DNA of 64,000 bases, taken from the NCBI GenBank assembly GCA_964539925.1, contig CAZILB010000002.1, forward strand, positions 178 to 64,177, in the 5' to 3' direction. Numbering within the stretch: the stretch's first letter is position 1; every line of letters starts with the position of its first letter. A program made the position numbers and the translations under genes. A model generated the notes under the pieces. It saw nothing but the letters and a program-made list of their open reading frames with translations. It did no database searches and was not told the DNA's origin. Source of the stretch: an uncultured Syntrophobacter sp. (lineage in GTDB: Bacteria; Desulfobacterota; Binatia; UBA9968). Shown here in pieces: positions 1-64,000 of this stretch.

Positions 1-230
1 CGGCAAGCCTTCAGCCCCTATCGGACTGCCCCAAATGTCAAAATGGTGTATAACCTCTGCGTTCATCGTGCCAGAGATTCAGTGAATGGCGAGGGAATTT
101 ACGATAAATTTCATCGGCCGGACCCCGATCGAACAAAAGTTACGCAGTAAAGCGGGGATCCGACCGTAAGTAACTTTCATTTCGGGCGCGAAAACGATTC
201 AGCGATTTAACTCCCGGTTTTGAGCCGCGA

Positions 231-1460
231 ATGCTTTTCGCCACGACTTTTCGCGCCTTTCGCCACCGCGATTACTTGATCTTTTGGTGCGGCCTCCTGC
301 TCGGCCACACTGGCACCTTGATTCAAACCACGGCGCAAAGCTGGTTGATTTTTCAATTGACCAACTCGCCCTTTTATCTGGGACTCGAAGGGCTCTGTCT
401 CGGCTTGCCTCGGGTGCTGTTTTCCGCGGTCGGCGGCGCCGTGGTCGATCGCTACGACCGCAAGAAGATCTTCATCATCACCCAGAGCGTTTTTTTTCTC
501 ATGGCGCTGTTCATCGGCGTGATGGATCACCTGGGCGCGATCCGCGTCTGGCATCTTTTGCTGGTCTCCGCACTCACCGGATTCTTCGTGTCCTTCGAGC
601 AACCGGTGCGCCAATCGATTCTGCATTATCTCGTGCCTAAGGCCGATCTGCCCAACGCAGTGACGCTCTATCAAATGGTCTTTAACGGCTCCATGCTGTT
701 CGGCCCCGCCATCGGCGGCCTGCTGATTCCGTGGATCGACACCAAAGGCTGTTTCTTCGTCGCTACCGCGGGAAATCTGATCGTGCTCGCAACCATCTTC
801 ATGATCCGTATTCCCAGAGCGAAACCTCCGGCGACCAGGAAAAGCCTCACGCGCGACACTGTCGAAGGACTTTCACTGGCGTGGAACACGCCGATCTTTC
901 TTTCGCTTTTTACGGTTCTCGGCGTTGTCACCTTCTGCACCAAGCCCTATACCCAGTTCATGCCCGTGTTCGCCCGCGATATTCTGGAAGTCGGCGCGCC
1001 GGGCCTCGGCCTGTTGCTCATGGCGCCCGGGGCCGGCGCAATACTTGGCGGCCTCACCCTGGCGTCGGTGCGCCGCTTTCCCAGACCCCATCGCCTGCTC
1101 TTCGCTCTCGCCGCGGGCTTCGCCTCGGCGATTGTCTTGTTCGCACTGTCGCGCACTTTTCCCCTGTCGCTCGTGTTTCTCTTCGCCGCCGGCGCGTTTC
1201 AGACCACCTTCCTGTCCTTTACTGCGACGCTATTGCAGCTTCACGCCGACGAAACCAACCGCGGCCGCATCATGTCGCTGTTCGGCCTGATCAATCGCGG
1301 CCTCGGACCGATGGGCAGTTTTCCCTTCGGCTTGGTGGCCACCGCCATCGGCGCTCCCTGGACCGTCGCCGGCTGCGGATTTTTAACCGCGTCCGCGGTT
1401 GCCTATATCGTCCTTTACCGCTCACCGCTGAGGCGCGTGAAATCGGTGGGTGAAACCTGA
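231..1460 (+). CDS. MFS family transporter (12-TM, enterobactin-exporter/EntS-like class)
   Basis: 409-aa ORF, hydrophobic throughout with the periodic TM pattern of MFS permeases; N-terminal motif G..DRYDRKK in loop 2-3 typical of MFS. No overlapping alternative on the same strand. Confidence 0.8.
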   Translation: MLFATTFRAFRHRDYLIFWCGLLLGHTGTLIQTTAQSWLIFQLTNSPFYLGLEGLCLGLPRVLFSAVGGAVVDRYDRKKIFIITQSVFFLMALFIGVMDHLGAIRVWHLLLVSALTGFFVSFEQPVRQSILHYLVPKADLPNAVTLYQMVFNGSMLFGPAIGGLLIPWIDTKGCFFVATAGNLIVLATIFMIRIPRAKPPATRKSLTRDTVEGLSLAWNTPIFLSLFTVLGVVTFCTKPYTQFMPVFARDILEVGAPGLGLLLMAPGAGAILGGLTLASVRRFPRPHRLLFALAAGFASAIVLFALSRTFPLSLVFLFAAGAFQTTFLSFTATLLQLHADETNRGRIMSLFGLINRGLGPMGSFPFGLVATAIGAPWTVAGCGFLTASAVAYIVLYRSPLRRVKSVGET

Positions 1461-1653
1461 TGACAAGGAGGACGACCGACCGCTTGTCGCTTCAGGGAAG
1501 TGAATTGACGAGTGCTCGCGGCCGAATACAAAACAATAAAGTTCTGAGACGGCAGAGGCAAAACCTTCCCTTAATGATTCAAGGCAGGCATTGCCAAATT
1601 GTAAAGCTATCCTGTGCAGAAGTGCGAATTTGCTCGGGCTGGGCGCGCCGGCT

Positions 1654-2205
1654 TCAGATCTTCCCCTGCGAGCGCAGGTGGTCGATGCGCTGGCGGATGA
1701 TTTCGCCCAAATCTGAAGTCGGCAGACCGTCGGGCACCTGGATCGATTCCGCGCCCAGTTGAACCAGTTTTTCATTCAGGCTGTAAAGCCCGGAGCGAAT
1801 GCGGTCATAATCTTGCAGATACTGCCGGCAGGCAAGAATATTGTCGTCGATCTCTTCAAGGCATTTGGCCAGCCGGCGGCTCTCTTGGCTGAAGGACTGT
1901 CGCAAGTGATCGATGTTCGCCTGGATGATTTGCTCTTCCACGGGCCGTATCTGCTTGGCGATTTCGCTTTTCATGTCCTGGAGAGCCTGCAGCAGGCGCT
2001 CGTAAGATTGTTCCTCTCTCATAAGATCCTCCGGCATTTGTAATCTCGGTTCGCGCGTTGAAAGGTAGTGCTGCGCCAGAGACTCCGACACTCTCTTCCT
2101 GATCAGCATCAAGGCCGCCTGCGTATCGCGGATCCGGTCATCGAGACACGAATCATCGGCGATCAGATGGACCAGCTTTTCGACCGGACCTCGTGCGAGG
2201 GTCAT
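1654..2205 (-). CDS. hypothetical coiled-coil protein (start chosen at internal Met MTLARGP; ORF opens at 2253)
   Basis: 199-aa ORF with charged, heptad-like sequence (QALQDMKSEIAKQIRPVEEQIIQANIDHLRQ) and no recognisable domain. Lies directly downstream of the TPR and PAS-HisKA-REC genes on the same strand. Confidence 0.45.
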   Translation of the reverse strand: MTLARGPVEKLVHLIADDSCLDDRIRDTQAALMLIRKRVSESLAQHYLSTREPRLQMPEDLMREEQSYERLLQALQDMKSEIAKQIRPVEEQIIQANIDHLRQSFSQESRRLAKCLEEIDDNILACRQYLQDYDRIRSGLYSLNEKLVQLGAESIQVPDGLPTSDLGEIIRQRIDHLRSQGKI

Positions 2206-2425
2206 AGCTCTCTCCGCGGGAATTCCGACTCTTCGCCATGCAAATCGGCACAAATTGCATCATCGTTCCCGTATTTCTTATTCAGTTTGGCGGGAAACTG
2301 CAAGAACGTGAGCAACGGGGTAATTTGAAGAATTGTTTACGATCCGGGATCGCGATTACGAGGGAATTTTTGTCCTGAAATGAGCCTCCATGGACAACAA
2401 TGTCCATTGGAGGAGGACAGCGCGC

Positions 2426-2773
2426 TCACCCCTTATCCGGCTTGCCCTGCTCGCCGAGCTGGCGCTTCCAGCCGAGCGTGCGCGCCTTCGCGCCGATCTC
2501 TTCGGCCTCTGCGATCATGCCCTTTCGCTGGTAGAAAATCGACAGGCTGGTGTAGGCCAACTCGTCTTCGGGAGCCGCCTCGACCAACTTTTTGCCGACT
2601 TCTATGGCCTGATCGAGTTTTTCCTGGTGCGCGTAGGTCATCGCCAGCGCATGCAGCGCGTCAGCATAGGCGGGGTCCAGGGCGAGCGCTCGCTCATAGG
2701 CGGCGACCGCTTCGTCGAGCTGGTTTTGGGCGAAGTATTCCATCCCTTGGTTGTAATGGTCTTCTTTGCTCAT
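2426..2773 (-). CDS. TPR-repeat protein
   Basis: 115-aa ORF with three 34-aa TPR-like units (AVAAYERALALDPAYADALHALAMTYAHQEKLDQAIEVGKKLVEAAP...). Starts 8 bp after the upstream PAS-HisKA-REC gene ends. Confidence 0.7.
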   Translation of the reverse strand: MSKEDHYNQGMEYFAQNQLDEAVAAYERALALDPAYADALHALAMTYAHQEKLDQAIEVGKKLVEAAPEDELAYTSLSIFYQRKGMIAEAEEIGAKARTLGWKRQLGEQGKPDKG

Positions 2774-2780
2774 GGAACAA

Positions 2781-3935
2781 TCAGCGGACTTTCACGTTTC
2801 GGTCGGAATTGTCTTCGGATGGAGTATATGAAGCCCGGCCGCTTTGGGCCTCTTCCGAACGGCATTGCTGCAGAAGAATTTTCTTCAGCATCGCCGGATT
2901 GACCGGCTTCTTGAATATCACGCCCTGCAACCCTTGCAGGCAACTGCGCTTGATAATGTGATCCTTGTCGTAATTAAACGCCGTCATCAAAACCACGGGC
3001 AGCTCGGGAGTGGCGTTTTTCACCGTCTGATAGAGCTCGTAGCCGTCCATGTCGGGCATGACGACGTCGCTCAATACAAGATCAAATTTCTCACGCCGCA
3101 AATATTCCATGGCCGACACGCCGGACGCGGCGGTCTCGATGCAACAGCGCTCGGCCTCGAGCAGATCCTTGAGAGACTCGCAGATGCCGGCGTCGTCGTC
3201 CACGATCAAGACGCGCAGGCCGCTAAGAGGATACCGCTCGTCGTGCTTTGGTCGCTCGCAAGGCTTGGCGGCGCCGTCCACGTGAAGGTCGGTCATCATC
3301 TTGCCGTTCAAGTATTCCCTGGTTCCGTACTCGCCCTCTTCCGCCATCTGGCTGATTCGTCCGGTGATGTCCTGGATTTTTCTTACCTGGGAGGCTACCG
3401 ATTCGAGCCGATCCGACTCGACGAGGTAGTCCTCGTCGTTGGCCACTCGATTGACATACTGGCTTAGCAACTCCACTTGGTTGACCAGCACCTCCAACGA
3501 ATTGTTGATTTCATGGGAGACGCCGATGGCAATTTCGGCCAATGTCACCATTCGATCGCGCCGCCTGATAGCGCGGATATCTTTGGCGAAGCCGATCGAA
3601 CCAACCTCACCGCCCTGTTCGTCGTAAATGATCGAAGCGGAGATCGCCACCGGTATTTCTTCGCCTTTTTTAGTCTTGAACACCGTCTCGAAATTTCGAA
3701 TCCGCCCCTTGCCCTCGCCGGCCTCGGCGCGCATGGCGCTCATGACGCGGCGCGCTTCTTCCATGCTTGGATAGATTTCCAGCACGTTCTTGCCTAAAAC
3801 CTCTTCGTAGGCGAAGTCGAGATTCTGGCGCGCGCCGTCGTTGTAGAAGGTAATCGTGCCCTGTCTATCAACCGCTATGATAATGTCAGGGCAACTCTCG
3901 ACGAGCTTCTGAAAGTATTGAACAGGTAGGGCCAT
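2781..3935 (-). CDS. PAS - HisKA - receiver (REC) protein with no HATPase_c catalytic domain
   Basis: N-terminal PAS fold (IIAVDRQGTITFYNDGARQNL). H-box (IAIGVSHEINNSLEVL). C-terminal CheY-like receiver (LIVDDDAGICESLKDLLE ... DLVLSDVVMPDMDGYEL ... VVLMTAF). No G1/G2 ATP-lid motifs anywhere in the 384 aa. Confidence 0.75.
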   Translation of the reverse strand: MALPVQYFQKLVESCPDIIIAVDRQGTITFYNDGARQNLDFAYEEVLGKNVLEIYPSMEEARRVMSAMRAEAGEGKGRIRNFETVFKTKKGEEIPVAISASIIYDEQGGEVGSIGFAKDIRAIRRRDRMVTLAEIAIGVSHEINNSLEVLVNQVELLSQYVNRVANDEDYLVESDRLESVASQVRKIQDITGRISQMAEEGEYGTREYLNGKMMTDLHVDGAAKPCERPKHDERYPLSGLRVLIVDDDAGICESLKDLLEAERCCIETAASGVSAMEYLRREKFDLVLSDVVMPDMDGYELYQTVKNATPELPVVLMTAFNYDKDHIIKRSCLQGLQGVIFKKPVNPAMLKKILLQQCRSEEAQSGRASYTPSEDNSDRNVKVR

Positions 3936-4086
3936 ACGACCTTGCTGGTATCACACATCATAGTTCCAACGGCACCGCCAATGCAAGACCTGATCAATGC
4001 ATCGCAGCCACCGGACCGTTTCGACAAACCGGGCGCTGAGCGAAAAAACTGAAGCGGCGGTCAACCGTAAACTCAAATCCCCAATC

Positions 4087-5814
4087 TCAGCTCGCCGGCC
4101 GCGCGTCGATAATCTTGAGTTCCACACTTGACGCGCCTTTCCATTGGTTTTCGCTCAGCCGATAGGCCACGTCGATTCGCTCGCCCGGCGCCCCTGGAAA
4201 AGCCTCGTCTACGCCGAAAATGACCCCCCCCACCATCTGGCCGCCCTGGCGCAACCGGAAACGCACTCCCGCCGAAAATACCTTGCGTTCGCAAACCTCG
4301 ACGCCGGCCGTCATAAAGACCGGCTCGGGATTGCCAATGCCGTAGGGCTGCAACAGTTCCAGCTCGCGCAGTAGCGGCAGGCCGATATCCGCGAATTCGA
4401 GGGCCGCGTCGATTTCGAGCCGCGGCGCCAGATCGTGCGGCGACAGCAATTGCCGCGCCGCGTCTTCGAAAGATTCCGCGAAGCGCGTCAAGTTCTCCGG
4501 CTTGATCGACAGGCCGCCGGCAAACTCGTGGCCGCCGAACTTCTCGAGGCTGTCGGCGCAAAGCCTAAATCCCTCAACCATCGGAAAACCGCGGATGCTG
4601 CGCGCCGACCCCTTGCCCTCGCCTTGATGGAAACCGATGACCACCGTCGGACGGTGAAAGCGCTCGACGATGCGCGAAGCGACGATGCCGAGAACCCCGG
4701 GATGCCAGCCTTCTCCGGCAAGCACCAGTGAGTAACGTTTGCCGCCGCCGAACACCACTTCGGCTTGGGCCAAAGCCCACTGCAAGACTTCGGCTTCCAA
4801 TCCGCGACGCTCCTGGTTGTGGTCGTTCAGTTCCCGGGCGATTCTCAGCGCCACGTCGGTGGAATCGGTAGTCAGCAATTCGACCACTTTGACGCCGTAG
4901 TCGACCCGGCCTGCGGCATTGATGCGCGGGCCCAGCCGAAACCCTACCTGTCCGGCGCTTACCGCGCCGGCGGGAATACCCGACACTTGCTTTAATGCGA
5001 CGATACCCGGACGCACCGAGCCCGCCAACTCCGCGAGACCGCGGCGAATCAGTGTTCGATTGACGCCGGTCAAGGGCACCATATCGGCGATCGTGCCCAG
5101 AGCAACGATGTCGAGATAACGCCGAAGGTCGGGGGCGGATGCGCCAACAAACCAGCCCCGCTCGCGCAGCTTGGCGCGCAGGCCGATGACCAGGTAAAAA
5201 GCGAGACCGGCCGCGCAAAGCCCCTTGTCGGGAAACGAACAATCGCGCCGATGGGGATTGACAATGGCCACGGCGGGGGGTAGTTCTTCCGGCGGCTGAT
5301 GATGGTCCACGACGACGACATCGAGTCCCATTTGATTCGCAACGGCTACTTCGCGGGCATTCGAAATGCCGCAATCGACGGTGATCACTAGATCGACGCC
5401 ATTCTCCTTGAGCCGCGCGAGGCCGGTGCCATTGAGGCCGTAACCCTCTTCGATGCGATGGGGCACGTGATAGACCGGCTCGACGCCGATTTCGCGCAAA
5501 AAGGACACCAGCACCGAGGCTCCGGTGGTGCCGTCGACGTCGTAGTCGCCCCAGACGCCGATTCGCTCTTTGTTTTGGATCGCTGCGACGATGCGCCGCA
5601 CCGCGGCCTCCATACCCGCCATCTCGAAGGGCGAGGGCAAATCCCGGCTCAGGCTGGAGGAAAGATAGCGCCGCGCCGGGCCGACATCACCGTAACCGCG
5701 CAGCGCGATGAGGTGCGCGAGCAAAGGCGAGATTTTCAACTGTTCGGCGTGATGCCCCGCCTTGTTCTCGGCGGCTTCTTTGAGGATCCAGCGCCGGACA
5801 AGCTCACTCGGCAT
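4087..5814 (-). CDS. recJ: single-stranded-DNA-specific exonuclease RecJ
   Basis: 575 aa. DHH motifs (VDHHQP, DVDGTTG, GGGH) and DHHA1 region. Canonical RecJ length and order. Confidence 0.9.
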   Translation of the reverse strand: MPSELVRRWILKEAAENKAGHHAEQLKISPLLAHLIALRGYGDVGPARRYLSSSLSRDLPSPFEMAGMEAAVRRIVAAIQNKERIGVWGDYDVDGTTGASVLVSFLREIGVEPVYHVPHRIEEGYGLNGTGLARLKENGVDLVITVDCGISNAREVAVANQMGLDVVVVDHHQPPEELPPAVAIVNPHRRDCSFPDKGLCAAGLAFYLVIGLRAKLRERGWFVGASAPDLRRYLDIVALGTIADMVPLTGVNRTLIRRGLAELAGSVRPGIVALKQVSGIPAGAVSAGQVGFRLGPRINAAGRVDYGVKVVELLTTDSTDVALRIARELNDHNQERRGLEAEVLQWALAQAEVVFGGGKRYSLVLAGEGWHPGVLGIVASRIVERFHRPTVVIGFHQGEGKGSARSIRGFPMVEGFRLCADSLEKFGGHEFAGGLSIKPENLTRFAESFEDAARQLLSPHDLAPRLEIDAALEFADIGLPLLRELELLQPYGIGNPEPVFMTAGVEVCERKVFSAGVRFRLRQGGQMVGGVIFGVDEAFPGAPGERIDVAYRLSENQWKGASSVELKIIDARPAS

Positions 5815-5850
5815 CGGGCCAACACCTGTCTCGTTGTGCGCGATTTGCCG

Positions 5851-6774
5851 TCATCGCCGTAAGCTGCCGCCCCACATGAGAATGACCGGGCTGGCGATGA
5901 AGATCGTCGAATAGACACCGGAAACGAAACCCACCAGCAAAGCAAAGGCAAATGGCCTGATCACCGGACCGCCCAAGATATAAAGCGCCAACAGCACCAT
6001 CAGAGCCGTACCCGTGGTCAGGATGGTTCGGCTCAAAGTTTCGTTGATGCTGGTATTCACGATGTTTTCCAGCGATTCCCTGCGAATCTTTCTCAGGTTC
6101 TCGCGAATACGGTCGCAAATCACCACAGTATCATTGACCGAAAACCCGACGACCGTCAGCAAAGCTGCAACCACGGTAAGGTCAAATTCGTAATTGGCCA
6201 ACATCAATGCCCCGACGGTGATTAAAAGATCGTGGACCAGTGCGATCACGGCGCCGATAGCGAAATTTAAGCCGAACCGCGCGCCGAAGGCCGAGCCGAA
6301 GCGAATCCAGATATACACGCCCATCATGATCGTTGCTGCAATGACCGACATGGTGCCGCGGAAACGTAAATCTTCTCCGACTTTCGGGCCGACGTATTCC
6401 ACCCGACGTACTTCGAATCGATCGGCGCCGAAGCGGTCGGTGAGCGTCGTTTTGATTTGCTCGTTCAACGTGGCGATATCGAGTCCGACCTTCTCCACCC
6501 GTATGAGGTATTCGTTGGCTCCTTCCTGGCCGAAATCTTGAATCACGCTGCCGCCCAGTTGGACGGTATCGAGCGCCTGGCGGATATCTTGACTAGTGGT
6601 CCTCTCGGCAAATCTCAATTGAACCAGCGTGCCGCCGGCGAAATCGACGCCCAGTCTTGGACCCTGGATGAATAGAAATGCGAGCACCATCAAATTCGCC
6701 GCGGAAGAAAGAACCAAAGCGACTTTGCGGTAACGCGTAAACGGGATCTTGGTCCCCGGTTTAATCAGCTCCAT
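5851..6774 (-). CDS. secF: protein translocase subunit SecF
   Basis: Six-TM SecF pattern with conserved DFAGG and SINDTVV motifs. Start set at MELIKPG, giving a 4-bp overlap with the secD stop rather than the longer ORF opening at 6885. Confidence 0.9.
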   Translation of the reverse strand: MELIKPGTKIPFTRYRKVALVLSSAANLMVLAFLFIQGPRLGVDFAGGTLVQLRFAERTTSQDIRQALDTVQLGGSVIQDFGQEGANEYLIRVEKVGLDIATLNEQIKTTLTDRFGADRFEVRRVEYVGPKVGEDLRFRGTMSVIAATIMMGVYIWIRFGSAFGARFGLNFAIGAVIALVHDLLITVGALMLANYEFDLTVVAALLTVVGFSVNDTVVICDRIRENLRKIRRESLENIVNTSINETLSRTILTTGTALMVLLALYILGGPVIRPFAFALLVGFVSGVYSTIFIASPVILMWGGSLRR

Positions 6775-6782
6775 ACGCTCCC

Positions 6783-8387
6783 CTAGATACTGATCCGCTC
6801 CAACCTGCGCTTCATCAAGCGAAATTCGTAATGAGTTTTGGTTAGATAGACGGCTGTGATGACGGTGGAGAGAATGCCGATGCACAGGGTTACGGCAAAG
6901 CCCTTGATGGGTCCCGTGCCGAACTGGAACAGGATCACACCGGAAAGAAAAGTCGTGATGTTGGAATCCAGAATCGCCGGCAGCGCGTTTTGATAACCGG
7001 TTTCGATTGCCGAGCGCACCGCCCGCCCGGCTCTGAGTTCCTCGCGAATTCGTTCATTGATCAGAACGTTGGCGTCCACAGCCATGCCGACGGTCAGAAC
7101 GATGCCGGCGATACCGGGCAGTGTCAGCACGGCCTGCAGTCCGGCCAAAAGCGCGACCAGGTAGAGAATATTAAAGACCAAGGCGACCACGGCCACCAGG
7201 CCGGCCCCTTTATAGTAAGCGACCATGAAGAGCACCACCAGGATGCCTCCAACGATAAACGACGTGATGCCCTGCTGAATGGAATCCTGACCCAGCGAGG
7301 GGCCGACGGTTCGCTCTTCGACAATCTCCACCGGTGCCGGCAACGCTCCGGCCCTGAGCACGATCGCCAGGTCGCGCGCTTCCCTCAAATCGAAACTCCC
7401 TGTAATCGACGCACGGCCGCCGCCGATACGTTCCTGAATCACCGGCGCCGAATAGACGTTGTTGTCGAGCACGATCGCCAGGCGCCGCCTCACGTTGGCG
7501 GCGGTGATCTGTTCAAAGACTTTCGCGCCGGAGCTGTTGAGAATCAGCTCGACATACGGCCCCTGCAACTGTTCGCTCGGCCGTACGCGCGCATCCTGAA
7601 TATATTCGCCGGTCATCAGCGTGCGCGACTCCACGACGTAGGGAATCCTTTCTCCGGGAAATCCCCCCACGCCTCTGCCGGCTTGACCGTAGAGAATCTG
7701 GCGCCCCGGAGGCGGGCCGGTCTTGAGAGCCTGTTCCGCATCAACGCCGTCGTCCACCAGCTTGAATTCGAGCAACGCGGTCTTGCCGATGATATCCTTG
7801 GCCCGCTGCGGATCTTGAATGCCTGGAAGCTGGACGAGAATATCGTGCTGGCCGTGGCGCTGAATAATCGGTTCGCTGACGCCGAATTGATCGATGCGGT
7901 TACGGATCGTTTCCAGAGACTGGTCCACCGTATAATCGCGCAAAGAGCGGAATTCCTCTTTGCTGAGCGTCAGAAAGAAATCCGTCCCTCCCTCGACCGT
8001 CTGGGGCGTCTTGGCCTCCACCAGATTGCCGAAATCGCTTTTGAGAATTCCCCGCGCCCGCTCCGCCTGGTCCCCCGGCGCCTTCACCTGCAATAACGTC
8101 CCCTCGATACGCTCGACCGCGACACGGGCCAGGCCCCGCTCGCGCATCGTGGTAGCCAGCTCGCCGCGAATCCGCTCAATATGGTTTTCGATCGCGGTAT
8201 CGACTTTGACCTCGAGCACCAGATGGCTACCGCCCTGAAGATCCAGGCCTAGATGAATTTTCTCCGTCGGCAAAAATGTTCCCCACCAACTCGGCAATGA
8301 GGGGACAAATGTGGGCACCACGAAAAACACGGCGAGAAAAGTGGCGATGCCGAACAAGGTGACTCGCGTAAGCACGGCCCGGCGCAT
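6783..8387 (-). CDS. secD: protein translocase subunit SecD
   Basis: Large periplasmic domain followed by the C-terminal 6-TM bundle (LDLQGGSHLVLEV, VDANVLINERIREE). Start at MRRAVLTRV, 4 bp downstream of the yajC stop. The longer ORF to 8483 would overlap yajC by about 90 bp. Confidence 0.9.
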   Translation of the reverse strand: MRRAVLTRVTLFGIATFLAVFFVVPTFVPSLPSWWGTFLPTEKIHLGLDLQGGSHLVLEVKVDTAIENHIERIRGELATTMRERGLARVAVERIEGTLLQVKAPGDQAERARGILKSDFGNLVEAKTPQTVEGGTDFFLTLSKEEFRSLRDYTVDQSLETIRNRIDQFGVSEPIIQRHGQHDILVQLPGIQDPQRAKDIIGKTALLEFKLVDDGVDAEQALKTGPPPGRQILYGQAGRGVGGFPGERIPYVVESRTLMTGEYIQDARVRPSEQLQGPYVELILNSSGAKVFEQITAANVRRRLAIVLDNNVYSAPVIQERIGGGRASITGSFDLREARDLAIVLRAGALPAPVEIVEERTVGPSLGQDSIQQGITSFIVGGILVVLFMVAYYKGAGLVAVVALVFNILYLVALLAGLQAVLTLPGIAGIVLTVGMAVDANVLINERIREELRAGRAVRSAIETGYQNALPAILDSNITTFLSGVILFQFGTGPIKGFAVTLCIGILSTVITAVYLTKTHYEFRLMKRRLERISI

Positions 8388-8391
8388 GGGC

Positions 8392-8727
8392 TTAGTCCTT
8401 TCCTTCTTTGGCTGGTGTTTTCTCGGGAGTGATGACGGCGGAAATTTGCGGTCGGTGAACGCGGATTCGGACGTTCGGCGCAATCTCCAAAGTCACCACA
8501 GTTTCTTTTAAATCCACTATTTTACCGTAAATTCCACCGGAGGTCATGACCTCGTCGTTCCTTTTCAGCTTCGCGAGCAGCTCTTGATGCTGCTTGACCT
8601 TTCTTTGCTGCGGCCGGATCACCATGAAATACATGATGACGAAGATCAGAATAAACGGGAATATCGTCACCAGCGGTCCAGGCCCGGTCGCCCCCGGCGC
8701 CGCCTGGGCGAACGCAATATCGATCAT
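8392..8727 (-). CDS. yajC: preprotein translocase subunit YajC
   Basis: About 111 aa with one TM (LVTIFPFILIFVIMYFMVIRPQQRK) and the YajC signature. Sits between tgt and secD as in the conserved tgt-yajC-secDF arrangement. Start at MIDIAF; the longer ORF to 8958 overlaps tgt. Confidence 0.85.
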   Translation of the reverse strand: MIDIAFAQAAPGATGPGPLVTIFPFILIFVIMYFMVIRPQQRKVKQHQELLAKLKRNDEVMTSGGIYGKIVDLKETVVTLEIAPNVRIRVHRPQISAVITPEKTPAKEGKD

Positions 8728-8749
8728 GAATCCTCCTAAGTCTGTGACC

Positions 8750-9859
8750 TCACGGAGAGGCCTCAAGCCCGCTCGTATCCGGCCAGAGTTCGGACCGACC
8801 GGTGCGAATCGCTTCCCGACACTTATCCATGAGCCGGTGGTAAAAGTAAAGATTGTGCAGGCTGTTGAGCTGCGACGCCAGGATTTCACCGGCCAGATAG
8901 AGATGGCGTAAATAGGCTCGGGAAAAATTCCGGCAGCCGTAGCAAGCGCAATTTTCATCCAGCGGCCTGGTGTCGGCGGCGAATTCGGCGCGTTTGATGT
9001 TCACCTTGCCGCGCCAGGTAAACAAGGTGCCGTTGCGCGCATTGCGGGTCGGGATGACGCAATCGAACATATCGAAGCCGGCGCGTGCCGCCTTGACGAT
9101 GTCCTGCGGCCGCCCCACGCCCATCAGGTAACGAAGCCGATCCGACGGCAGCAAACCGGCGGTGAAAAGCGCCATACGGTGCAGCGCTTCTTCGCCTTCG
9201 CCCACGCCCAATCCACCCACGGCGAACCCGTCAAACGGCATCGGGATCATTTCGACGGCGCACCAGCGGCGCAGATCTTCGAACAGACCGCCCTGGAGGA
9301 TACCAAACATGAGTTGATCGGATTTCCGGCGCGCCCTCAAGCAACGCTCCGCCCAGCGCACGGTTCGCTCCGTCGAGGCCCTCACATAATCGCGCGCCGC
9401 GTCGTGCGGCACACATTCGTCGAGCACCATCGCGACATCGCTGCCCAAAGCCTCCTGGATGGCCACCGCCAATTCCGGCGTGAGCTGATGGTAAGAGCCG
9501 TCCAAGTGGGATTGAAAGCGTGCCCCCTCCTCCGAAATCTTGCGCCTGGCTGCCAAACTGAAGATCTGATAACCGCCGCTGTCGGTCAAGATCGGCCCGT
9601 CCCAAGCCATGAACCGATGTAAACCGCCGAGCTCGCGAATCAACTCATGACCCGGCCGCAGGAACAAATGATAGGTATTGGCGAGCAGAATCTGGCAGCC
9701 GAGATCTTTCAAATCCCGTGGCAGCATCGCCTTGACCGTCGCCTGTGTTCCCACAGGCATAAAACAGGGCGTTTCGATGGCGCCATGCGCGGTCGTCAGG
9801 CGACCGAGACGCGCATGGCTGCTAGAATCTTTCTTCACAACAGTGAAACAATCCCTCAT
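8750..9859 (-). CDS. tgt: queuine tRNA-ribosyltransferase
   Basis: TIM-barrel Tgt motifs (FMPVGTQATVK, LTDSGGYQ, LHGVGRPQ) and zinc site CxCxxC...H (CACYGCRNFSRAYLRHL). Start at MRDCFTV. Confidence 0.9.
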   Translation of the reverse strand: MRDCFTVVKKDSSSHARLGRLTTAHGAIETPCFMPVGTQATVKAMLPRDLKDLGCQILLANTYHLFLRPGHELIRELGGLHRFMAWDGPILTDSGGYQIFSLAARRKISEEGARFQSHLDGSYHQLTPELAVAIQEALGSDVAMVLDECVPHDAARDYVRASTERTVRWAERCLRARRKSDQLMFGILQGGLFEDLRRWCAVEMIPMPFDGFAVGGLGVGEGEEALHRMALFTAGLLPSDRLRYLMGVGRPQDIVKAARAGFDMFDCVIPTRNARNGTLFTWRGKVNIKRAEFAADTRPLDENCACYGCRNFSRAYLRHLYLAGEILASQLNSLHNLYFYHRLMDKCREAIRTGRSELWPDTSGLEASP

Positions 9860-9930
9860 GGCTGGATTGAGAAGATGGGAACCGCGCGGGACACCTGGTC
9901 CCGGCCGACGGACGGTTGAATCAAAAACGC

Positions 9931-10479
9931 TCAATCGCCGATCGCGTACTCTCTATCCTTTAGAATGACTATGCCCGACACCGGCATGCGCTTGCGCATG
10001 GAATTGACCGTATGACAACCCCTGTCGGCGAGCTGGCCGACTTTTAAAACCTGCTCCAGCGGCGCGGTGCTCTTAATCGTAAACACGTAGCTCAGCCCCT
10101 GGGCCCCATCGGCAAAATTTCTAAGCGGAAATTTGCCGCTTAAGTCGTAGGTCATGCGCAGATCCATCTCGAGATCATCGATCGTCACTTGCGCCTTGGC
10201 GGCAAAACGCTTCAACTGGCTGAACATGCAAAAGCCTATGGATGCAATAAAATATTGCAGCGGCGACGGCCCTTTTCCGGCCTGCTTTTTAAAGTTTTCG
10301 TCGTCACAGTAGACCCTGCAATCTGCGGGTTGTTCGAGCTTGACCAGCGCTTCGTTGAGGCGAACAACGGCGCGCTGCTGCAAGAGATAACCATCCCCGC
10401 CTTCGGATGGCCGCTCCCGCGCTTCTTCATAGACAACCCGAAGTTTTCCGAGATCTATGGTTCCCGGAACCGTGCACAT
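9931..10479 (-). CDS. OsmC/Ohr-family peroxiredoxin-like protein
   Basis: 182 aa with an OsmC-type core (IASIGFCMFSQL ... GCHTVNS) carrying the two conserved cysteines. Confidence 0.65.
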   Translation of the reverse strand: MCTVPGTIDLGKLRVVYEEARERPSEGGDGYLLQQRAVVRLNEALVKLEQPADCRVYCDDENFKKQAGKGPSPLQYFIASIGFCMFSQLKRFAAKAQVTIDDLEMDLRMTYDLSGKFPLRNFADGAQGLSYVFTIKSTAPLEQVLKVGQLADRGCHTVNSMRKRMPVSGIVILKDREYAIGD

Positions 10480-10482
10480 GCG

Positions 10483-12708
10483 TCACTTGGCGCCGTGCAG
10501 CGCTTGGTAAATTTTTTCCGCTGTGATCGGCAGGCTCTTGATGCGCACGCCGCAGGCGTCTTCCACGGCATTGGCAATGGCCGCCGCCGTGGGTATATTG
10601 GCCGTCTCGCCGATCGGCATGCTGTTGTACGGCCCCGCGCCCTGCGGCTGCTCGGTGACCGACCCGCGAAACGACGGAATATCCTTGATGGTGGGCACCT
10701 TGTATTCCCCGAAATGCGTCGTCGCCACTTTGCCGTCGTTGACCACCACTTCTTCCATCAACGCATAGCCGATGCCGGTCATGCTGGCGCCTTCGATTTG
10801 CCCCTGATGCATCAACGGATTGAGCACCGTCCCGGTGTTATGTGTCGAGGTGAATCTCCTGAGGTCCACACGACCGGTTTCCGGGTCGACCTCCACTTCC
10901 GCAACCTGAACACACATCGATGCCGCATGAACCTTGGAACTATCGTTAAAACTTCCCTCCACCCGGATCGGCGCGCCGCTGGCTTTGACGATCTCGCCGT
11001 ACGTGAGACGCCGCTCCATGCGCGGGTGAAGCGCCGCCCCTTTAGCAAGCGTGATCTGATCCACAGGCACGTCCATCTGTCTCGCCGCCTCCTGCTTGAT
11101 CGCCTCCACCGCCTTGCGAGCGGCCTGGTAGCCCGCGTTGCCATAAACGCGCGTCGCGCGGCTGCCACCGACGCCGGTATCTTTCACGCCGCTCTGAGTG
11201 TCCAGTTGCTGAATCTTAATCTGGCTGAGCGGAATCTTGAGCTCTTCGGCGACGATTTCGCTCAAGACCGTGTAGGTGCCCGCTCCCTGATCCGCCATGG
11301 CGGAAGAAATGGTCGCCATCCCTTTGTCATCCAGCGAGATAGCCACCGTGCCGACACCGCCGGCTGCCGTCCACTGCACCAGAGCGATACCGCGACCGAC
11401 GTTTTTCGGTTTTGGTTTCAAATAACCGGAATCCTCCAGCGCCTTCTCGAGGGTCTCATGGGTTTTTATGTAGCTGTACTCTTCGCCCGTCGGATCGATA
11501 TCGCCGTCGTGCATGAAGTTTCTTTTGCGCAATTCGATCGGATCCATGGTCAGTCTTTTTGCGATCAGATCCATCTGGCTTTCGTTGGCGAAAAACCCCT
11601 GGGGGTCGCCGGGCGAGCGCATATGGCCGCAGGGGATCTTGTTCGTGTAGACCATATGTTCTTCGATCAACACATGCGGAATTCTGTAGGGCCCGGCGGA
11701 AAGGTGCGGCCCGTTGAGGAAAGCGTTGGGCTTAAACGCGCCGTAGGCGCCGCTGTCGAAAATAAAATTCATGTGATGGGCCACCAATGTGCCGTCTTTC
11801 TTGACGCCGGTTTTGACATGGATAATCGAGGCGTGCCGAGGATTGCCCGCGACAAACTCCTCCTCGTAGTCCATCACCAATTTAACCGGCCGACCGGCCT
11901 TCTTGGACAGGAGATACACCACGGCGAGATCCATGAAGTCGCCTTTGCCGCCGAAATCGCCGCCGATATAAACGGGGTTAAAGTTAAGCTTCTCTTGCGG
12001 CAGCTTGAGGGCGTTGGCGACCTGCTCGCGCACGCCGTAGGGGACCTTGCTGCAGGACCAGACTTCCGCCGAGCCGTCCGCCGCAGTGCTGACGACGCAG
12101 GAATGAGGCTCGATATAGCTTTGGTGCACCACGGGAGTTGTGAAAGTGTTTTCGACGATGATGTCCGCCTGGCGGAATCCGGCTTCGAGATCCCCTTTGC
12201 CCCAGGTGATATAGACGAAGTCGTTGGTCGGCTCCTTGAGCGGCTTGGGCAGGCCTTTGTAATTGACCACGTCGGGATGGAGCAGCTTGGCTCCCGGCTT
12301 GAGCGCCTCCACCGGATCGAACAAAGGTGCTGTTTCTTCGTACTCAACTTCGATCAAATTGACCGCCTCCTCGGCGATTTCCTCGCTTTCCGCCGCCACG
12401 GCGGCGACTTTTTCGCTGATGAAACGGACTTCGCCGTCGGCGAGGATCGGCATGTCGTAAAGGCGCCGGCCGATCTTCAATCCCGTACAGTCCCGTCCCG
12501 TCACCACCGCGTGGACACCGGGCAGAGCCTCCGCTTTGCTCGTGTCGATGGATTTGATCCGTCCCGACGCGATGGGGCTGCGCAAAAGTTTGCCCCATAA
12601 CAGGCCTGGCAAAATTACATCCACCGCGTATTTCGCCTCGCCGCTAACCTTCAGCTCGCCTTCTACCCTCGGGGTCGGATTGCCTACAACTTGCTTCGAC
12701 GATGCCAT
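10483..12708 (-). CDS. xanthine dehydrogenase/aldehyde oxidase family molybdopterin-binding (large) subunit
   Basis: About 740 aa with Ald_Xan_dh_C and Ald_Xan_dh_C2 type sequence (GGDFGGKG, PCGHMRSPGDPQG, TGVGGSRAT). Start at MASSKQVVGNPTPRVEG, the usual N-terminus of this family. No small (2Fe-2S) or medium (FAD) subunit genes adjacent. Confidence 0.85.
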   Translation of the reverse strand: MASSKQVVGNPTPRVEGELKVSGEAKYAVDVILPGLLWGKLLRSPIASGRIKSIDTSKAEALPGVHAVVTGRDCTGLKIGRRLYDMPILADGEVRFISEKVAAVAAESEEIAEEAVNLIEVEYEETAPLFDPVEALKPGAKLLHPDVVNYKGLPKPLKEPTNDFVYITWGKGDLEAGFRQADIIVENTFTTPVVHQSYIEPHSCVVSTAADGSAEVWSCSKVPYGVREQVANALKLPQEKLNFNPVYIGGDFGGKGDFMDLAVVYLLSKKAGRPVKLVMDYEEEFVAGNPRHASIIHVKTGVKKDGTLVAHHMNFIFDSGAYGAFKPNAFLNGPHLSAGPYRIPHVLIEEHMVYTNKIPCGHMRSPGDPQGFFANESQMDLIAKRLTMDPIELRKRNFMHDGDIDPTGEEYSYIKTHETLEKALEDSGYLKPKPKNVGRGIALVQWTAAGGVGTVAISLDDKGMATISSAMADQGAGTYTVLSEIVAEELKIPLSQIKIQQLDTQSGVKDTGVGGSRATRVYGNAGYQAARKAVEAIKQEAARQMDVPVDQITLAKGAALHPRMERRLTYGEIVKASGAPIRVEGSFNDSSKVHAASMCVQVAEVEVDPETGRVDLRRFTSTHNTGTVLNPLMHQGQIEGASMTGIGYALMEEVVVNDGKVATTHFGEYKVPTIKDIPSFRGSVTEQPQGAGPYNSMPIGETANIPTAAAIANAVEDACGVRIKSLPITAEKIYQALHGAK

Positions 12709-12804
12709 CGGAAGACCTCCTGCCGCCCGCGTTATTAATGCTTTCTTCGGTTGGCTTGCATCGCTCCCAAGCCAAGGAGGCGTTTCGAAGCGACGCAAAA
12801 GAGC

Positions 12805-12880
12805 TGGCTCCCCGGGAGGGACTCGAACCCCCGACCAATTGGTTAACAGCCAACTGCTCTACCGACTGAGCTACCGGGGA
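12805..12880 (-). tRNA. tRNA-Asn (anticodon GTT)
   Basis: Read on the minus strand: UCCCCGGUAGCUCAGUCGGUAGAGCAGUUGGCUGUUAACCAAUUGGUCGGGGGUUCGAGUCCCUCCCGGGGAGCCA. It has a 7-bp acceptor stem, D-loop AGUCGGUAGA, anticodon loop CUGUUAA, T-loop UUCGAGU and an encoded CCA end. Confidence 0.85.
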
Positions 12881-12932
12881 AATAATCCTGAACAGCCACC
12901 TCTTTTAACATACGAAATTTGCGAATTCTAGT

Positions 12933-13424
12933 TTAGCAGACTCCCATTTTCCTCAATTCTTCAAACATTCTGAGATGATGGGTCGCCGGCCAGTAGACCC
13001 GGCGGCAACCCGGACACCAAGAAAAATTCTCTTGGGTGGCGAATACGTAGGGCGGCACCTGCGATTCCACGGCTTTCTTTGCCTTGGGCTGCAGCACCTC
13101 GTTGCAGACGACGCAGCGGGTTAAAACAGCGGCGCCAACCTTCAGCCGGCAGGCTTCGATCACCTGGCGCACTTGATCGCGATAATGATCGCTTTCGATC
13201 AAAATATACGGCGGCGGACGCTTCTGCTTTAGACGCTGATCGCGGGTGAGGATAAGTCGTTCGTCGGCGCGCGCCGCCTGAATCAAACCATAGCCGGTCA
13301 AATGTTCACCGTAGATGACATCCTGTCCCATCACTCGCAACCACTTCGCTAGCCGGCCGAGCATCCGGTCGGCAGCAAATTTTGCTTCTGTCACGGCCGT
13401 TTCCGGTGATTTCCTTTTCTCCAA
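12933..13424 (-). CDS. Mut7-C RNase-domain (PIN-like) protein with C-terminal zinc ribbon
   Basis: 163 aa. N-terminal FAADRMLGRLAKWLRVMGQDV is the Mut7-C signature. C-terminal CVVCNEVL...CPGCRRVYW gives a CxxC...CxxC zinc ribbon. Confidence 0.7.
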   Translation of the reverse strand: MEKRKSPETAVTEAKFAADRMLGRLAKWLRVMGQDVIYGEHLTGYGLIQAARADERLILTRDQRLKQKRPPPYILIESDHYRDQVRQVIEACRLKVGAAVLTRCVVCNEVLQPKAKKAVESQVPPYVFATQENFSWCPGCRRVYWPATHHLRMFEELRKMGVC

Positions 13425-13453
13425 TTGATCCTGGTGCCCTAACTCTTTACCAT

Positions 13454-14920
13454 ATGCTCTACCGCATGTCCGCCAAGCAATCCATTACCCTTCTCATCGT
13501 GCTTTTCTGGTGCGCGATGAATGTTCTTTTGATCAAGCGCCAGATTGACGCGCCGCCCCCCCTGGTCACGCTCAGCGGTACGGAGAAAATTACCGAGAGC
13601 CTTGAGGAATGGTGGGGCGTCTTTTTCCGCGGCGAGAAGATCGGGTATGCGTCGCAGACGATCACCCCGAGACCGGAGGGCGGCTACACACTGACCCATC
13701 GATCGCTGCTCCATCTAAATCTGCTCGGTATGGTGCAGCCGGCGATGATGCGCTTGGAAATGGAAGCCAACGAAGACTGGATTCTTGAAAAATTCGATTT
13801 TGAATTGCATTCAAACGAAATCCGCTTCGGCGCTCGCGGCGCGCGGCACGACAACCAACTCGCGATGGAAGTCGAATCCGCCGGTCACAAATCCGCTCAC
13901 GCGATAACGCTGACCCAAGCGCCCTATCTGCTTTCGGCGCTTAAACCTTACGTCGTCACCCAGCAGTTGGAAACCGGGACGAAGCTCCATTTCCCAACCT
14001 TCGACCCCTCTACGCTGTCGCAGCATGTAACCACGGTCGTCATCGAAGGCCGGGAACAAATCCGTATCGGCGGGCGCATGGAACCCGCAATCAGGCTGCG
14101 GCAAAGTTTCCGCGGCATTTCCGTGGTTTCCTGGGTGGATGGCCGCGGGCGCACGCTGAAGGAAGAGTCGGCCGCGGGTTTGTCGATGTTGCGCCAGAGC
14201 GCCGAGGAAGCGAAAGATCTTCCCTCCCGCGGCATGTCGCTCGATATGATCGCCCAAACCGCCATTCCTGTGACAGCGCCGATCGCCGACGCGGGAAGCA
14301 AACAGGAGATCCAGCTCAGACTCAGCGGCATAAACCTCGACAGCTTCCCGCTCGACGGCGGACGCCAACGGCTCAATGGCGATCGTTTGGAAATTCGCCG
14401 CGAAGAACTGAAGAAAATCGGTGCGCAGAGCATCCCGGTCACGGACGCCCGCCTGGCGACCTATTTGCAGCCGACACCGTTTCTGCAATCCGACCACCCG
14501 AGGATTCGCACGCTCAGCGCGCAAATTTTACAAGGCGAAACCAACGCGCTAAGGGCCGCGTCAAAGATCAAAAACTGGGTCTATAGAGAAATCGCCAAGG
14601 AACCCACGGTGAGCATCCCCAATGCCTTGGAAGTGCTCGCGACTAGAAAGGGGGACTGCAATGAACACACGGTGTTGTTCAACGCCCTGGCCCGCGCCGC
14701 GGGCATCCCCGCGAAGACGGTCGTCGGCGTGGTTTATATGCGCGAGGCGTTTTACTACCACGCGTGGTCGGAAATCTGGATCGGAAAATGGGTCTCGCTC
14801 GACCCGGTCTTGAATCAATTCCCCGCGGATGTGACCCATGTCAAATTTCTCGAAGGCGAAATCGACCGGCAGATCGATATCTTACAACTGATCGGCAATC
14901 TCAAAGTAGAAGTCCTGTAG
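13454..14920 (+). CDS. membrane-anchored transglutaminase-like (Cys-His-Asp) superfamily protein
   Basis: N-terminal TM (ITLLIVLFWCAMNVLLI). C-terminal transglutaminase-core motif RKGDCNEHTVLFNALARAAGIPAKTVVGVVY...YHAWSEIWI...WVSLDP. Start at MLYRM rather than the ORF opening at 13382, which overlaps the Mut7-C gene. Confidence 0.7.
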   Translation: MLYRMSAKQSITLLIVLFWCAMNVLLIKRQIDAPPPLVTLSGTEKITESLEEWWGVFFRGEKIGYASQTITPRPEGGYTLTHRSLLHLNLLGMVQPAMMRLEMEANEDWILEKFDFELHSNEIRFGARGARHDNQLAMEVESAGHKSAHAITLTQAPYLLSALKPYVVTQQLETGTKLHFPTFDPSTLSQHVTTVVIEGREQIRIGGRMEPAIRLRQSFRGISVVSWVDGRGRTLKEESAAGLSMLRQSAEEAKDLPSRGMSLDMIAQTAIPVTAPIADAGSKQEIQLRLSGINLDSFPLDGGRQRLNGDRLEIRREELKKIGAQSIPVTDARLATYLQPTPFLQSDHPRIRTLSAQILQGETNALRAASKIKNWVYREIAKEPTVSIPNALEVLATRKGDCNEHTVLFNALARAAGIPAKTVVGVVYMREAFYYHAWSEIWIGKWVSLDPVLNQFPADVTHVKFLEGEIDRQIDILQLIGNLKVEVL

Positions 14921-14986
14921 AGCAAGGGAGCCAATTTGGATTTTCGATTTTGGAATTTGAATTCGCGGACACGGGGTCCTATCGTT

Positions 14987-15067
14987 GATCCAAAACCTGG
15001 GGTGAGCGAAGTCGAACCATCGGCAATCCAAAACCTGTACTGAGTGAAACCGAAGTATCCAAAATGG
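14987..15067. repeat. imperfect tandem repeat (about 38-bp unit, 2.3 copies) in the 5' region of the ABC-2 transporter operon
   Basis: ATCCAAAACCTG occurs at 14988 and 15026, with a partial ATCCAAAATGG at 15057. The intervening GAGCGAAGTCGAACC and GAGTGAAACCGAAGT are also related. Confidence 0.6.
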
Positions 15068-15068
15068 A

Positions 15069-15809
15069 ATGATTAAGCTCATCAACCTGACCAAACACTA
15101 CGGCGAACTAGCCGCCGTCGATGGACTGACCCTCGAAGTGCCGGCGGGACAGATCTTCGGTTTTCTCGGCCCCAACGGCGCCGGCAAAACCACCACCATC
15201 CGCGTCATGATGGGCATTCTCAAGGCCACCTCGGGGCATGTTTTGCTCGACGGCCATGACATCGTCGCCGAAGCCCGGAAGGCCAAGGCCGTGGCCGGTT
15301 TCATTCCCGACCGGCCGTTTATCTATGAGAAATTAAGCGGCTACGAATTTCTGGAATTTGTCGGCAAACTCCACAGCGTAAGGCCTGCCCGGCTCACGGC
15401 ACGCATCGCCGAACTGCTCGATCGTCTGGAATTAAGCCATTGGCAGAACGAGCTGGTCGAGAGCTATTCTCACGGCATGAAGCAGCGATTAGTGGTCTGT
15501 GCCGCACTGGTACATGAACCGCGCATCCTGATCGTGGATGAGCCGATGGTTGGTATGGACCCCAAAGGAACACGCACCCTCAAAGATTTATTCACCGGTC
15601 TCGCCCGGAACGGCACCACGGTCTTTCTCTCGACCCACAGCATCAGCGTTGCCGAGGAAATCTGCCACCGCATCGGAATCATCCAGAAGGGCCGTTTGAT
15701 CGCCTGCGGCGCCATGGCCGAACTTTACCGACAGGCGGTCGGCAACCATGGCAACCTGGAAAGCGTGTTCCTGGAGCTGACCCGCGAGCAGGAGCGGGAA
15801 CACTTGTGA
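15069..15809 (+). CDS. ABC transporter ATP-binding protein (ABC-2 type)
   Basis: Walker A GPNGAGKTT, signature SYSHGMKQRL, Walker B ILIVDEP, H-loop STHS. GTGA start/stop overlap with the downstream permease. Confidence 0.9.
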   Translation: MIKLINLTKHYGELAAVDGLTLEVPAGQIFGFLGPNGAGKTTTIRVMMGILKATSGHVLLDGHDIVAEARKAKAVAGFIPDRPFIYEKLSGYEFLEFVGKLHSVRPARLTARIAELLDRLELSHWQNELVESYSHGMKQRLVVCAALVHEPRILIVDEPMVGMDPKGTRTLKDLFTGLARNGTTVFLSTHSISVAEEICHRIGIIQKGRLIACGAMAELYRQAVGNHGNLESVFLELTREQEREHL

Positions 15810-17497
15810 ACACCGCTTCGCTCCTGCTTTCGCCGCTCTGGCTGACTTGGAAGAATAGTTTCTTCCGCGGCGGCGCCTCATGGACACGCCGACTGTTTCT
15901 TGCGGCTCTCGGCGCTGCCTTTTGGCTCGGCACCTATCTCGTAATCCGCCGCGTTTTGCGCTACTTCGAAACCGTTTATGACCTCGGCCCCGGTTTGGCC
16001 TTTCAGCTGTTGCTGATCATCCTGCTGACGTTTTTGTCCTTGCTGCTTTTCAGCAACCTGGTAGCCTCCTTATCCACCTTTTTTATGGCGCGCGATCTGG
16101 ACCTGATTTATTCAGCACCGGTTTCGTCCGACTCCTTCTTTTACGCGCGTCTGATCCACACCACTGTTAACTCGTCCTGGATGGTGCTTTTTTTCACGGT
16201 GCCGATTTTCGCCGCTTACGAATCGGTGTTTGGCGGCGGCTGGAAACTCTATTTCTGGATCGTCCTTATCTTGCCCTTGTTTCTCGCCATACCCGCCGCC
16301 CTCGGCGTCTTGGCCACCCACCTTCTGGTCTATTTACTGCCGGCCAAACGGATCCGCGACCTGCTTTTTTTCATCGGTCTTTTTGGCTTTCTGATCATTT
16401 ATTTTCTCTTTCGTTTTTCCCAGCCCGAACGCCTAGTGCAGCCGGAATCCTTCGGCAGCTTCATGCAATTTCTCGCCGCCATGGAAACACCGTCATCGCC
16501 CTTCTTGCCCAGCAGTTGGTCGGCGGAAATCTTGGGCGCCACACTGTTCAAGCGCGATACCAACGCAATTTTTTTCCTTGCCTTGCTCGGCAGCTACGCC
16601 CTGTTTCTACCGCTGGTGGCCTCGTGGGTCTCCGGAGCCGTCTATCTCGACGGCTGGTCCAAGGCCCAGGAGTCGCGCCAGGGCCGGCGCAAACTTGCCT
16701 GGCTCGACCGAACTCTGGATTGCCTGACGCGGCCATTTCCCGAATTTACCCGCGCCATCATGCTCAAGGACATTCGAACCTTTCTCCGCGACACCACCCA
16801 ATGGTCGCAGCTCTTTCTCTTGTTGGCCCTGATCGTCGTCTATCTTTACAATTTCAAGGTCTTGCCCATCGACCGTTCGCCGATGCCGGCGGGCACCCTC
16901 CGCATAATCGTCTCCTTCGCCAACCTCGCCCTGGCGGGTTTCGTTCTAAGCGCCATCGCGATCCGTTTCGCCTTTCCCGCCGTAAGTTTGGAAGGCAGGG
17001 CGTTTTGGATTCTGCAAACGTCGCCGGTTTCGCTGTGCTCGTTATTATGGAGCAAGTTCTGGCTGAATTTCGTACCGCTGCTCGTGCTCGGCGAGCTGCT
17101 GGTGTTTTTGAGCAACCTGCTTTTACGCGTGCCGTCCTGGATGATGGGTCTTTCGTTATTCACGGTGTTTTTGATGACCGCCGGCATCACGGCCATCGGC
17201 GTCGGCATCGGCGCCATGTACCCGAAGTTCCACTTCGACAACGCCGCGGAGATTCCCACTAGCTTTGGCGGCGCCGTCTGCATGATGGTCAGCGTTGCCT
17301 TCATCGGCGCCACCGTGATGATCGAAGCTTGGCCGATCTATCAGCTCACGCTCTCCGCGCTGCGTCCCGGTCGGATGATTACGCCGACGTTCTGGGTGAT
17401 TGCGCCGTCGGTGGCGATCGCTAGCTTGCTGACTTTCGCCGCGGTTGTAATATCCTTGCAGCTAGGGATAAGACGATTGGAGCGGTTGCGAGATTAA
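15806..17497 (+). CDS. ABC-2 family transporter permease (multi-TM, unknown substrate)
   Basis: 563-aa polytopic membrane protein, translationally coupled to the ATPase (GTGA overlap). Confidence 0.7.
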   Translation: MNTASLLLSPLWLTWKNSFFRGGASWTRRLFLAALGAAFWLGTYLVIRRVLRYFETVYDLGPGLAFQLLLIILLTFLSLLLFSNLVASLSTFFMARDLDLIYSAPVSSDSFFYARLIHTTVNSSWMVLFFTVPIFAAYESVFGGGWKLYFWIVLILPLFLAIPAALGVLATHLLVYLLPAKRIRDLLFFIGLFGFLIIYFLFRFSQPERLVQPESFGSFMQFLAAMETPSSPFLPSSWSAEILGATLFKRDTNAIFFLALLGSYALFLPLVASWVSGAVYLDGWSKAQESRQGRRKLAWLDRTLDCLTRPFPEFTRAIMLKDIRTFLRDTTQWSQLFLLLALIVVYLYNFKVLPIDRSPMPAGTLRIIVSFANLALAGFVLSAIAIRFAFPAVSLEGRAFWILQTSPVSLCSLLWSKFWLNFVPLLVLGELLVFLSNLLLRVPSWMMGLSLFTVFLMTAGITAIGVGIGAMYPKFHFDNAAEIPTSFGGAVCMMVSVAFIGATVMIEAWPIYQLTLSALRPGRMITPTFWVIAPSVAIASLLTFAAVVISLQLGIRRLERLRD

Positions 17498-17517
17498 TCC
17501 ATCCTGGGGAGGTCGCT

Positions 17518-18192
17518 GTGCAGCTCATTCACACCATCTACGAACCAGCCGGTTCCGGGCCGCATCCGACCTTGTTGACGTTGCACGGGCGCGGAGCCAA
17601 CGCGCTTGATCTTCTGGGACTTACCCCGATGCTTTGCGGCGGCAAGTTTCTCATGATCTGCCCCCAAGGACCGCTCGAAACGCCCATCGGACCGGAAGCC
17701 GTCGGCTATGCCTGGTATCCCATGAGCATGGGCGGCCCGCCGGACGTGGATGCAATACTGTCCTCGCAGAAAAAGCTCATTGCGTTTCTCGACGAGTGCA
17801 TGAGACGTTACCCGATCGACGCCAAGAAAATCGCCTTGCTCGGCTTCAGCCAGGGCGGTGTAATGTCCTACAGTCTTGCCCTGGCGCTGCCAGAACGCTT
17901 CGCCGCGCTCGCGGTACTGAGCAGTTGGCTGCCGAAGGAGCTCGTAGAACGACTCCAGGTCAGCGATGACGTTCAGTCCCTGCCGACATTGGTGCAGCAC
18001 GGCACCCAAGATCCGCTGATCGAAGTTACCCGCGCGCGAAATTCAATGGAACAGCTCCGCACGCTCCGCCTGCCGCTTACCTACCGGGAATATGAAATGG
18101 GCCACGAAATTCGGCCGAGAAGTCTTTCCGACCTCTCGGCCTGGTTGCAGGAAAACCTAGGGGCGACCGGCCGGTCGTCCCTACGAGGATGA
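17518..18192 (+). CDS. phospholipase/carboxylesterase-family alpha/beta hydrolase
   Basis: GFSQGG nucleophile elbow, upstream HGRG oxyanion region and C-terminal His. About 224 aa, typical of PF02230 esterases. GTG start with GGGGAGG RBS. Confidence 0.75.
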   Translation: MQLIHTIYEPAGSGPHPTLLTLHGRGANALDLLGLTPMLCGGKFLMICPQGPLETPIGPEAVGYAWYPMSMGGPPDVDAILSSQKKLIAFLDECMRRYPIDAKKIALLGFSQGGVMSYSLALALPERFAALAVLSSWLPKELVERLQVSDDVQSLPTLVQHGTQDPLIEVTRARNSMEQLRTLRLPLTYREYEMGHEIRPRSLSDLSAWLQENLGATGRSSLRG

Positions 18193-18229
18193 AACCGATA
18201 ATTTAGGATTACTTGCGCGCGCATGTAAC

Positions 18230-19084
18230 TCACATGTTTTTCGCCATCGCTTCGAGCCGTTCGACGCGCTTTTCCATCGCCGGGTGGGTGCTAAAGAGCG
18301 AGGCCATACCGCCGCCGCTTAACGGGTTGACGATAAACATGTGGGCAGTCGAATTGGCTGTGGCATCGTTCACCTGGAGCGGGATTCTCTCCGCGCCCAT
18401 GTGCAGCTTACGCAGCGCGCTGGCCAGCGCCAGCGGATCGCCGGTGATCTTCGCGCCACCCTCGTCAGCCAGGTATTCGCGCGAGCGCGACACCGCCATC
18501 TGAATCAACATCGCCGCCATCGGCGCGACGATCATCATGAACAACAATCCAAAGATGTTGCCGCCGCCTTCACGGCGGCCGCCGCCAAAGATCGCCGCCC
18601 ACTGCGCCATGTAGGCCAGGTAGCTGATCGCGCCGGCAAGCGTCGCCGCGATGGTGCTGACCAGAATATCGCGGTGCTTCACGTGCGAAAGCTCGTGACC
18701 GAGCACTCCCGCCAGTTCTCGTTTGTTGAGAATTCGCCGGATGCCTTGCGTGACGGCCACCGCGGCATTCTGGGGATTGCGTCCGGTGGCAAATGCATTA
18801 GGCGTCTCCTCGGGAATGACGTAAACCTTCGGCATGGGCAAGCCCGCCCTGGCAGCCAAGTCTTGGACCATGCGGTAAAGCTCAGGGTCATCGCTGGCGG
18901 TGACTTGCTGTCCGCGGTACATCTTGAGGACGATTTTGTCGCTGAACCAGTAGCTGAAAAAGTTCATGGCACCGGCCATGACCAATGCGATGACCGCTCC
19001 GTTGGTGCCGCCAAACATATGTCCGATCCAGACTACCAGCGCAGTTAAGAGCGCCAGGAGAATCGTGGTTCGAAAACTATTCAT
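18230..19084 (-). CDS. htpX: zinc metalloprotease HtpX
   Basis: Two N-terminal TMs, [10 protein letters not shown] (HExxH) zinc site, second TM pair and downstream Glu ligand (EYLADE). 284 aa. Confidence 0.9.
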
Positions 19085-19253
19085 CTGTGTTCCTCCTATG
19101 CCATTAATCCTACGAAATAGGCAACTTAAGTCAACATCGCTATTCTTTGCTTGGCAATTTGCGTACGCGCCAGCGAGATTTCAAGGGCCACGCTTACGAA
19201 TTGGCAGAATTTCGCATAATATCGCACATATAAAAAGACGAAGGAGCGGAAAC

Positions 19254-20126
19254 ATGAGACTCGGTGTCGTCTTCCCGCAAACCGAAATCGGCGCCCATCC
19301 CGAGGGCATAAAAGACTACGCCCAGGCCGCGGAAGATCTCGGTTTTCGACATATTCTTGCTTATGATCACGTCATCGGCGCCGATACGGCAAGTCGTCCG
19401 GGCTGGAAACCGCCTTACAGTCACTTGGACAGCTTTCACGAACCCTTCGTTTTGTTCGGCTATCTGGCCGGCTTAACTCGGAAAGTGGAATTCGTCACCG
19501 GCATTATCATACTGCCGCAACGCCAGACCGTCCTCGTCGCCAAACAGGCCGCCGCGCTCGATGTCTTGAGCGGCGGTCGGCTGCGCTTCGGTATCGGCAT
19601 CGGCTGGAATCCCGTCGAATACGAGGCCCTCGGAGAAAATTTTCACAACCGCGGACGCCGCTCCGAAGAACAGATCGACCTATTGCGCAAGCTCTGGACG
19701 CAAGAATTGGTGACCTTCGACGGCTGCTGGCACAAGGTCACCGATGCCGGCATCAACCCGCTGCCGGTGCAGCGGCCGATCCCACTCTGGTTTGGCGGCG
19801 GCGACAACCGCGCGCTGCGCCGCTTGGCCCGACTCGGCGACGGCTGGTTTCCCCTCATGGCACCGGACAACAAACTGTCTGCAACTATCGAGAGGATCCG
19901 CAACGACGCCCGAGAAGCGGGCCGCGACCCCGATACGATCGGTATCGAAGGGCGCATTGCCTACGGCCAGGGATTGCCGGAATCTTGGCTCAAAGATCTC
20001 GAAGCCTGGCAGAAGCTCGGCGCCACGCACGTAAGTTTCACTACGATGAAAGCCGGTCTGAGCGGACCAGCGGCGCATATTGAAGCGATCCGCCGCTTTC
20101 AGAAAGAAACGGCGGCAAACTGGTGA
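19254..20126 (+). CDS. LLM-class (luciferase-like) F420-dependent oxidoreductase
   Basis: Start at MRLGVVFPQTE with AAGGAG RBS 8 bp upstream; the 5' part of the 386-aa ORF is non-coding. TIM-barrel LLM motifs (GFRHILAYDHV, LGIGIGWNPVEYEALG, WFGGGDN) match the F420-dependent subfamily. Confidence 0.8.
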   Translation: MRLGVVFPQTEIGAHPEGIKDYAQAAEDLGFRHILAYDHVIGADTASRPGWKPPYSHLDSFHEPFVLFGYLAGLTRKVEFVTGIIILPQRQTVLVAKQAAALDVLSGGRLRFGIGIGWNPVEYEALGENFHNRGRRSEEQIDLLRKLWTQELVTFDGCWHKVTDAGINPLPVQRPIPLWFGGGDNRALRRLARLGDGWFPLMAPDNKLSATIERIRNDAREAGRDPDTIGIEGRIAYGQGLPESWLKDLEAWQKLGATHVSFTTMKAGLSGPAAHIEAIRRFQKETAANW

Positions 20127-21279
20127 TGGGTCGCAGCGAGGCCGCCGACTCCAAAGGGACGCCCGGCCGCTTGCTCAACCACTGGCGCACGGCTTCGAAA
20201 GGTTCTCCCCCGCTTGCCGTGGCCTCCTTTAAGGCATTCACCGTGCGGGCCAGATTGCGCTCGCAGGCCTCGTAGAGCGCCTCGAATAAGTCGAGATTCT
20301 TGAGGTAGACCACATAGTGCATTAGGGTGGCGTTATTCAGCGGGCGCTGGCTAAAGCCGCGCAAGCGGTGTCCCGGCCGATCGGCGATGCGTTTGGCCCA
20401 CTCCGCTTTGCTCCGTTCGAAAACCGTTTCGCGAAGACGCAGCTTGTCTTGCCGCGAAATGTCCCGGCCATAAAGTCCCGCGAGCGTATCCACGACTTCG
20501 GCGATAAAGCGGCCGAACTCCTTTTCCTCCTCCCAGGCGCGGATCGCGCTTTGATATTCGGCGCTGTTCTCGCCCCGGCGCTCGCGAAAAAAGTCGATGG
20601 CCGCCCGATGGCCGACGAAATTGGCCGAGCTCTCGTTGAACGCCCCGGCGCCTTTGACATAAAGCGTGTTGTGAAACAACTCGTGAAACACGATTTCGCT
20701 CAGCCTAACCTTGTCGAATCCGAGCAAGTGCCCCAGCAGCGGATCATCGAACCAGCCCAGGGTGCTGAAAGCCGCCGAGGTCCTGAGATCGGTATCGTAG
20801 TCCTGGGCTCTCAGCCGCTCAATCTCCCTTTCGGCCTCAGCCCTGGAAAAAAAACCCTTGTAGGGCACATGGCCGATGATCAAAAACCACCATGTGTACG
20901 GTCTCAATTCGGTCTTGGGCGCGGCCACGACGATATAGGTCAGATCCGGCCGGTCGACGAAAGAATGGCTGGCATAGCTGCCGCCGACGTTGAAATTGAG
21001 CACGTCCCGCGCGTATTCGCGCACTTCCAAGACCAGCCGCAATTTCGCTTGTTTCTCCAGCGCGACGTCGGGCCGCTCGAGCAAATCTGCGATCGGCTCG
21101 CGCCGCCAGAGGATCTTGCTTTGCTCGTAGGCCGCGCGCAGAAAGTACCCGGGCGCGCAGCCCGCGAGCAAAGCGCTTAGGAGCCCGCCGACGAGAATAC
21201 AAGCTGGGACTCTAAGCTGGCGAATGCGAAAACCGCGCTTCGTTGGCCGACTAGGATTTTTCCCAAAGGGGCTAAGCAT
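20041..21279 (-). CDS. predicted zinc aminopeptidase (PF10023/DUF2265-type) lipoprotein
   Basis: Lipobox LLAGCAP, HELFHN (HExxH) plus downstream ESSANF. 412 aa. Start overlaps the stop of the upstream ABC exporter gene by 8 bp. The 3' end overlaps the convergent LLM gene by 86 bp. Confidence 0.65.
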   Translation of the reverse strand: MLSPFGKNPSRPTKRGFRIRQLRVPACILVGGLLSALLAGCAPGYFLRAAYEQSKILWRREPIADLLERPDVALEKQAKLRLVLEVREYARDVLNFNVGGSYASHSFVDRPDLTYIVVAAPKTELRPYTWWFLIIGHVPYKGFFSRAEAEREIERLRAQDYDTDLRTSAAFSTLGWFDDPLLGHLLGFDKVRLSEIVFHELFHNTLYVKGAGAFNESSANFVGHRAAIDFFRERRGENSAEYQSAIRAWEEEKEFGRFIAEVVDTLAGLYGRDISRQDKLRLRETVFERSKAEWAKRIADRPGHRLRGFSQRPLNNATLMHYVVYLKNLDLFEALYEACERNLARTVNALKEATASGGEPFEAVRQWLSKRPGVPLESAASLRPITSLPPFLSESGGSLQYAPLVRSDRLSS

Positions 21280-23089
21280 GCGCCTTGATTATCGAATCCT
21301 GGGAGGTGAGTTTCAACTCCTCGCGCTCGTATTGGAGTTGGTAGAGCCGGTGGTAAATTCCCCGCTTGTCCATCAGCTCGGCGTGCGTTCCCACTTCGCG
21401 CACCTCGCCGTGGTGCAGCACGATGATCCGATTCGCATTGCGAATCGTGGAAAGCCGATGCGCGATCACGAGACAGGTGCGACCGCGCATGGCTTTTTCC
21501 AGGGCATCCTGGATGAGCATTTCGGTTTCGGTATCGACGCTGGAGGTGGCCTCATCCATGACGAGGATTTGCGGTTGGTAAACCAACACCCGCGTCAAGG
21601 AGAGCAATTGTTTTTGCCCTCCGGAAAAATTGCTGCCGCGCTCCCGCACCGCTGCGCCGTAACCCTCGGGCAGGCGGAGGATGAACTTGTCAGCGTTGGC
21701 GGCTTTGGCGGCGTTCTCGATCACATGCAGAGGCAGAGACGGGTTTCCCAGAGCCAGATTGGCGCGGATATCGCCCGAGAAGAGAAACACATCCTGAAGC
21801 ACCACGCCGATATGCCGCCTGAGCGCTGGCAAGTCCCACTGGCGCACGTCCACGCCGCCGACTTTGATCGAGCCCTTTTGAATGTCATAAAAGCGGTTGA
21901 GTAGTTTGATCGTGGTCGTCTTGCCCGAGCCGGTGGCACCGACGATGGCAACGGTCTCGCCCGGTTCGATGCGAAAGGATACGCCTTTCAGCACCGGATC
22001 GCCGGCTTTGTACTCGAACCAAACGTCATCGAAAACCACTTCGCCGCGGAACGGCTTGGGCACGACGGCATTCGCCGGGCTCTGGATCTCCACCGGCGTA
22101 TCGAGCAACTGAAAGATCCGTTCCGCCGAAGCCATCGCCGACTGCATGACCGCGTATTTCTGGCTGAAATCACGCAGCGGCACGAAAAATCGGTGCAGGT
22201 ACTCTTTGAAAGCCACAAGGGTACCGATGCCGATGATGCCGTGCAGCACTTCCCCGCCGCCATACCAGAGCAAAAGCCCGATGCTCACCGATCCGGCCGC
22301 TTCCACCATGGAGTACAGCGACGCTTCGTAGAGGTTCGACAAATGGTAGGCGTCGCGATGATCTGCGTTCAGCTCCTCGAATTCGCGGTAAGATCTCCCT
22401 TCGCGGGAAAAAAGCTGGATCACCGACATCCCCGAGATGGCCTCCCCCAGATAAGCGTTGATGCGCGCGATGCGCTCGCGGATCTGGCGGTAGGTCTGGC
22501 GCGCCTTAATGCGGAAGTAGTTGATGGCGATCGCCATCGGCGGGATCAACGCCAGCGTCACCAGAGCCAGCTCCGCATGGATATAGAACATGATGCCGAC
22601 AATCCAAAACACCATGATGAAATCGTTCACCAGGGTGATAACCCCGGATGAGAACATCTCTTGCAGCACCTCCACGTCGGTCGTCATGCGCGTGACCAGG
22701 CGCCCGACGGGGTTGCGGTCGAAGTAGCTCATTGGCAATTTCTGCACGTGGGAGAAGATCGCCACCCGGAGGTCCGCCAGACAGCGTTGGGCCACCGCCA
22801 TAGAATAATAATAGTGCGCGAACGCCGCCAGCGTCTCGCCCATGAGCGCGGCGAAAAAAAGCAGCATGACGTTTTGCAGGCCCCAGAGATCTTGACCGGC
22901 GATATAGCGGTCGATGCCGATCTTCATCAGGTAGGGCTGGGCCAAGCCGAACGCCTGCTGCAACGGCAAGAGCAGCATGCTGAAAAGAAACAGCCGCTTA
23001 TAGGGAAGGACGAAGCGCCACATGCGCTTGAGCAGCCGTAAATCGTAGGCTTTGCCGAGGATCTCTTCTTGCTGGTCTTCCGGAGCCAT
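21272..23089 (-). CDS. ABC exporter, fused permease/ATPase (MsbA/type-IV exporter family)
   Basis: 6-TM domain then NBD with [23 protein letters not shown]. 605 aa. Confidence 0.9.
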   Translation of the reverse strand: MAPEDQQEEILGKAYDLRLLKRMWRFVLPYKRLFLFSMLLLPLQQAFGLAQPYLMKIGIDRYIAGQDLWGLQNVMLLFFAALMGETLAAFAHYYYSMAVAQRCLADLRVAIFSHVQKLPMSYFDRNPVGRLVTRMTTDVEVLQEMFSSGVITLVNDFIMVFWIVGIMFYIHAELALVTLALIPPMAIAINYFRIKARQTYRQIRERIARINAYLGEAISGMSVIQLFSREGRSYREFEELNADHRDAYHLSNLYEASLYSMVEAAGSVSIGLLLWYGGGEVLHGIIGIGTLVAFKEYLHRFFVPLRDFSQKYAVMQSAMASAERIFQLLDTPVEIQSPANAVVPKPFRGEVVFDDVWFEYKAGDPVLKGVSFRIEPGETVAIVGATGSGKTTTIKLLNRFYDIQKGSIKVGGVDVRQWDLPALRRHIGVVLQDVFLFSGDIRANLALGNPSLPLHVIENAAKAANADKFILRLPEGYGAAVRERGSNFSGGQKQLLSLTRVLVYQPQILVMDEATSSVDTETEMLIQDALEKAMRGRTCLVIAHRLSTIRNANRIIVLHHGEVREVGTHAELMDKRGIYHRLYQLQYEREELKLTSQDSIIKAHA

Positions 23090-24829
23090 TTAGATCTGTT
23101 CCAGTTCCTCGCTTAAGCGCTGCTGTTGATAAAGCTCGGCGTACAAGCCGCGCCGGCGCACCAAGGCGTCGTGGCTGCCGCGCTCGATGATCCTGCCCTC
23201 ATCCAGAACCAGGATTTCGTCGGCCTCTTTCACCGCCGAGATACGGTGCGAAATGATCAAGCAGGTTTTCTCTTTGAGTATCGACTTGAGACCATGCAAA
23301 ATTTCGGCTTCGGTTTGGGCGTCCACGCTGGAGAGGCAATCGTCGAGGATCAACACCGGCGGATTCATGATCAGCGCGCGAGCGAGCGTGGCACGCTGCT
23401 TCTGTCCTCCCGACAAAGTCACACCCCGTTCGCCGACCAGAGTCTGCAGCCCGTTTGGGAAAACCTCTAGGTCGCGATCCAGCCGGGCGATCTTAATAGC
23501 GTGCTCCAGCTCCTCCTCGGAATAGCGCTCGCGGCCGAAAGTGAGATTGCGTTTGAGCGTGGTTGAAAACAGAAACGGCTCCTGGGGCACGTAGCCGATC
23601 ATTTGGCGCAGATCGGAAAGCGGCAACTGGCGGATATCGCGGCCATCGATGCGAATTTCGCCCGCGGATGCGTCAAACAAGCGCGGCACCAACTGCGCCA
23701 GCGTGCTCTTGCCGGAACCGATTCGGCCGACCAGTCCCACCGACCGGCCGACCGGCAACGTGAAACTGATACCGTCAACCGCGGGGCGGCCGTTCGCCTG
23801 CCGGCCGTAGGCGAAGGATACGTTCTTGAATTCGATGCCCGACTTCAGCGGGGGAACCGGAGACGCGTCGCGCCCGCTGGCGATTTCGGGATGCGTTTCC
23901 AGTATTTCATTGAGCCTGCGCATGGCCGCCCGGCCCCGTTCTACGAGCGACAGCATCCAGCCAAAGGCCGCCGTCGGCCAGGCGAGAACGTTGAGATAGG
24001 CAATGAAAGCCACGATGTCGGCCACCAGCAAGTCGCCGCGCATGACCCGTACGCCGCCGTACCAGATTACGATGAGCACCGTAAGACCGTTGATGCCTTG
24101 CATGACAGGATTGACGACGCCGCGCAGCTTCGCCATTTCCAGGCTCTTGATCTCATAGACTTTGTTCAGACCGACGAACTGCTGGGTTTGAAAACCCTCC
24201 TGCGAGTAGGCTTTGACGACATGCATGCCGCTCAGATTTTCCTGCACATGGCTGCTCAAGACCGACATCTGCTGCTGCACTTCGAGCGAACTCTTCATGA
24301 TCCGGCCGCGGAACTTGTTCGCCGCGTAAATGAGCAACGGAAACGGCAGGAGGGCCGCCAGAGTCATGCGCACGTCCATCGTCAGCATCAACGCGACGGC
24401 GTAGACGTAGTAAAGCGGCGCGTTGACGAAATTGAGGATGCCGGGGCCGAGCATTACGCGCACGGCCGAAATATCGTTGATCACCCGGGACATCAGGTCG
24501 CCGGTGCGCTGCGCGTGATAATATGACAACGGCAGTTTTTCGAGGTGGGCGAACAAGTCGTTGCGTAAATCATATTCGACGTTGCGTCCGGCGTTGAAGA
24601 TGAGCGATCTGGAAACGGCGCGTACCAAACCCTGAACGACAGCGGCGGCGATGATCAGGACGGCGTAGAAGGTGACGTCCTTTGCGCTCCCGCCTTGTTC
24701 AATGGTGCGCACGGCCTCGCGGATCCACCAGGGAATCCACATGACCAACGTCGCCGTGCCGAATAAACAGATTCCGCCGACCAAATAGCGACGCCAATAG
24801 CGCCAGACATACTGTGCCAATCGCCTCAT
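23090..24829 (-). CDS. ABC exporter, fused permease/ATPase (partner of the preceding gene)
   Basis: [24 protein letters not shown]. Stop abuts the start of the downstream exporter gene (ATG/TAA junction at 23089-23090). Start at [11 protein letters not shown]; the longer ORF to 25015 runs into the typA promoter. Confidence 0.9.
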
Positions 24830-24926
24830 GTATCCGTTGAAAATACTCCACGGATGCCGGCTTCGCAAGGAAAGTGATGGGGAGGAGAGATGGACGCGCC
24901 GTTCCTCCCGCCAACGGGACCCTCGC

Positions 24927-24955
24927 TTGACATCGCTCGAGGGCTCCCCGATAAA
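24927..24955 (+). promoter_or_regulatory. sigma-70-like promoter candidate for typA
   Basis: TTGACA at 24927-24932, 17-nt spacer, GATAAA at 24950-24955. The ATG at 24963 is preceded by AAGG. Confidence 0.35.
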
Positions 24956-24962
24956 GATAAGG

Positions 24963-26798
24963 ATGACGCAAACCACAATCACCCGGCGTGACGACATCCG
25001 CAACGTCGCCATCATCGCCCACGTCGATCACGGCAAGACCACGCTCGTCGACGGTCTGCTGCGCCAGAGCGGTATCTTCCGCGTCAACGAACAGGTGGCC
25101 GAGCGGATCATGGACTCCATGGACTTGGAGCGCGAGCGCGGCATCACCATCATGGCGAAAAACACTTCGATTCGGTACGGCGAGGTGAAAATCAATATCG
25201 TCGACACGCCGGGCCACGCCGATTTCGGCGGCGAAGTGGAACGCACGCTGGCGATGGTGGACGGAGTCATGCTGCTGGTGGACGCCTCCGAAGGGCCATT
25301 GCCGCAAACCCGCTTCGTTTTGAAAAAAGCTCTGGAAGCCAAGCTGCCGCCGATCGTGTGCATCAACAAGATCGACCGCCCCGATGCCCGCGTCGCCGCG
25401 GTGCTCGACGAGATCTACGATCTGTTCATCGATCTCGACGCCACCGAGGAGCAACTTGATTTTCCGGTCGTCTACACCAATGCCCGTGCCGGCACGGCCA
25501 CCCTCGATCTCAAACAGCCGGGGGAAAACCTCAAACCGATGTTCGAGTTGATCGTCAACAAGTCGCCCGGTCCCGTGATCGATCCCGCGGTGCCGACGCA
25601 ATTTCAGGCCAACAATCTCGACTATAACGACTACGTCGGTAGGCTCGCCATCGGACGCGTCAAAAACGGCACGCTGGCTCCGGGACACTACACCCTGTGC
25701 CGCGTCGATGGCGGCCAACAAGCGATCAAAGTTTCTCAAGTGTACGGCTGGGTGGGACTCAAACGGGTGGAAGTTCCGTCGGCGGCAGCCGGCGACATCG
25801 CCGCCGTGGCCGGTATCGAGGACATCGGCATCGGCGACACGATCACCGACCGCGAACAGCCGCTGCCGCTGCCGCCGTTGCGCATCGACGAGCCGACCAT
25901 CGCCATGCTTTTCTGCGCCAACAATTCGCCCTGGTCCGGCCGCGAAGGCGAGTTCGTCACCTCGCGCAAGCTGCGCGAACGGCTGCTGTTTGAACAGCGC
26001 CGCAATGTCAGCCTGCGCGTCGAAGACACCGAGCAACCGGATATTTTGCAAGTGACCGGCCGCGGCGAGTTCGCCCTCGCCATCGTCATTGAGACCATGC
26101 GGCGCGAAGGTTACGAGCTCATGGTGTCCAAGCCCACGGTGGTCACGCGCTCGGTCGAAGGCGCGACCCATGAACCGATGGAACTGCTCGTCGTCGACAT
26201 CCCGGAGGATTTTATCGGCGTCGTATCGCAGCTTTTGGCCGTGCGCAAAGCCAAGATGACCAAGATGACCCATGCCGGGTCGAGCCGAGTGCGCCTGGAA
26301 TTCGCCGTGCCGTCGCGCGGACTCATCGGCTTTCGCTCGCGTTTTCTCACCGACACCCGCGGCACGGGTATTATGAACGCGCTGTTCAACGGTTGGGCGC
26401 CCTGGCAAGGCACCATTCAATCGCGCACCAACGGCGCCATGGTCGCCGACCGCGAAGGCCAGACGACCCCTTACGCTGTGTTTCATCTGCAGGAACGCGG
26501 CGTGCTATTCATCGCCCCCGGGACGAGAGTCTACGAGGGCATGATCGTCGGCGAGTATTCGCGCAACAACGATCTAAACGTCAATGTCTGCCGGGAAAAG
26601 AAACTCACCAACATCCGCGCCGCGGGCAAAGACGAAAACATTATCATCTCGCCGCACCGCGAAATGGGTCTGGAAGAAGGCATCGAATGGGTCGCCGACG
26701 AGGAATTGGTGGAAGTGACCCCGCAGTCAATTCGCCTGCGCAAGAAAATCCTCAAGCAATCCGAACGCCCGCGCCGCCGCCAGGACGACGACGCCTAG
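24963..26798 (+). CDS. typA: translational GTPase TypA/BipA
   Basis: G1 [10 protein letters not shown]3 DTPGHADF, G4 NKID, then EF-G-like domains. 611 aa from [27 protein letters not shown]. Confidence 0.95.
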
Positions 26799-27000
26799 CC
26801 CGCTTTGTTTTATGGGGCGCGCAGGCCGGGCGCCCTGGCCGGCAGGGCCCATGGCGGCTGTTTCTTGCCGATTTATTCGAACTCCATCGCTCTGACCTGG
26901 GCCAATCGCAAAATCAATCCCGATGAGCGTAACTCGGTTGCCGCACCGCCGCCGGGCGATTCCGCTCCAAGCCTGCGCGTGAGCGATGGCGGTTCGACTT

Positions 27001-27288
27001 TCATCTTTGATTCTCTCCGCTGGCCGAGCCCCATAGTTTCGATAGCGCCCCGCGGCCGAGGCGCTTCCTCAATTCCTTCGCCGTGACTCGGTATTTAAAA
27101 GCCTTTTTACCGTCAATGAACAGCACCGGGACCTCGTCGCCGTATTTTGCTTGCAGCTCGGCGCTGCCGTCGACATCGATTTCCTCCAGATTCACTGGAA
27201 TTTTCTCGGACGCTTGCCGGATCGCATGTTTCATAACTTCGCACAAACAGCAGTCCTTGCGCGAATAGAGAGTCAGATTCCGCGTCAT
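27001..27288 (-). CDS. glutaredoxin-like small protein (DUF836/thioredoxin fold, CxxC)
   Basis: MTRNLTLYSRKDCCLCEVMKH has the CxxC motif in a Grx-like beta-alpha-beta start. About 95 aa. Start is 1 bp after the stop of the upstream asmA-like gene. Confidence 0.6.
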   Translation of the reverse strand: MTRNLTLYSRKDCCLCEVMKHAIRQASEKIPVNLEEIDVDGSAELQAKYGDEVPVLFIDGKKAFKYRVTAKELRKRLGRGALSKLWGSASGENQR

Positions 27289-30200
27289 TTTATCGGGCTC
27301 CCGGGAGGATCCTTGGCCGCTTGCTTCTTTTCGCCTTCGCCAATGCCGAGAATGTTTTTCGGGATGCCGAGAACGCTCCAAAACATTTCCGACAGGGTGC
27401 CCAGAGGCGCCGGTGTGATCGTCGGCTCATCGATCCGGCCGGTGATATTGAAGCTCGCGACCAGAAAGGAATTTTTGATCGCCGCAATACCCCGACCGAG
27501 GATGGGAATCTGATGGATGGCGGCATCGATGCCCGCGAACGGACGCACGGCCACGACGAAATTAATTTCATCGCGGGAAAGATCGATCTTGCCGGCCCCG
27601 GTCATGCGCAAATCGTCGCTGTCCACCAGGAGATTTTCCGTCGCAAATACCCCTTGAACAACCTTGAAGTCGCCGGTGATGCTGCGGAAACGAATACCGT
27701 CCTTGGTCAGATCGGGCAGTTGCAGAGTGAACCAACGCGACAAGTCGAGCAAATTAAGAATCTGTACCAGCAGGCGCATGCGCAGGATCGTGCCGTCTTC
27801 GATTCGGAGGTTGAAGACCCCGTTGATATTACTGGTTCGCTCGGCATCGTTTTTGCCTATGGTTTCCAGTTTGCCCCCGAAAAAGACTTTACCCGTCATC
27901 TCCGTGTTCGTCATGTTGAACCAATGGAGAAAAGTTTCGATCGGCACCGCCTGAATCCTCGGGTCGGCGACCACCCCAAGCGTATCCGGCTTGTCGACGA
28001 TGGTCGTCAGGCCGCGGATAATGCCGCCGCCCGAACGGGCGGAAAGGTTGGTCAGGCGCCACACCCGCCGGTCGATTGTTGCGTCGGTCTGAAGGTCGCT
28101 GAATTCAAAATTCTTGAGCCGGCCCTTGGCGATACTGATCCTTCCCAGCGCGTGGAGGTTGGCGTAGAACTCGCCGGCCTCCGGATCGATTTGCGAAATC
28201 AAGTAAGTCACGTCGAGGTTGGGTGCGGCGAAATCGAACAGCAACTGGGGCTTGGCCCCGTAACGCCATCGCCCGCTGGCGCTGGCGGGAAAGCCCGCGA
28301 GCAGCGCTTTTAAGTTCTGAAAATCGATGCCCGTTTCGTCGATCTGGATCCGTCCGTTGAGTTCGCGCAGCGGCTGGAGCAAGGGTTCGACGCCCAGTTG
28401 CACGTTGACAAGATCCAGACCGCCCGTGAACCTGCGAGCCGCTTTATTTCGCAACGGCCCGCGGTAACGCACCGAGCCGCGCACAATCCCGGAATCCTGT
28501 AATGAACCGGTGTCCAGCAACAGACTGGTGACGATGCCGGCGCGAACTCCGGTGGACTCGACGATCAAGTCGAAGGCGGCATCGTCCGAAGCATACCGGG
28601 TTAAAGAGAGCTGCGCTTGCACTGGAGATCCTCGGAGAAGCGCCCGGATCTTGTCTCCTTTAATCTCCTTGGGCGACACGCGGAATTCGCCTCTGATCCC
28701 GCTCAAGACATATTGGTTATAACGCAAGCGGGCATTGTCGACAGCGACCTTGCCGTCGAATTGCGGCGGGGAGTCGCGCGCCGTCGTAATCGACAATTCC
28801 GCCTTTCCGCGCCCGCCGATCTCCTCGATCGAGGATACGAGCCGGGTGACCTGCGCCGGCAGCCACGGTTTCTCCAACTGCTCTCTCAGCTCCGCCAGAT
28901 TGACATCGGCGGCGGCGTGCAACTCGAGCTTGCCGCCGGCGGGCGCCGCGAAATCGTAACTCCCGTACATATCCGTGAAACGGGAGTCGCCAAGGTTTCC
29001 TTTCAGATCTTCAAACTTTAAGACGCCGCCTTTGAGTGAAACGCGCCCCTCCATCCCGTGCAGCGGCAATGGATCATCGACCGGCAGCTTCACAGCGACG
29101 TTGCGAATCTCGGCGTCGAACCATATCTGTTTGCCGGCGCCGGATTCGGCCAGTCGCCGCACTTCGCTAAGCCGGGCGCGAACTCCGGCTCTTTTAATCT
29201 CAACATGGCCGGCCTCCACGGCGTCGATCGCCCGTTCCAGCCGCAGCGACTGAGCGATTTTCACAGGCAAATATTGACGCAGGGCCAAGATCGGCGCCGA
29301 GAGCGCAATGAATTGGAGATCGTAATCCGGATTGTCGCTGTCCAACGAGCGTACGTCGCCTTGCAATAAGAATTTTAATTCTCCGGAGCGGAAATCGATG
29401 CGCCTCATCTGCAAGCGCTGCCGGCTCCAATCAATCTCGAACATGGCGCGTGCGTCCGCCCGGGAAATGGGCGCGCGCAACAGCTCCGGGGCGTCGACGG
29501 AAACCTGTTTGAACTCGATGTCGCCCCTGAGGCGCATTTGCCGGTTGGGCTGACCGTCCAAGTGGACGCGCTGGGCAATGTGGCCCGAAATCGATTGAAT
29601 CGGCACCCCGAGCCCCACATGCTTCTTCAAAAGCGTCGCGGGAAATTCCACCAGTTCCAAGTCCGCAATCCAGCGCGCCTCGCGAAGCTCCAGAACTTCC
29701 TCGGGAAACAAAAGGCGGCCGTCGGCCTTGACGTTCATTCTGTCGCCGTCTTTCTCAACCACGCCTCTGAAGGAGAATTCCAATGCGGCGGCGAACTCCG
29801 GTGCGCCGCGCCGCAGGGCATCTTGCATGAAGACACGCAGTCTTTCGCCCCGCGCACGCTCCAGGTTAAAGTTGGCATTCCGAAGCCGCCAAGTGCCGCG
29901 GTTCATGGAGGGCCGTGCATCGGTGTACTCGATCTCTCCGCTCTGGACTCTCACCGACCGAAGGTCGAGTTGGAATTCGCGGCCTTGTTCCTTTAAAAGA
30001 GGCTGATTCAGCAGCGTGTCGAGCAGCGGAATTCGCCCGTCCTGGTCGGAGGCGAATTGGGCGACGGGCTTTTGCAAGCGAACTTCATAAAAGATCACCC
30101 TCCGTTCCAAGAGCGGCCTGAGAGCGACTCGCGCCGTAACGCTCTCCGCCGTGATTACAGGCACCGTCGCGCCAGGTTCCGAGATGGCGAGACGGTGGAA

Positions 30201-30401
30201 CACAAGACCGGTGATCCAACCGATCTCCAGCTCCGCTTCACCAAGCTCCACTTTCAACGCGGTGTGCTTTTCGAGTTCATCGATCAGAAAGCGGCGAAAC
30301 TCCCCGACGCGAATCAGGTGGTAGAACGCCAGGCTTGCCACGATAAAAAGGAGAATCAGTGTGGCGGTCGCAAAACCAACGAGCTTGAAAACTCTTCTCA
30401 T
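27285..30401 (-). CDS. AsmA-family outer-membrane biogenesis protein (TamB/AsmA-like, N-terminal anchor)
   Basis: 1038 aa with a single N-terminal TM (FKLVGFATATLILLFIVASLAFY). Long beta-rich body, and a C-terminal region typical of AsmA_2/DUF3971 proteins. Confidence 0.75.
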   Translation of the reverse strand: MRRVFKLVGFATATLILLFIVASLAFYHLIRVGEFRRFLIDELEKHTALKVELGEAELEIGWITGLVFHRLAISEPGATVPVITAESVTARVALRPLLERRVIFYEVRLQKPVAQFASDQDGRIPLLDTLLNQPLLKEQGREFQLDLRSVRVQSGEIEYTDARPSMNRGTWRLRNANFNLERARGERLRVFMQDALRRGAPEFAAALEFSFRGVVEKDGDRMNVKADGRLLFPEEVLELREARWIADLELVEFPATLLKKHVGLGVPIQSISGHIAQRVHLDGQPNRQMRLRGDIEFKQVSVDAPELLRAPISRADARAMFEIDWSRQRLQMRRIDFRSGELKFLLQGDVRSLDSDNPDYDLQFIALSAPILALRQYLPVKIAQSLRLERAIDAVEAGHVEIKRAGVRARLSEVRRLAESGAGKQIWFDAEIRNVAVKLPVDDPLPLHGMEGRVSLKGGVLKFEDLKGNLGDSRFTDMYGSYDFAAPAGGKLELHAAADVNLAELREQLEKPWLPAQVTRLVSSIEEIGGRGKAELSITTARDSPPQFDGKVAVDNARLRYNQYVLSGIRGEFRVSPKEIKGDKIRALLRGSPVQAQLSLTRYASDDAAFDLIVESTGVRAGIVTSLLLDTGSLQDSGIVRGSVRYRGPLRNKAARRFTGGLDLVNVQLGVEPLLQPLRELNGRIQIDETGIDFQNLKALLAGFPASASGRWRYGAKPQLLFDFAAPNLDVTYLISQIDPEAGEFYANLHALGRISIAKGRLKNFEFSDLQTDATIDRRVWRLTNLSARSGGGIIRGLTTIVDKPDTLGVVADPRIQAVPIETFLHWFNMTNTEMTGKVFFGGKLETIGKNDAERTSNINGVFNLRIEDGTILRMRLLVQILNLLDLSRWFTLQLPDLTKDGIRFRSITGDFKVVQGVFATENLLVDSDDLRMTGAGKIDLSRDEINFVVAVRPFAGIDAAIHQIPILGRGIAAIKNSFLVASFNITGRIDEPTITPAPLGTLSEMFWSVLGIPKNILGIGEGEKKQAAKDPPGSPIK

Positions 30402-30766
30402 GACAAGCGCGATCGGCGTGGGCTGCCGGATGAAGTCGGCCTGAATCGGGATCCCTATGGAGAAATGAGGGCTTTTGAGTCATGCTAGAGGAAGTTCCTG
30501 GAACACGCAAGGGTTGGACGGAACCGAAAGTTTCACTGCAGCGCAACTTCGCCGCGGGTCCGTTGGCGCCGGACAAGCAAACATGGCATACAACAAAGCC
30601 TGGCCGGGAGCCTGGAAAGCCGCGAAATTACTGCGGACCGGCAAAACCAGCGGGCGAAATCGAAGACCATTTTCACGCCCCCGCAATCGAGCCATAAAGT
30701 CCAGCCGCGCGCGGCCTTGGCGCGGCTTGGTGATTTCTGGATATCGTCCTTCGGCGTATTCTCGCC

Positions 30767-30795
30767 TTGACAGGCGATAGTGAACTTGTTAGATA
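30767..30795 (+). promoter_or_regulatory. sigma-70-like promoter candidate for the HTH gene
   Basis: TTGACA (30767-30772), 17-nt spacer, TAGATA (30790-30795). About 50 bp upstream of the ORF. Confidence 0.3.
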
Positions 30796-30844
30796 AAACG
30801 AACTTTTGACTTACTCGAAACGGGGTTTTGTCCGGGGGGGTTGC

Positions 30845-31039
30845 ATGTTGGAACGAGAAGAGGAGTTACTCAACAGTAAGCAGGTCGCGGTGATTCTGGA
30901 CATGAGCCCGGACACCGTGAATGAGTTCGCCCGCAAGAACATTCTGCCCGCCTTCAAAAAGGGCAAGCAATGGCGCTTTCGAAAGCGCGATATTTCAGTA
31001 TTTTACAAAAAACAACCGAAGGATATTCGAGACGCGTAG
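30845..31039 (+). CDS. HTH_17 (excisionase/AlpA-type) DNA-binding protein
   Basis: About 64 aa. LLNSKQVAVILDMSPDTVNEFARKNILPAFKKGKQWRFRKRDI matches the winged-HTH excisionase-family fold. Start at MLEREEE; an upstream in-frame Met at 30806 is also possible. Confidence 0.55.
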   Translation: MLEREEELLNSKQVAVILDMSPDTVNEFARKNILPAFKKGKQWRFRKRDISVFYKKQPKDIRDA

Positions 31040-31065
31040 CTTGCGCGCCTGGTTTGGAGCGTGAA

Positions 31066-31713
31066 ATGGCGGACATCGAGGCGCACGAGAGCAAACTTTA
31101 CTCCGAGTTTGCACCTCTATACGATAAAGTTTTCGGAAAGATTTTCTACAATCGTTTAGAACGAGTCATAGAAGACTTGAATATCCCCCCGGGCGCCAAG
31201 GTTCTCGAAGTGGGCGCCGGGACCGGCACTTCTTTTCCCGCCTATCCGAACCACTGCGAAATTACCGGCATCGACCTTGCCCCGGATATGCTGGCGCGGG
31301 CCCGCAAAAAAATCGAGGAAAACAGCTGGAGTCATCTCCAAGTCATGGAGATGAACGCCCTGGCACTTGAATTCCCTGATAACACCTTCGACTACGTCAT
31401 GGCGTTCCATGTAGTTACGGTGGTTCCAGATCCGGTGCGCATGATCGTCGAAGCGCAACGCGTATGTAAACCCGGTGGAAAAATTGTCATCGTCAATCAC
31501 TTCACCAGCGACAGGCGGATTTTGGGTACCATAACCCAAGCCTTCGACCCCGTCACGCGCTGGCTCGGCTGGCGCACGGATCTCAAACTCAAGCCTTTTA
31601 TCAAGGCCGCCGACCTAACGGTCGAGAAGCGATACAAACTCAACAAAACTTCGCTCTACACGGTATTGCTCTGCGGCAAAGAGCAAAAAAACGGTTATCA
31701 CGCTGCGTCCTAG
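31066..31713 (+). CDS. class I SAM-dependent methyltransferase (UbiE/COQ5-like)
   Basis: Motif I VLEVGAGTG, motif post-I ITGIDLAPDML, motif II/III region VMAFHVV...KPGGKIVIV. Start at MADIEAHE with GGAG 8 bp upstream. Confidence 0.8.
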   Translation: MADIEAHESKLYSEFAPLYDKVFGKIFYNRLERVIEDLNIPPGAKVLEVGAGTGTSFPAYPNHCEITGIDLAPDMLARARKKIEENSWSHLQVMEMNALALEFPDNTFDYVMAFHVVTVVPDPVRMIVEAQRVCKPGGKIVIVNHFTSDRRILGTITQAFDPVTRWLGWRTDLKLKPFIKAADLTVEKRYKLNKTSLYTVLLCGKEQKNGYHAAS

Positions 31714-31867
31714 CCGTAACTCTTTTGTTCGGTGGTGGTTCGTGCACCGGGTGAAACGATTCTCGCGCTGAGCCAAAATTTCAGATGGATATCCCGCCCG
31801 ATACGCGCCAGCGCGTCAAAAGCACTAGGGCGCGAGGTCGGCTTGACCCGAGGCAGACGAAGAGGCT

Positions 31868-32074
31868 TCAGGACCGAGGCAAGTCTTTTGAGGGGTCCTT
31901 TTTTGCTTCCCTGTTGTTGTCGTCGTCGTCATCGGCTCCGCCAGTTACACCCTTCTTAAAATCTCGGATCGCTTTGCCGAGTCCGCTGCCGATTTGCGGC
32001 AGCTTGCTCGGGCCAAAAATCACCAAGGCGATCACTAAGATCACCAGCAGTTCCGGAACTCCGAGACCAAACAT
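31868..32074 (-). CDS. tatA: twin-arginine translocase subunit TatA/E
   Basis: MFGLGVPELLVILVIALVIFGPSKLPQIGSGLGKAIRDFKKG is canonical TatA (TM, FG hinge, amphipathic helix). 68 aa. Confidence 0.85.
   Translation of the reverse strand: MFGLGVPELLVILVIALVIFGPSKLPQIGSGLGKAIRDFKKGVTGGADDDDDNNREAKKDPSKDLPRS
31870..31905 (+). terminator. rho-independent terminator candidate for the methyltransferase gene (overlaps the tatA 3' end)
   Basis: AGGACC...GGTCCT inverted repeat (6-bp stem, large loop) followed by TTTTTT at 31899-31905. Confidence 0.35.
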
Positions 32075-32082
32075 GTTTCCTC

Positions 32083-33516
32083 CTAGCCTTTGCGCCGCAC
32101 AGCAAAGAATACCGCGTTCTCGCCGCGCTGCACAAGCAGCAATACGCGGTCGCCACGCCGTCCCTGGCGCGTGGCGCGCTCGAATTCCTTAATGTTGTTG
32201 ACTGGCCGCTGATTGACTTCGCGGATCACATCCGCCGGCTCGATTCCTACCAAATCCGCCGGACTGCCGGGTTGGACTTCGACAACCAAGACCCCCTTCA
32301 CCGAAGTGAGCCCGAGGCGGCGCGCCGCCTCGGGAGTGATACGTTGGACCCTGAGCCCGAGTTCCGGTTCGCGCGTTTCAGTCTGCAGGCTGCCGTCATT
32401 ATCGTCGGGCAGCTCGCCGATTTTAACCGCGACGATTTGCTCTTTTTTATCCCGCTGGAGCTTTAGCGTGACTTTCTGGCCCGGCGGCGTGTCGGCGATC
32501 ACAACGGGGAATTCGTGGCTTTTGGGCACCGATTTGCCGTTAAACTCGATGATGATATCCCCTACCTTAACACCGGCTTCGGCGGCCGGGCTTTTCTCGG
32601 CAACCTCCGTCACCAAGGCGACTTCCGGGGGATACCTCGCGAGACCCAACGACGCCGCCATCGGCGGCGCAACGTCCTGCACCCGCACGCCCAACCAACC
32701 GCGCACCACACGGCCATGCTTGCGCAGATGGTCAACGACCTTCTTTGCCAGATCGATAGGGATCGCAAAGCCGATACCGACGTTACCACCGGATTGACTG
32801 AAGATCGCCGTGTTCACGCCTACGACCTCGCCGTCGGCGTTAATCAAGGGGCCGCCGCTGTTGCCGGGATTGATCGAGGCATCGGTTTGAATGAAATTTT
32901 CATACGGCCCTGCGCCAATCACGCGTCCCTTGGCGCTCACGATGCCCGCCGTAACCGTACGCTCGAGGCCGAAGGGATTGCCGATCGCCATGACCCAATC
33001 GCCGACGTCCAGTTGGGCTGAACTTCCAAGCTTCGCAAACGGCAATTGACCGCCCGATTTCCGTATTTTGATCAAGGCAAGATCGGTGCGATCATCCTTG
33101 CCGATGAGCCGCGCCTCATACTCGCTCTGATCTGCCAATTTCACTTTGATCAAGTCGGCGCTGCGCACTACGTGATAATTCGTCAAGATTTCCCCGTCCG
33201 GGCTGATCAGAATGCCCGACCCCAGGCTGCGTTGAGTGCTTTCTCGTGGTGACGCTTCGCCGAAAAAGCGACTGAAGAAATCCTCGATAGGGTCGTTTGA
33301 ACCCGACCTCGCCGCGCGCTGCGAGGAGGTCGAGATGTTGACCACCACCGGCATCGTTTTCTTGGCCACAGCGGCAAAGGACGGCGGCCGCCCCGCGTCC
33401 AGCGCGCTAAGGCTCGCGGACTCCACACGCAAAGCCATCGGCATCGAGAGTGCGAGAATAATCGCTCCATTGCGGATGAAAGCTTTTGAGGTTGTCCACC
33501 TGCCGTTGTGTTTCAT
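32083..33516 (-). CDS. htrA: Do-family serine endopeptidase (DegP/HtrA) with two PDZ domains
   Basis: Catalytic triad context (TNYHVV, D.ALIK, GNSGGPL) and two PDZ segments. Start at MKHNGRWTT with signal peptide. The ORF opens further upstream at 33606. Confidence 0.9.
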   Translation of the reverse strand: MKHNGRWTTSKAFIRNGAIILALSMPMALRVESASLSALDAGRPPSFAAVAKKTMPVVVNISTSSQRAARSGSNDPIEDFFSRFFGEASPRESTQRSLGSGILISPDGEILTNYHVVRSADLIKVKLADQSEYEARLIGKDDRTDLALIKIRKSGGQLPFAKLGSSAQLDVGDWVMAIGNPFGLERTVTAGIVSAKGRVIGAGPYENFIQTDASINPGNSGGPLINADGEVVGVNTAIFSQSGGNVGIGFAIPIDLAKKVVDHLRKHGRVVRGWLGVRVQDVAPPMAASLGLARYPPEVALVTEVAEKSPAAEAGVKVGDIIIEFNGKSVPKSHEFPVVIADTPPGQKVTLKLQRDKKEQIVAVKIGELPDDNDGSLQTETREPELGLRVQRITPEAARRLGLTSVKGVLVVEVQPGSPADLVGIEPADVIREVNQRPVNNIKEFERATRQGRRGDRVLLLVQRGENAVFFAVRRKG

Positions 33517-33668
33517 GAGTAATGATCTTCGCTCCGGCCACACCCGGCTCGACGGCAGCATAGCAAATTTGCCCTCCGTAATTAAACCCTGCGATTTTTT
33601 GGCCACTTTGGTTGCAAATGGACCGATACGCCGCTAAGAGATAACGAGTTTTTGCCAAAATATGAGCC

Positions 33669-35021
33669 ATGAAGCCGACTCCCATCGATTACGATACGGT
33701 TCGCGAGATGCTCCGTACGGCGACGCCGGACCGCGTGCTCCGATTTATCGGCAAGAGCCATCCCGCCGACATCGCCCTATTGTTCAAAGGGCTGGAATCG
33801 GCGGAAATCCGCCAGTTGTTCGATATTTTGTTCTCTTCGCGGCGCGCTGAAAAAACCCTGAAAGAGCTGCCGCCGGATCTGCTGCCGGATATTCTGACGC
33901 TGATCGATGATGAAAAAATCGGTCGGTTGATCGTCCGCGCCGACCCCGACGACGGCGTCTTATTCATCGACAGTCTCCCCGAAGAGCGCCGCGAACGCAT
34001 CCTCGCCCTGCTCGATCCCGAACGCCAGGCCGCCGTGCGCGAAATCATCAACTACCCCGAAGGCACGGTGGGGCGCATAATGACCACCGAACTCATGGCC
34101 CTGTCACCCGATACCACGGCCCAAGGCGCCATCGACAAAATCCGCGAGCGGGGCCAACTCGAGAGTTTTTTTTACCTCTACGTCGTTGACGGTGAAGGCA
34201 AATTGATCGGAGTGGTACCCATCCGCAACCTCGTCATCGCCCCGCCCCATCGGACGCTTCAGGAAATGATGATCGCGGACCCGATCAAGGGCAATGTCTT
34301 TATGGACCAGGAAGAAGCGGCTCGCGTGGTGGCGAAATATGAATTGCTGGCGCTGCCGATCGTCGACGAAGCCGGCCACCTGGAGGGCATCATCACCGTC
34401 GATGACGTCATCGACATCATCAACGAGGAAAGCACCGAGGACATGTACAAGATGGTCGGTTTGGCCGAGGAGGACCGCGTCTTCACGCCGGTCTCGCGCT
34501 CGGTGCGTATGCGCCTGCCCTGGACGGTGTTGAATCTGATCACCGCCACACTGGCCGCCTCGGTGGTCGGCTTTTTCGAAGGCACCTTGCAAGAAATTAT
34601 CGCCCTGGTCACGTTCATGCCGGTGGTCGCGGGCGTCGGCGGCAACGGCGCGACGCAAACCGCTACCGTCATTATCCGCGCCATCGCTCTGGGGGAGCTT
34701 GAATTTGCTTCGGCCTGGAAAGCGGTGGTCAAACAGGTACTGGTCAATATCTCGATCGCGCTGGCCGCCGGTGCGCTGATCGGGGTCGCGGCGATCATTT
34801 GGAAGGGTAATCCCTTTCTCGGCCTGGTGCTGGCCAGCGCAATGATCTGCAATCTCGGTTTGATGGCCGGCTTCGCCGGCGCGGTGATTCCGTTGATGCT
34901 CAAATCGTTGAAGTTCGACCCGGCGCTCGGCTCCGGCATCATCGTCACGGGGCTTACCGACGCCTTCGGGTTTTTCTCTTTTCTCGGCCTGGCGACGATC
35001 TTTCGCAGCTATTTGATTTAG
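33669..35021 (+). CDS. mgtE: magnesium transporter MgtE
   Basis: N-terminal MgtE_N, tandem CBS pair, C-terminal 5-TM MgtE channel domain (GNGATQTATVIIRAIALGE). 450 aa. Confidence 0.9.
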   Translation: MKPTPIDYDTVREMLRTATPDRVLRFIGKSHPADIALLFKGLESAEIRQLFDILFSSRRAEKTLKELPPDLLPDILTLIDDEKIGRLIVRADPDDGVLFIDSLPEERRERILALLDPERQAAVREIINYPEGTVGRIMTTELMALSPDTTAQGAIDKIRERGQLESFFYLYVVDGEGKLIGVVPIRNLVIAPPHRTLQEMMIADPIKGNVFMDQEEAARVVAKYELLALPIVDEAGHLEGIITVDDVIDIINEESTEDMYKMVGLAEEDRVFTPVSRSVRMRLPWTVLNLITATLAASVVGFFEGTLQEIIALVTFMPVVAGVGGNGATQTATVIIRAIALGELEFASAWKAVVKQVLVNISIALAAGALIGVAAIIWKGNPFLGLVLASAMICNLGLMAGFAGAVIPLMLKSLKFDPALGSGIIVTGLTDAFGFFSFLGLATIFRSYLI

Positions 35022-35033
35022 CCTGAACGATGT

Positions 35034-35993
35034 TCAGGTTGCTGGGACGGGCTTGGGGCTTTTCTGCAGCAGAAATACGATGCCTCCGACCAAACTATTC
35101 ACGGCAACGATCAGAAACAACAAGAGTCCGAAGGCGATACCCGTTTCCTTGCCGATACCGATCACGGAAAGCAAGTAAAGATAGCCTCCCTCGCGCAACC
35201 CCAGTCCGCTCACACTGATCGGAATCGCGGCAAAAGTGCCGACCAACGGATAGACGATAAGGCAGAAAGAAAACGGCAATTCGATACCGAGCGCGCGGCC
35301 CAAAACCACATGCATGCCGGCTTGAACCAAGTGGACCAGCAGCGACAGCAGTACTCCCTCGACCAGAGCACGGGGTTGCAATCGATAGCTTCTGAACGCC
35401 AGACGCAATTTGACGGCGAGCGGATGGCCGTCCTCCGGTAGAACGCGCCTGAGGAGCGGCGTCGATAAAACCCCAACCGCGAGCGCCAACGCAAACAGCA
35501 AGGTCACCTTGCGAACGGCCGGCGGCACGGCGTATTCGGAAAAGAGCAGAATCCCCGCGGCACCGAGCCAGACCAGCACCACCATGCCGATGGCCCGGTC
35601 CATCAACACCGACATGGCCGCATGGACGGTCGCCACCGCGCGTCCGTTGGCCTGCGCCTCCTCGTCCCGCACCAGATAGTAAACCCGGCTGACATCCCCG
35701 CCTACGGTGCTGGGCGCAAACAGATTGAAAAACATGCCGATCCAATAGTAACGCGCCATGGCGGCAAACGGCGTGCGAATACCCAGCGGCCGGGCGAGAA
35801 CCGTCCAGCGCACCGCGCTGATTCCTTGCGAAACAAAATAGATCGCAAGGACGAGCGCAATGTATGAAAAATCCGCCGATTTGAAAGTACGGATGAAACT
35901 TTCGAAATCAACACGGGACAAGAAATAGGTGAGCAACCCTGCGCTGACAAGCAGCTTGAGAAAGAAAACGACGACGGGCTTGGCCGGTTTCAT
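35034..35993 (-). CDS. UPF0104/flippase-like (lysylphosphatidylglycerol-synthase TM region) family membrane protein
   Basis: 319 aa, 8 predicted TMs, family-typical N-terminus KLLVSAGLLTYFLSRVDF and Gly/Arg-rich loops. Confidence 0.65.
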   Translation of the reverse strand: MKPAKPVVVFFLKLLVSAGLLTYFLSRVDFESFIRTFKSADFSYIALVLAIYFVSQGISAVRWTVLARPLGIRTPFAAMARYYWIGMFFNLFAPSTVGGDVSRVYYLVRDEEAQANGRAVATVHAAMSVLMDRAIGMVVLVWLGAAGILLFSEYAVPPAVRKVTLLFALALAVGVLSTPLLRRVLPEDGHPLAVKLRLAFRSYRLQPRALVEGVLLSLLVHLVQAGMHVVLGRALGIELPFSFCLIVYPLVGTFAAIPISVSGLGLREGGYLYLLSVIGIGKETGIAFGLLLFLIVAVNSLVGGIVFLLQKSPKPVPAT

Positions 35994-36652
35994 TCTTCGA
36001 TGGGCGGTTGGACGAGCGCTTGAGTTTCGTCTTTCGCCACGTCGTCCACCAAAACCTTACGGCCGGCAACCGTGAGCCTGCCCTCGGCGTAGAGCTGGAT
36101 CGCCCGTGGATAGATGCGGTGCTCTTGCTTGAGAATTCTCACTATGAGGCTGGCTTCGGTGTCGTCGGAAAAGACCGGCACCACCGCTTGGATGATGATC
36201 GGCCCTTCGTCGCATTCCTCGTTGACAAAATGCACCGTACAGCCGGCGAAGCGTACGCCATGCTCCACGGCTTTCTTCTGCACGTGCAAACCGGGGAAGG
36301 AAGGCAAGAGCGCCGGGTGGATGTTCATGATTCGGTTCGAATAAGCCTTGATGAAAACCGGCGACAGCAGACGCATGAAGCCCGCGAGCACGACCAACTC
36401 CACGCCGCGGCTGCGGAGCCGATCCACCACGGCTTGATCGTAAGCTTCCCGGCTCGAAAAGGCCTTGTGGTCCAATACTTCGACGGCAATTCCATGCTTC
36501 CTGGCGCGTACCAGACCGTGGGCATCCCCTTTGTTGCTCAGCACGACCTCAATTTTGGCGTCCAGTTTTCCTGCTTCGATGGCATCGATGATCGCTTGCA
36601 GATTCGTGCCGCTGCCCGAAATCAGAACGCCGATCGGAACTTGTCTTGCCAT
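35990..36652 (-). CDS. purN: phosphoribosylglycinamide formyltransferase
   Basis: ISGSGTNLQAII, NIHPALLP, HFVNEECDEGPII. 220 aa. 4-bp overlap with the downstream gene. Confidence 0.9.
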   Translation of the reverse strand: MARQVPIGVLISGSGTNLQAIIDAIEAGKLDAKIEVVLSNKGDAHGLVRARKHGIAVEVLDHKAFSSREAYDQAVVDRLRSRGVELVVLAGFMRLLSPVFIKAYSNRIMNIHPALLPSFPGLHVQKKAVEHGVRFAGCTVHFVNEECDEGPIIIQAVVPVFSDDTEASLIVRILKQEHRIYPRAIQLYAEGRLTVAGRKVLVDDVAKDETQALVQPPIEE

Positions 36653-36661
36653 GGTCTGGTT

Positions 36662-37705
36662 CTAAGCGCGCAGGCTTGCGCCGCGCAAACCGCCGCGAAT
36701 TTCGCCGATGACGAAGGACTCCTCGCCGATCTGCCGAAGCGACCGCTGCATGCCTTCGGCAGCATTCTTACCGACCACGAGGATCAATCCCAAGCCGTTA
36801 TTGAAAGTGCGGTCCATCTCGGCTTGCTCGACCCGGCCCAGCCGCTGAATCAGTCTGAATATCACCGGCACCGGCCAACTGCCGCGCTCGATGACGGCGC
36901 GCCTCCCTTTGGGTAACACGCGGGGCAAATTGCCCGCGATACCGCCGCCGGTAATATGCGCCGCCCCCTTGATCGGGAAGCGGGTGAAAAGCCGGCGGGC
37001 GATTTTGGCATAGATGCGCGTCGGCTCCAGGAGTTCCTCGCCCAGGGTGCGGCCTAGATCAGGAACCCTTTGGCGAAGTTTGAATCGCGCTTTTTCGAGC
37101 AACACTTTGCGAGCCAGGGAGTAGCCGTTGCTATGCAGCCCGCTCGATGGGATGCCGATCAACACATCGCCGACAGCGACCGCCGCGGGATCGATAATCT
37201 TGCGCTTTTCCAAAACACCCACGACAAAGCCGGCGAGGTCGTACTCGCCCGGGGGAAAATCGCCCGGATGCTCGGCGGTCTCGCCGCCGATGAGCGCACA
37301 GCCCGCCGCACGGCACCCGGCAGCGACGCCGCGCACTACCGCTTCGGCGATGTTCACGTCGAGCTTGCCGCAGACAAAGTAATCCAGAAAAAACAGCGGC
37401 TCCGCGCCCTGGGTCAGGATATCGTTCACACCCATAGCCACCAGATCGATGCCCACGGTGTCGTGGACTCCGGTCAGGAAAGCGATTCTAAGTTTGGTGC
37501 CGACCCCGTCGGTCGACGAGACCAAAATCGGATGGCGATAACCGCGCGCTTTGAGATCGAAAAGCGCGCTGAAGCCGCCCACGCCGGCGACCACGCCCGG
37601 GATGCGAGTTTTGCGCGCGATGGGACCAATCCTGCGCACCAGTTCGTCTCCGGCTTCGATGCTCACTCCGGCTTTCGCGTACGTCAGTTTTTCAGGGGCG
37701 ACCAT
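36662..37705 (-). CDS. purM: phosphoribosylformylglycinamidine cyclo-ligase
   Basis: AIRS_N/AIRS_C motifs ([31 protein letters not shown]). 347 aa. Confidence 0.95.
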   Translation of the reverse strand: [347 protein letters not shown]

Positions 37706-37798
37706 GGATGATAGTTAGTCGGGATAGGTTCGACCGGCGGCTCGTCGGGCGTCACACTAGTATCTCTGCGCGCATCATAGCGCAGCGCGCAAGGAAAT

Positions 37799-38593
37799 TC
37801 ACGTGGTCGAGCCGGCCGCGGCATCCGGCGCGCCGCTCGCCGCGGCCAGAAGCGCGCGAATTTTCAGAGTGTAATTCCCGAACCGGGCATCGCTCATCAT
37901 TTCCATGGTCCGCGGGCGCGGCAATTCGATCTCGATTTTTTCCAACAACCGGCCGGGGCGGGCCGACATAACAAACACCTTATCGGAAAGAAAAACCGCT
38001 TCCTGAATGCTATGGGTCACGAACAGAACGGTCTTTTTTCTTTCTTCCCAGATGCGCAGCAGCTCGAGATCCAGCTCGTCGCGCGTCATCGCGTCCAAGG
38101 CGCCGAAAGGCTCGTCCATGAGCAAAAGCTGCGGGTCCGTCACCAGGGCGCGGCAAAGCGACGCGCGCTGCTGCATGCCGCCGGAGAGCTGGTGCGGAAA
38201 CATGTCTTCGAAGCCCGCCAAGCCGACCAGTTTGATCAGCGCCCGAGCTGTTTCCTGGTACCTCGCGGGATCGAGCCTGGCGAACTCGACCGGCAGGAGA
38301 ATGTTGCCCAGCACCGAGCGCCATTTGAGCAATACCGGCGCTTGAAACACCATGCCAACGTTTTCCAGCGGCTGATCGATCCGCTTGCCGTTGACGACGA
38401 TGTTTCCGGAGGATGCCGGCAACAGGCCTGAAATAATTTTAAGCAGCGTGCTTTTGCCGCAGCCGCTCGGTCCGACGATGGAGACGAAGTTGCCGGAGTC
38501 AACCTCGAAGGAGATGCGATCGAGTGCGGTGACGGTCCGGGCACCGTTCGCAAAAACCCGGGTGACTTCTTCGACGGCGATCAGCGGCAGCAC
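37799..38593 (-). CDS. ABC transporter ATP-binding protein (NitT/TauT family)
   Basis: GPSGCGKST, LSGGMQQR, LLMDEPFGALD, H-loop THSI. 264 aa. Confidence 0.85.
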   Translation of the reverse strand: MLPLIAVEEVTRVFANGARTVTALDRISFEVDSGNFVSIVGPSGCGKSTLLKIISGLLPASSGNIVVNGKRIDQPLENVGMVFQAPVLLKWRSVLGNILLPVEFARLDPARYQETARALIKLVGLAGFEDMFPHQLSGGMQQRASLCRALVTDPQLLLMDEPFGALDAMTRDELDLELLRIWEERKKTVLFVTHSIQEAVFLSDKVFVMSARPGRLLEKIEIELPRPRTMEMMSDARFGNYTLKIRALLAAASGAPDAAAGSTT

Positions 38594-38618
38594 GAGGCAA
38601 CCTGAGCGGCCGTATTCC

Positions 38619-39644
38619 CTAACGCTTGATAAACTGATTGGTGAAAACTTCCTTCGCCGTCACCTTGCGGCCGATATCGAAAAATTCGTTGACGATCCGT
38701 ACAGTTTTCTCCGTGATGTCGGGCCTCATATAGCCCAAGCCCGACTGAATCGACTCCGCCGGCAGGTAGACCTCGTTCAGGGCGTTTCTCAATTGTACCG
38801 TCACCAAGTTCTGGTCCAGTTCCGGCTTGTGTTTGAGGAGAATTTTGAGCGCATCCTCTTGATGATCCCGCGCATAGCGCAAGCCCTCCATGGTCGCCTC
38901 CACGTAGGCGCGCACGAATTCCGGCCGCTTCTTCACGTCGTCCTCTTTCACGACCAAACCCGTGCCGTAGATGTCGAGGCCGGTGTCCTTCATGAAAATC
39001 CGGTTGAGTTTGACTCCCACTTTTCTGGCCGCCAGCTCCGCGATCTCGTCGTTCGAGCCTCGGTACATCACGATAAAATCGGCCTTCTTGGTCGCCAATG
39101 CGGCGGGTTGCAGCGGCGGCGCCGTCTCTTGAATGCGGATCGCTTTGTAGTCGATCTTATTGATGCGGCAGTAAGCCGGCATCAAATACCATTGAGCCTG
39201 CCCCGGACTGATGGCATAAATTTTTCCCTCGAGATCCTTGAGTTGCTTGATGATCGTATCTTCGCGCCACAGGATGGTCGTGGGAACATAGCCAAACTGG
39301 GCCACGGTCTGAATCGGCATACCCCGGGAGCGGGCCACGATCGTCGTCGAAATATCGGCAAAACCGAAGTCGGCGCCGCCGGATCCGATCGTTCGCACCG
39401 TGTCCGCCGAGCCCGTGCTCGACTGTATCGTCACGTTTAAACCTCGCTTGGCATAGAAGCCCCTGTCCAGGGCCACGAACCAGGGCGCGTGCTTACCGCC
39501 GATGATGAAGTCCATACGAATAGTCGCCCGCGTCAGCTGGGCAGCCTGAACGCGCATGCCGCCCAGGAGCATACCCACCGCCAAGAAAACGGCGCCGATC
39601 ATAATAATGCGAATCTTATCAACCGATCTCATGGCTCCCTCCAC
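38619..39644 (-). CDS. ABC transporter substrate-binding protein (NMT1/THI5-like, NitT/TauT family)
   Basis: Signal peptide MRSVDKIRIIMIGAVFLAVGML...AA. Periplasmic-binding-protein type-II fold sequence. Sits between the cognate permease and ATPase genes. Confidence 0.75.
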   Translation of the reverse strand: MEGAMRSVDKIRIIMIGAVFLAVGMLLGGMRVQAAQLTRATIRMDFIIGGKHAPWFVALDRGFYAKRGLNVTIQSSTGSADTVRTIGSGGADFGFADISTTIVARSRGMPIQTVAQFGYVPTTILWREDTIIKQLKDLEGKIYAISPGQAQWYLMPAYCRINKIDYKAIRIQETAPPLQPAALATKKADFIVMYRGSNDEIAELAARKVGVKLNRIFMKDTGLDIYGTGLVVKEDDVKKRPEFVRAYVEATMEGLRYARDHQEDALKILLKHKPELDQNLVTVQLRNALNEVYLPAESIQSGLGYMRPDITEKTVRIVNEFFDIGRKVTAKEVFTNQFIKR

Positions 39645-39655
39645 TCATTGACGTG

Positions 39656-40432
39656 TCAAAAAGATCCTTCCACTTCCCGTACCGCCGCGCTCCAGGGCGC
39701 CAGCTTACGTTGCGCGAGCTCCGCCAACAAGAACAAGCCGAGCGATAACCCCGCCAGAATCAACAGGATCACGAGGGCAAAGGCGGTGTCCAGGCTGTAA
39801 TTTGCCTGGAGAACCAGATAACCGAGGCCCTCGTTGGCGGCGACGAACTCGGCGACGATGGCGCCGGTAACGGAAAGCACAATGGCGACTTTGATGCCGG
39901 CAAACATGTAGGGCAGCGAATTAGGCAGACGGATTTTCTTGAACACGTCGAGGGCCGAGGCGCGGTTGACGCGCGCCAAGTCCAACAGCTCCGGCTCGAC
40001 TTCCTTCAAACCGACCACTGTATTGACGACGATCGGAAAGAACGCCACGAGGAAGGCGATGGCGATTTTCGACATCAGACCGTAGCCGACCCAAATCACC
40101 ATCAAAGGCGCAAAGGCGCTTTTCGGCATGGCGTAAAGGATCACGATCAGCGGATAAATCGTGTTTTGCATGTGGCGCGAATAGACGACGGCGATAGCGA
40201 AGCCCACGCCCAACACCAGGGACAGAGCAAAGCCGCCGAAGGCCTCGATGAAGGTGATCAAAGCGTGGTTGCCGAGGATCGGCAGTTTATTGAAAAACGC
40301 GGTCCAGAGATCGCGCGGGGGCGGCAAAATGAAGGCGGGAACTTGGATCACTTTGACGACAATTTCCCAGAGCACCAAAAGCGCTACGAAAAACAAAACC
40401 GGCTCGGCGATATTTTTCCAGGAAAACTTCAC
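39656..40432 (-). CDS. ABC transporter permease (NitT/TauT family, BPD_transp_1)
   Basis: 6 TM with EAA-like loop (ARVNRASALDVFKKIRLPNSLPYMFAGIK). 258 aa. Confidence 0.85.
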   Translation of the reverse strand: MKFSWKNIAEPVLFFVALLVLWEIVVKVIQVPAFILPPPRDLWTAFFNKLPILGNHALITFIEAFGGFALSLVLGVGFAIAVVYSRHMQNTIYPLIVILYAMPKSAFAPLMVIWVGYGLMSKIAIAFLVAFFPIVVNTVVGLKEVEPELLDLARVNRASALDVFKKIRLPNSLPYMFAGIKVAIVLSVTGAIVAEFVAANEGLGYLVLQANYSLDTAFALVILLILAGLSLGLFLLAELAQRKLAPWSAAVREVEGSF

Positions 40433-40656
40433 GGCAGCACTTCGCAGCCGACGTTAATGGAAAGCTCCCATGGTGTCAAGGAAAGCGCGAAATTCGCATT
40501 CCCGCGAACTGGCAAAGCGTCTCAATTCTTTGAGCCTGACAAACAGGTCCAGATCCAAGGCGCGCTTAGGGTCCGCGCGCGCGACGAGGTACTCTTATTG
40601 TACGATCGAGCGAGCGAATCAAGCGCAACGAAACAGGTGGGTCTTTTTCATCAGGC

Positions 40657-41817
40657 TCAAGGTTCTTCCTGGTCGCGTTTGAGCTGGCTGTGGTGGAGCA
40701 GCATCTCGCGCTTTTGCTGGATCATCTCCCGTTCTTGACGGAGAAAGCGTTCCACGGCGCGGCGAAATTTGCCGTCGACGATATAATGAACGCTGGTCGT
40801 GTGCTCCGGATCCAGGCCGCGCAGTTGCTTGAAACTGCCGCCCGCGCCGGCTTCGAAACGCCGCAAACCCGTGCGGATCGAATGCTCGATGGCGGAGTAA
40901 TAACAGACGTTAAAGTGCAAAAACGGGTGTTCTTCGAAAGCTCCCCAGTACCGGCCGTAAAGAGCGATATCGTCGCGCACGTTAAACGTGCCGGCGATGG
41001 TCTTGCCGTCACGCTCGGCGAGGATCAGGCATAAGTGGCCGGCGAAGCGCCGGTGCAACTCGTCGAAAAACCGCTGGGTCAGATACTGCCGACCGTAATA
41101 GAGCCGGTCAATGTGCCCCGTGTAGAGGCGAAACATAGTACGCACTTGATTCTGCGTCAGCTCCTCGCCTTCGTAGGCACGGATGGCAATACCCCGTTTG
41201 GCCATTTCGCGCCGCTCGCGCTTGACCTTGTTGCGGCGGTCGCTGCGGAAGCTGTGGAGATAATCGTCAAAAGAGCTAAAGCCCCGATTTTGCCAGTGGT
41301 ATTGGATGCCCATGCGCGGGAGAAAACCCACCCGCTCGAGCGTCTCTCGCTCGTCATCGAGGCAAAAGTTGACGTGAACCGATGAGATCTTGTTGTCGGC
41401 GGCAATCTTGGCCATGGCCTGTCCCATAAAGCCTATGAGCTCGGCGCGGTCCTCGCCCGGAGCGGTCAGGAAACGATGGCCGGTCGCGGGCGTAAATGGC
41501 ACCCCCACCAACATCTTGGGATAATAGGAAATACCCGCATGGTGCGCCGCTTGCGCCCATTCATAGTCGAACACGAACTCGCCCATGCTGTGGAGCTTTA
41601 GATACATCGGACATGCCGCCACCATGACACCGCCCTTTTCGACCACGATATGATGCGGCAGCCAGCCCGTTTGCTCGTTGACACAACCGGATTGTTCCAG
41701 GCAATCCAACCAGTCCCACTTCAAAAACGGCGATGTGTTATCGATTAGCAGATCCCAGCGTTCGCGCTCCACGTCGCACATGCGGCGTAGGATCTTTAAC
41801 GCTACTTGATCGGACAT
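40657..41817 (-). CDS. DUF482/FemAB-like (GNAT-fold, PF04339) family protein
   Basis: 386 aa. N-terminal WDWLDCLEQSGCV..GW.PHHI and the central/C-terminal pattern match the BioF2-like/peptidoglycan-bridge acyltransferase-like DUF482 family. Confidence 0.65.
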   Translation of the reverse strand: MSDQVALKILRRMCDVERERWDLLIDNTSPFLKWDWLDCLEQSGCVNEQTGWLPHHIVVEKGGVMVAACPMYLKLHSMGEFVFDYEWAQAAHHAGISYYPKMLVGVPFTPATGHRFLTAPGEDRAELIGFMGQAMAKIAADNKISSVHVNFCLDDERETLERVGFLPRMGIQYHWQNRGFSSFDDYLHSFRSDRRNKVKRERREMAKRGIAIRAYEGEELTQNQVRTMFRLYTGHIDRLYYGRQYLTQRFFDELHRRFAGHLCLILAERDGKTIAGTFNVRDDIALYGRYWGAFEEHPFLHFNVCYYSAIEHSIRTGLRRFEAGAGGSFKQLRGLDPEHTTSVHYIVDGKFRRAVERFLRQEREMIQQKREMLLHHSQLKRDQEEP

Positions 41818-41983
41818 GGCGCCATCCTATCACGAGTGCGGGTCGCAGCAAACTTTTTGGGCCATCAGGGAGGCTTGGCCGGGGTTGGCCCTATGGTTTC
41901 AAATCCAGGTTCAAAGGCGGCTTTCATGCACCCTTGACAACGAGTAGGCGGAGCCTTAAACCTTAACCACGTAGGGAAATTCC

Positions 41984-42427
41984 ATGGTCGTCTATAATCT
42001 CCGCTGCAAAAAAAAACACAGTTTCGAGGGCTGGTTTCCGAGCTTTGAGGACTTTCAGAAGCAAGCCGAGAAAATGCTCATCTCCTGCCCCTCCTGCGGC
42101 ACGACCAAAGTCGAGAAAGTGCCGCATGCTTGTGCCGTACATGTAAAAAAGGACCCTCCGGCGCTTCGCGCCACGAGGCCTGAGCCGCCCGCCGCGGCTT
42201 CGCCGCCAGCCGCCGAGTTCAAAGAGATGCTGATTCGCATCCACCACTACGTCAAGGAAAATTTCGAAGACGTGGGCTCCCGATTTGCCGAAGAAGCGAA
42301 GCAAATTCACAAGGGCGAAGCTGAAGAGCGCCCGATCCACGGCACGGCCACTGTCAAAGAAGCCACGGAATTGGTGGAGGAAGGCGTGCCGTTTATTCCC
42401 CTGCCGAAACCGGAGCTCGACAGCTAG
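41984..42427 (+). CDS. DUF1178 family protein
   Basis: MVVYNLRCKKKHSFEGWFPSFEDFQKQAEKMLISCPSCGTTKV is the conserved DUF1178 N-terminus with CxxC...CPxCG zinc-binding pattern. 147 aa. Confidence 0.65.
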   Translation: MVVYNLRCKKKHSFEGWFPSFEDFQKQAEKMLISCPSCGTTKVEKVPHACAVHVKKDPPALRATRPEPPAAASPPAAEFKEMLIRIHHYVKENFEDVGSRFAEEAKQIHKGEAEERPIHGTATVKEATELVEEGVPFIPLPKPELDS

Positions 42428-42557
42428 CTGGAAGTTTCTCGCGATCGAGCAGCCCATATCACCGGTGCCGCCGAAAGGCGGCATTTTTGTTTTGCCGGTC
42501 CTTGCAATCGGCGTCCCGTTGCGAAATAAAATCATCCCTGCTTCGCTGGGAGGCGAC

Positions 42558-43640
42558 ATGCTGCTTATCAATAACGAAACCGTCGAAAAAATTCTCGATA
42601 TCAAGGGCTGCATGGAGGCCCTCGAAATCGGTTATCGCGACCTCATCCAAGAGCGCGCCAACTACCGCGGCCGCTACGATTTTTTCGTGCCCAACGACGA
42701 TCCCAGGCTGATGTACCGCTGGGGCACCATGGAGGGCGCTTCGCGCTCCTTCGAGACCATGGCGATCCGCATGAAATCGGACATGCTCGAATGGCCGGAA
42801 GGCAAGACCGTCGAAAAGTATTGCGTCGAACCGGGGACGTTTTGCGGTATCGTCATGGTTTTTTCCACGCGCAATGGCGAGCCGCTGGCGATCATCAATG
42901 ACGGCATCATCCAGCATATGCGCGTCGGCGGCTGCGCCGGACTCGGCGCCAAATACCTCTCCCGCGAAGACTCGAGTGTCATCGGCATATTCGGCTCGGG
43001 GGGCATGGCGCGCACCTACTTGCTCGCCTTCCACGAAGTGAGAAAGATTCGCGAAGTTCGCGTCTACAGCCCGAACCAGAAAAATCGCGAAACGTACGCC
43101 CACGAAATGAGCGAAATGCTCGGAGTTAAAATTGTCCCCGTGGCGGGTCCGCGCGATGTCGTGCGCGATGCAGACATTGTGGCCACCTGCACCGATTCAA
43201 TCCGGGTCGTCGTCAGCGACTGGTCTTGGATCGAAGCCGGCATGCATCTCACCTGCGTCAAGGCCAACGAGTGGAGTCCGGAGATCGTTGACAAAGCCGA
43301 CCTGGTGATCAAAATGGGACGTCCGACCTTGAACCTCGACGTCGGGCAAATCCGTATCGGCGCGGAGGCTGCCGTCGTCGCCGGCAACGCTGAGGAAATC
43401 AAGCGTATCGCCAACCCCAAGGTCGATATTTTTTCCCGGGAGTTTCCCCTGCTCACCGACATCATGTCTGGAAAGCTCAAAGGACGAACCCATCGAAACC
43501 AGGTGACGTTTTTCGCCAACAGCGGCACTCAGGGCCTGCAATTCGCCTCCACCGCCGGCTACGTCGTGCGCGAGGCCAAACGTCGGGGGCTCGGCCAGGA
43601 AATCCCCACGAGCTGGTTTTTGCAGGATATCCGCGATTAA
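42558..43640 (+). CDS. ornithine cyclodeaminase/mu-crystallin family protein
   Basis: Rossmann segment GIFGSGGMARTYL, family-typical N-terminal and C-terminal regions. Start at MLLINNETVEKIL with GGGAGG RBS. The upstream part of the 451-aa ORF is not coding. Confidence 0.8.
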   Translation: MLLINNETVEKILDIKGCMEALEIGYRDLIQERANYRGRYDFFVPNDDPRLMYRWGTMEGASRSFETMAIRMKSDMLEWPEGKTVEKYCVEPGTFCGIVMVFSTRNGEPLAIINDGIIQHMRVGGCAGLGAKYLSREDSSVIGIFGSGGMARTYLLAFHEVRKIREVRVYSPNQKNRETYAHEMSEMLGVKIVPVAGPRDVVRDADIVATCTDSIRVVVSDWSWIEAGMHLTCVKANEWSPEIVDKADLVIKMGRPTLNLDVGQIRIGAEAAVVAGNAEEIKRIANPKVDIFSREFPLLTDIMSGKLKGRTHRNQVTFFANSGTQGLQFASTAGYVVREAKRRGLGQEIPTSWFLQDIRD

Positions 43641-43711
43641 CACCTGGGGAGCCGGAGCGCTGTTCCGCCGGATCGAGGGGAACCGGTTGTCGAGAGGTGC
43701 GGATTGCAAAC

Positions 43712-44689
43712 ATGGCTGAAACTTCCATCTTGACCTCAACTGAAGCGGCACGCCGCATGCGGGAAGCCGTCCACGGCAAAGCGGTAAACTTCTATGCGAT
43801 GTACTCGAGCGTGCTCGGGGGCATCGTCACCAATCCGGCATTTATGGTTTTGCCGCTGGACGATCATATGGTGCACCGGGGCCACGCCGTTTTTGACACC
43901 GCTACGCTGACCGGCGGCATGCTCTATCAACTCGACCCGCATTTGGATCGGTTAATGCGCTCGGCCGAGGGCGCGCGCATCCCCTTGCCCTTTCCGCGCG
44001 AGCGGCTGCGTCAAATTATTCTGGAAACCGCGGCGGCGAGCCGGCGCCGCGAGGCGTCCGTGCGCTACTGGCTTTCCGCCGGTCCCGGCGGCTTCGCCCT
44101 CGGCCCGGCGGAGTGCGTCGGCAGCAGCTTCTATGTCATCATTTTCAAGCCGGAGGCTTATCCGGAAAGCTACTACCAACAGGGCATCAAGCTCATCACC
44201 AGCCAGGTGCCGATTAAACCGCCCCTGTTCGCCCGCATCAAATCAACCAATTATCTGCCCAACGTGCTGGTCGTTCTGGAAGCCAAAGACCGCGGCGCCG
44301 ACAACGGGGTTTTCATCGACCAGCGCGGCAATGTAGCGGAAAGCTCCAACATGAACATCGCGTTTGTTACCAAGGACCGGTTGTTTCGCCACCCACCCTT
44401 CGAGGCGATCCTTTCGGGCATCACCATCCAGCGCGTGCTCGAGTTCACCCAACGGCTCGTAACCCAAGGCGCTCTACGCGCCGTCCGACTCGCCGATATT
44501 CCGGTCGCGGAAGGACGCGGCGCGGCCGAAATGATGCTGATCGGCAGCTCGATCAAAATCGCGCCGGTGGTCGAGTGGGATGGTCAAAAAATCGGCGACG
44601 GCAAACCCGGTCCGATCGCCATGAAGCTTTTGGAAATGTGGAACGAAGACGCGCAATCGGCGACGGACCAACTCGTTCCCGTGCCCTAA
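43712..44689 (+). CDS. aminotransferase class IV (branched-chain/D-amino-acid aminotransferase fold)
   Basis: Fold-type IV PLP motifs (FDTATLTGG, EAKDRGADNGVFID, ESSNMNIAFV, GITIQRV). About 325 aa from MAETSIL. Confidence 0.8.
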   Translation: MAETSILTSTEAARRMREAVHGKAVNFYAMYSSVLGGIVTNPAFMVLPLDDHMVHRGHAVFDTATLTGGMLYQLDPHLDRLMRSAEGARIPLPFPRERLRQIILETAAASRRREASVRYWLSAGPGGFALGPAECVGSSFYVIIFKPEAYPESYYQQGIKLITSQVPIKPPLFARIKSTNYLPNVLVVLEAKDRGADNGVFIDQRGNVAESSNMNIAFVTKDRLFRHPPFEAILSGITIQRVLEFTQRLVTQGALRAVRLADIPVAEGRGAAEMMLIGSSIKIAPVVEWDGQKIGDGKPGPIAMKLLEMWNEDAQSATDQLVPVP

Positions 44690-44970
44690 AAAGACGCAGT
44701 CTAAAACCGCTCGCGTGCGGCCTTTAGACCGTTTCCCCCTGCGGCGGGCCGAAGGCCCGGACAAATGATTCTTGGGTAAAAGAGTGTGCCGCTATAGCGG
44801 AAATCACCTGGATGTCATCCTGAGCGCCAGCGAAGGATTTGCTTTTGTCCAGCCGATTTTGACTAATTATTCTTACGGTTGAACCGAAGTAGCGAGCTGG
44901 AGCGGATTCTGCGGCCCCGTCTCAAAATACCATTACGACAGAGTCTTAATAGGCGGCGTAACTGCTTCCT

Positions 44971-45750
44971 TCAACTCGCCGCCAGTTGCGCAAACCGTTT
45001 TTGCATCGTCTCAATTCTTTTGAGGTAGCCCTGCAAAGCATGAGTTCCACAACGCTCGCCCGGCGTGACCCGAAAGCCGCGCGCAGCGAAGGCCTCTCCT
45101 CTCCTCGGACCGCACAGGTGAATCACTGCCGCAAGTCTTTGCTTTTGCGCCAGGCTCACCCTGGACTTCGAACGAACAGCCAGAGTTTCGACCACGCGCT
45201 GGTGCAGGTATGCCGCGGTCATCTCGACCGCATGGCTCGGTAGGATTCGTGTATAGAGGCTATTGAACCAGCAAGAGTTCGGATCATGCCAGGGACCTTC
45301 CCCGACAACGGTGTGGCTGCGGATACAATACTTCCGCGCCTCGGCGAACGTGCCGTCGGTGATTTGAAACATCCCCAGCGCGCTGGAGGCCGGACGATAG
45401 ATTTCAAAAGGGTTCCGCGACCACCGCCAGCGCCAGTAGGTGCGCGCCAAGGGATTTCCGTCGCTCTCGACCTGAGCCAACGCGGCGAGGAATTCCGCCG
45501 AGATGATGCTTGTCGAATGCTTCTCGAATAGCGCCCCGTAACTCTGCCAGGTTGACACGGGACTCTTCGATAAGGAGCCGCTGAGCGGCGCTAAGATCTC
45601 CCCGGGCTTGCGCACGACCTGATAGACCAGGTTAACCGCGAAGAACCCGGAGATTCCCAAAACGCTCCACCACAAAATCGCGCTTTTCCAACGGAGCCTT
45701 TTGGACTTCCGCGTAAAATATCGAACACTGTTATAAACGATAGCCGTCAC
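44971..45750 (-). CDS. lytic transglycosylase (SLT-domain) protein, N-terminally membrane anchored
   Basis: N-terminal TM (AILWWSVLGISGFFAVNLV). SLT motifs AQVESDGNPLA (catalytic Glu) and GMFQITDGT. Confidence 0.7.
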   Translation of the reverse strand: MTAIVYNSVRYFTRKSKRLRWKSAILWWSVLGISGFFAVNLVYQVVRKPGEILAPLSGSLSKSPVSTWQSYGALFEKHSTSIISAEFLAALAQVESDGNPLARTYWRWRWSRNPFEIYRPASSALGMFQITDGTFAEARKYCIRSHTVVGEGPWHDPNSCWFNSLYTRILPSHAVEMTAAYLHQRVVETLAVRSKSRVSLAQKQRLAAVIHLCGPRRGEAFAARGFRVTPGERCGTHALQGYLKRIETMQKRFAQLAAS

Positions 45751-45808
45751 GTAAAAAGATCAACATCCCGGTCGTCTCGTGGAAAAGCCGATTATAGAAG
45801 TTATCGGG

Positions 45809-46297
45809 TTAATTGTCCTTCGCATGCTCCCGGCACCTCACGAAATTTACCATCTTCATGCTCATCACGACTTCCTTTTTTTGATTGAGCACTTCGATAA
45901 AAGTGCGGACGATACCGCGGTCGGGGCGGGACTCGGAACGGCGGGCTTCCAGGACCGTGGCGCGCACGGAGAGTTCGTCACCGGGAAAGACGGGTTTGTC
46001 CCAGCGCAGTTCATCGCCGCCGGGGGAACCGAGATTGGCGACCGTGGAGAGGTAGTTCTCGCTGTAGAGGCGCATCATGAGCGCCGCGGTTTGCCAGCCG
46101 CTGGCAATCAGGCCGCCGTAGATGCTTTTTTTCGCCGCTTCCTTCTCGACATGGTAAGAAAGCGGGACGTAGCGTCTGCCGAATTCGAGCACTTCTTGCT
46201 CATCGACTGCGATGGAGCCGAATTCGTGCACACTCCCGGGAACGTAATCTTCGAAGTAACGGTCCTCTGGAGCATGGGCGAAGTTGCTGCTGTTCAT
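45809..46297 (-). CDS. MaoC-family (hot-dog fold) dehydratase
   Basis: 162 aa with hot-dog hydratase motif region (GGLIASGWQTAALMMRL ... VFPGDEL). Confidence 0.8.
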   Translation of the reverse strand: MNSSNFAHAPEDRYFEDYVPGSVHEFGSIAVDEQEVLEFGRRYVPLSYHVEKEAAKKSIYGGLIASGWQTAALMMRLYSENYLSTVANLGSPGGDELRWDKPVFPGDELSVRATVLEARRSESRPDRGIVRTFIEVLNQKKEVVMSMKMVNFVRCREHAKDN

Positions 46298-46320
46298 GTT
46301 CTCACTCGTTGCTGAAATTT

Positions 46321-46956
46321 CTATTGCTGTTGGCTGGCTTGTCGCTGAGCCAAGATACGTCTCACCTTGCTCGGCATGTCATCGGCCTTCAGAATATCGC
46401 TAATAACCGCCACCGAGTCGGCGCCGACTTGCCATACCCGTTGGACGTTTTGCTCAGTAATTCCGCCGATGGCAACGATGGGCAATTTCACGGCACTGCG
46501 AATTTGCCGAAGCATATCGGCGCCGCGGGCGGTGTAGCCGGTGTCTTTCGTCGCCGTGCCGAACATGGGACCGAAGCCGATATAATCGGCGCCATTGCGC
46601 TCAGCTTCTTGGGCCTGCTCCAGATCGTGGGTTGAGATCCCGATGATTTTCTTGCCCATGAGTTGTTTGCCGGCAACCAACGGCAAGTCGTCTTGGCCTA
46701 AATGGACGCCGTCGGCGTCGCACGCCAAAGCAATGTCCACCCGGTCGTTGACGATCAGCTTGCAACCGCGGCTTTGGGTCGCGGCGCGCGCCTGGCGCGC
46801 CAGGTCGAGAAAGTCTCTTGGCGTGAGTGCTTTGACGCGCAATTGGAGCATGGTCACGCCGCCGTCGAGTAAATCGCTGAGCACGGCCCCGGCGGCGCGG
46901 CCTTGGGTTTGCTCCGGGTCGAGGACGCCATACAGCGGCGGCAGATTGAACGTCAT
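46321..46956 (-). CDS. thiE: thiamine-phosphate synthase
   Basis: TMP-TENI motifs (YGVLD, MLQLRVK, LIVNDRVDIA, GVHLGQDD, GISTH, DYIGFGPMF, VAIGGI). 211 aa. Confidence 0.9.
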   Translation of the reverse strand: MTFNLPPLYGVLDPEQTQGRAAGAVLSDLLDGGVTMLQLRVKALTPRDFLDLARQARAATQSRGCKLIVNDRVDIALACDADGVHLGQDDLPLVAGKQLMGKKIIGISTHDLEQAQEAERNGADYIGFGPMFGTATKDTGYTARGADMLRQIRSAVKLPIVAIGGITEQNVQRVWQVGADSVAVISDILKADDMPSKVRRILAQRQASQQQ

Positions 46957-46963
46957 TGACGGA

Positions 46964-48406
46964 CTAACTTTCTTTCTTGAGGTCGATATGCAGATCGGTG
47001 ATCTTTTTCCGCAGCGTGTTGCGGTTGATGCCGAGGAGTTGCGCCGCGCGAATCTGGTTGCCGCGGGTTTTTTTCAAGGTGAGCTCCAGCAGCGGTCGCT
47101 CCACCCGCTCGATCACCAGGGAGTAAAGGTTATCCACGTCGACGCCTTCGGTGCGCCGAAAATAATCTACGAGCTTATGGCGGATGATCTCTTCGAGGGA
47201 GAGCTGGTCTACTTCCAGAGAGGTGGCCGCCGGTTTGTTTTGCAGCGTGAAATCCTTGGGAAAGAGAATCGGTCCGGAAGACAGCACCGCGGCGCGGATG
47301 AGCGTATTTTCTAGCTCGCGAACGTTGCCGGGCCAGGAATGGTCTTCGAGAATTTTCTGCGCTTCCGGCGATACGCCGGAAATTTGCAGGCCCATCTCGC
47401 GGTTTATTTTGTCGAGAAAATAGCCGATCAAAAGCGGGATATCGCCCCGCCGCTCGCGCAGCGGCGGCAGGTAGATCGGAATGACCTTCAGGCGGAAGTA
47501 GAGATCTTCGCGAAAGCGTTTTTCCTTGACGGCTTTATCCAAATCCTGATTGGTGGCGGCGAGGATGCGCACGTCGGCCTTCAGGATTTCACGACCGCCG
47601 ACGCGACTGTACTCGTGGTCCTGGAGTACCCGCAGCAGTTTGGTCTGGAGATCCAGGGGAATATCGCCCACCTCGTCGAGAAAAAGCGTGCCCCCTTCAG
47701 CCAGCTCGAACTTGCCCAGGCGCCGATCGAGGGCGCCGGTAAAGGCTCCCCTCTCGTGGCCGAAAAGCTCGCTTTCCAGCAGGTCGCGCGGGATTGCCGC
47801 ACAATTGATCGCAATGAAGGGCTGGTTCCAGCGCGGTGAGTTGTAGTGAATGGTCTTGGCGACCAGCTCCTTGCCGGTACCGCTCTCGCCGAGGATGAGA
47901 ATCGTCGCCAGCGTGTCGACCACCTGGCCGATGGTCTTATAGACCGTCTGCATGCTCGAGCTAGTGCCGATGATGTTGACCCCCGGTTCGAAACGCTTTT
48001 TAATTTCTTCTTTGAGTTCGCGAAAATCGCGGCTCAATTTGCGGCTATCGACGGCGCGTTTGACGAGGACGAGAGCCTCGTCCAGATCGAAAGGCTTCGT
48101 AATGTAGTCGAAGGCGCCGTTCTTCATCGCCCCGATGGCATTGCGCATGGTATTCTGCGCCGTCATGACGATGGTCGCGATATCGACGCCGCCGTCCTTG
48201 AACTCTTTGAGCAACTCCAAGCCGTCCACGTCGGGCAGCTTGATATCCATCAGGGCGACATCGAATTGACTGTTTTTCACGGCCAACCGGCCCGACTCGC
48301 CGGTGCCGGCGGTTTGAACCCAATAACCATCATCCTCCAGTGCTTTTTGCAGCACTCGGCGCAGAGAATCCTCGTCCTCAATTATAAGAATTTTTCCCTG
48401 GTTCAT
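46964..48406 (-). CDS. sigma-54-dependent response regulator (NtrC family: REC - AAA+ - Fis HTH)
   Basis: Receiver (ILIIEDE...[14 protein letters not shown]), sigma-54 activator Walker [15 protein letters not shown] motif, C-terminal HTH ([20 protein letters not shown]). Confidence 0.9.
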
Positions 48407-49521
48407 CGCGATCCATCCGCCACGACTAGAGAAACCTTGAAAATGCTTCCCTTGCCCCGGGTGCTTTCGACTCGAATCACCCCGCCGTGCTCTTTAACGA
48501 TTCGGTAGCAGATCGCCAGCCCGAGCCCCGTTCCGTTGGTTTTGGTGGTAAAAAACGGCGAGAAAATATGCGGCAGGTCTTCCTCGGCGATGCCGCTGCC
48601 TTGGTCGGCCAGATCGATCCAGATGATCCGGCCTGGCCCCTTGCCCCGGCCGCCCACGTGATAATCGGTTTCCAGCCGCGTCGTGACAGTGAGCGTGCTG
48701 TTGGCTTGCATTGCCTGAAAAGCGTTTTTGACCAGGTTCAAAAACACCTGGATCAGCCGGGCGCGATCGCCCCGAATTGGCGGGAGGCTGGGATCAAAGC
48801 GTTTGCGGATCTGAATTGCCTTTTCCTCCGCCGACTGACTCTCCAGCCACAGTACGTCGTCCAGGACTTCGTGGATATTCAGCGGTTCCAGGTTGAGCCG
48901 GGCCGGGCGCGACAGGTCGAGCAACTGTTCGATCAGTTGGTTGACCCGATCGACCTCGCGAATCATGATGTCGGTAAATTCGCGCACCGAGGGATTGCCG
49001 TCGGCGGAACGGCGCAACAGTTGCGCAGCGCCCTTGATGCCCCCCAGCGGATTTTTGATTTCATGCGCGAGGCCGGCCGCCAGCGTGCCCATCAAAGCCA
49101 GACGGTCGGCGCGCTTCAAGTCCTCTTCAAGTTCCTTGCGGTGACCGATATCGCGCGCGAGCAGGATTACGCCCTCGAAGTTGTCGTCCCCACTGTGAAG
49201 CGGCGAGACGGTGACGCTTACCGGCGTTTTTTTCCCCCACCGGCTGACGAAATCGCCCTCGCCGCGGGCGCTCTCCTGGCGCGGCGGGTGCGCTTTCTTG
49301 ATCATTTCGATCAGCCATGGCTCGAGCTTGAAAATCTGCTCCCAAGGTTGACCCGCGGCCGACGAAGACGAGATATCTGTCAAAAGTTCAGCCGCTTCAT
49401 TAAAAAACCCAATCCTCCCCTCGGCGTCGACCGTGACCACGCCGTCGTCGAGATTGGCGAGTATCTCTTCCCAGGAGATTTGCGACAAGGGACGGCCGTT
49501 CGACGGAGCCAAGGATTCCAT
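48403..49521 (-). CDS. PAS-domain sensor histidine kinase (NtrB-like), cognate to the downstream regulator
   Basis: PAS (VVTVDAEGRIGFFNEAAE), H-box LAAGLAHEIKNPL, N/G1/G2 boxes (LVKNAFQAM, DQGSGI, GTGLGL). 4-bp overlap with the regulator gene. Confidence 0.85.
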   Translation of the reverse strand: MESLAPSNGRPLSQISWEEILANLDDGVVTVDAEGRIGFFNEAAELLTDISSSSAAGQPWEQIFKLEPWLIEMIKKAHPPRQESARGEGDFVSRWGKKTPVSVTVSPLHSGDDNFEGVILLARDIGHRKELEEDLKRADRLALMGTLAAGLAHEIKNPLGGIKGAAQLLRRSADGNPSVREFTDIMIREVDRVNQLIEQLLDLSRPARLNLEPLNIHEVLDDVLWLESQSAEEKAIQIRKRFDPSLPPIRGDRARLIQVFLNLVKNAFQAMQANSTLTVTTRLETDYHVGGRGKGPGRIIWIDLADQGSGIAEEDLPHIFSPFFTTKTNGTGLGLAICYRIVKEHGGVIRVESTRGKGSIFKVSLVVADGSR

Positions 49522-49695
49522 GGCGGGGTGTAATCTAAGGACGGATCATAGCAGATACCATCCTACGCGCAAACGCCGCACGGGCCGCGGGCCTTGCGTT
49601 GACGGCGACAACTATGCTAGTAATTAAGCACACTTTAAGCGTTAGCACTCAAAGTGGGCGTTGCCCGCTTTTTTTGTTTATAGGGCCTGAAAAGA

Positions 49696-50163
49696 ATGGA
49701 TGCGACCCTCGGCCGGATATGGGAATTGGCGGCGCCGTTGGCAGAGGAGGAGGGGCTGGAGATCATCGACATCGAACTCAGGCGCGAGGGCAGCCGGGGC
49801 GGACGAGTGCTGCGCTTGTATCTCGACAAAGACGGCGGCCCGAACATGGATGACCTAAGCCGCGTCAGCCGCAGCCTGAGCGAGCTTCTCGATTTTCATG
49901 ATGTCGTCGCAGGGTCTTACATCCTGGAGGTCTCTTCTCCCGGCGTCAATCGTCCGCTCAAGCGGCCCGAGCACTTCGTCAGGTTTGTCGGCAAAAAGGT
50001 GCGCGTCCGTACGCGCGAGCCAATCCAGGGGAGACGATCTTTTGTCGGCCAATTGTTGGAGGTCCGAACCGACGGCATCTCTGTCAATCAGGACGGGGCC
50101 AGATGTGAAATTCCGTTTAGGGTGATCGAACGGTCGAATTACGAGCATGAGTGGAGCGCCTAA
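49696..50163 (+). CDS. rimP: ribosome maturation factor RimP
   Basis: About 155 aa, DUF150 pattern (LEVSSPGVNRPL, RFVGKKVRV). First gene of the nusA-infB operon. Confidence 0.85.
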   Translation: MDATLGRIWELAAPLAEEEGLEIIDIELRREGSRGGRVLRLYLDKDGGPNMDDLSRVSRSLSELLDFHDVVAGSYILEVSSPGVNRPLKRPEHFVRFVGKKVRVRTREPIQGRRSFVGQLLEVRTDGISVNQDGARCEIPFRVIERSNYEHEWSA

Positions 50164-50164
50164 T

Positions 50165-51496
50165 ATGCAGCAAGATCTCAATCGTGTAATTGAACAAGTG
50201 AGCAAAGAAAAGGGAATCGACAAAGCGATTTTGATCAGCGCGCTGGAAAACGCCATGGTCTCGGCGGCGAAGAAGACTTTTGGTCACCAGCGTAAGATCG
50301 AAGCACAGTTCAATCCCGAAATCGGCGAAGTCGAGCTTTTCGAGTCCAAGACCGTTGTCGAGACGGTTCAGGACGAGGCGACGGAAATCACTGTGGGTGA
50401 CGCGCGGGAAAACCTCGATCCGGACGCCCAGATCGGCGACGAGCTTTTGACCAAGCTCGATTCCGCCCTGTTCGGGCGCATCGCGGCGCAGGCAGCGAAG
50501 CAAAACATCGTGCAGCGCGTGCGCGACGCCGAACGGGAGATTATCTATAACGAATTCAAGGGGCGCGAGGGACAGCTGGTCAACGGCATCGTGCAGCGCT
50601 TCGAGAAACGAAACATCATCGTCAACCTCGGGCGCACCGACGCCATCCTGCCGGAAAAGGAACAGGTGCCGCGGGAGCGCTACCGGCAGGGCGATCGAAT
50701 AAGGGCTTATATCGTCAGTGTGGAGATCACCAGCCGCGGACCGCAGATCATATTGTCGCGAACCCATCCCGGCATGCTGATTCAACTTTTTGCGCAGGAG
50801 GTCCCGGAAATATACGAGGGCATCGTCGAGGTCAAGGGCGCCGCCCGCGAACCCGGGGGGCGGGCCAAGATCGCCGTGATTTCGCACGACCCCGACGTCG
50901 ATCCGGTCGGCGCCTGCGTTGGTATGAAAGGCACCCGAGTCCAATCGGTGGTTCAGGAGCTGCGAGGGGAGAAAATCGATATTGTTCATTGGATACCCGA
51001 CCAGGCCGAATACGTTTGCCGAGCTTTAGCTCCGGCCAAGGTTGCCAAAATCATTATCGATGATGAGGATCACACGATGGAAGTGATCGTCCCCGACGAC
51101 CAGCTTTCGCTCGCAATCGGCAAGAAAGGCCAGAATGTCCGGCTCGCTTCCCGGCTCACCGGCTGGCGCATTGACGTGCGTAGCGAGGCAGAGGCCGAGG
51201 CGGAAACCCGCCAGGCGCGCCAATCGATCGGCGCAATACCGGGGATCGGCGACATCGCGTCAGAGCTGCTGTTTCAGGAAGGCTTCAAGTCTGCGGAAGA
51301 CGTGGCGGATAGTGCTCTGGAAGAAATCATGGAAGTCGAAGGTATCAGCAAAGAAAAAGCCGAAGCCTTGCACAAGGCGGCCACAGAGTATGTCGCTGAG
51401 AAACGTAGCAAAGAAGCTGCGGCGGCCGCAGAAGCGGCGGCCGCAGCCGTGGTGCCGGACGCCCCGGTCGAGCAGGAGATCCCCGAGCGCGGTTAA
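50165..51496 (+). CDS. nusA: transcription termination/antitermination factor NusA
   Basis: N-terminal domain, S1, two KH domains and acidic C-terminal repeats. Start at [12 protein letters not shown], 2 bp after the rimP stop. Confidence 0.95.
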
Positions 51497-51501
51497 GAGC
51501 T

Positions 51502-51771
51502 TTGTCCAAAGGAAAACATGCGCCCGAGCGCACCTGCCTGGGGTGCGGCGCGCGGGAGAAACAGGCCATCATGATTCGTTTAACCGCCACAAGCGACGGG
51601 GGCGTGATAATGGAGCCGATCCAGGGGCGCGGGGGCTACCTGCACAGGCGCGAGGATTGTTGGAAGATGTTTATCAACCGAAAGAGCCATTTCAGAGCTT
51701 TTCGCAGGGAGACCAGCAGGACCGCCAGGGAAACGCTGGTGCGGCAACTCAAGGCTCGATACGGGGAGTAA
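51502..51771 (+). CDS. YlxR/DUF448 family RNA-binding protein
   Basis: RTCLGCG motif and nusA-infB operon position. 89 aa. Confidence 0.8.
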   Translation: MSKGKHAPERTCLGCGAREKQAIMIRLTATSDGGVIMEPIQGRGGYLHRREDCWKMFINRKSHFRAFRRETSRTARETLVRQLKARYGE

Positions 51772-51777
51772 GACGAG

Positions 51778-54537
51778 ATGGGAAAGACGAGAGTCCATCT
51801 ACTCGCAAAAGAATTGGGCGTCGAGACTAAGGACCTGATCGCTCAGCTAGACAAGCTGGGGTTGCGCGGCCGCAAGGCGCAGAGCGCCCTGGAAGACGAT
51901 GAGGTCGCAAGGGTGCGCACCGCGTTGACCGCACAGGAAAAGCCGCAGGTGCATGTCGGTGAAGAAAAAGTGATCGCCGAACGCCTTGTCAAGACGGAAG
52001 ACGAGACCCACAGCGCCTCTGAGGCGCGCGAAACCGTGGTCGAGCGCCGGGTGCGGGCCAATGTGATTCGCCGTCGCGTCAGCCGGATTGAAGTCCCGCA
52101 AACCGAAAAGCAGGACGAGATCGAGATCCCGGTGCAAAGGCCGGCTGCACCCAAGGGCTTATCAGACGATGAAGCCGCTATAGCTGCCGTCGCCCCGCTA
52201 GAGCCTGCGCCAGCGGAACCCGCCCCCCTTCCTGAAGTCGAGTTCACTGAAGAAGCCGGGCCGGCGCAAAAACATGCCGCAGAGCCAGCGCCGACGGAAG
52301 AATCTGCCGCGGTCCATATGCCGCCATCGCCTGCCCCTGCGCGCCCCGAACCGCAAGCGTCGGTCGCAGCCGATGTGGCGCCGTCGCCGGTTCAGGCGGA
52401 AGCGCCCAGAGGCGGCGCCCGCATTCTCGGGCGTATCGACCTCAAGCAGACCTTGCGCGTCGAACCCGCCCCGACACCAGTATTGCGCAAACCGGCTCCG
52501 GGACCGGCCGGGGCGAGACCCGCAGACGCTGGCGTACGCCCAGCGGACGGCGCAGCCGCCCCTTCCGGCGAGGACAAGCCGAAAGCCGGTCGCCATAAAA
52601 AGCGTGTCGTCAAGAAACAGGACGTGCTGGAGTTTAGAGAAAAAGAGCTGCGCGGCGGCCGCGTTCCCAAAAAGAAACGCGTGCTACCGGGCAAGGAAAT
52701 TCGTAAGACCGAAATCACCGTCCCGAAGGCAAGCAAACGGGTGATCAAGATTTCCGAGGTCATTACCGTCGGCGACCTGTCGCGGGAGATGGGCGTGAAG
52801 GCCGGCGAAGTAATCAAAAAACTGATGGGTATGGGCATGATGGCGACCATCAACCAGGTGCTCGACGCCGATACGGCAACTTTGATCGCATCGGAATTCG
52901 ACCATCAGGTCGAAAACGTGGCCTTTGACGTCGAAAGCGCCCTCGAGTTGGAGCACCACGTCGAAGAGGATCCCGCCGCGCTGACAACGCGCCCGCCGGT
53001 GGTCACGATCATGGGCCACGTCGATCACGGCAAGACCTCGCTTCTGGATGCCATTCGCAGCACCCACGTCACCGCCCAGGAACCTGGCGGTATCACCCAG
53101 CATATCGGTGCCTATCACGTGCAAGTGGACGGGCGCAGCGTGACCTTCTTGGATACCCCGGGCCATGAAGCCTTCACGGCCATGCGCGCCCGCGGCGCCA
53201 AAGTCACTGACATCGTCGTGCTCGTGGTCGCCGCCGATGACGGCGTGATGCCGCAGACGGTAGAAGCGATCAATCACGCACGGGCTGCCGACGTGCCGAT
53301 TCTCGTGGCCGTGAACAAAATCGATCTGCCTAACGCCAATCTGGAAAAGGTGAAAAGAGAATTGTCGGAATACGGCCTGGCCGCGGAAGACTGGGGTGGG
53401 GATACGGTATATGCGCCGGTTTCCGCCAAGACCGGCGAAGGCATTCAACACCTGTTGGAGATGCTGCTGCTCCAGGCCGACATCCTGGAAGTCGAAGCCA
53501 ACCCCCAAAAGCTCGCCCGTGGCGCAATCATTGAAGCCAAACTGGACCGTGGCCGCGGTCCTGTAGCCACGGTGCTCGTGCAGGAAGGGACGCTGCGCGT
53601 CGGCGATGCCTTCGTGTGCGGCGTGTTTCACGGCAAAGTCCGAGCGATGATCGACGATCATGGCCGCAAGGTCGAAGCTGCGCCGCCTTCGTTCCCGGTC
53701 GAGATTCTAGGCCTGCAGGGCGTGCCACAGGCTGGCGACTCTTTCGTTGCCGTAGCCGACGAGGCCAAGGCGCGGCAAGTGGCCGACTATCGCCAGAGCA
53801 AGCAGCGCGAGAGCGAACTGGTAAAATCGAGCAAGGTGTCGCTCGAAGAACTTTACGATCAGATTAAAACCGGCGACGTTAAGGAACTGCGCGTGGTCCT
53901 CAAGGCGGACGTTCAAGGATCCGTTGAAGCGGTTTCCGATGCGCTCGGGCGCTTGTCCACCGGCGAAGTCAAACTCAAAGTCATCCACGGCTCGGTGGGC
54001 GGTATCACCGAGAGCGATATCTTGCTCGCGGCGGCCTCCAACGCCATCGTCATCGGCTTTAACGTGCGGCCGGAATCGAAGGGTGCGGCACTCGCGGCCC
54101 GAGAGGGCGTCGAGGTGCGCTTGTACACGATCATATACGAAGCCGTGGCGGACGTCCGAGCGGCGATGGAAGGCCTGCTCGAGCCGACATTCCGCGAGCA
54201 AATCCAAGGTCGGGTCGATGTCCGGCAGATTTTCAATATCGCCGGGGTCGGCACGATTGCCGGTTGCCACGTCACCGAAGGAAAAGTCGCGCGCGGCAAC
54301 TCGGTACGCCTGCTGCGCGACCAAGTGGTGGTGCACGAGGGCAAGCTCGCCAGCTTGAAACGCTTTAAAGACGACGTGCGCGAAGTCGCCGCCGGCTATG
54401 AATGCGGTCTCTCGCTGGAAGGCTATCAGGATCTCAAGCAGGGCGATGTGATCGAAGCCTTTGAGCGCATTCCCGTGATCCGCCGCATCACCCCGGCGCA
54501 ACCGGGACGCGAAGCCTCGCGCGCAAGCGGCGTCTAG
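51778..54537 (+). CDS. infB: translation initiation factor IF-2
   Basis: 919 aa. Ala/Pro-rich N-terminal linker, G-domain [19 protein letters not shown]-terminal beta-barrels. Confidence 0.95.
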
Positions 54538-54574
54538 GCAGACGACGAAGCCGCTCCAACCTCAACCTGCCAAC

Positions 54575-54862
54575 ATGGTAGTGGGAGTCCTAAAACTCAA
54601 ACTGCTGATTCCCGAAAATCACTCGCTCAAGGGCAAGCGGGGAGTTCTCAAACGGATTCAGGCACGGGTCGCCGATCAATTTAATGTTTCGGTGACCGAG
54701 TGCGGCGACCAGGATCTATGGCAAAGCGCCGTGCTGGGCTTCGCGGCGGCGGGAACCAGCCGCCCCGTAGTGGAGGCGACGCTGCACAAGGTCGTCGATT
54801 TTATCGAAGCCTTGGGGCTCGCCGACCTAGGTGAATCCGGGTCGGAGTTTTTCCATTGCTGA
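54575..54862 (+). CDS. DUF503 family protein (YlxP-like)
   Basis: LKLKLLIPENHSLKGKRGVLKRI matches the DUF503 N-terminus. Conserved position between infB and rbfA. Confidence 0.75.
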   Translation: MVVGVLKLKLLIPENHSLKGKRGVLKRIQARVADQFNVSVTECGDQDLWQSAVLGFAAAGTSRPVVEATLHKVVDFIEALGLADLGESGSEFFHC

Positions 54863-54904
54863 GAGCCGTGGTTTACAGCGGCGGATGTCGCTCTGCCTGC
54901 TTCT

Positions 54905-55246
54905 ATGGAATATCAACGTTCAGATCGTGTCGGCGACCAGCTCTTGCGGGTGATTTCGGAGCTACTGCGAAAGGACATCCGCGACCCGCGCGTGCGCGCG
55001 GTCGTTTTTACGCGCGTCATGGTCAGCAAGGATCTGCGTCACGCACGGGTCTATTTTAATCTCCTCGACAGCACCGACGGCGGCGACAGTGCCCTCGCGG
55101 GTCTTAAAAGCGCCACCGGTTTCATTCGCTCGAGGCTCGGCAAAGAACTCAGCCTGCGCTTTGTACCTGCCATTGAATTTACCTATGACGACAGCGAGGA
55201 TGAAGCGCGGCGGATCGACGCGCTGCTAAAACAGCTTAAACCGTAG
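54905..55246 (+). CDS. rbfA: ribosome-binding factor A
   Basis: RSDRVGDQLLRVISELL...DPRV...VTRV.VS.DL..A.VY is the RbfA KH-like signature. 113 aa. Confidence 0.9.
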   Translation: MEYQRSDRVGDQLLRVISELLRKDIRDPRVRAVVFTRVMVSKDLRHARVYFNLLDSTDGGDSALAGLKSATGFIRSRLGKELSLRFVPAIEFTYDDSEDEARRIDALLKQLKP

Positions 55247-55306
55247 TCAGCCTCGTTGGGATCTCTCTCGGCGGCTTTGGCCCATTATTCCCGAAATGTC
55301 ACGACC

Positions 55307-56212
55307 ATGACCACGACACGAAGCGGGGTTTTGCTTATCGATAAGCCGGAAGGTCCATCGTCGGCCCAAGTGGTGGGTCGGGTGAAGCGATTGCTGGGCG
55401 CAAAAAAAATCGGCCATCTTGGCACTCTGGATCCTTTTGCTTCGGGCTTGCTTCTCCTCGGCGTCAATGAGGGGACGAAGGTCGCCGATATTTTTCTGGC
55501 CGGGACTAAATGCTACCGCGGCGTGATGCGATTGGGGGTGCAAACCGACTCGCAAGACGCCACCGGCAAGGTGGTGGAGGAACGGCCGGTGCCGCCGATC
55601 GGCGCGGCCCAGTTGCAGGCGTTGGAACAACAGTTTACCGGCTCGCTCCAGCAGGTGCCGCCGATGTTTTCGGCGCTGAAAAAGGACGGCGTGCGGCTTT
55701 ACCGTCTGGCGCGCCAAGGCAAAGAAGTGCCGCGGGAGCCACGATCGATAACCATCTCGACGCTAACCTTGCGCCGCTGCGGCGCTCATGACATTGAGTT
55801 CGACGTCGCCTGTTCGCGCGGCACCTATGTCCGTACTTTGGCGGCCGATATGGGCCGGCATCTCGGCTGCGGCGCTCATCTTAGCTCCTTGCGGCGCACG
55901 GCCTGCGGCGCACTCACCATCGAGCAAGCCGTGACGCTGGAGGAGTTGGAAAAGCGCTGTGAAAAAGCGTCGGGGCTTATGCTGTCCCTGGCCGCGGCGT
56001 TGGCGCACCTGCGCGCCGTTCGATGGCCCAGCCGCACGCTGGCCCGTCTACGGCTTGGACAGCAAGAATTGCTCGGACAAATCGGCGATGCACAACCCGG
56101 CGAGCGCTTGATTCGCGTCCTCGATCAGCGTGGCCAGTTGGCCGCCCTGGCGGAGTGGACCGACCAGCCGCCCCGCGGGCGATGGCGCCTGCTGCGGGTG
56201 TTCCAGGAATAA
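55307..56212 (+). CDS. truB: tRNA pseudouridine(55) synthase TruB
   Basis: GVLLIDKPEGPSS, catalytic GHLGTLDPFASGLL, C-terminal PUA-like region. Start at MTTTRSG; the ORF opens at a TTG at 55256. Confidence 0.9.
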   Translation: MTTTRSGVLLIDKPEGPSSAQVVGRVKRLLGAKKIGHLGTLDPFASGLLLLGVNEGTKVADIFLAGTKCYRGVMRLGVQTDSQDATGKVVEERPVPPIGAAQLQALEQQFTGSLQQVPPMFSALKKDGVRLYRLARQGKEVPREPRSITISTLTLRRCGAHDIEFDVACSRGTYVRTLAADMGRHLGCGAHLSSLRRTACGALTIEQAVTLEELEKRCEKASGLMLSLAAALAHLRAVRWPSRTLARLRLGQQELLGQIGDAQPGERLIRVLDQRGQLAALAEWTDQPPRGRWRLLRVFQE

Positions 56213-56376
56213 CGCAAATTATTGACATCGCCGTTCCCTATCGGATAGGTTTAAAGATCAAACGGTTAATTTTCGAAAACTTCAAGATATCGCCGTTGTT
56301 CGATTTCGCCAGTCATCCCAGAGGCGGAGCGTCACGGAGAATTTGCTAGATAGTCGGAAAGGAATATTGTTAGCTC

Positions 56377-58149
56377 ATGAGTAGTCAAACAGGCTCGGTC
56401 CCGGAAAACACACAGGTCCACAAATGGGTCAAAGAGATCGCCGCCATGTGCCAACCGGAAAGCGTTTACTGGTGCGACGGCTCGGAAGAGGAAAAAGAAC
56501 GGTTGACGCAAGTCGCGGTGCAAACCGGTGATCTGATGCCGCTCAATCAAAAGGAACTCCCTGGCTGCTACCTGCACCGCAGCGCGATCAACGACGTGGC
56601 GCGCACGGAAAACCTCACTTTCGTCTGCACCGAACGGCAAGAAGATGCGGGGCCGAATAACAACTGGATGGCGCCGGCGGAATCCTACGAACGGCTGTCA
56701 AAAATCTTTGCCGGCGCCATGCGCGGGCGGACCCTATACGTCATTCCTTTCTTGATGGGGCCGCAGGGGTCGTCGTTTAGCAAAGTCGGCATTCAGGTCA
56801 CCGACAGCGTCTATGTCGTGCTCAATATGCGGCTGATGACGCGCATGGGCCAAGTCGCCCTTGATCACCTGGGCGCATCCGACGATTTTACCCGTTGTCT
56901 CCACTCCAAGGCGGACCTCGACATTGATCGTCGCTTTATTTGCCACTATCCGCAGGACAACACGATCTGGAGCGTCGGCTCCGGCTACGGCGGCAATGCT
57001 TTGCTGGCGAAAAAATGCCTGGCCCTGCGCATCGCCAGCAAACTGGGACAAAAGGAAGGTTGGCTGGCCGAGCATATGTTGATCGTCGGCGTCGAAAATC
57101 CCGCCGGCGAAATCACTTATATCTGCGGCGCCTTTCCGAGCGCCTGCGGCAAGACGAACCTGGCCATGTTGGTGCCCCCCGAAACCATGAAGGGATGGAA
57201 AATCCACACCATCGGCGACGATATTTCCTGGCTGCGCGTGGGCGACGACGGGCGGCTATGGGCGATCAATCCCGAAGCCGGGTTCTTCGGCGTCGCCCCC
57301 GGCACGGGTTCAAAGACCAACCCAAATGCCATGGCCACGATCAAAAAAGATACGATTTTTACCAATGTCGCATTGCGCTCGGACGGCACGGTATGGTGGG
57401 AGGGGCATGATGACCCGACGCCAGCCAATGCCCACGATTGGCGCGGCCGCCCGTGGGACCCTAAAAGCGGTCATCCGGCGGCGCATCCCAACGCCCGCTT
57501 TACCGTATCCATGAAACAATGTCCGACCTACTCCTCGCAATGGGAAAAGCCCGAGGGCGTGCCGATCAGTGCGATTCTTTTCGGTGCGCGCCGGCAAAAA
57601 CTGATTCCGCTCGTTTTCCAGTCGTTTAATTGGCAGCACGGCACTTTCCTGGGGGCCACTCTCGCCTCCGAGACCACCGCCGCGGCCACCGGGGCCGTGG
57701 GCGTGGTGCGCCGCGATCCGATGGCCATGCTGCCATTTTGCGGATACAACATGGGCGACTACTGGGCCCATTGGCTGTCGATGTCGAAGCGCTTGACCAA
57801 CCCGCCAAAAATTTTTCGTGTCAACTGGTTCCAACGCAACGATCAGGGCAAGTTTATCTGGCCGGGTTTCGGGGAAAATTTACGTGTCCTGCGCTGGGTT
57901 ATCGAGCGCTCCAAAGGCGCGGGTGCCGCACAGGAGACCGCCATCGGCTATGTGCCCAAAGCGTCTGCCCTCAACGGCGACGGCGGCAACGTCTCGAAGT
58001 CCGACCTCGACCAATTGGTCGCCGTCGACCGCGACGGCTGGAAGCACAATCTGAAAAGCCAGGGCGAATACTTCGATACCTTCGGCGACCATTTGCCGGC
58101 CGGGATTAAAGAAGAACACAAAGCATTGGCGATTCGCCTTAAAGGCTAG
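56377..58149 (+). CDS. pckG: phosphoenolpyruvate carboxykinase (GTP)
   Basis: 590 aa. GTP-PEPCK motifs (GSGYGGNALL, kinase-1a FPSACGKTN, WLRVGDDG, FGVAPGT). Confidence 0.9.
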   Translation: MSSQTGSVPENTQVHKWVKEIAAMCQPESVYWCDGSEEEKERLTQVAVQTGDLMPLNQKELPGCYLHRSAINDVARTENLTFVCTERQEDAGPNNNWMAPAESYERLSKIFAGAMRGRTLYVIPFLMGPQGSSFSKVGIQVTDSVYVVLNMRLMTRMGQVALDHLGASDDFTRCLHSKADLDIDRRFICHYPQDNTIWSVGSGYGGNALLAKKCLALRIASKLGQKEGWLAEHMLIVGVENPAGEITYICGAFPSACGKTNLAMLVPPETMKGWKIHTIGDDISWLRVGDDGRLWAINPEAGFFGVAPGTGSKTNPNAMATIKKDTIFTNVALRSDGTVWWEGHDDPTPANAHDWRGRPWDPKSGHPAAHPNARFTVSMKQCPTYSSQWEKPEGVPISAILFGARRQKLIPLVFQSFNWQHGTFLGATLASETTAAATGAVGVVRRDPMAMLPFCGYNMGDYWAHWLSMSKRLTNPPKIFRVNWFQRNDQGKFIWPGFGENLRVLRWVIERSKGAGAAQETAIGYVPKASALNGDGGNVSKSDLDQLVAVDRDGWKHNLKSQGEYFDTFGDHLPAGIKEEHKALAIRLKG

Positions 58150-58165
58150 GCACGGAGGTAGGATT

Positions 58166-58477
58166 ATGGCGCGCGGACATCACGATGTCGGCGGTCTCCC
58201 CGGAGCGGGGCAGATCGATCAAACGCAACATCAGCTTTCCGATTGGGAGATTCTTGCCGACGCCGTCAACCAGGCACTCGGCGCTCGCGGCATCAAGCGC
58301 ACCGACGAAATGCGCCGGGCCCGCGAAGAAATGGACTCCGCAGCCTACCGCGATATGAGTTATTATGAGCGCTGGATTGCCAGCATCGAGACTATCCTGA
58401 TTGAAAAGAACATCCTGACCAGGGAAGAGATCGACCGCAGGCTCGCCGAATTCGAATCCAAGTGGGGCGAGCCGTGA
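58166..58477 (+). CDS. nitrile hydratase / thiocyanate hydrolase beta-subunit, N-terminal-half homologue (split beta, part 1)
   Basis: MARGHHDVGGLPGAG parallels the MNGxHDxGG start of NHase beta. DEMRRAREEMDSAAYRDMSYYERWIASIETILIEKNILTREEIDRR aligns to the beta N-domain helix bundle. GGAGG RBS 7 bp upstream. The ORF ends where a normal beta subunit would continue. Confidence 0.75.
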   Translation: MARGHHDVGGLPGAGQIDQTQHQLSDWEILADAVNQALGARGIKRTDEMRRAREEMDSAAYRDMSYYERWIASIETILIEKNILTREEIDRRLAEFESKWGEP

Positions 58478-58800
58478 GCCCGGCCGGCGTTAAATTCAAA
58501 CCGGGCGACCGGGTGAGAGTCAAGTTCGAGGACCGCCCGGGCCACATCCGCACGCCCTGGTACATTCGCGGCAAGTCCGGATGGATCGAGCGGGTGTACG
58601 GCGAGTTCTTAAACCCCGAGGAACTGGCTTACGGCCGCGACGGGCTGCCCAAGAGGACGCTTTACCTTGTTGCTTTTCATCAGAGCGATGTTTGGGGGCC
58701 AACGGCGGCATCGAACGATAAAGTTCTCGTCGACATCTATGAGCACTGGCTTGATCCCGTCGATGCAAAAGGAGACCGAGATGAACGACCCATTAACTGA
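58474..58800 (+). CDS. nitrile hydratase / thiocyanate hydrolase beta-subunit, C-terminal-half homologue (split beta, part 2)
   Basis: FKPGDRVRVKFEDRPGHIRTPWYIRGKSGWIERVYG...VWGP...VLVDIYEHWLDPV matches the NHase beta C-terminal beta-barrel nearly motif for motif. Probable GTG start overlapping the part-1 TGA (GTGA). An in-frame ATG at 58462 is the alternative. Confidence 0.75.
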   Translation: MSPAGVKFKPGDRVRVKFEDRPGHIRTPWYIRGKSGWIERVYGEFLNPEELAYGRDGLPKRTLYLVAFHQSDVWGPTAASNDKVLVDIYEHWLDPVDAKGDRDERPIN

Positions 58801-59407
58801 ATCTCACGGCCACGATCATCCCAGGCATGAGTTGAGTCACTTTGCCAAGCGGATTTACGCGATCCGCGACCTGCTCGTCGAAAAGGGCGTCATTAGCGAA
58901 AAGGACATCCAATGCCAGATCGAATACCAGGAGGCGCGCTCGCCGGCCAACGGCGCCAAACTGGTCGCGCGCGCCTGGGTCGATGGGGCTTTCAAAAAGC
59001 GCCTTATCGACGATCCGAAGGCAGCCTGCTCCGAAATGGGCATCGACGCCACCGCGATCAACGAATTCGTAGTTCTAGAGAACACGGAAAAGCTTCGCCA
59101 CATGGTGGTTTGCACTTTGTGTTCCTGCTACCCTCGCCCGATCCTGGGACGCCCGCCCGACTGGTATAAAAGCTTCAACTATCGCCAGCGTGCGGTCGTC
59201 GATCCGCGCGGCGTCATGCGCGAGTTCGGACTCGATCTGTCCGGCGGCGTGGAAGTGCGGGTGCATGACAGTACCGCCGATATCCGATACTTGGTCTTGC
59301 CGCTTCGCCCCAAGGGCACAGAGGGTTGGAGCGAAGCGGATCTGGCCAAACTCGTGACCCGCGACAGCATGATCGGTGTCACGGACCCTTTATCTGAACT
59401 CCCTTGA
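58781..59407 (+). CDS. nitrile hydratase alpha-subunit homologue, cobalt-type metal site (VCTLCSCY)
   Basis: HMVVCTLCSCYPRPILG contains the Cys-x-Leu-Cys-Ser-Cys claw. Thr and Tyr at the flanking positions mark the Co-type. Flanking KAWVD..FKKRLI and GWSEADLAKLVTRDSMIG match NHase alpha throughout. Start at MNDPLTE, overlapping part-2 by 20 bp. Confidence 0.85.
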   Translation: MNDPLTESHGHDHPRHELSHFAKRIYAIRDLLVEKGVISEKDIQCQIEYQEARSPANGAKLVARAWVDGAFKKRLIDDPKAACSEMGIDATAINEFVVLENTEKLRHMVVCTLCSCYPRPILGRPPDWYKSFNYRQRAVVDPRGVMREFGLDLSGGVEVRVHDSTADIRYLVLPLRPKGTEGWSEADLAKLVTRDSMIGVTDPLSELP

Positions 59408-59575
59408 TCGCTCCCGGAAGTTTCCAAACTTGCTTTAGCTTCTTTGTTTGCGGTTGAGGCCTCTGCCCTTTGCCGCAATCCGCTGAATCCGTTCAACTTT
59501 TCGATTGATTTTTTTCGGCCCTGCTCGTACCATTGCGATTCCAGTCATACGCTCGATGGGATCAGCGACGGCCGC

Positions 59576-60082
59576 ATGAACCGCCCTTCAAAAATTGGAT
59601 ATCACGCTTCGTCTCGGATGAAACACGCCGTCGCCCTGCGCGCCATTGGACAGGACTTTGACAGGCGCAATTTGAAATCCTTCGATATTCAGTGCGAAGG
59701 GAACGAATATTTCGCGCAATGCGGCTACCAGGATCCGCCTTCCGAGATGCCGGTCTCAATTCACTACACTTTGAAAGACCTTGAAGACCTGGATGAAACC
59801 GGCGTGGAGTACCGCGGTAATACTTCATCCTCCAAGGATTTTTTCGATCAAATTCAGATACTGCGCACCCTCGGCGGCTATATAGACAAAATTGAGGGGG
59901 ATTTAATCCGCATTACCAATAATCAGCCTTTTGGCGCTGAGTCCGGATTTAAGATCGAATATTTCGATGCGGACGGCGAGCGCGTGATCGAGGAGCGAAC
60001 CAGCCAGGCAGTCTACGACATGTGCGTCGCGATGTATAAACAAAGAGGGCGACTTACCGGCACCGGGGACCGAATTCGATAG
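59576..60082 (+). CDS. hypothetical protein, no recognisable domain, compositionally atypical (about 50% GC); longer version could start at 59444
   Basis: Open frame 59444-60082 on the same strand, directly after NHase-alpha. Acidic/aromatic-rich ([31 protein letters not shown]). GC is clearly below the 60-65% of flanking genes. Start uncertain (MNRPSKIG at 59576 or MKHAVAL at 59618). Confidence 0.4.
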
Positions 60083-60098
60083 CGTTGCTCTCGGCTCC

Positions 60099-60659
60099 TT
60101 GAATGGCCGTACAGGGCTCGCCCGGTTATCGCTCCTATACACAGGGTTCAAGAATTTGGATACGACCTTGGACTATTATTCCGTGCTCGGCATAGCGCCC
60201 GGGGCCTCGGCGGAAGAGATCAAGCGCGCCTACCGCAAGATGGTTTTCCGCTTTCATCCTGATAGAAATCCCGGCAATGAGGAAGCGGTCGTTAAATTCA
60301 AACAGGTTTTGGACGCTTATTCTGTCCTGACCGATGCCGCCAAACGGGCCGAGTACGACGGCGCCACCCAAACCGGCGAAGGCAAATCGCATCACGGTGA
60401 TGAACAACGCCGCGAGCCGCGCGAAAGCGGCGCGACAAGCGGAAACGGCTTCGGTTTCGATTTCGCTCAAGGGTTCAAAGCCAATGTCGAGGCCGAACCC
60501 AAATGCCCTGTTTGCTCGATTGCCGGTGTGGAAAACATCGTCTCGCGCCGCGGCGCCAGCGGCACAACGCGCGGCAAACAATTCGTCACCGCGCCGTTCA
60601 ATGTCATCTTCTGCAAAACCTGCGGCTATGTCTACGGCGTGACCGCTAACCTTTCTTGA
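60099..60659 (+). CDS. J-domain (DnaJ-like, HPD motif) protein with C-terminal CxxC...CxxC zinc ribbon
   Basis: [63 protein letters not shown] is a complete J-domain. The C-terminus has CPVCS...CKTCG. Gly/Phe-like GNGFGFDF linker. The start may be further in than 60099. Confidence 0.7.
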
Positions 60660-60775
60660 TGAACTGCCTGCGCGCGCGATCGGCGAAAGTTCCGCTGGGG
60701 CGGACTGTTCTCGCGTCGCAATAAGGGCCAACCGTCACTCGGGTGAACGCGGCGAGTGGCCGCTTCTCCATGCCA

Positions 60776-61654
60776 TCACCGTGCCGGCATCGCGGGCGAT
60801 GCCGCTCCCTCGCACATATCGACGAAGACGCCATCGGGACTCGAGCATTGATAGCGGCCGTGGCGACACGATGCAATGAGCGCAACCCGCCGCTCGCCCT
60901 CGCTCGGTTCGCTGATCACGCGTTCGCGCATCTCGGGGTCGGTTTCGCGCAACCCCACGAGATCATTTTTCACGGCGTCCACGCTCTCCACCTGGAAGCC
61001 GACATGCTCCAGGCCCGGGCGGTCAATGCCGGCGCCTTCGAAGTCGCTCATCTTCCACGGCGCGATGATCAGCGTCATCTTGCCGTCGGTGAGGTAAAAA
61101 TTCGGATCTTCGAGCGCCTTGTCCGCTTCCTTGAGATCGAACAGGTCGCGATAGAACTCCGCGATCGCCGCAGGGTTCATCACCCGAAGTTTCAGATGAT
61201 GGATGCGCCGCGGCGGCTCACGCGGCTGATCCGCCTGCGGCGAACCGGGTCGAACCGCATAGACATCGCGACGGTTGGACATGCCTTCTTGCGTGAGATC
61301 GAAATAATTGCCTTCGGGATCGTGGGCGCCGTAGGTCGCAAACGGCCGGTTCGAAGGCCGTTTAAGCACCCCCACCTCCGGATACCTTTTTTTGATGCGC
61401 GCGATCGCCTCGTTGACGTCGTCAACGTCGACGCCGAAGTGGTGCAACCCCGGCACATAACCGGGTTTTCTGCCGATGACGGTCACGCCGACGTAGCCGT
61501 CGCTGAGGCTCACCGCATAGTTGGTGCGAATCGCTTTCTGTTCCTCCTCGGAGCCCGGCTTCGATCGCTTCATACCGAAAACCGACTCGTAAAACTTCGC
61601 CTCGCGCACAAAATTTTCGCTGACGATGGCGAAGTGTTGAATCCGGGTGAGCAT
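60776..61654 (-). CDS. VOC-family (glyoxalase/bleomycin-resistance/extradiol-dioxygenase fold) two-domain protein
   Basis: Two tandem beta-alpha-beta-beta-beta modules, each opening with the VOC signature (IQHFAIVSENF ... HHFGVDVDD; IHHLKLRVMNP ... EHVGFQVES). RBS GGGAGG before the ATG. Confidence 0.7.
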   Translation of the reverse strand: MLTRIQHFAIVSENFVREAKFYESVFGMKRSKPGSEEEQKAIRTNYAVSLSDGYVGVTVIGRKPGYVPGLHHFGVDVDDVNEAIARIKKRYPEVGVLKRPSNRPFATYGAHDPEGNYFDLTQEGMSNRRDVYAVRPGSPQADQPREPPRRIHHLKLRVMNPAAIAEFYRDLFDLKEADKALEDPNFYLTDGKMTLIIAPWKMSDFEGAGIDRPGLEHVGFQVESVDAVKNDLVGLRETDPEMRERVISEPSEGERRVALIASCRHGRYQCSSPDGVFVDMCEGAASPAMPAR

Positions 61655-61664
61655 AGGCCTCCCT

Positions 61665-61790
61665 TCGGTCGGCTTGGTTCAAGCCGTTCAAATCGTTCAA
61701 GTCGTTCAAACCGTTGACCGCTTAAAACCCGGTTGGTTTGAACCTCCGAGACGGCTTGAACGTTTTGAACTTTTTGAACGTCTTGAACAG
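61665..61790. repeat. 9-bp-periodic hexamer array in inverted arrangement: (GTTCAAnnn)x4-5 ... (TTGAACnnn)x4-5
   Basis: The + strand reads GGTTCAAgccGTTCAAatcGTTCAAgtcGTTCAAaccGTTGACc - 27 nt - gTTTGAACctccgagacggcTTGAACgttTTGAACtttTTGAACgtcTTGAACag. It lies between the SBP stop (61794) and the VOC start (61654), and the two arms are reverse complements of each other. Confidence 0.8.
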
Positions 61791-61793
61791 TGA

Positions 61794-62771
61794 CTATTTC
61801 CCCGCGAGCTTCTTGAAGAATCCTTCCTTTTCGAGCTCGTCCAAAACACTCTCGTCCACGTATCTTTCGAGTTTCGGATCCAGCTTGGGATTTTCCTTGG
61901 CGATCAGCTCGATGGTATTGTGCATACCTGCGGGAGAGACCCGTATCGGAAAAGAAAACTGGGGCGCAAAAAACTTATAGGTCTCTGCCAGCGCTTTGAC
62001 ATTATCCTGCTTCAGTCTTCGCCGGAGAACCGAGATTCCTTTTTCTTGGTCGGTCATAAACTGGTAGGTCGCTTCGGCGTAGGCCATCATGAAGCGTTTC
62101 ACGGCATTGCGATTCTGCGCCAGGAAAGAGCGGCGCACCGCGACTGCAGACATGGGATACTCGGCCGACTTAAATTCGCTCAAATTGCCAAGCTCGTTCA
62201 TTCCCATCCGCAGCGCCTCGCCCAGCTCCGGATGAGAAAGCACCGTGGCGTCGAGCGCCTTGGTGCTAAGCGCGACCAGCCGGGTCGCCCCGCCCCCGGC
62301 TTGCAGGACAGTGACTTTCTCCCGTGGTATTTTCCACTCCCGAAGCAACAGAGTCACGGCGAGATCGTTGGCGCCGCCGAACCCCACGATGCCGATTTTC
62401 TTTCCAATGAGGTCCGCCGGCTGGCGAATTTCTTTGACGCTCACAAAACTGAACGGAAATTTGTTCAACGATCCCCCGACCATGACGATGTCGGCGCCGC
62501 GCATAACGGCCCGAATATGGCCGGCCGCATCGACATGGGCAAATTGGATGCTATCGCCGACCAGGGCCTGTATCTGGCGGGCCGTGCCGGGAACCAAAAC
62601 CGTTTCGCCGTCAATGCCGTATTTTTTTAGCAGCCCCAAATCTTTGGCGGCCCACATCGACACCTGAAATCCCGCAAAGCCGGCGTATCCCATCATAAAG
62701 CGTTCCTGAGCAGCGGCGGCGGTTGGCAGGACGAGGAGAATCGCCGCAATACCCATCAATCGGCTCAACAT
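61794..62771 (-). CDS. ABC transporter substrate-binding protein (NMT1-like, NitT/TauT family), orphan
   Basis: Signal peptide MLSRLMGIAAILLVLPTAAAAQ. Type-II PBP sequence similar in architecture to the SBP at 38619-39644. No permease or ATPase gene adjacent. Confidence 0.7.
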   Translation of the reverse strand: MLSRLMGIAAILLVLPTAAAAQERFMMGYAGFAGFQVSMWAAKDLGLLKKYGIDGETVLVPGTARQIQALVGDSIQFAHVDAAGHIRAVMRGADIVMVGGSLNKFPFSFVSVKEIRQPADLIGKKIGIVGFGGANDLAVTLLLREWKIPREKVTVLQAGGGATRLVALSTKALDATVLSHPELGEALRMGMNELGNLSEFKSAEYPMSAVAVRRSFLAQNRNAVKRFMMAYAEATYQFMTDQEKGISVLRRRLKQDNVKALAETYKFFAPQFSFPIRVSPAGMHNTIELIAKENPKLDPKLERYVDESVLDELEKEGFFKKLAGK

Positions 62772-62819
62772 GGTTTCGGCCCCCCTTTTTCTTGAAATGT
62801 GCCTCGTTTTAAAAATCAA

Positions 62820-64000
62820 TTAGGTTTCGCGTATCGTTCGATTCCGGCTTTCGATCTCTTTGACATGTTGCTTGCAGTCCTTCTCGGCGGGAATCAGCTG
62901 GGAAATCACGATGAGGTGCGGGAAGTGGTTCACGGAAGGTTCTCTAAGCACATGCTGCGGATCGCGTCCGTCGCGGACGTCCTTGACAGCGTTTGCCAGC
63001 AATTTTCGCGCGGCGACGATCGCTTTGTCCGAAGAGACCAGATGCTCTGCGGCGCGGTCCTGAGTCGCTCCCTGGGATTCCGTTGCGAAGGCGTCATGGG
63101 CTTGGAAGTTGAACCCCATGCCGGTGAAAGTCTGGGTTTTCATCGACTCACGGTCCTGCTGGTATCGATTCGCGGCGTTGCGTGTCAAACGATAATCCAC
63201 CGTCAGATCGGCGCGGTTCTTCTCGCGCAGCTCCGCCGCCAGCGCTCTTTCCCGGCTAAACAGGAACACGTACTTCCAGTGGTTCGTGTCGTCGATGGGC
63301 ACATGCCAGTGCACGGCGTAGCCTTCGCCGACGGTCGAACCGCCGAACGCAGACAGATTGGGCATGACGAAATTCGTCACTCGCAGATAGCGCTTGTCCG
63401 ATCCCGAGTCCCGGAGCGTATAGATTCGAAGGCCAAAATCCGTCAGTTCCACTTCGATCCTCGGCGCCACATCCACGGCAAGCAACGCGTTGTCCGTGGC
63501 GTTGCCGCCGCGCACGATGCGCGGCGGCAACGCCACTTGCGCCTCGGAAAGAAATTGATGCAAAAAAGACAGGTGGACGGGATCGATGTTGCCTTCGTTG
63601 CCCTGCAAGAAATTGCACTGGTAAAAGATCTTGGTGACCGCGCGTTGCTCGGCCGGCAGCGCGAGAAACTCGTAGTTCGGCAAGAGCGGCGGCTCGCCCG
63701 GCCCCATGTAGGTAAATAGGACACCGCCTGCTTCGAGGCAAGGGTGAGCGCGATGGCGAATTGCGTGGCGGTTGGCGCCGCCGCCGGGTTCTCCCGGCTG
63801 TTCGATCACGCAGCCCGTAACATCGTAAAGCCAGCCGTGATAGAGGCAGCGAAGTCCGCCGTTCTCGACTCGGCCGTAACTCAAGTCGGTCCCGCGATGC
63901 GAACAATGGAGCCCGAGCAAACCCGGCCGTCCCTGATCGTCGCGAAAAAGAACCAGGTCCTCACCCATGATCCGCACCGTCAATGGCGCACCGCCCTCCG
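62820..64000 (-). CDS. Rieske [2Fe-2S] non-heme-iron oxygenase alpha subunit (5'-truncated by the window edge)
   Basis: Rieske motif CSHRG-x17-CLYHGW. Catalytic-domain iron ligands in NEGNIDPVHLSFLH and a downstream Asp. The frame is open to position 64000, so the true N-terminus lies outside the window. Confidence 0.75.
   Translation of the reverse strand, partial: EGGAPLTVRIMGEDLVLFRDDQGRPGLLGLHCSHRGTDLSYGRVENGGLRCLYHGWLYDVTGCVIEQPGEPGGGANRHAIRHRAHPCLEAGGVLFTYMGPGEPPLLPNYEFLALPAEQRAVTKIFYQCNFLQGNEGNIDPVHLSFLHQFLSEAQVALPPRIVRGGNATDNALLAVDVAPRIEVELTDFGLRIYTLRDSGSDKRYLRVTNFVMPNLSAFGGSTVGEGYAVHWHVPIDDTNHWKYVFLFSRERALAAELREKNRADLTVDYRLTRNAANRYQQDRESMKTQTFTGMGFNFQAHDAFATESQGATQDRAAEHLVSSDKAIVAARKLLANAVKDVRDGRDPQHVLREPSVNHFPHLIVISQLIPAEKDCKQHVKEIESRNRTIRET

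Follow-up and report, generated by a model that had tools for sequence, protein, structure and literature searches.

A very probable three-subunit cobalt-type nitrile hydratase with a divided beta subunit in a Binatia genome

In the stretch of DNA analysed (64,000 nt, hereafter the window), three overlapping genes on the plus strand very probably encode a three-subunit cobalt-type nitrile hydratase (NHase) of a split-beta clade, of the same kind as the ScNHase (AnhD/AnhE/AnhA) of Streptomyces canus. The beta subunit is divided into an N-terminal part (betaN) and a C-terminal part (betaC), which are encoded in that order ahead of the alpha subunit. The three ORFs had been predicted at positions 58166–59407 and were found there, with Pfam matches to all of them. 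The features of the locus and of its flanks were the following:

56377–58149, plus strand: pckG, GTP-dependent PEP carboxykinase (NF003253, E-value 3.7e-267), context
58166–58477, plus strand: betaN gene, 103 aa, N-terminal helical half of NHase beta, AnhD-like part
58462–58800, plus strand: betaC gene, C-terminal SH3-like barrel half of NHase beta, AnhE-like part
58781–59407, plus strand: alpha gene, ATG start, 208 aa, catalytic metal-binding subunit
59111–59137, plus strand: metal claw of alpha, Cys111-Thr-Leu-Cys114-Ser115-Cys116-Tyr-Pro-Arg119
59618–60082, plus strand: orphan gene, lineage-specific, 154 aa, context
60099–60659, plus strand: J-domain protein gene, context; in close Binatia relatives it is, like the orphan, syntenic with the NHase genes

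The domain matches of the three ORFs were far beyond chance. The two Pfam models proposed for checking in the original prediction, PF02979 (NHase_alpha) and PF02211 (NHase_beta_C), were both matched, by alpha (E-value 1.1e-79) and by betaC (4.8e-22), and PF21006 (NHase_beta_N) was additionally matched by betaN (6.7e-23). Moreover, betaN matched the NHase beta chains of the PDB at residues 3–96, betaC corresponded to residues 128–228 of those chains, and the best PDB matches of alpha were the alpha chains of cobalt-type NHases, with E-values from 1e-64 to 1e-53. The metal claw was intact, with C-T-L-C-S-C-Y at 59111–59131 (VCTLCSCY at 59108–59131), in which the Thr and the Tyr are the cobalt-type signature. 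Weak NHLP and Frankia-peptide matches to alpha were also obtained, which correspond to the known homology of such leader peptides to NHase alpha; since alpha has its full length and the claw is intact, its reading as a RiPP precursor was rejected.

Regarding the arrangement of the genes, a GGAGG Shine-Dalgarno sequence was located at 58154–58158, inside the gap between pckG and betaN, and an AAGGAG Shine-Dalgarno sequence was found upstream of alpha. Two GTG starts were considered for betaC, the one at 58474 giving 108 aa and a 4-nt overlap (GTGA) with the betaN stop, and the alternative one at 58462 giving 112 aa and a 16-nt overlap. The alpha gene, in turn, begins 20 nt before betaC ends. 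Given these overlaps (4 or 16 nt, then 20 nt), the translational coupling that had been proposed for the three genes is plausible, and a roughly equimolar translation of the subunits is probable.

As betaN and betaC are overlapping ORFs in different frames, an arrangement that could also result from a one-base indel in a fused gene, they might be taken for an assembly or sequencing frameshift, or for a recent pseudogenisation, of a single beta gene. This reading is extremely unlikely and has effectively been refuted already. Among the best 120 betaN homologues, coming from many independent assemblies and showing 83–92% identity, all but four were 103 aa long, and more than 100 independently assembled homologues (JGI, ENA, NCBI, Logan) had a betaN of 103 aa with the same end point. 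Furthermore, a true stop codon occupies the junction between betaN and betaC and is kept in relatives, whose relative reading frames differ, and the linker of about 35 residues joining the two domains in fused beta subunits is altogether missing from the halves in the window. The three-gene layout recurred on independent contigs. Of the 80 loci with the nearest alpha, 65, from many phyla, have betaN and betaC as separate genes, and biochemical activity of a split-beta enzyme has been shown in S. canus (PMC7329996). Hence, the fusion into one frame that the original prediction had itself named as a test was not found, and the split of beta, kept across hundreds of independent assemblies, is genuine.

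The nearest loci were those of the 80 species-representative genomes with the most similar alpha, which were scanned by alpha alignment. The order betaN-betaC-alpha appeared in 61 of them, one with three copies of betaN, and the order betaC-alpha-betaN in four, while a fused beta was present in only three. These loci belonged to Binatia, Rubrobacteraceae, Dehalococcoidia, Spirochaetia, Proteobacteria, Streptomyces and others. When 30 diverse betaN sequences were used for a profile search, most matches were still from Binatia, together with a few distant loci (L005, L006). A tree of the alpha subunits was built by neighbour-joining only, with moderate support over 60 bootstrap replicates, and in it the fused-beta loci grouped with the cobalt-type NHases of the PDB, apart from the split loci, in 44 of the 60 replicates. 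The alpha of the window fell in the split clade, apart from the NHase of Pseudonocardia thermophila (PtNHase), that of Bacillus RAPc8 and the three fused-beta loci, and it was about 50–55% identical to the alphas of the three-subunit loci of Streptomyces and Microvirga. Therefore, the other outcome named beforehand as adverse, a clustering of alpha with two-subunit NHases and relatives with an unsplit beta, was not observed, as alpha groups with split-beta loci.

Judging from these sequences, a divided beta is the norm in a large clade spanning multiple phyla. The survey indicates that this clade is deep and widespread, so that the split form is no rare trait confined to Streptomyces and Thiobacillus. 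The original prediction had set the divided beta against the single beta gene of standard NHases; the split itself is real, but the form is common across many phyla and the S. canus precedent had been overlooked. A mark of the clade lies at the third residue past the final cysteine of the claw (Cys+3), where the Trp is lost and mostly replaced by Arg. In particular, Trp occupied this position in all five canonical cobalt-type alphas and in the Fe-type reference, and the residues found in 84 split or partial loci were Arg (67), Thr (8), Lys (6) and others (3). Thiocyanate hydrolase (SCNase) shares this Arg and may also share the ancestry of the split-beta clade.

The latter enzyme, which catalyses SCN- + 2 H2O -> COS + NH3 + OH-, is the superfamily's other known three-subunit enzyme and has the same betaN-betaC-alpha type of gene order, so the locus could be read as a thiocyanate hydrolase, although we consider this very unlikely. 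The alpha of the window scored 257.4 with TIGR01323 (NCBIfam nitrile hydratase alpha), above the cutoff of 249.85 by a narrow margin, while it reached only 214.4 bits with TIGR03887 (thiocyanate hydrolase gamma), below the cutoff of 291.45. The two halves of beta scored 78.6 and 80.4 bits with TIGR03888 (beta), covering positions 2–100 (betaN) and 136–226 (betaC) of its 226, and neither reached the single-beta threshold of 152.2. Likewise, alpha was 45% identical to SCNase gamma versus 47–55% to cobalt-type NHase alphas. The betaN protein aligned to residues 45–140 of 2dd4_B and betaC to residues 35–124 of 2dd4_A, but the N-terminal extensions of SCNase (about 44 aa in the beta chain of 157 aa and about 30 aa in the alpha chain of 126 aa) had no match in the proteins of the window, and the insertion of about 15 residues of SCNase gamma, over the aligned span, was absent from alpha. 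The earlier remark that the short subunits are unlike those of SCNase is thus borne out.

Some residues are nevertheless shared with SCNase. The Cys+3 residue of the window, Arg119, aligned with Arg136 of SCNase gamma (2dd4_C), around which the CSCYPRPILG of alpha is identical in both proteins, and an Arg-Arg pair was found in betaN where SCNase beta has Arg-Arg-Arg. However, most of the split or partial loci (67 of 84) have an Arg at Cys+3, including L089 (Streptomyces) and L090 (Microvirga), which belong to genera with characterised three-subunit NHases, and therefore it does not discriminate between SCNase and NHase. Similarly, SCNase gamma was placed on the split-beta side of the neighbour-joining tree, apart from the canonical cobalt-type NHases, but its position was unstable, as no more than 18 of the 60 replicates put it inside the core split clade. 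Moreover, no sulfur-oxidation or COS-handling genes were present in the annotated 43.7–64 kb part of the window. The substrate class, which the original prediction had left open, is consequently less open between NHase and SCNase than stated, the NHase model being passed and the SCNase model failed, even if the Arg at Cys+3 occurs in both. Given this shared Arg, a non-standard and perhaps anionic substrate is conceivable.

As a three-subunit NHase, the enzyme would hydrate nitriles to amides (R-CN + H2O -> R-CONH2). A Co(III) ion would be bound by Cys111, Cys114, Ser115 and Cys116 of alpha, and two of the claw cysteines would be oxidised to Cys-SO2H and Cys-SOH, by analogy with the solved NHases. 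Arg50 and Tyr66 of betaN aligned with betaArg52 and betaTyr68 of PtNHase, and Arg26 of betaC (numbered from the start at 58474) with betaArg157; betaC also carried a GHIR motif. The counterparts of these three residues in fused-beta enzymes hydrogen-bond the oxidised claw and, since betaN and betaC together carry the claw-contacting residues, the two halves would rebuild a normal beta without the linker. Alpha, betaN and betaC would assemble into a heteromer, and their genes may be expressed with pckG as a single transcript.

Concerning maturation, no separate activator, either of the P14K/NhlE type or a CobW-type GTPase, was found next to the structural genes, as the downstream ORF had no Pfam or NCBIfam match. 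No second betaN-like ORF was detected in the 64-kb window, which agrees with the earlier observation that no canonical activator follows the genes, and no activator was conserved across the 80 related loci. By analogy with ScNHase, betaN itself is probably the chaperone for cobalt insertion and self-subunit swapping.

The genes rimP-nusA-infB-DUF503-rbfA-truB were found upstream, and only 16 nt separate the end of pckG from betaN, which makes co-transcription possible. No terminator-like site was detected in this gap, and the promoter/terminator scan gave nothing above the shuffled expectation. The Rfam scan of 54–62 kb returned one sub-threshold chance match only. The linkage to pckG was observed in L001–L004 (one protein on four contigs), L007 and L009–L011, all of them close Binatia relatives, and it is conserved in such relatives only. 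For a wider view, all ORFs in about 85 loci were clustered, and Pfam was run on the adjacent downstream ORFs (79 loci) and upstream ORFs (73 loci). No recurrent partner gene was found in more than four loci of this survey, the NicO cobalt/nickel transporters appeared three times only, and no amidase, aldoxime dehydratase or activator was among the families listed at the surveyed flanking ORFs. In the window itself, the amidase-signature motif was not found, and neither a cobalt-transporter gene nor an amidase gene was present in the annotated 43.7–64 kb part. Hence, the neighbourhood described in the original prediction, with pckG at 16 nt and nusA-infB-rbfA-truB, is present, but it is typical rather than unexpected, as split-beta modules have no fixed neighbours and often lie among housekeeping genes.

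The neighbourhood could still be meaningful within Binatia, where the enzyme, instead of being a general-purpose NHase, might have a dedicated physiological role, with a single nitrile, endogenous or abundant in the environment, as its substrate, co-expressed with pckG and helped in its maturation by the orphan and the J-domain protein. The block pckG-betaN-betaC-alpha-orphan-DnaJ was kept in all six close Binatia loci examined, a pattern with which the 16-nt gap lacking a terminator-like site is in line. Furthermore, the NHase subunits were 80–90% conserved within this group, which suggests purifying selection, and ToyJKL, another three-subunit NHase, is dedicated to one metabolite, toyocamycin. 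However, the synteny is limited to one shallow clade with a generally conserved gene order, including the nusA-infB-truB block, and the distant split-beta loci share no neighbour. The orphan, moreover, showed about 50–60% identity among relatives, evolving much faster than the NHase, and had no recognisable fold or metal-binding similarity. Overall, such a dedicated role is considered unlikely. A more specific version appears distinctly improbable, according to which the Binatia NHase would be constitutive, linked to housekeeping genes, co-transcribed with pckG and specific for an endogenous or ubiquitous nitrile, with the Binatia-only orphan, of a new fold, and the J-domain/zinc-ribbon protein forming a novel maturation or partner system in place of the classical activator.

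The preferred reading, a three-subunit NHase of the split-beta clade, adds Binatia/Binatota, an uncultured phylum, to the hosts of activator-free three-subunit cobalt NHases. Because such enzymes need no helper protein to mature, they are attractive for biocatalysis; the practical value of the present case is modest, and the current understanding of the enzyme family is unchanged.

Among the known systems, the architecture of the window has already been characterised in Streptomyces. The ScNHase of S. canus CGMCC 13662 is encoded by anhD-anhE-anhA, that is, betaN-betaC-alpha, without an activator, and its biochemical characterisation described a cobalt-type enzyme with subunits of 10.4, 11.4 and 21.3 kDa, active as AnhD2E2A2, in which AnhD is the swapping chaperone and whose known substrates are neonicotinoid N-cyanoimines (Guo et al. 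2020, PMC7329996). The locus in the window has the same gene order, likewise no activator, and small subunits of much the same size (about 11.6, 12.3 and 23.4 kDa, as estimated from their lengths), differing in its host, which belongs to Binatia instead of Actinomycetota. The likeness to ScNHase was drawn from its published description, and its Streptomyces proxies, L055 and L089, were only 50–55% identical in alpha and did not fall in the same half of the split clade. Reportedly, ScNHase was also described by Guo et al. 2019.

ToyJKL of Streptomyces rimosus/rimofaciens, also compared by description, is another three-subunit cobalt NHase made of alpha and two small beta-derived subunits. It has the alpha gene first (toyJ-toyK-toyL) and, unlike the locus in the window, sits in a nucleoside-antibiotic biosynthetic cluster with a dedicated substrate. 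A review places ToyJKL on a branch with ScNHase. The SCNase of Thiobacillus thioparus (ScnB/ScnA/ScnC, PDB 2dd4) also has its beta in two chains, with the betaN, betaC, alpha type of order, and its claw region, CTLCSCYPRPILG, is the same as that of the window alpha, including the Arg at Cys+3; it is set apart by the gamma insertion and by the long N-terminal extensions that both of its beta-derived chains carry.

The canonical two-subunit cobalt-type NHases (P. thermophila 1ire, Bacillus RAPc8 2dpp and Pseudomonas putida 3qxe) share the alpha fold, the cobalt claw, 47–52% of alpha identity and the residues aligned with betaArg52, betaTyr68 and betaArg157. In contrast to the window, they have a single beta of about 220–230 aa with a linker, carry Trp instead of Arg at Cys+3 and depend on a downstream activator of the P14K/NhlE type. 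Their genes commonly lie beside amidase and regulator genes.

Finally, both precedents named in the original prediction, SCNase and ToyJKL, do have a split beta, but the closest one, ScNHase (PMC7329996), was missed, as was the plasmid-borne three-subunit cobalt-type NHase of Microvirga flocculans, in which the genes for the two beta parts flank that for alpha (PMC11573777). The Microvirga terrae plasmid locus in our survey (L090) showed 55% alpha identity to the window, although with the order betaC-alpha-betaN; some 1 kb downstream it carries a gene for a HoxN/NixA cobalt transporter. RefSeq already annotates equivalent operons on plasmids of Streptomyces and Microvirga, with a gene for a HoxN/NixA-type cobalt transporter some 1 kb downstream of each.

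Three overlapping genes for a probable nitrile hydratase (NHase) with its beta subunit in two halves, betaN and betaC, followed by the metal-binding alpha subunit, were found in the window:

58166-58477, + strand: betaN, 103 aa (PF21006 NHase_beta_N, E 6.7e-23)
58474 or 58462 to 58800, + strand: betaC, 108 or 112 aa (PF02211 NHase_beta_C, E 4.8e-22)
58781-59407, + strand: alpha, 208 aa (PF02979 NHase_alpha, E 1.1e-79)

The ORFs and these three families confirmed the original prediction of separate betaN and betaC and a complete alpha carrying the cobalt claw. On TIGR03888, the NCBIfam single-beta model, positions 2-100 were covered by betaN and 136-226 by betaC, each scoring about half of the cutoff; likewise, betaN matched the N-terminal part and betaC the C-terminal part of NHase beta chains of solved structures. 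The nearest solved structures to alpha were cobalt-type NHase alpha chains, and its claw, V-C111-T-L-C114-S115-C116-Y-P-R119, had the cobalt-type form. Two candidate starts were found for betaC, a GTG overlapping the betaN stop (GTGA) and a GTG 12 nt upstream of it. At the latter, relatives had ATG or GTG, yet the position also lies within a conserved betaN Trp codon, so the exact start is ambiguous; the betaN/betaC overlap holds with either. Alpha starts 20 nt ahead of the betaC stop and has AAGGAG upstream.

The split of beta was supported by the 120 best betaN homologues (from assemblies of JGI, ENA, NCBI and Logan), which, with 4 exceptions, were 103 aa long, with identities of 83-92%, several coming from MAGs labelled Candidatus Binatia or 'Deltaproteobacteria bacterium'. 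Moreover, the three-gene layout was repeated on independent contigs, and the junction in relatives presented a true stop codon and differing relative reading frames. When the halves were aligned to the verified Pseudonocardia thermophila beta sequence, its inter-domain linker of ~35 residues was missing from both, while the residues contacting the oxidised claw were retained (betaArg52, betaTyr68 and betaArg157 as betaN Arg50, betaN Tyr66 and betaC Arg26, respectively). Therefore, a frameshift artefact is excluded in practice: the fusion that had been named as a possible refutation was borne out neither by the homologues nor by the junction stops.

A total of 1379 betaN relatives were found at E <= 0.001 among 1.84 billion cluster representatives, and 126 of the 150 best were stand-alone proteins (<=160 aa). 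Five longer relatives (P0124, P0126, P0152, P0174 and P0200; ~190-210 aa) carried two tandem betaN-like stretches, a betaN-betaN duplication rather than betaN-betaC. Furthermore, at least 600 matches came from an alpha-alignment scan in which each GTDB species was represented by a single genome, and the 80 loci most similar to the window alpha were classified by HMMs on stop-to-stop ORFs. Separate betaN-betaC-alpha ORFs appeared in 60 of them, betaC-alpha-betaN in 4, fused beta in 3, betaN and alpha within one ORF without betaC in 2, three betaN copies before betaC-alpha in 1, and partial or truncated forms in 10, proportions that describe the sequence neighbourhood of the window alpha, the loci having been picked by likeness to it and two motifs, and not the share of the split form among all NHases. 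The hosts included Binatia, Thermodesulfobacteriota, Rubrobacteraceae, Dehalococcoidia, Spirochaetia, Alpha-, Beta- and Gammaproteobacteria, Actinomycetes (including Streptomyces), Nitrospinota, Latescibacterota and Chitinophagaceae. The three tandem betaN paralogues lie in a Dehalococcoidia MAG (L024:3453-5576), where the additional copies might act as activator-like chaperones. The two single stop-free betaN-alpha ORFs (L057:4599-5555 and L067:4608-5555, Stellaceae/Alphaproteobacteria MAGs) had no betaC domain detected within 5 kb and could be a fusion variant lacking the barrel half.

An alpha tree was built by neighbour joining with the Fe-type alpha 2qdy_A as root. In it, the three loci with fused beta grouped with the PDB cobalt-type NHases, opposite to all split loci and the gamma subunit of thiocyanate hydrolase (SCNase; ScnB/ScnA/ScnC, PDB 2dd4). 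Of 60 bootstrap replicates, 44 kept the core split loci apart from every canonical alpha, and the SCNase position was unstable. An independent character, the amino acid at the third position past the final claw cysteine (Cys+3), agreed with this tree, being Trp in 5/5 canonical cobalt-type alphas and the Fe-type reference, and Arg (67), Thr (8), Lys (6) or another residue (3), never Trp, in 84 split or partial loci. Hence, on both tree and Cys+3, the window alpha fell on the split side, and the clustering with two-subunit NHases proposed as a refutation was not seen.

A thiocyanate hydrolase would fit the tree side of SCNase gamma, which also has Arg at Cys+3, and the CSCYPRPILG stretch that it has in common with the window alpha. 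However, alpha passed the NHase alpha equivalog model (257.4 vs. a cutoff of 249.85) and failed the SCNase gamma model (214.4 vs. 291.45), the window proteins have neither the gamma insertion nor the long extensions at the N-termini of SCNase beta and alpha, and the Cys+3 Arg is also present in the Streptomyces (L089) and Microvirga (L090) plasmid loci, from genera of characterised three-subunit NHases. Thus, CSCYPRPILG and the extra betaN Arg are clade features, not signs of thiocyanate specificity, and a thiocyanate hydrolase is very improbable. The metal region does not discriminate, as originally stated, but the model scores and missing extensions favour NHase where the choice had been left open.

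Identity of the window alpha to other sequences
Thermodesulfobacteriota-labelled MAG (L013): 71%
Streptomyces and Microvirga plasmid three-subunit loci (L089, L090): 55%
Fused-beta loci: 52-55%
PDB cobalt-type NHases: 47-52%
SCNase gamma: 45%
Fe-type NHase: 41%

Further divergent NHase-like loci occurred in Binatia genomes (L040:4287-5606, a second Binatia locus, and L028; 53-56% alpha identity). The L040 alpha was the nearest tree neighbour of SCNase gamma and its ORF weakly resembled betaN in the N-terminal region; L040 may represent an SCNase-like paralogue.

Regarding the genomic context, betaN follows pckG after a 16-nt gap containing GGAGG, with nusA-infB-rbfA-truB beyond, as predicted. 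The block rimP-nusA-infB-DUF503-rbfA-truB-pckG-betaN-betaC-alpha-orphan-DnaJ, the orphan being a lineage-specific gene (59618-60082, 154 aa), was repeated in close Binatia (L001-L004, one protein on four contigs, L007 and L009-L011), short contigs carrying part of it only, and was absent from the next relatives (L012, L013, L005 and L006). Across loci, no single neighbour occupied over 4 of the 79 positions downstream or the 73 upstream, and housekeeping genes were frequent (e.g. EF-G, ribosomal protein S2, SurE, FliG and lipid A acyltransferase). Therefore, the setting, previously considered unexpected, is typical of a self-contained three-gene module and uninformative on function. Neither amidase, aldoxime dehydratase nor activator was among the neighbour families listed for these positions. 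In the window itself, the predicted lack of a canonical activator after alpha was upheld. Moreover, no amidase or cobalt-transporter gene was found in the annotated part of the window (43.7-64 kb), nor any amidase-signature motif in the whole of it.

Downstream, a small J-domain protein (60099-60659, + strand; PF00226, E 2e-24) with a C-terminal zinc-ribbon-like CxxC...CxxC tail was syntenic with NHase and orphan in all close Binatia loci. Three minus-strand genes (60776-63983) encode a two-domain glyoxalase/dioxygenase-like protein (60776-61654), an NMT1/THI5-like periplasmic binding protein (61794-62819) and a LigXa/VanA-type Rieske oxygenase, which suggests an aromatic-compound catabolic cluster unrelated to NHase. 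The gap between the first two holds two mutually inverted 9-bp tandem-repeat arrays (61677-61788), GTTCAAnCC x4 (61677-61715) and TTGAACGTT x3.7 (61756-61788), which together could form a long hairpin or repeated operator; a sub-threshold Rfam 'miRNA precursor' match arose from this region.

Overall, the best explanation for 58166-59407 is a three-subunit cobalt nitrile hydratase that has no activator; its metal, its activity and substrate, and the way it matures are inferred. BetaN, betaC and alpha would be translated from the overlapping genes, and betaN and betaC would jointly rebuild the beta subunit. No paper mentioning both nitrile hydratase and Binatota was found in the literature searched, and the locus adds an uncultured phylum to a known, widespread NHase type. 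Equivalent operons were already annotated by RefSeq on the Streptomyces and Microvirga terrae plasmids (L089, L090), both with a HoxN/NixA-type transporter gene ~1 kb downstream. Reviews further describe a three-subunit NHase of Microvirga flocculans with the alpha gene placed between both beta-part genes (PMC11573777). SCNase and the toyocamycin NHase ToyJKL had been cited as relatives, but the exact precedent was missed, namely ScNHase of Streptomyces canus CGMCC 13662, with which reviews place the toyocamycin enzyme on one branch. Its genes anhD (betaN), anhE (betaC) and anhA (alpha) encode subunits of 10.4, 11.4 and 21.3 kDa without an activator gene, and the cobalt-binding enzyme assembles as AnhD2E2A2, AnhD acting as metal and self-subunit-swapping chaperone (PMC7329996). 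ScNHase and the window locus have in common the betaN-betaC-alpha gene order, the three subunits and the absence of an activator gene.

Follow-up and report, generated by a model that had tools for sequence, protein, structure and literature searches.

A GTTCAA foldback between substrate-binding-protein and VOC genes belongs to a repeat family that is dispersed in Binatia and shares its arms with PF05635 gene cassettes

Results

The inverted GTTCAA array that lies between a substrate-binding-protein gene and a VOC-family gene in the window (the whole 64-kb stretch of DNA analyzed here) is one copy of a foldback repeat family scattered across Binatia-type genomes. A copy of this family consists of two inverted arrays of three to five GTTC(A/C)A hexamers, with spacers of 1 to 3 nt, arranged around a variable loop. 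The window copy has its arms and one inner junction in common with cassettes that enclose a PF05635 gene. The explanation that we favor, and consider likely, is that the array is an ORF-less copy of the dispersed foldback, derived from an IVS-like cassette, which is cotranscribed and probably serves as an RNase III-type processing or stability hairpin.

The array and its surroundings

Direct reading of the plus strand placed GTTCAA units at 61677, 61686, 61695, and 61704, followed by a degenerate fifth unit, GTTGAC, at 61713, and TTGAAC units at 61756, 61765, 61774, and 61783, with a lone in-phase TTGAAC at 61738. Four perfect GTTCAA units (61677-61709) stand opposite four TTGAAC units (61756-61788) at 9-nt spacing; the sequence-only reading had counted about five units per arm, and there are four perfect ones, each side having one more unit that is degenerate or isolated. 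An inverted-repeat search returned arms of 38 nt (61677-61714 and 61751-61788) that are 84% complementary, and both arrays were called by Tandem Repeats Finder with a period of 9. The pattern GTTCAAN3GTTCAA, with at most one mismatch, matched seven times in the window, six of them within the array, where 0.29 matches were expected; seven or more were reached in 0 of 100 shuffles. A relaxed scan of the 64-kb window found no second GTTCMA array of period 7 to 9, which leaves a single window copy. These results bear out the earlier claims that the inverted array is real and that no similar array stands elsewhere in the 64 kb. The element and its neighbors are laid out as follows.

62820-63983+, minus strand: Rieske/LigXa-like oxygenase gene
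61794..62819, minus strand: upstream gene, for an NMT1/THI5-like substrate-binding protein (SBP); it ends in a stop codon 5 nt ahead of the array (4 bp in the sequence-only reading)
61744..61788, minus strand: 5' arm in transcript sense, GTTCAAgac GTTCAAaaa GTTCAAaac GTTCAAgcc, then the inner junction gtctcggag
61719..61743, minus strand: loop region, holding the lone in-phase hexamer (plus-strand TTGAAC, 61738-61743) and forming a small inner hairpin in the fold
61677..61718, plus strand: 3' arm of the transcript, GTTCAAgcc GTTCAAatc GTTCAAgtc GTTCAAacc and the degenerate GTTGAC
61655..61676, minus strand: conserved 3' flank caagccgaccgaagggaggcct, with the VOC Shine-Dalgarno sequence inside it; outside the stem in the fold and kept in most orthologous VOC-upstream spacers
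60776..61654, minus strand: downstream gene, for a two-domain VOC/glyoxalase-fold protein

In the transcript (minus-strand) sense, the RNA was folded at -58.6 kcal/mol (z = -5.95) into an imperfect hairpin of about 40 bp, and the plus-strand RNA at -54.7 kcal/mol (z = -5.11). The folds in both orientations agree with the earlier expectation that the long imperfect palindrome would form an RNA hairpin inside a Rieske-SBP-VOC transcript, all three genes being on the minus strand. Read in transcript sense, the array stops 22 nt short of the VOC ATG and 13 nt, not the 11 bp given earlier, short of GGGAGG, and GGGAGG is left unpaired. When the array was searched against Rfam in gathering and E-value modes, only subthreshold matches to generic miRNA-precursor hairpins were returned.

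A role that had been suggested from the letters, that of an intrinsic terminator or attenuator separating the SBP gene from the VOC gene, would suit such a very stable hairpin (-58.6 kcal/mol) placed directly after a stop codon. However, the hallmark of an intrinsic terminator is a GC-rich stem immediately followed by a U-run, whereas the stem in the window is AU-rich with internal loops and has no U-tract 3' of it on the transcript strand; a scan found neither a terminator-like nor a promoter-like site. Relatives of the element also lie between genes that need to be coexpressed, such as lexA-imuA-imuB, and we regard a terminator or attenuator as improbable.

The closest named homologues of the VOC protein come from Candidatus Binatia, with 85 to 89% identity. 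Four independent Logan short-read contigs carry an identical VOC gene, and all four stop at window positions 61705-61710, inside the array, which is the usual behavior of a repeat in short-read assembly; the array also breaks short-read assemblies in this way.

Several other features of the region were recorded. A nitrile-hydratase-like alpha/beta gene set, whose alpha subunit has a further match to the Frankia_peptide (NHLP-type precursor) model, lies at window positions 58166-59407. This set is followed by a gene for a DnaJ-domain protein, just downstream of the VOC gene and on the opposite strand, and the nitrile-hydratase-like/DnaJ block is retained in a close relative (L124). Besides a tRNA at 12808-12880, the only one that Rfam gave at its gathering threshold, ARAGORN called a 90-nt tRNA-Gly(gcc) at 26347-26436 of the window; this second call may be spurious or atypical.

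Dispersal of the foldback in Binatia-type genomes

A scan for three units, with one genome per species, returned at least 119 stretches. About 49 of the matches listed came from MAGs labeled Binatia, delta proteobacterium, Deltaproteobacteria, or Thermodesulfobacteriota, and a single MAG often contributed more than one contig. Dispersal is established in this way for Binatia MAGs as a group, the source genome being represented by the 64-kb window with its one copy. In the listed loci, the architecture is three to five GTTCAA units with R-H-C spacers, a loop of 6 to 90 nt, and then three to five TTGAAC units, with c-GTTC(A/c)A-R-H-C as the unit consensus; solo arrays and the TTGAAC...GTTCAA order are also present, and the loop of dispersed copies sometimes holds a nested GC-rich palindrome.

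Among the listed loci, 66 elements were found in short gaps between long ORFs, typically a few nucleotides after a stop codon and before a ribosome-binding site. Where both neighboring genes could be called among the matches listed, 40 pairs were codirectional, 10 convergent, and 3 divergent. The neighboring genes of the listed loci matched 96 and 69 Pfam families, none of them enriched. The sequence-only reading had taken the element to be specific to its locus, and had named dozens of copies at intergenic sites genome-wide as the observation that would make it a generic repeat instead. At the level of the lineage, this is what was found: copies stand at dozens of unrelated intergenic sites of Binatia-type MAGs, beside genes of about 100 families.

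Contigs gathered by their VOC protein tell the same story. These VOC-protein-ascertained loci (378 kb) contained a dozen additional arrays away from the VOC site. In the relative whose VOC protein is 98% identical to that of the window (L124), two additional arrays lie 3.5 to 4.2 kb upstream of the VOC gene, just past the point that corresponds to the window end. Furthermore, a contig with the orthologous locus (L127) and a pattern-found contig (L072) belong to one Binatia MAG.

A REP hairpin that follows a binding-protein gene (malE-malF, hisJ-hisQ) stabilizes the upstream message. A link of the present family to binding-protein genes, in the manner of the malE REP, was considered and set aside, because no family was enriched among 68 upstream genes of the listed loci. 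A resemblance of the nonamer GTTCAARNC to the tRNA T-loop (G53-C61) was also dropped, since the variants of 7 to 8 nt do not fit it.

Other repeats were met in the same contigs. The GC-rich palindrome cccccacc..cctcccccgcgacgcgggggagg..ggtggggg is a second dispersed repeat, often nested in the loops of hexamer foldbacks and absent from the window. It occurs at L114 2990-3060, 4190-4250, and 5400-5460, in L034 and L103, and in the VOC-upstream spacers of L152, L159, L179, L181, L196, L200, and L212. A variant double unit, GTTCAA-ycgcttcgctyc-GTTCAA (on the other strand TTGAAC-ggaGCGAAGCgn-TTGAAC), was seen at L060 564-799 and L117 153-230 and in L114, L119, and L200. This double unit, which the window copy does not have, contains GCGAAGC, a very stable DNA mini-hairpin. 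Small GIY-YIG genes (about 95 to 100 aa) adjoin the Rieske gene at L128 1980-2540 and L133 150-760, with another hairpin repeat, acaccggcctgcgccggtgtgacg, on both sides of them; this repeat is also absent from the window.

A separate dispersed family of period-9 TTGAAC arrays was observed in Chitinophagaceae MAGs (L006, L009, L014, L027, L042, L106, and L108). These arrays have a conserved 5' flank, ccaacctt TTGAACgca TTGAACgta TTGAAC..., and adjacent period-9 arrays built of other units (ggtttgaga, gctggatag); no PF05635 gene was found near them.

The orthologous site upstream of the VOC gene

The foldback is nearly always present in the 82 VOC-upstream spacers that were compared, and the palindromic architecture noted in the window is retained in most of them. 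GTTCAA arrays of period 9 were found in 29 of the 82 spacers, GTTCCA/TGGAAC arrays of period 9 in 20, and GTTCAA arrays with spacers of 1 to 2 nt (period 7 to 8) in 25; the remaining class, without an array or with a one-unit remnant, accounts for 8/82. In the nearest relative (L124/L125), one arm has four units and the other has two. Since the period ranges from 7 to 9 and the number of units varies among orthologues, a strict 9-bp period is not conserved; what is kept is the pair of inverted hexamer arrays.

The two hexamer types pair largely with themselves (AA, 129 paired units; CC, 29; mismatched, 15). The type of element does not go with VOC similarity: two loci whose VOC coding sequences are 99.2% identical (L153 and L161) differ in type, and A and C types are found together within one genome. 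Replacement, recombination, or chimeric contigs are therefore as likely a source of the type differences as compensatory change in situ. L153 and L161 have the right end of the element in common but not its left arm, its loop, or the end of the upstream gene, a pattern that points to a recombination junction within the element or to a chimeric contig joined there. Concerted compensatory evolution in situ as the sole source of GTTCCA/TGGAAC copies was weakened as a candidate by the same two observations, the lack of a link between type and VOC similarity and the co-occurrence of types.

To compare hexamers with spacers, the 12 loci with 4+4 period-9 arms were aligned in 66 pairs. Mean identities were as follows.

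Hexamer positions: 0.935
Spacer positions: 0.520
VOC codon position 3: 0.535
VOC codon positions 1+2: 0.906

Judged by these sequence identities, the hexamers are constrained or homogenized, being conserved like nonsynonymous sites, and the spacers drift neutrally. A hairpin alone would not require such a constraint on the hexamer sequence; this sequence-specific constraint points to a trans-acting factor.

Sequence-specific constraint and the perfect regularity of the hexamers in the window are what one would expect of the first proposal made from the letters, a cooperative multisite operator that belongs to the Rieske-SBP-VOC locus alone and whose 9-bp spacing is strict for functional reasons. 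Tandem-site operators (the MetJ metbox, omega heptad arrays) have fixed spacing and a promoter position and are restricted to a regulon. Here, in contrast, the element occurs at dozens of unrelated loci with neighbors of about 100 families, and it lies after a stop codon inside an operon, where no promoter-like site was found by the scan. At the orthologous site itself, the period can be 7, 8, or 9, the hexamer can be of the A type or the C type (GTTCCA), unit number varies, and 8/82 spacers lack the element. The proposal did not survive this comparison, and we consider an operator of this kind very improbable. It would be a misreading to treat the array as a site where a regulator of the aromatic-degradation operon binds; the array is a generic genomic repeat.

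Cassettes enclosing a PF05635 gene

PF05635 ("23S rRNA intervening sequence protein") surfaced in the Pfam counts of array neighbors. At two pattern-found loci (L005 and L040), a PF05635 gene lies exactly between four GTTCAA units and four TTGAAC units. Because pattern-found loci carry an ascertainment bias, a protein search was run. It returned about 8,000 homologues, the best of which was "four helix bundle protein [Candidatus Binatia bacterium]" (NCBIfam TIGR02436). In all 32 of the 32 places returned for four of these proteins, three to four units lie upstream and two to four downstream of the PF05635 gene. These 32 places represent nine distinct flank pairs, in the interval between lexA and the imuA-like gene or after imuB, and unit number varies among cassettes that encode an identical protein. 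Cassettes of 536 to 621 nt fold with their arms paired across the ORF, and the stem runs on through GUUUAGGAG, the Shine-Dalgarno region of the ORF. A position in the SOS mutagenesis cluster (lexA/imuA-like or directly after imuB) was found in every Binatia place sampled; the cassettes located there include the following.

L214, 1145-1765
L224, 1138-1705
L234, 1440-1975
L005, 4386-4907
L040, 1930-2453

PF05635 genes with GTTYAA nonamer arrays around them were also found in a Brocadia genome, in a Nitrospirota MAG, and on a low-GC contig.

The window copy is without the ORF, and no PF05635 gene was found anywhere in the window. It aligns to both cassette ends with about 85% identity, the ORF appearing as one long gap; either orientation fits, and which way round it stands with respect to the cassette is ambiguous, the element being a palindrome. 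A profile built from the arms of the cassettes matched the window only at 61788-61744 (E = 1.7e-13, full length with the junction) and 61677-61715 (E = 4.9e-12). As a test of family membership, this profile was rejected, since it also matches unrelated coding-type GTTCAA-N3 repeats. Because the arm profile is not family specific, the junction nGTYTMGGA was used as a more specific marker. It follows 8 of 13 cassette arrays, one of the two window arrays, and none of 242 arrays from other genomes or viruses; it follows 14 of 188 ORF-less Binatia arrays, and that only this minority of ORF-less copies keeps the cassette junction speaks against derivation from the cassette.

Viral contigs were rejected as relatives: they contain many four-unit GTTCAA-N3 arrays, but the spacers are of the CTG/CAG type, not one of the 128 is paired with an inverted array, and PF05635 genes were not found in the vicinity. 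Period-9 GTTCAA repeats are not special per se; the defining marks of the Binatia family are its spacer bias, the inverted pairing, the intergenic position, and the junction. These shared characters also bear on whether the window array is a product of local replication slippage, or a chance palindrome, with no relatives. Short tandem units do slip easily, and unit number differs among near-identical strains, but the architecture, the R-H-C spacer bias, and the junction motif recur at many loci and MAGs, and a local origin of this kind has a negligible probability.

Constraint at the RNA or the DNA level

If the sense RNA were under selection, G.U mismatches would be expected to exceed A.C mismatches in the arms. 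No such excess was observed. The VOC-site orthologues had 63 G.U and 65 A.C wobble-type mismatches, and dispersed copies, oriented by their neighboring genes, had 15 G.U and 14 A.C, with 29 purine-purine and 31 pyrimidine-pyrimidine mismatches. An RNA-level strand signature was set aside on account of these symmetric counts in dispersed copies; the excess of purine-purine mismatches in the VOC-site orthologues is probably due to shared ancestry. Selection on the mRNA accounts for the symmetric mismatches no better, and perhaps less well, than a strand-symmetric constraint on the DNA does. The sense strand was slightly more stable on average in the folds.

These statistics bring in the possibility that the element acts at the DNA level only, as a selfish or maintained foldback (MITE- or REPIN-like) that has no role in SBP-VOC expression and whose hexamers bind a trans-acting protein, for which the four-helix-bundle protein is the candidate. 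Strand symmetry favors it, as do hexamers conserved like nonsynonymous sites next to neutral spacers, the polymorphism in unit number and the deletions among close relatives, the arrays that bracket PF05635 genes, and neighboring genes drawn from every functional class. Against it, copies are overwhelmingly within transcription units or at their 3' ends and rarely between divergent genes, and the VOC-site copy persists over lineages with 81 to 98% VOC protein identity. Neither a target-site duplication nor a recognized transposase was seen, and PF05635 proteins have no demonstrated DNA-transaction activity. In particular, no target-site duplication was visible when an empty site (L169) was compared with filled sites (L187 and the window), a comparison in which slippage deletions could mimic empty sites. 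On balance, we judge a purely DNA-level element to be unlikely.

Discussion

Proposed origin and role of the window copy

The reading that we favor, a cotranscribed, ORF-less derivative of an IVS-like cassette, can be put as a series of steps. The window copy would be an internal-deletion (miniature) derivative of a PF05635 IVS-like cassette. Within a Rieske-SBP-VOC message, it would be transcribed together with the genes, forming a stem of about 40 bp with small internal loops right after the SBP stop codon and leaving the VOC ribosome-binding site accessible. On the analogy of IVS stems, which RNase III cuts, and of REP hairpins that follow binding-protein genes, such a stem is probably a site of double-strand-RNA processing or of 3'-end protection, or is simply tolerated. 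Such a site, again on this analogy, could make the stability of the SBP segment of the message independent of that of the VOC segment. A trans-acting factor that recognizes GTTCMA may maintain or spread the family.

A more tentative proposal, which in our view is rather unlikely, names this factor. The four-helix-bundle protein (S23p/PF05635, Avd-like) would be the partner of the GTTC(A/C)A arrays, a homopentamer reading four to five hexamers; gene and arms together would be a REPtron-like unit from which ORF-less mini-copies are seeded in Binatia, and 23S IVSs would be one insertion niche of this broader class of elements. If true, this would provide a function for the protein family and an origin for the IVSs, both of which have been unexplained since the 1990s.

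The Binatia repeat family appears to be undescribed. A literature search on PF05635 genes with such arrays found no paper linking the two, a result that is limited to the searchable literature and is not proof of novelty, and nothing relevant was found on GTTCAA repeats, Binatia REPs, or STRR hairpins.

Comparison with known systems

Among dispersed arrays, the cyanobacterial STRR are lineage-specific, intergenic tandem arrays of heptamers. The Binatia family resembles them in being composed of dispersed, lineage-specific, intergenic tandem arrays of a 7- to 9-nt unit. It differs in the unit itself, and neither inverted pairing nor a link to PF05635 is part of the definition of STRR, which are compared here by their general description. 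Eukaryotic Foldback elements have inverted repeats that are themselves built of short tandem repeats, and the inverted arms of the Binatia elements are likewise made of short tandem repeats. Like MITEs, the Binatia elements are short and noncoding, have long terminal inverted repeats, and include apparent internal-deletion derivatives of an ORF-carrying form; unlike in MITEs, no target-site duplication was seen between filled and empty sites, and the partner ORF is not a known transposase.

A closer comparison is with the REP, REPIN, and BIME elements associated with RAYT transposases (PMC3733652, PMC3116915). The Binatia family is similarly lineage specific and hairpin forming and is of similar length (about 100 to 130 nt for a REPIN). 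It has many intergenic copies, at the level of Binatia MAGs mostly in or after transcription units, which persist at orthologous sites, and it includes a single-copy gene flanked by repeats in a REPtron-like layout. The defining characters of REPs are a GTAG or CGTC tag and a link to a RAYT transposase (PMC3733652). The window element, unlike these, has no terminal GTAG/CGTC tag at its outer ends (...tcact/GTTCAA and TTGAAC/caagcc), and CGTC occurs in it only within the inner junction gccgtctcgg. Moreover, a Binatia arm is three to five tandem hexamers with spacers of 1 to 3 nt and not a single palindrome of 20 to 40 bp, and the repeat-flanked gene encodes a four-helix-bundle PF05635 protein and not an IS200/IS605-type Y1 transposase.

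The intervening sequences of 23S rRNA offer a further comparison. S23p/PF05635 ORFs occur in the 23S rRNA IVSs of Coxiella, Leptospira, and Xanthomonas (PMC4990558). The Coxiella IVS is a selfish element with an S23p ORF, whose terminal inverted repeats pair into a 28-bp stem that is cut by RNase III; tandem heptamers of variable number lie in its 5' part, and the Shine-Dalgarno sequence is inside the stem (PMC4990558). The Binatia elements differ from such IVSs in lying in the spacers of protein-coding operons and not in a 23S rRNA helix (9, 25, or 45), in having arms that are regular GTTCMA hexamer arrays, and in the many ORF-less copies, the window copy being without the PF05635 ORF that its full-length relatives carry. 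In other respects the two are alike. Terminal inverted repeats form a long enclosing stem in the window copy and in the cassettes; the full-length Binatia cassettes carry an ORF of the S23p family in the loop of that stem; the stem region of the cassettes contains short tandem repeats of variable number and the Shine-Dalgarno sequence of the ORF; and suspicion that they are mobile or selfish has for a long time attached to both. In this family, a repeat dispersed between genes is linked to the S23p/four-helix-bundle gene that rRNA intervening sequences carry, and through this link the old proposal that IVSs are mobile and that their ORF serves mobility (PMC4990558) becomes directly testable.
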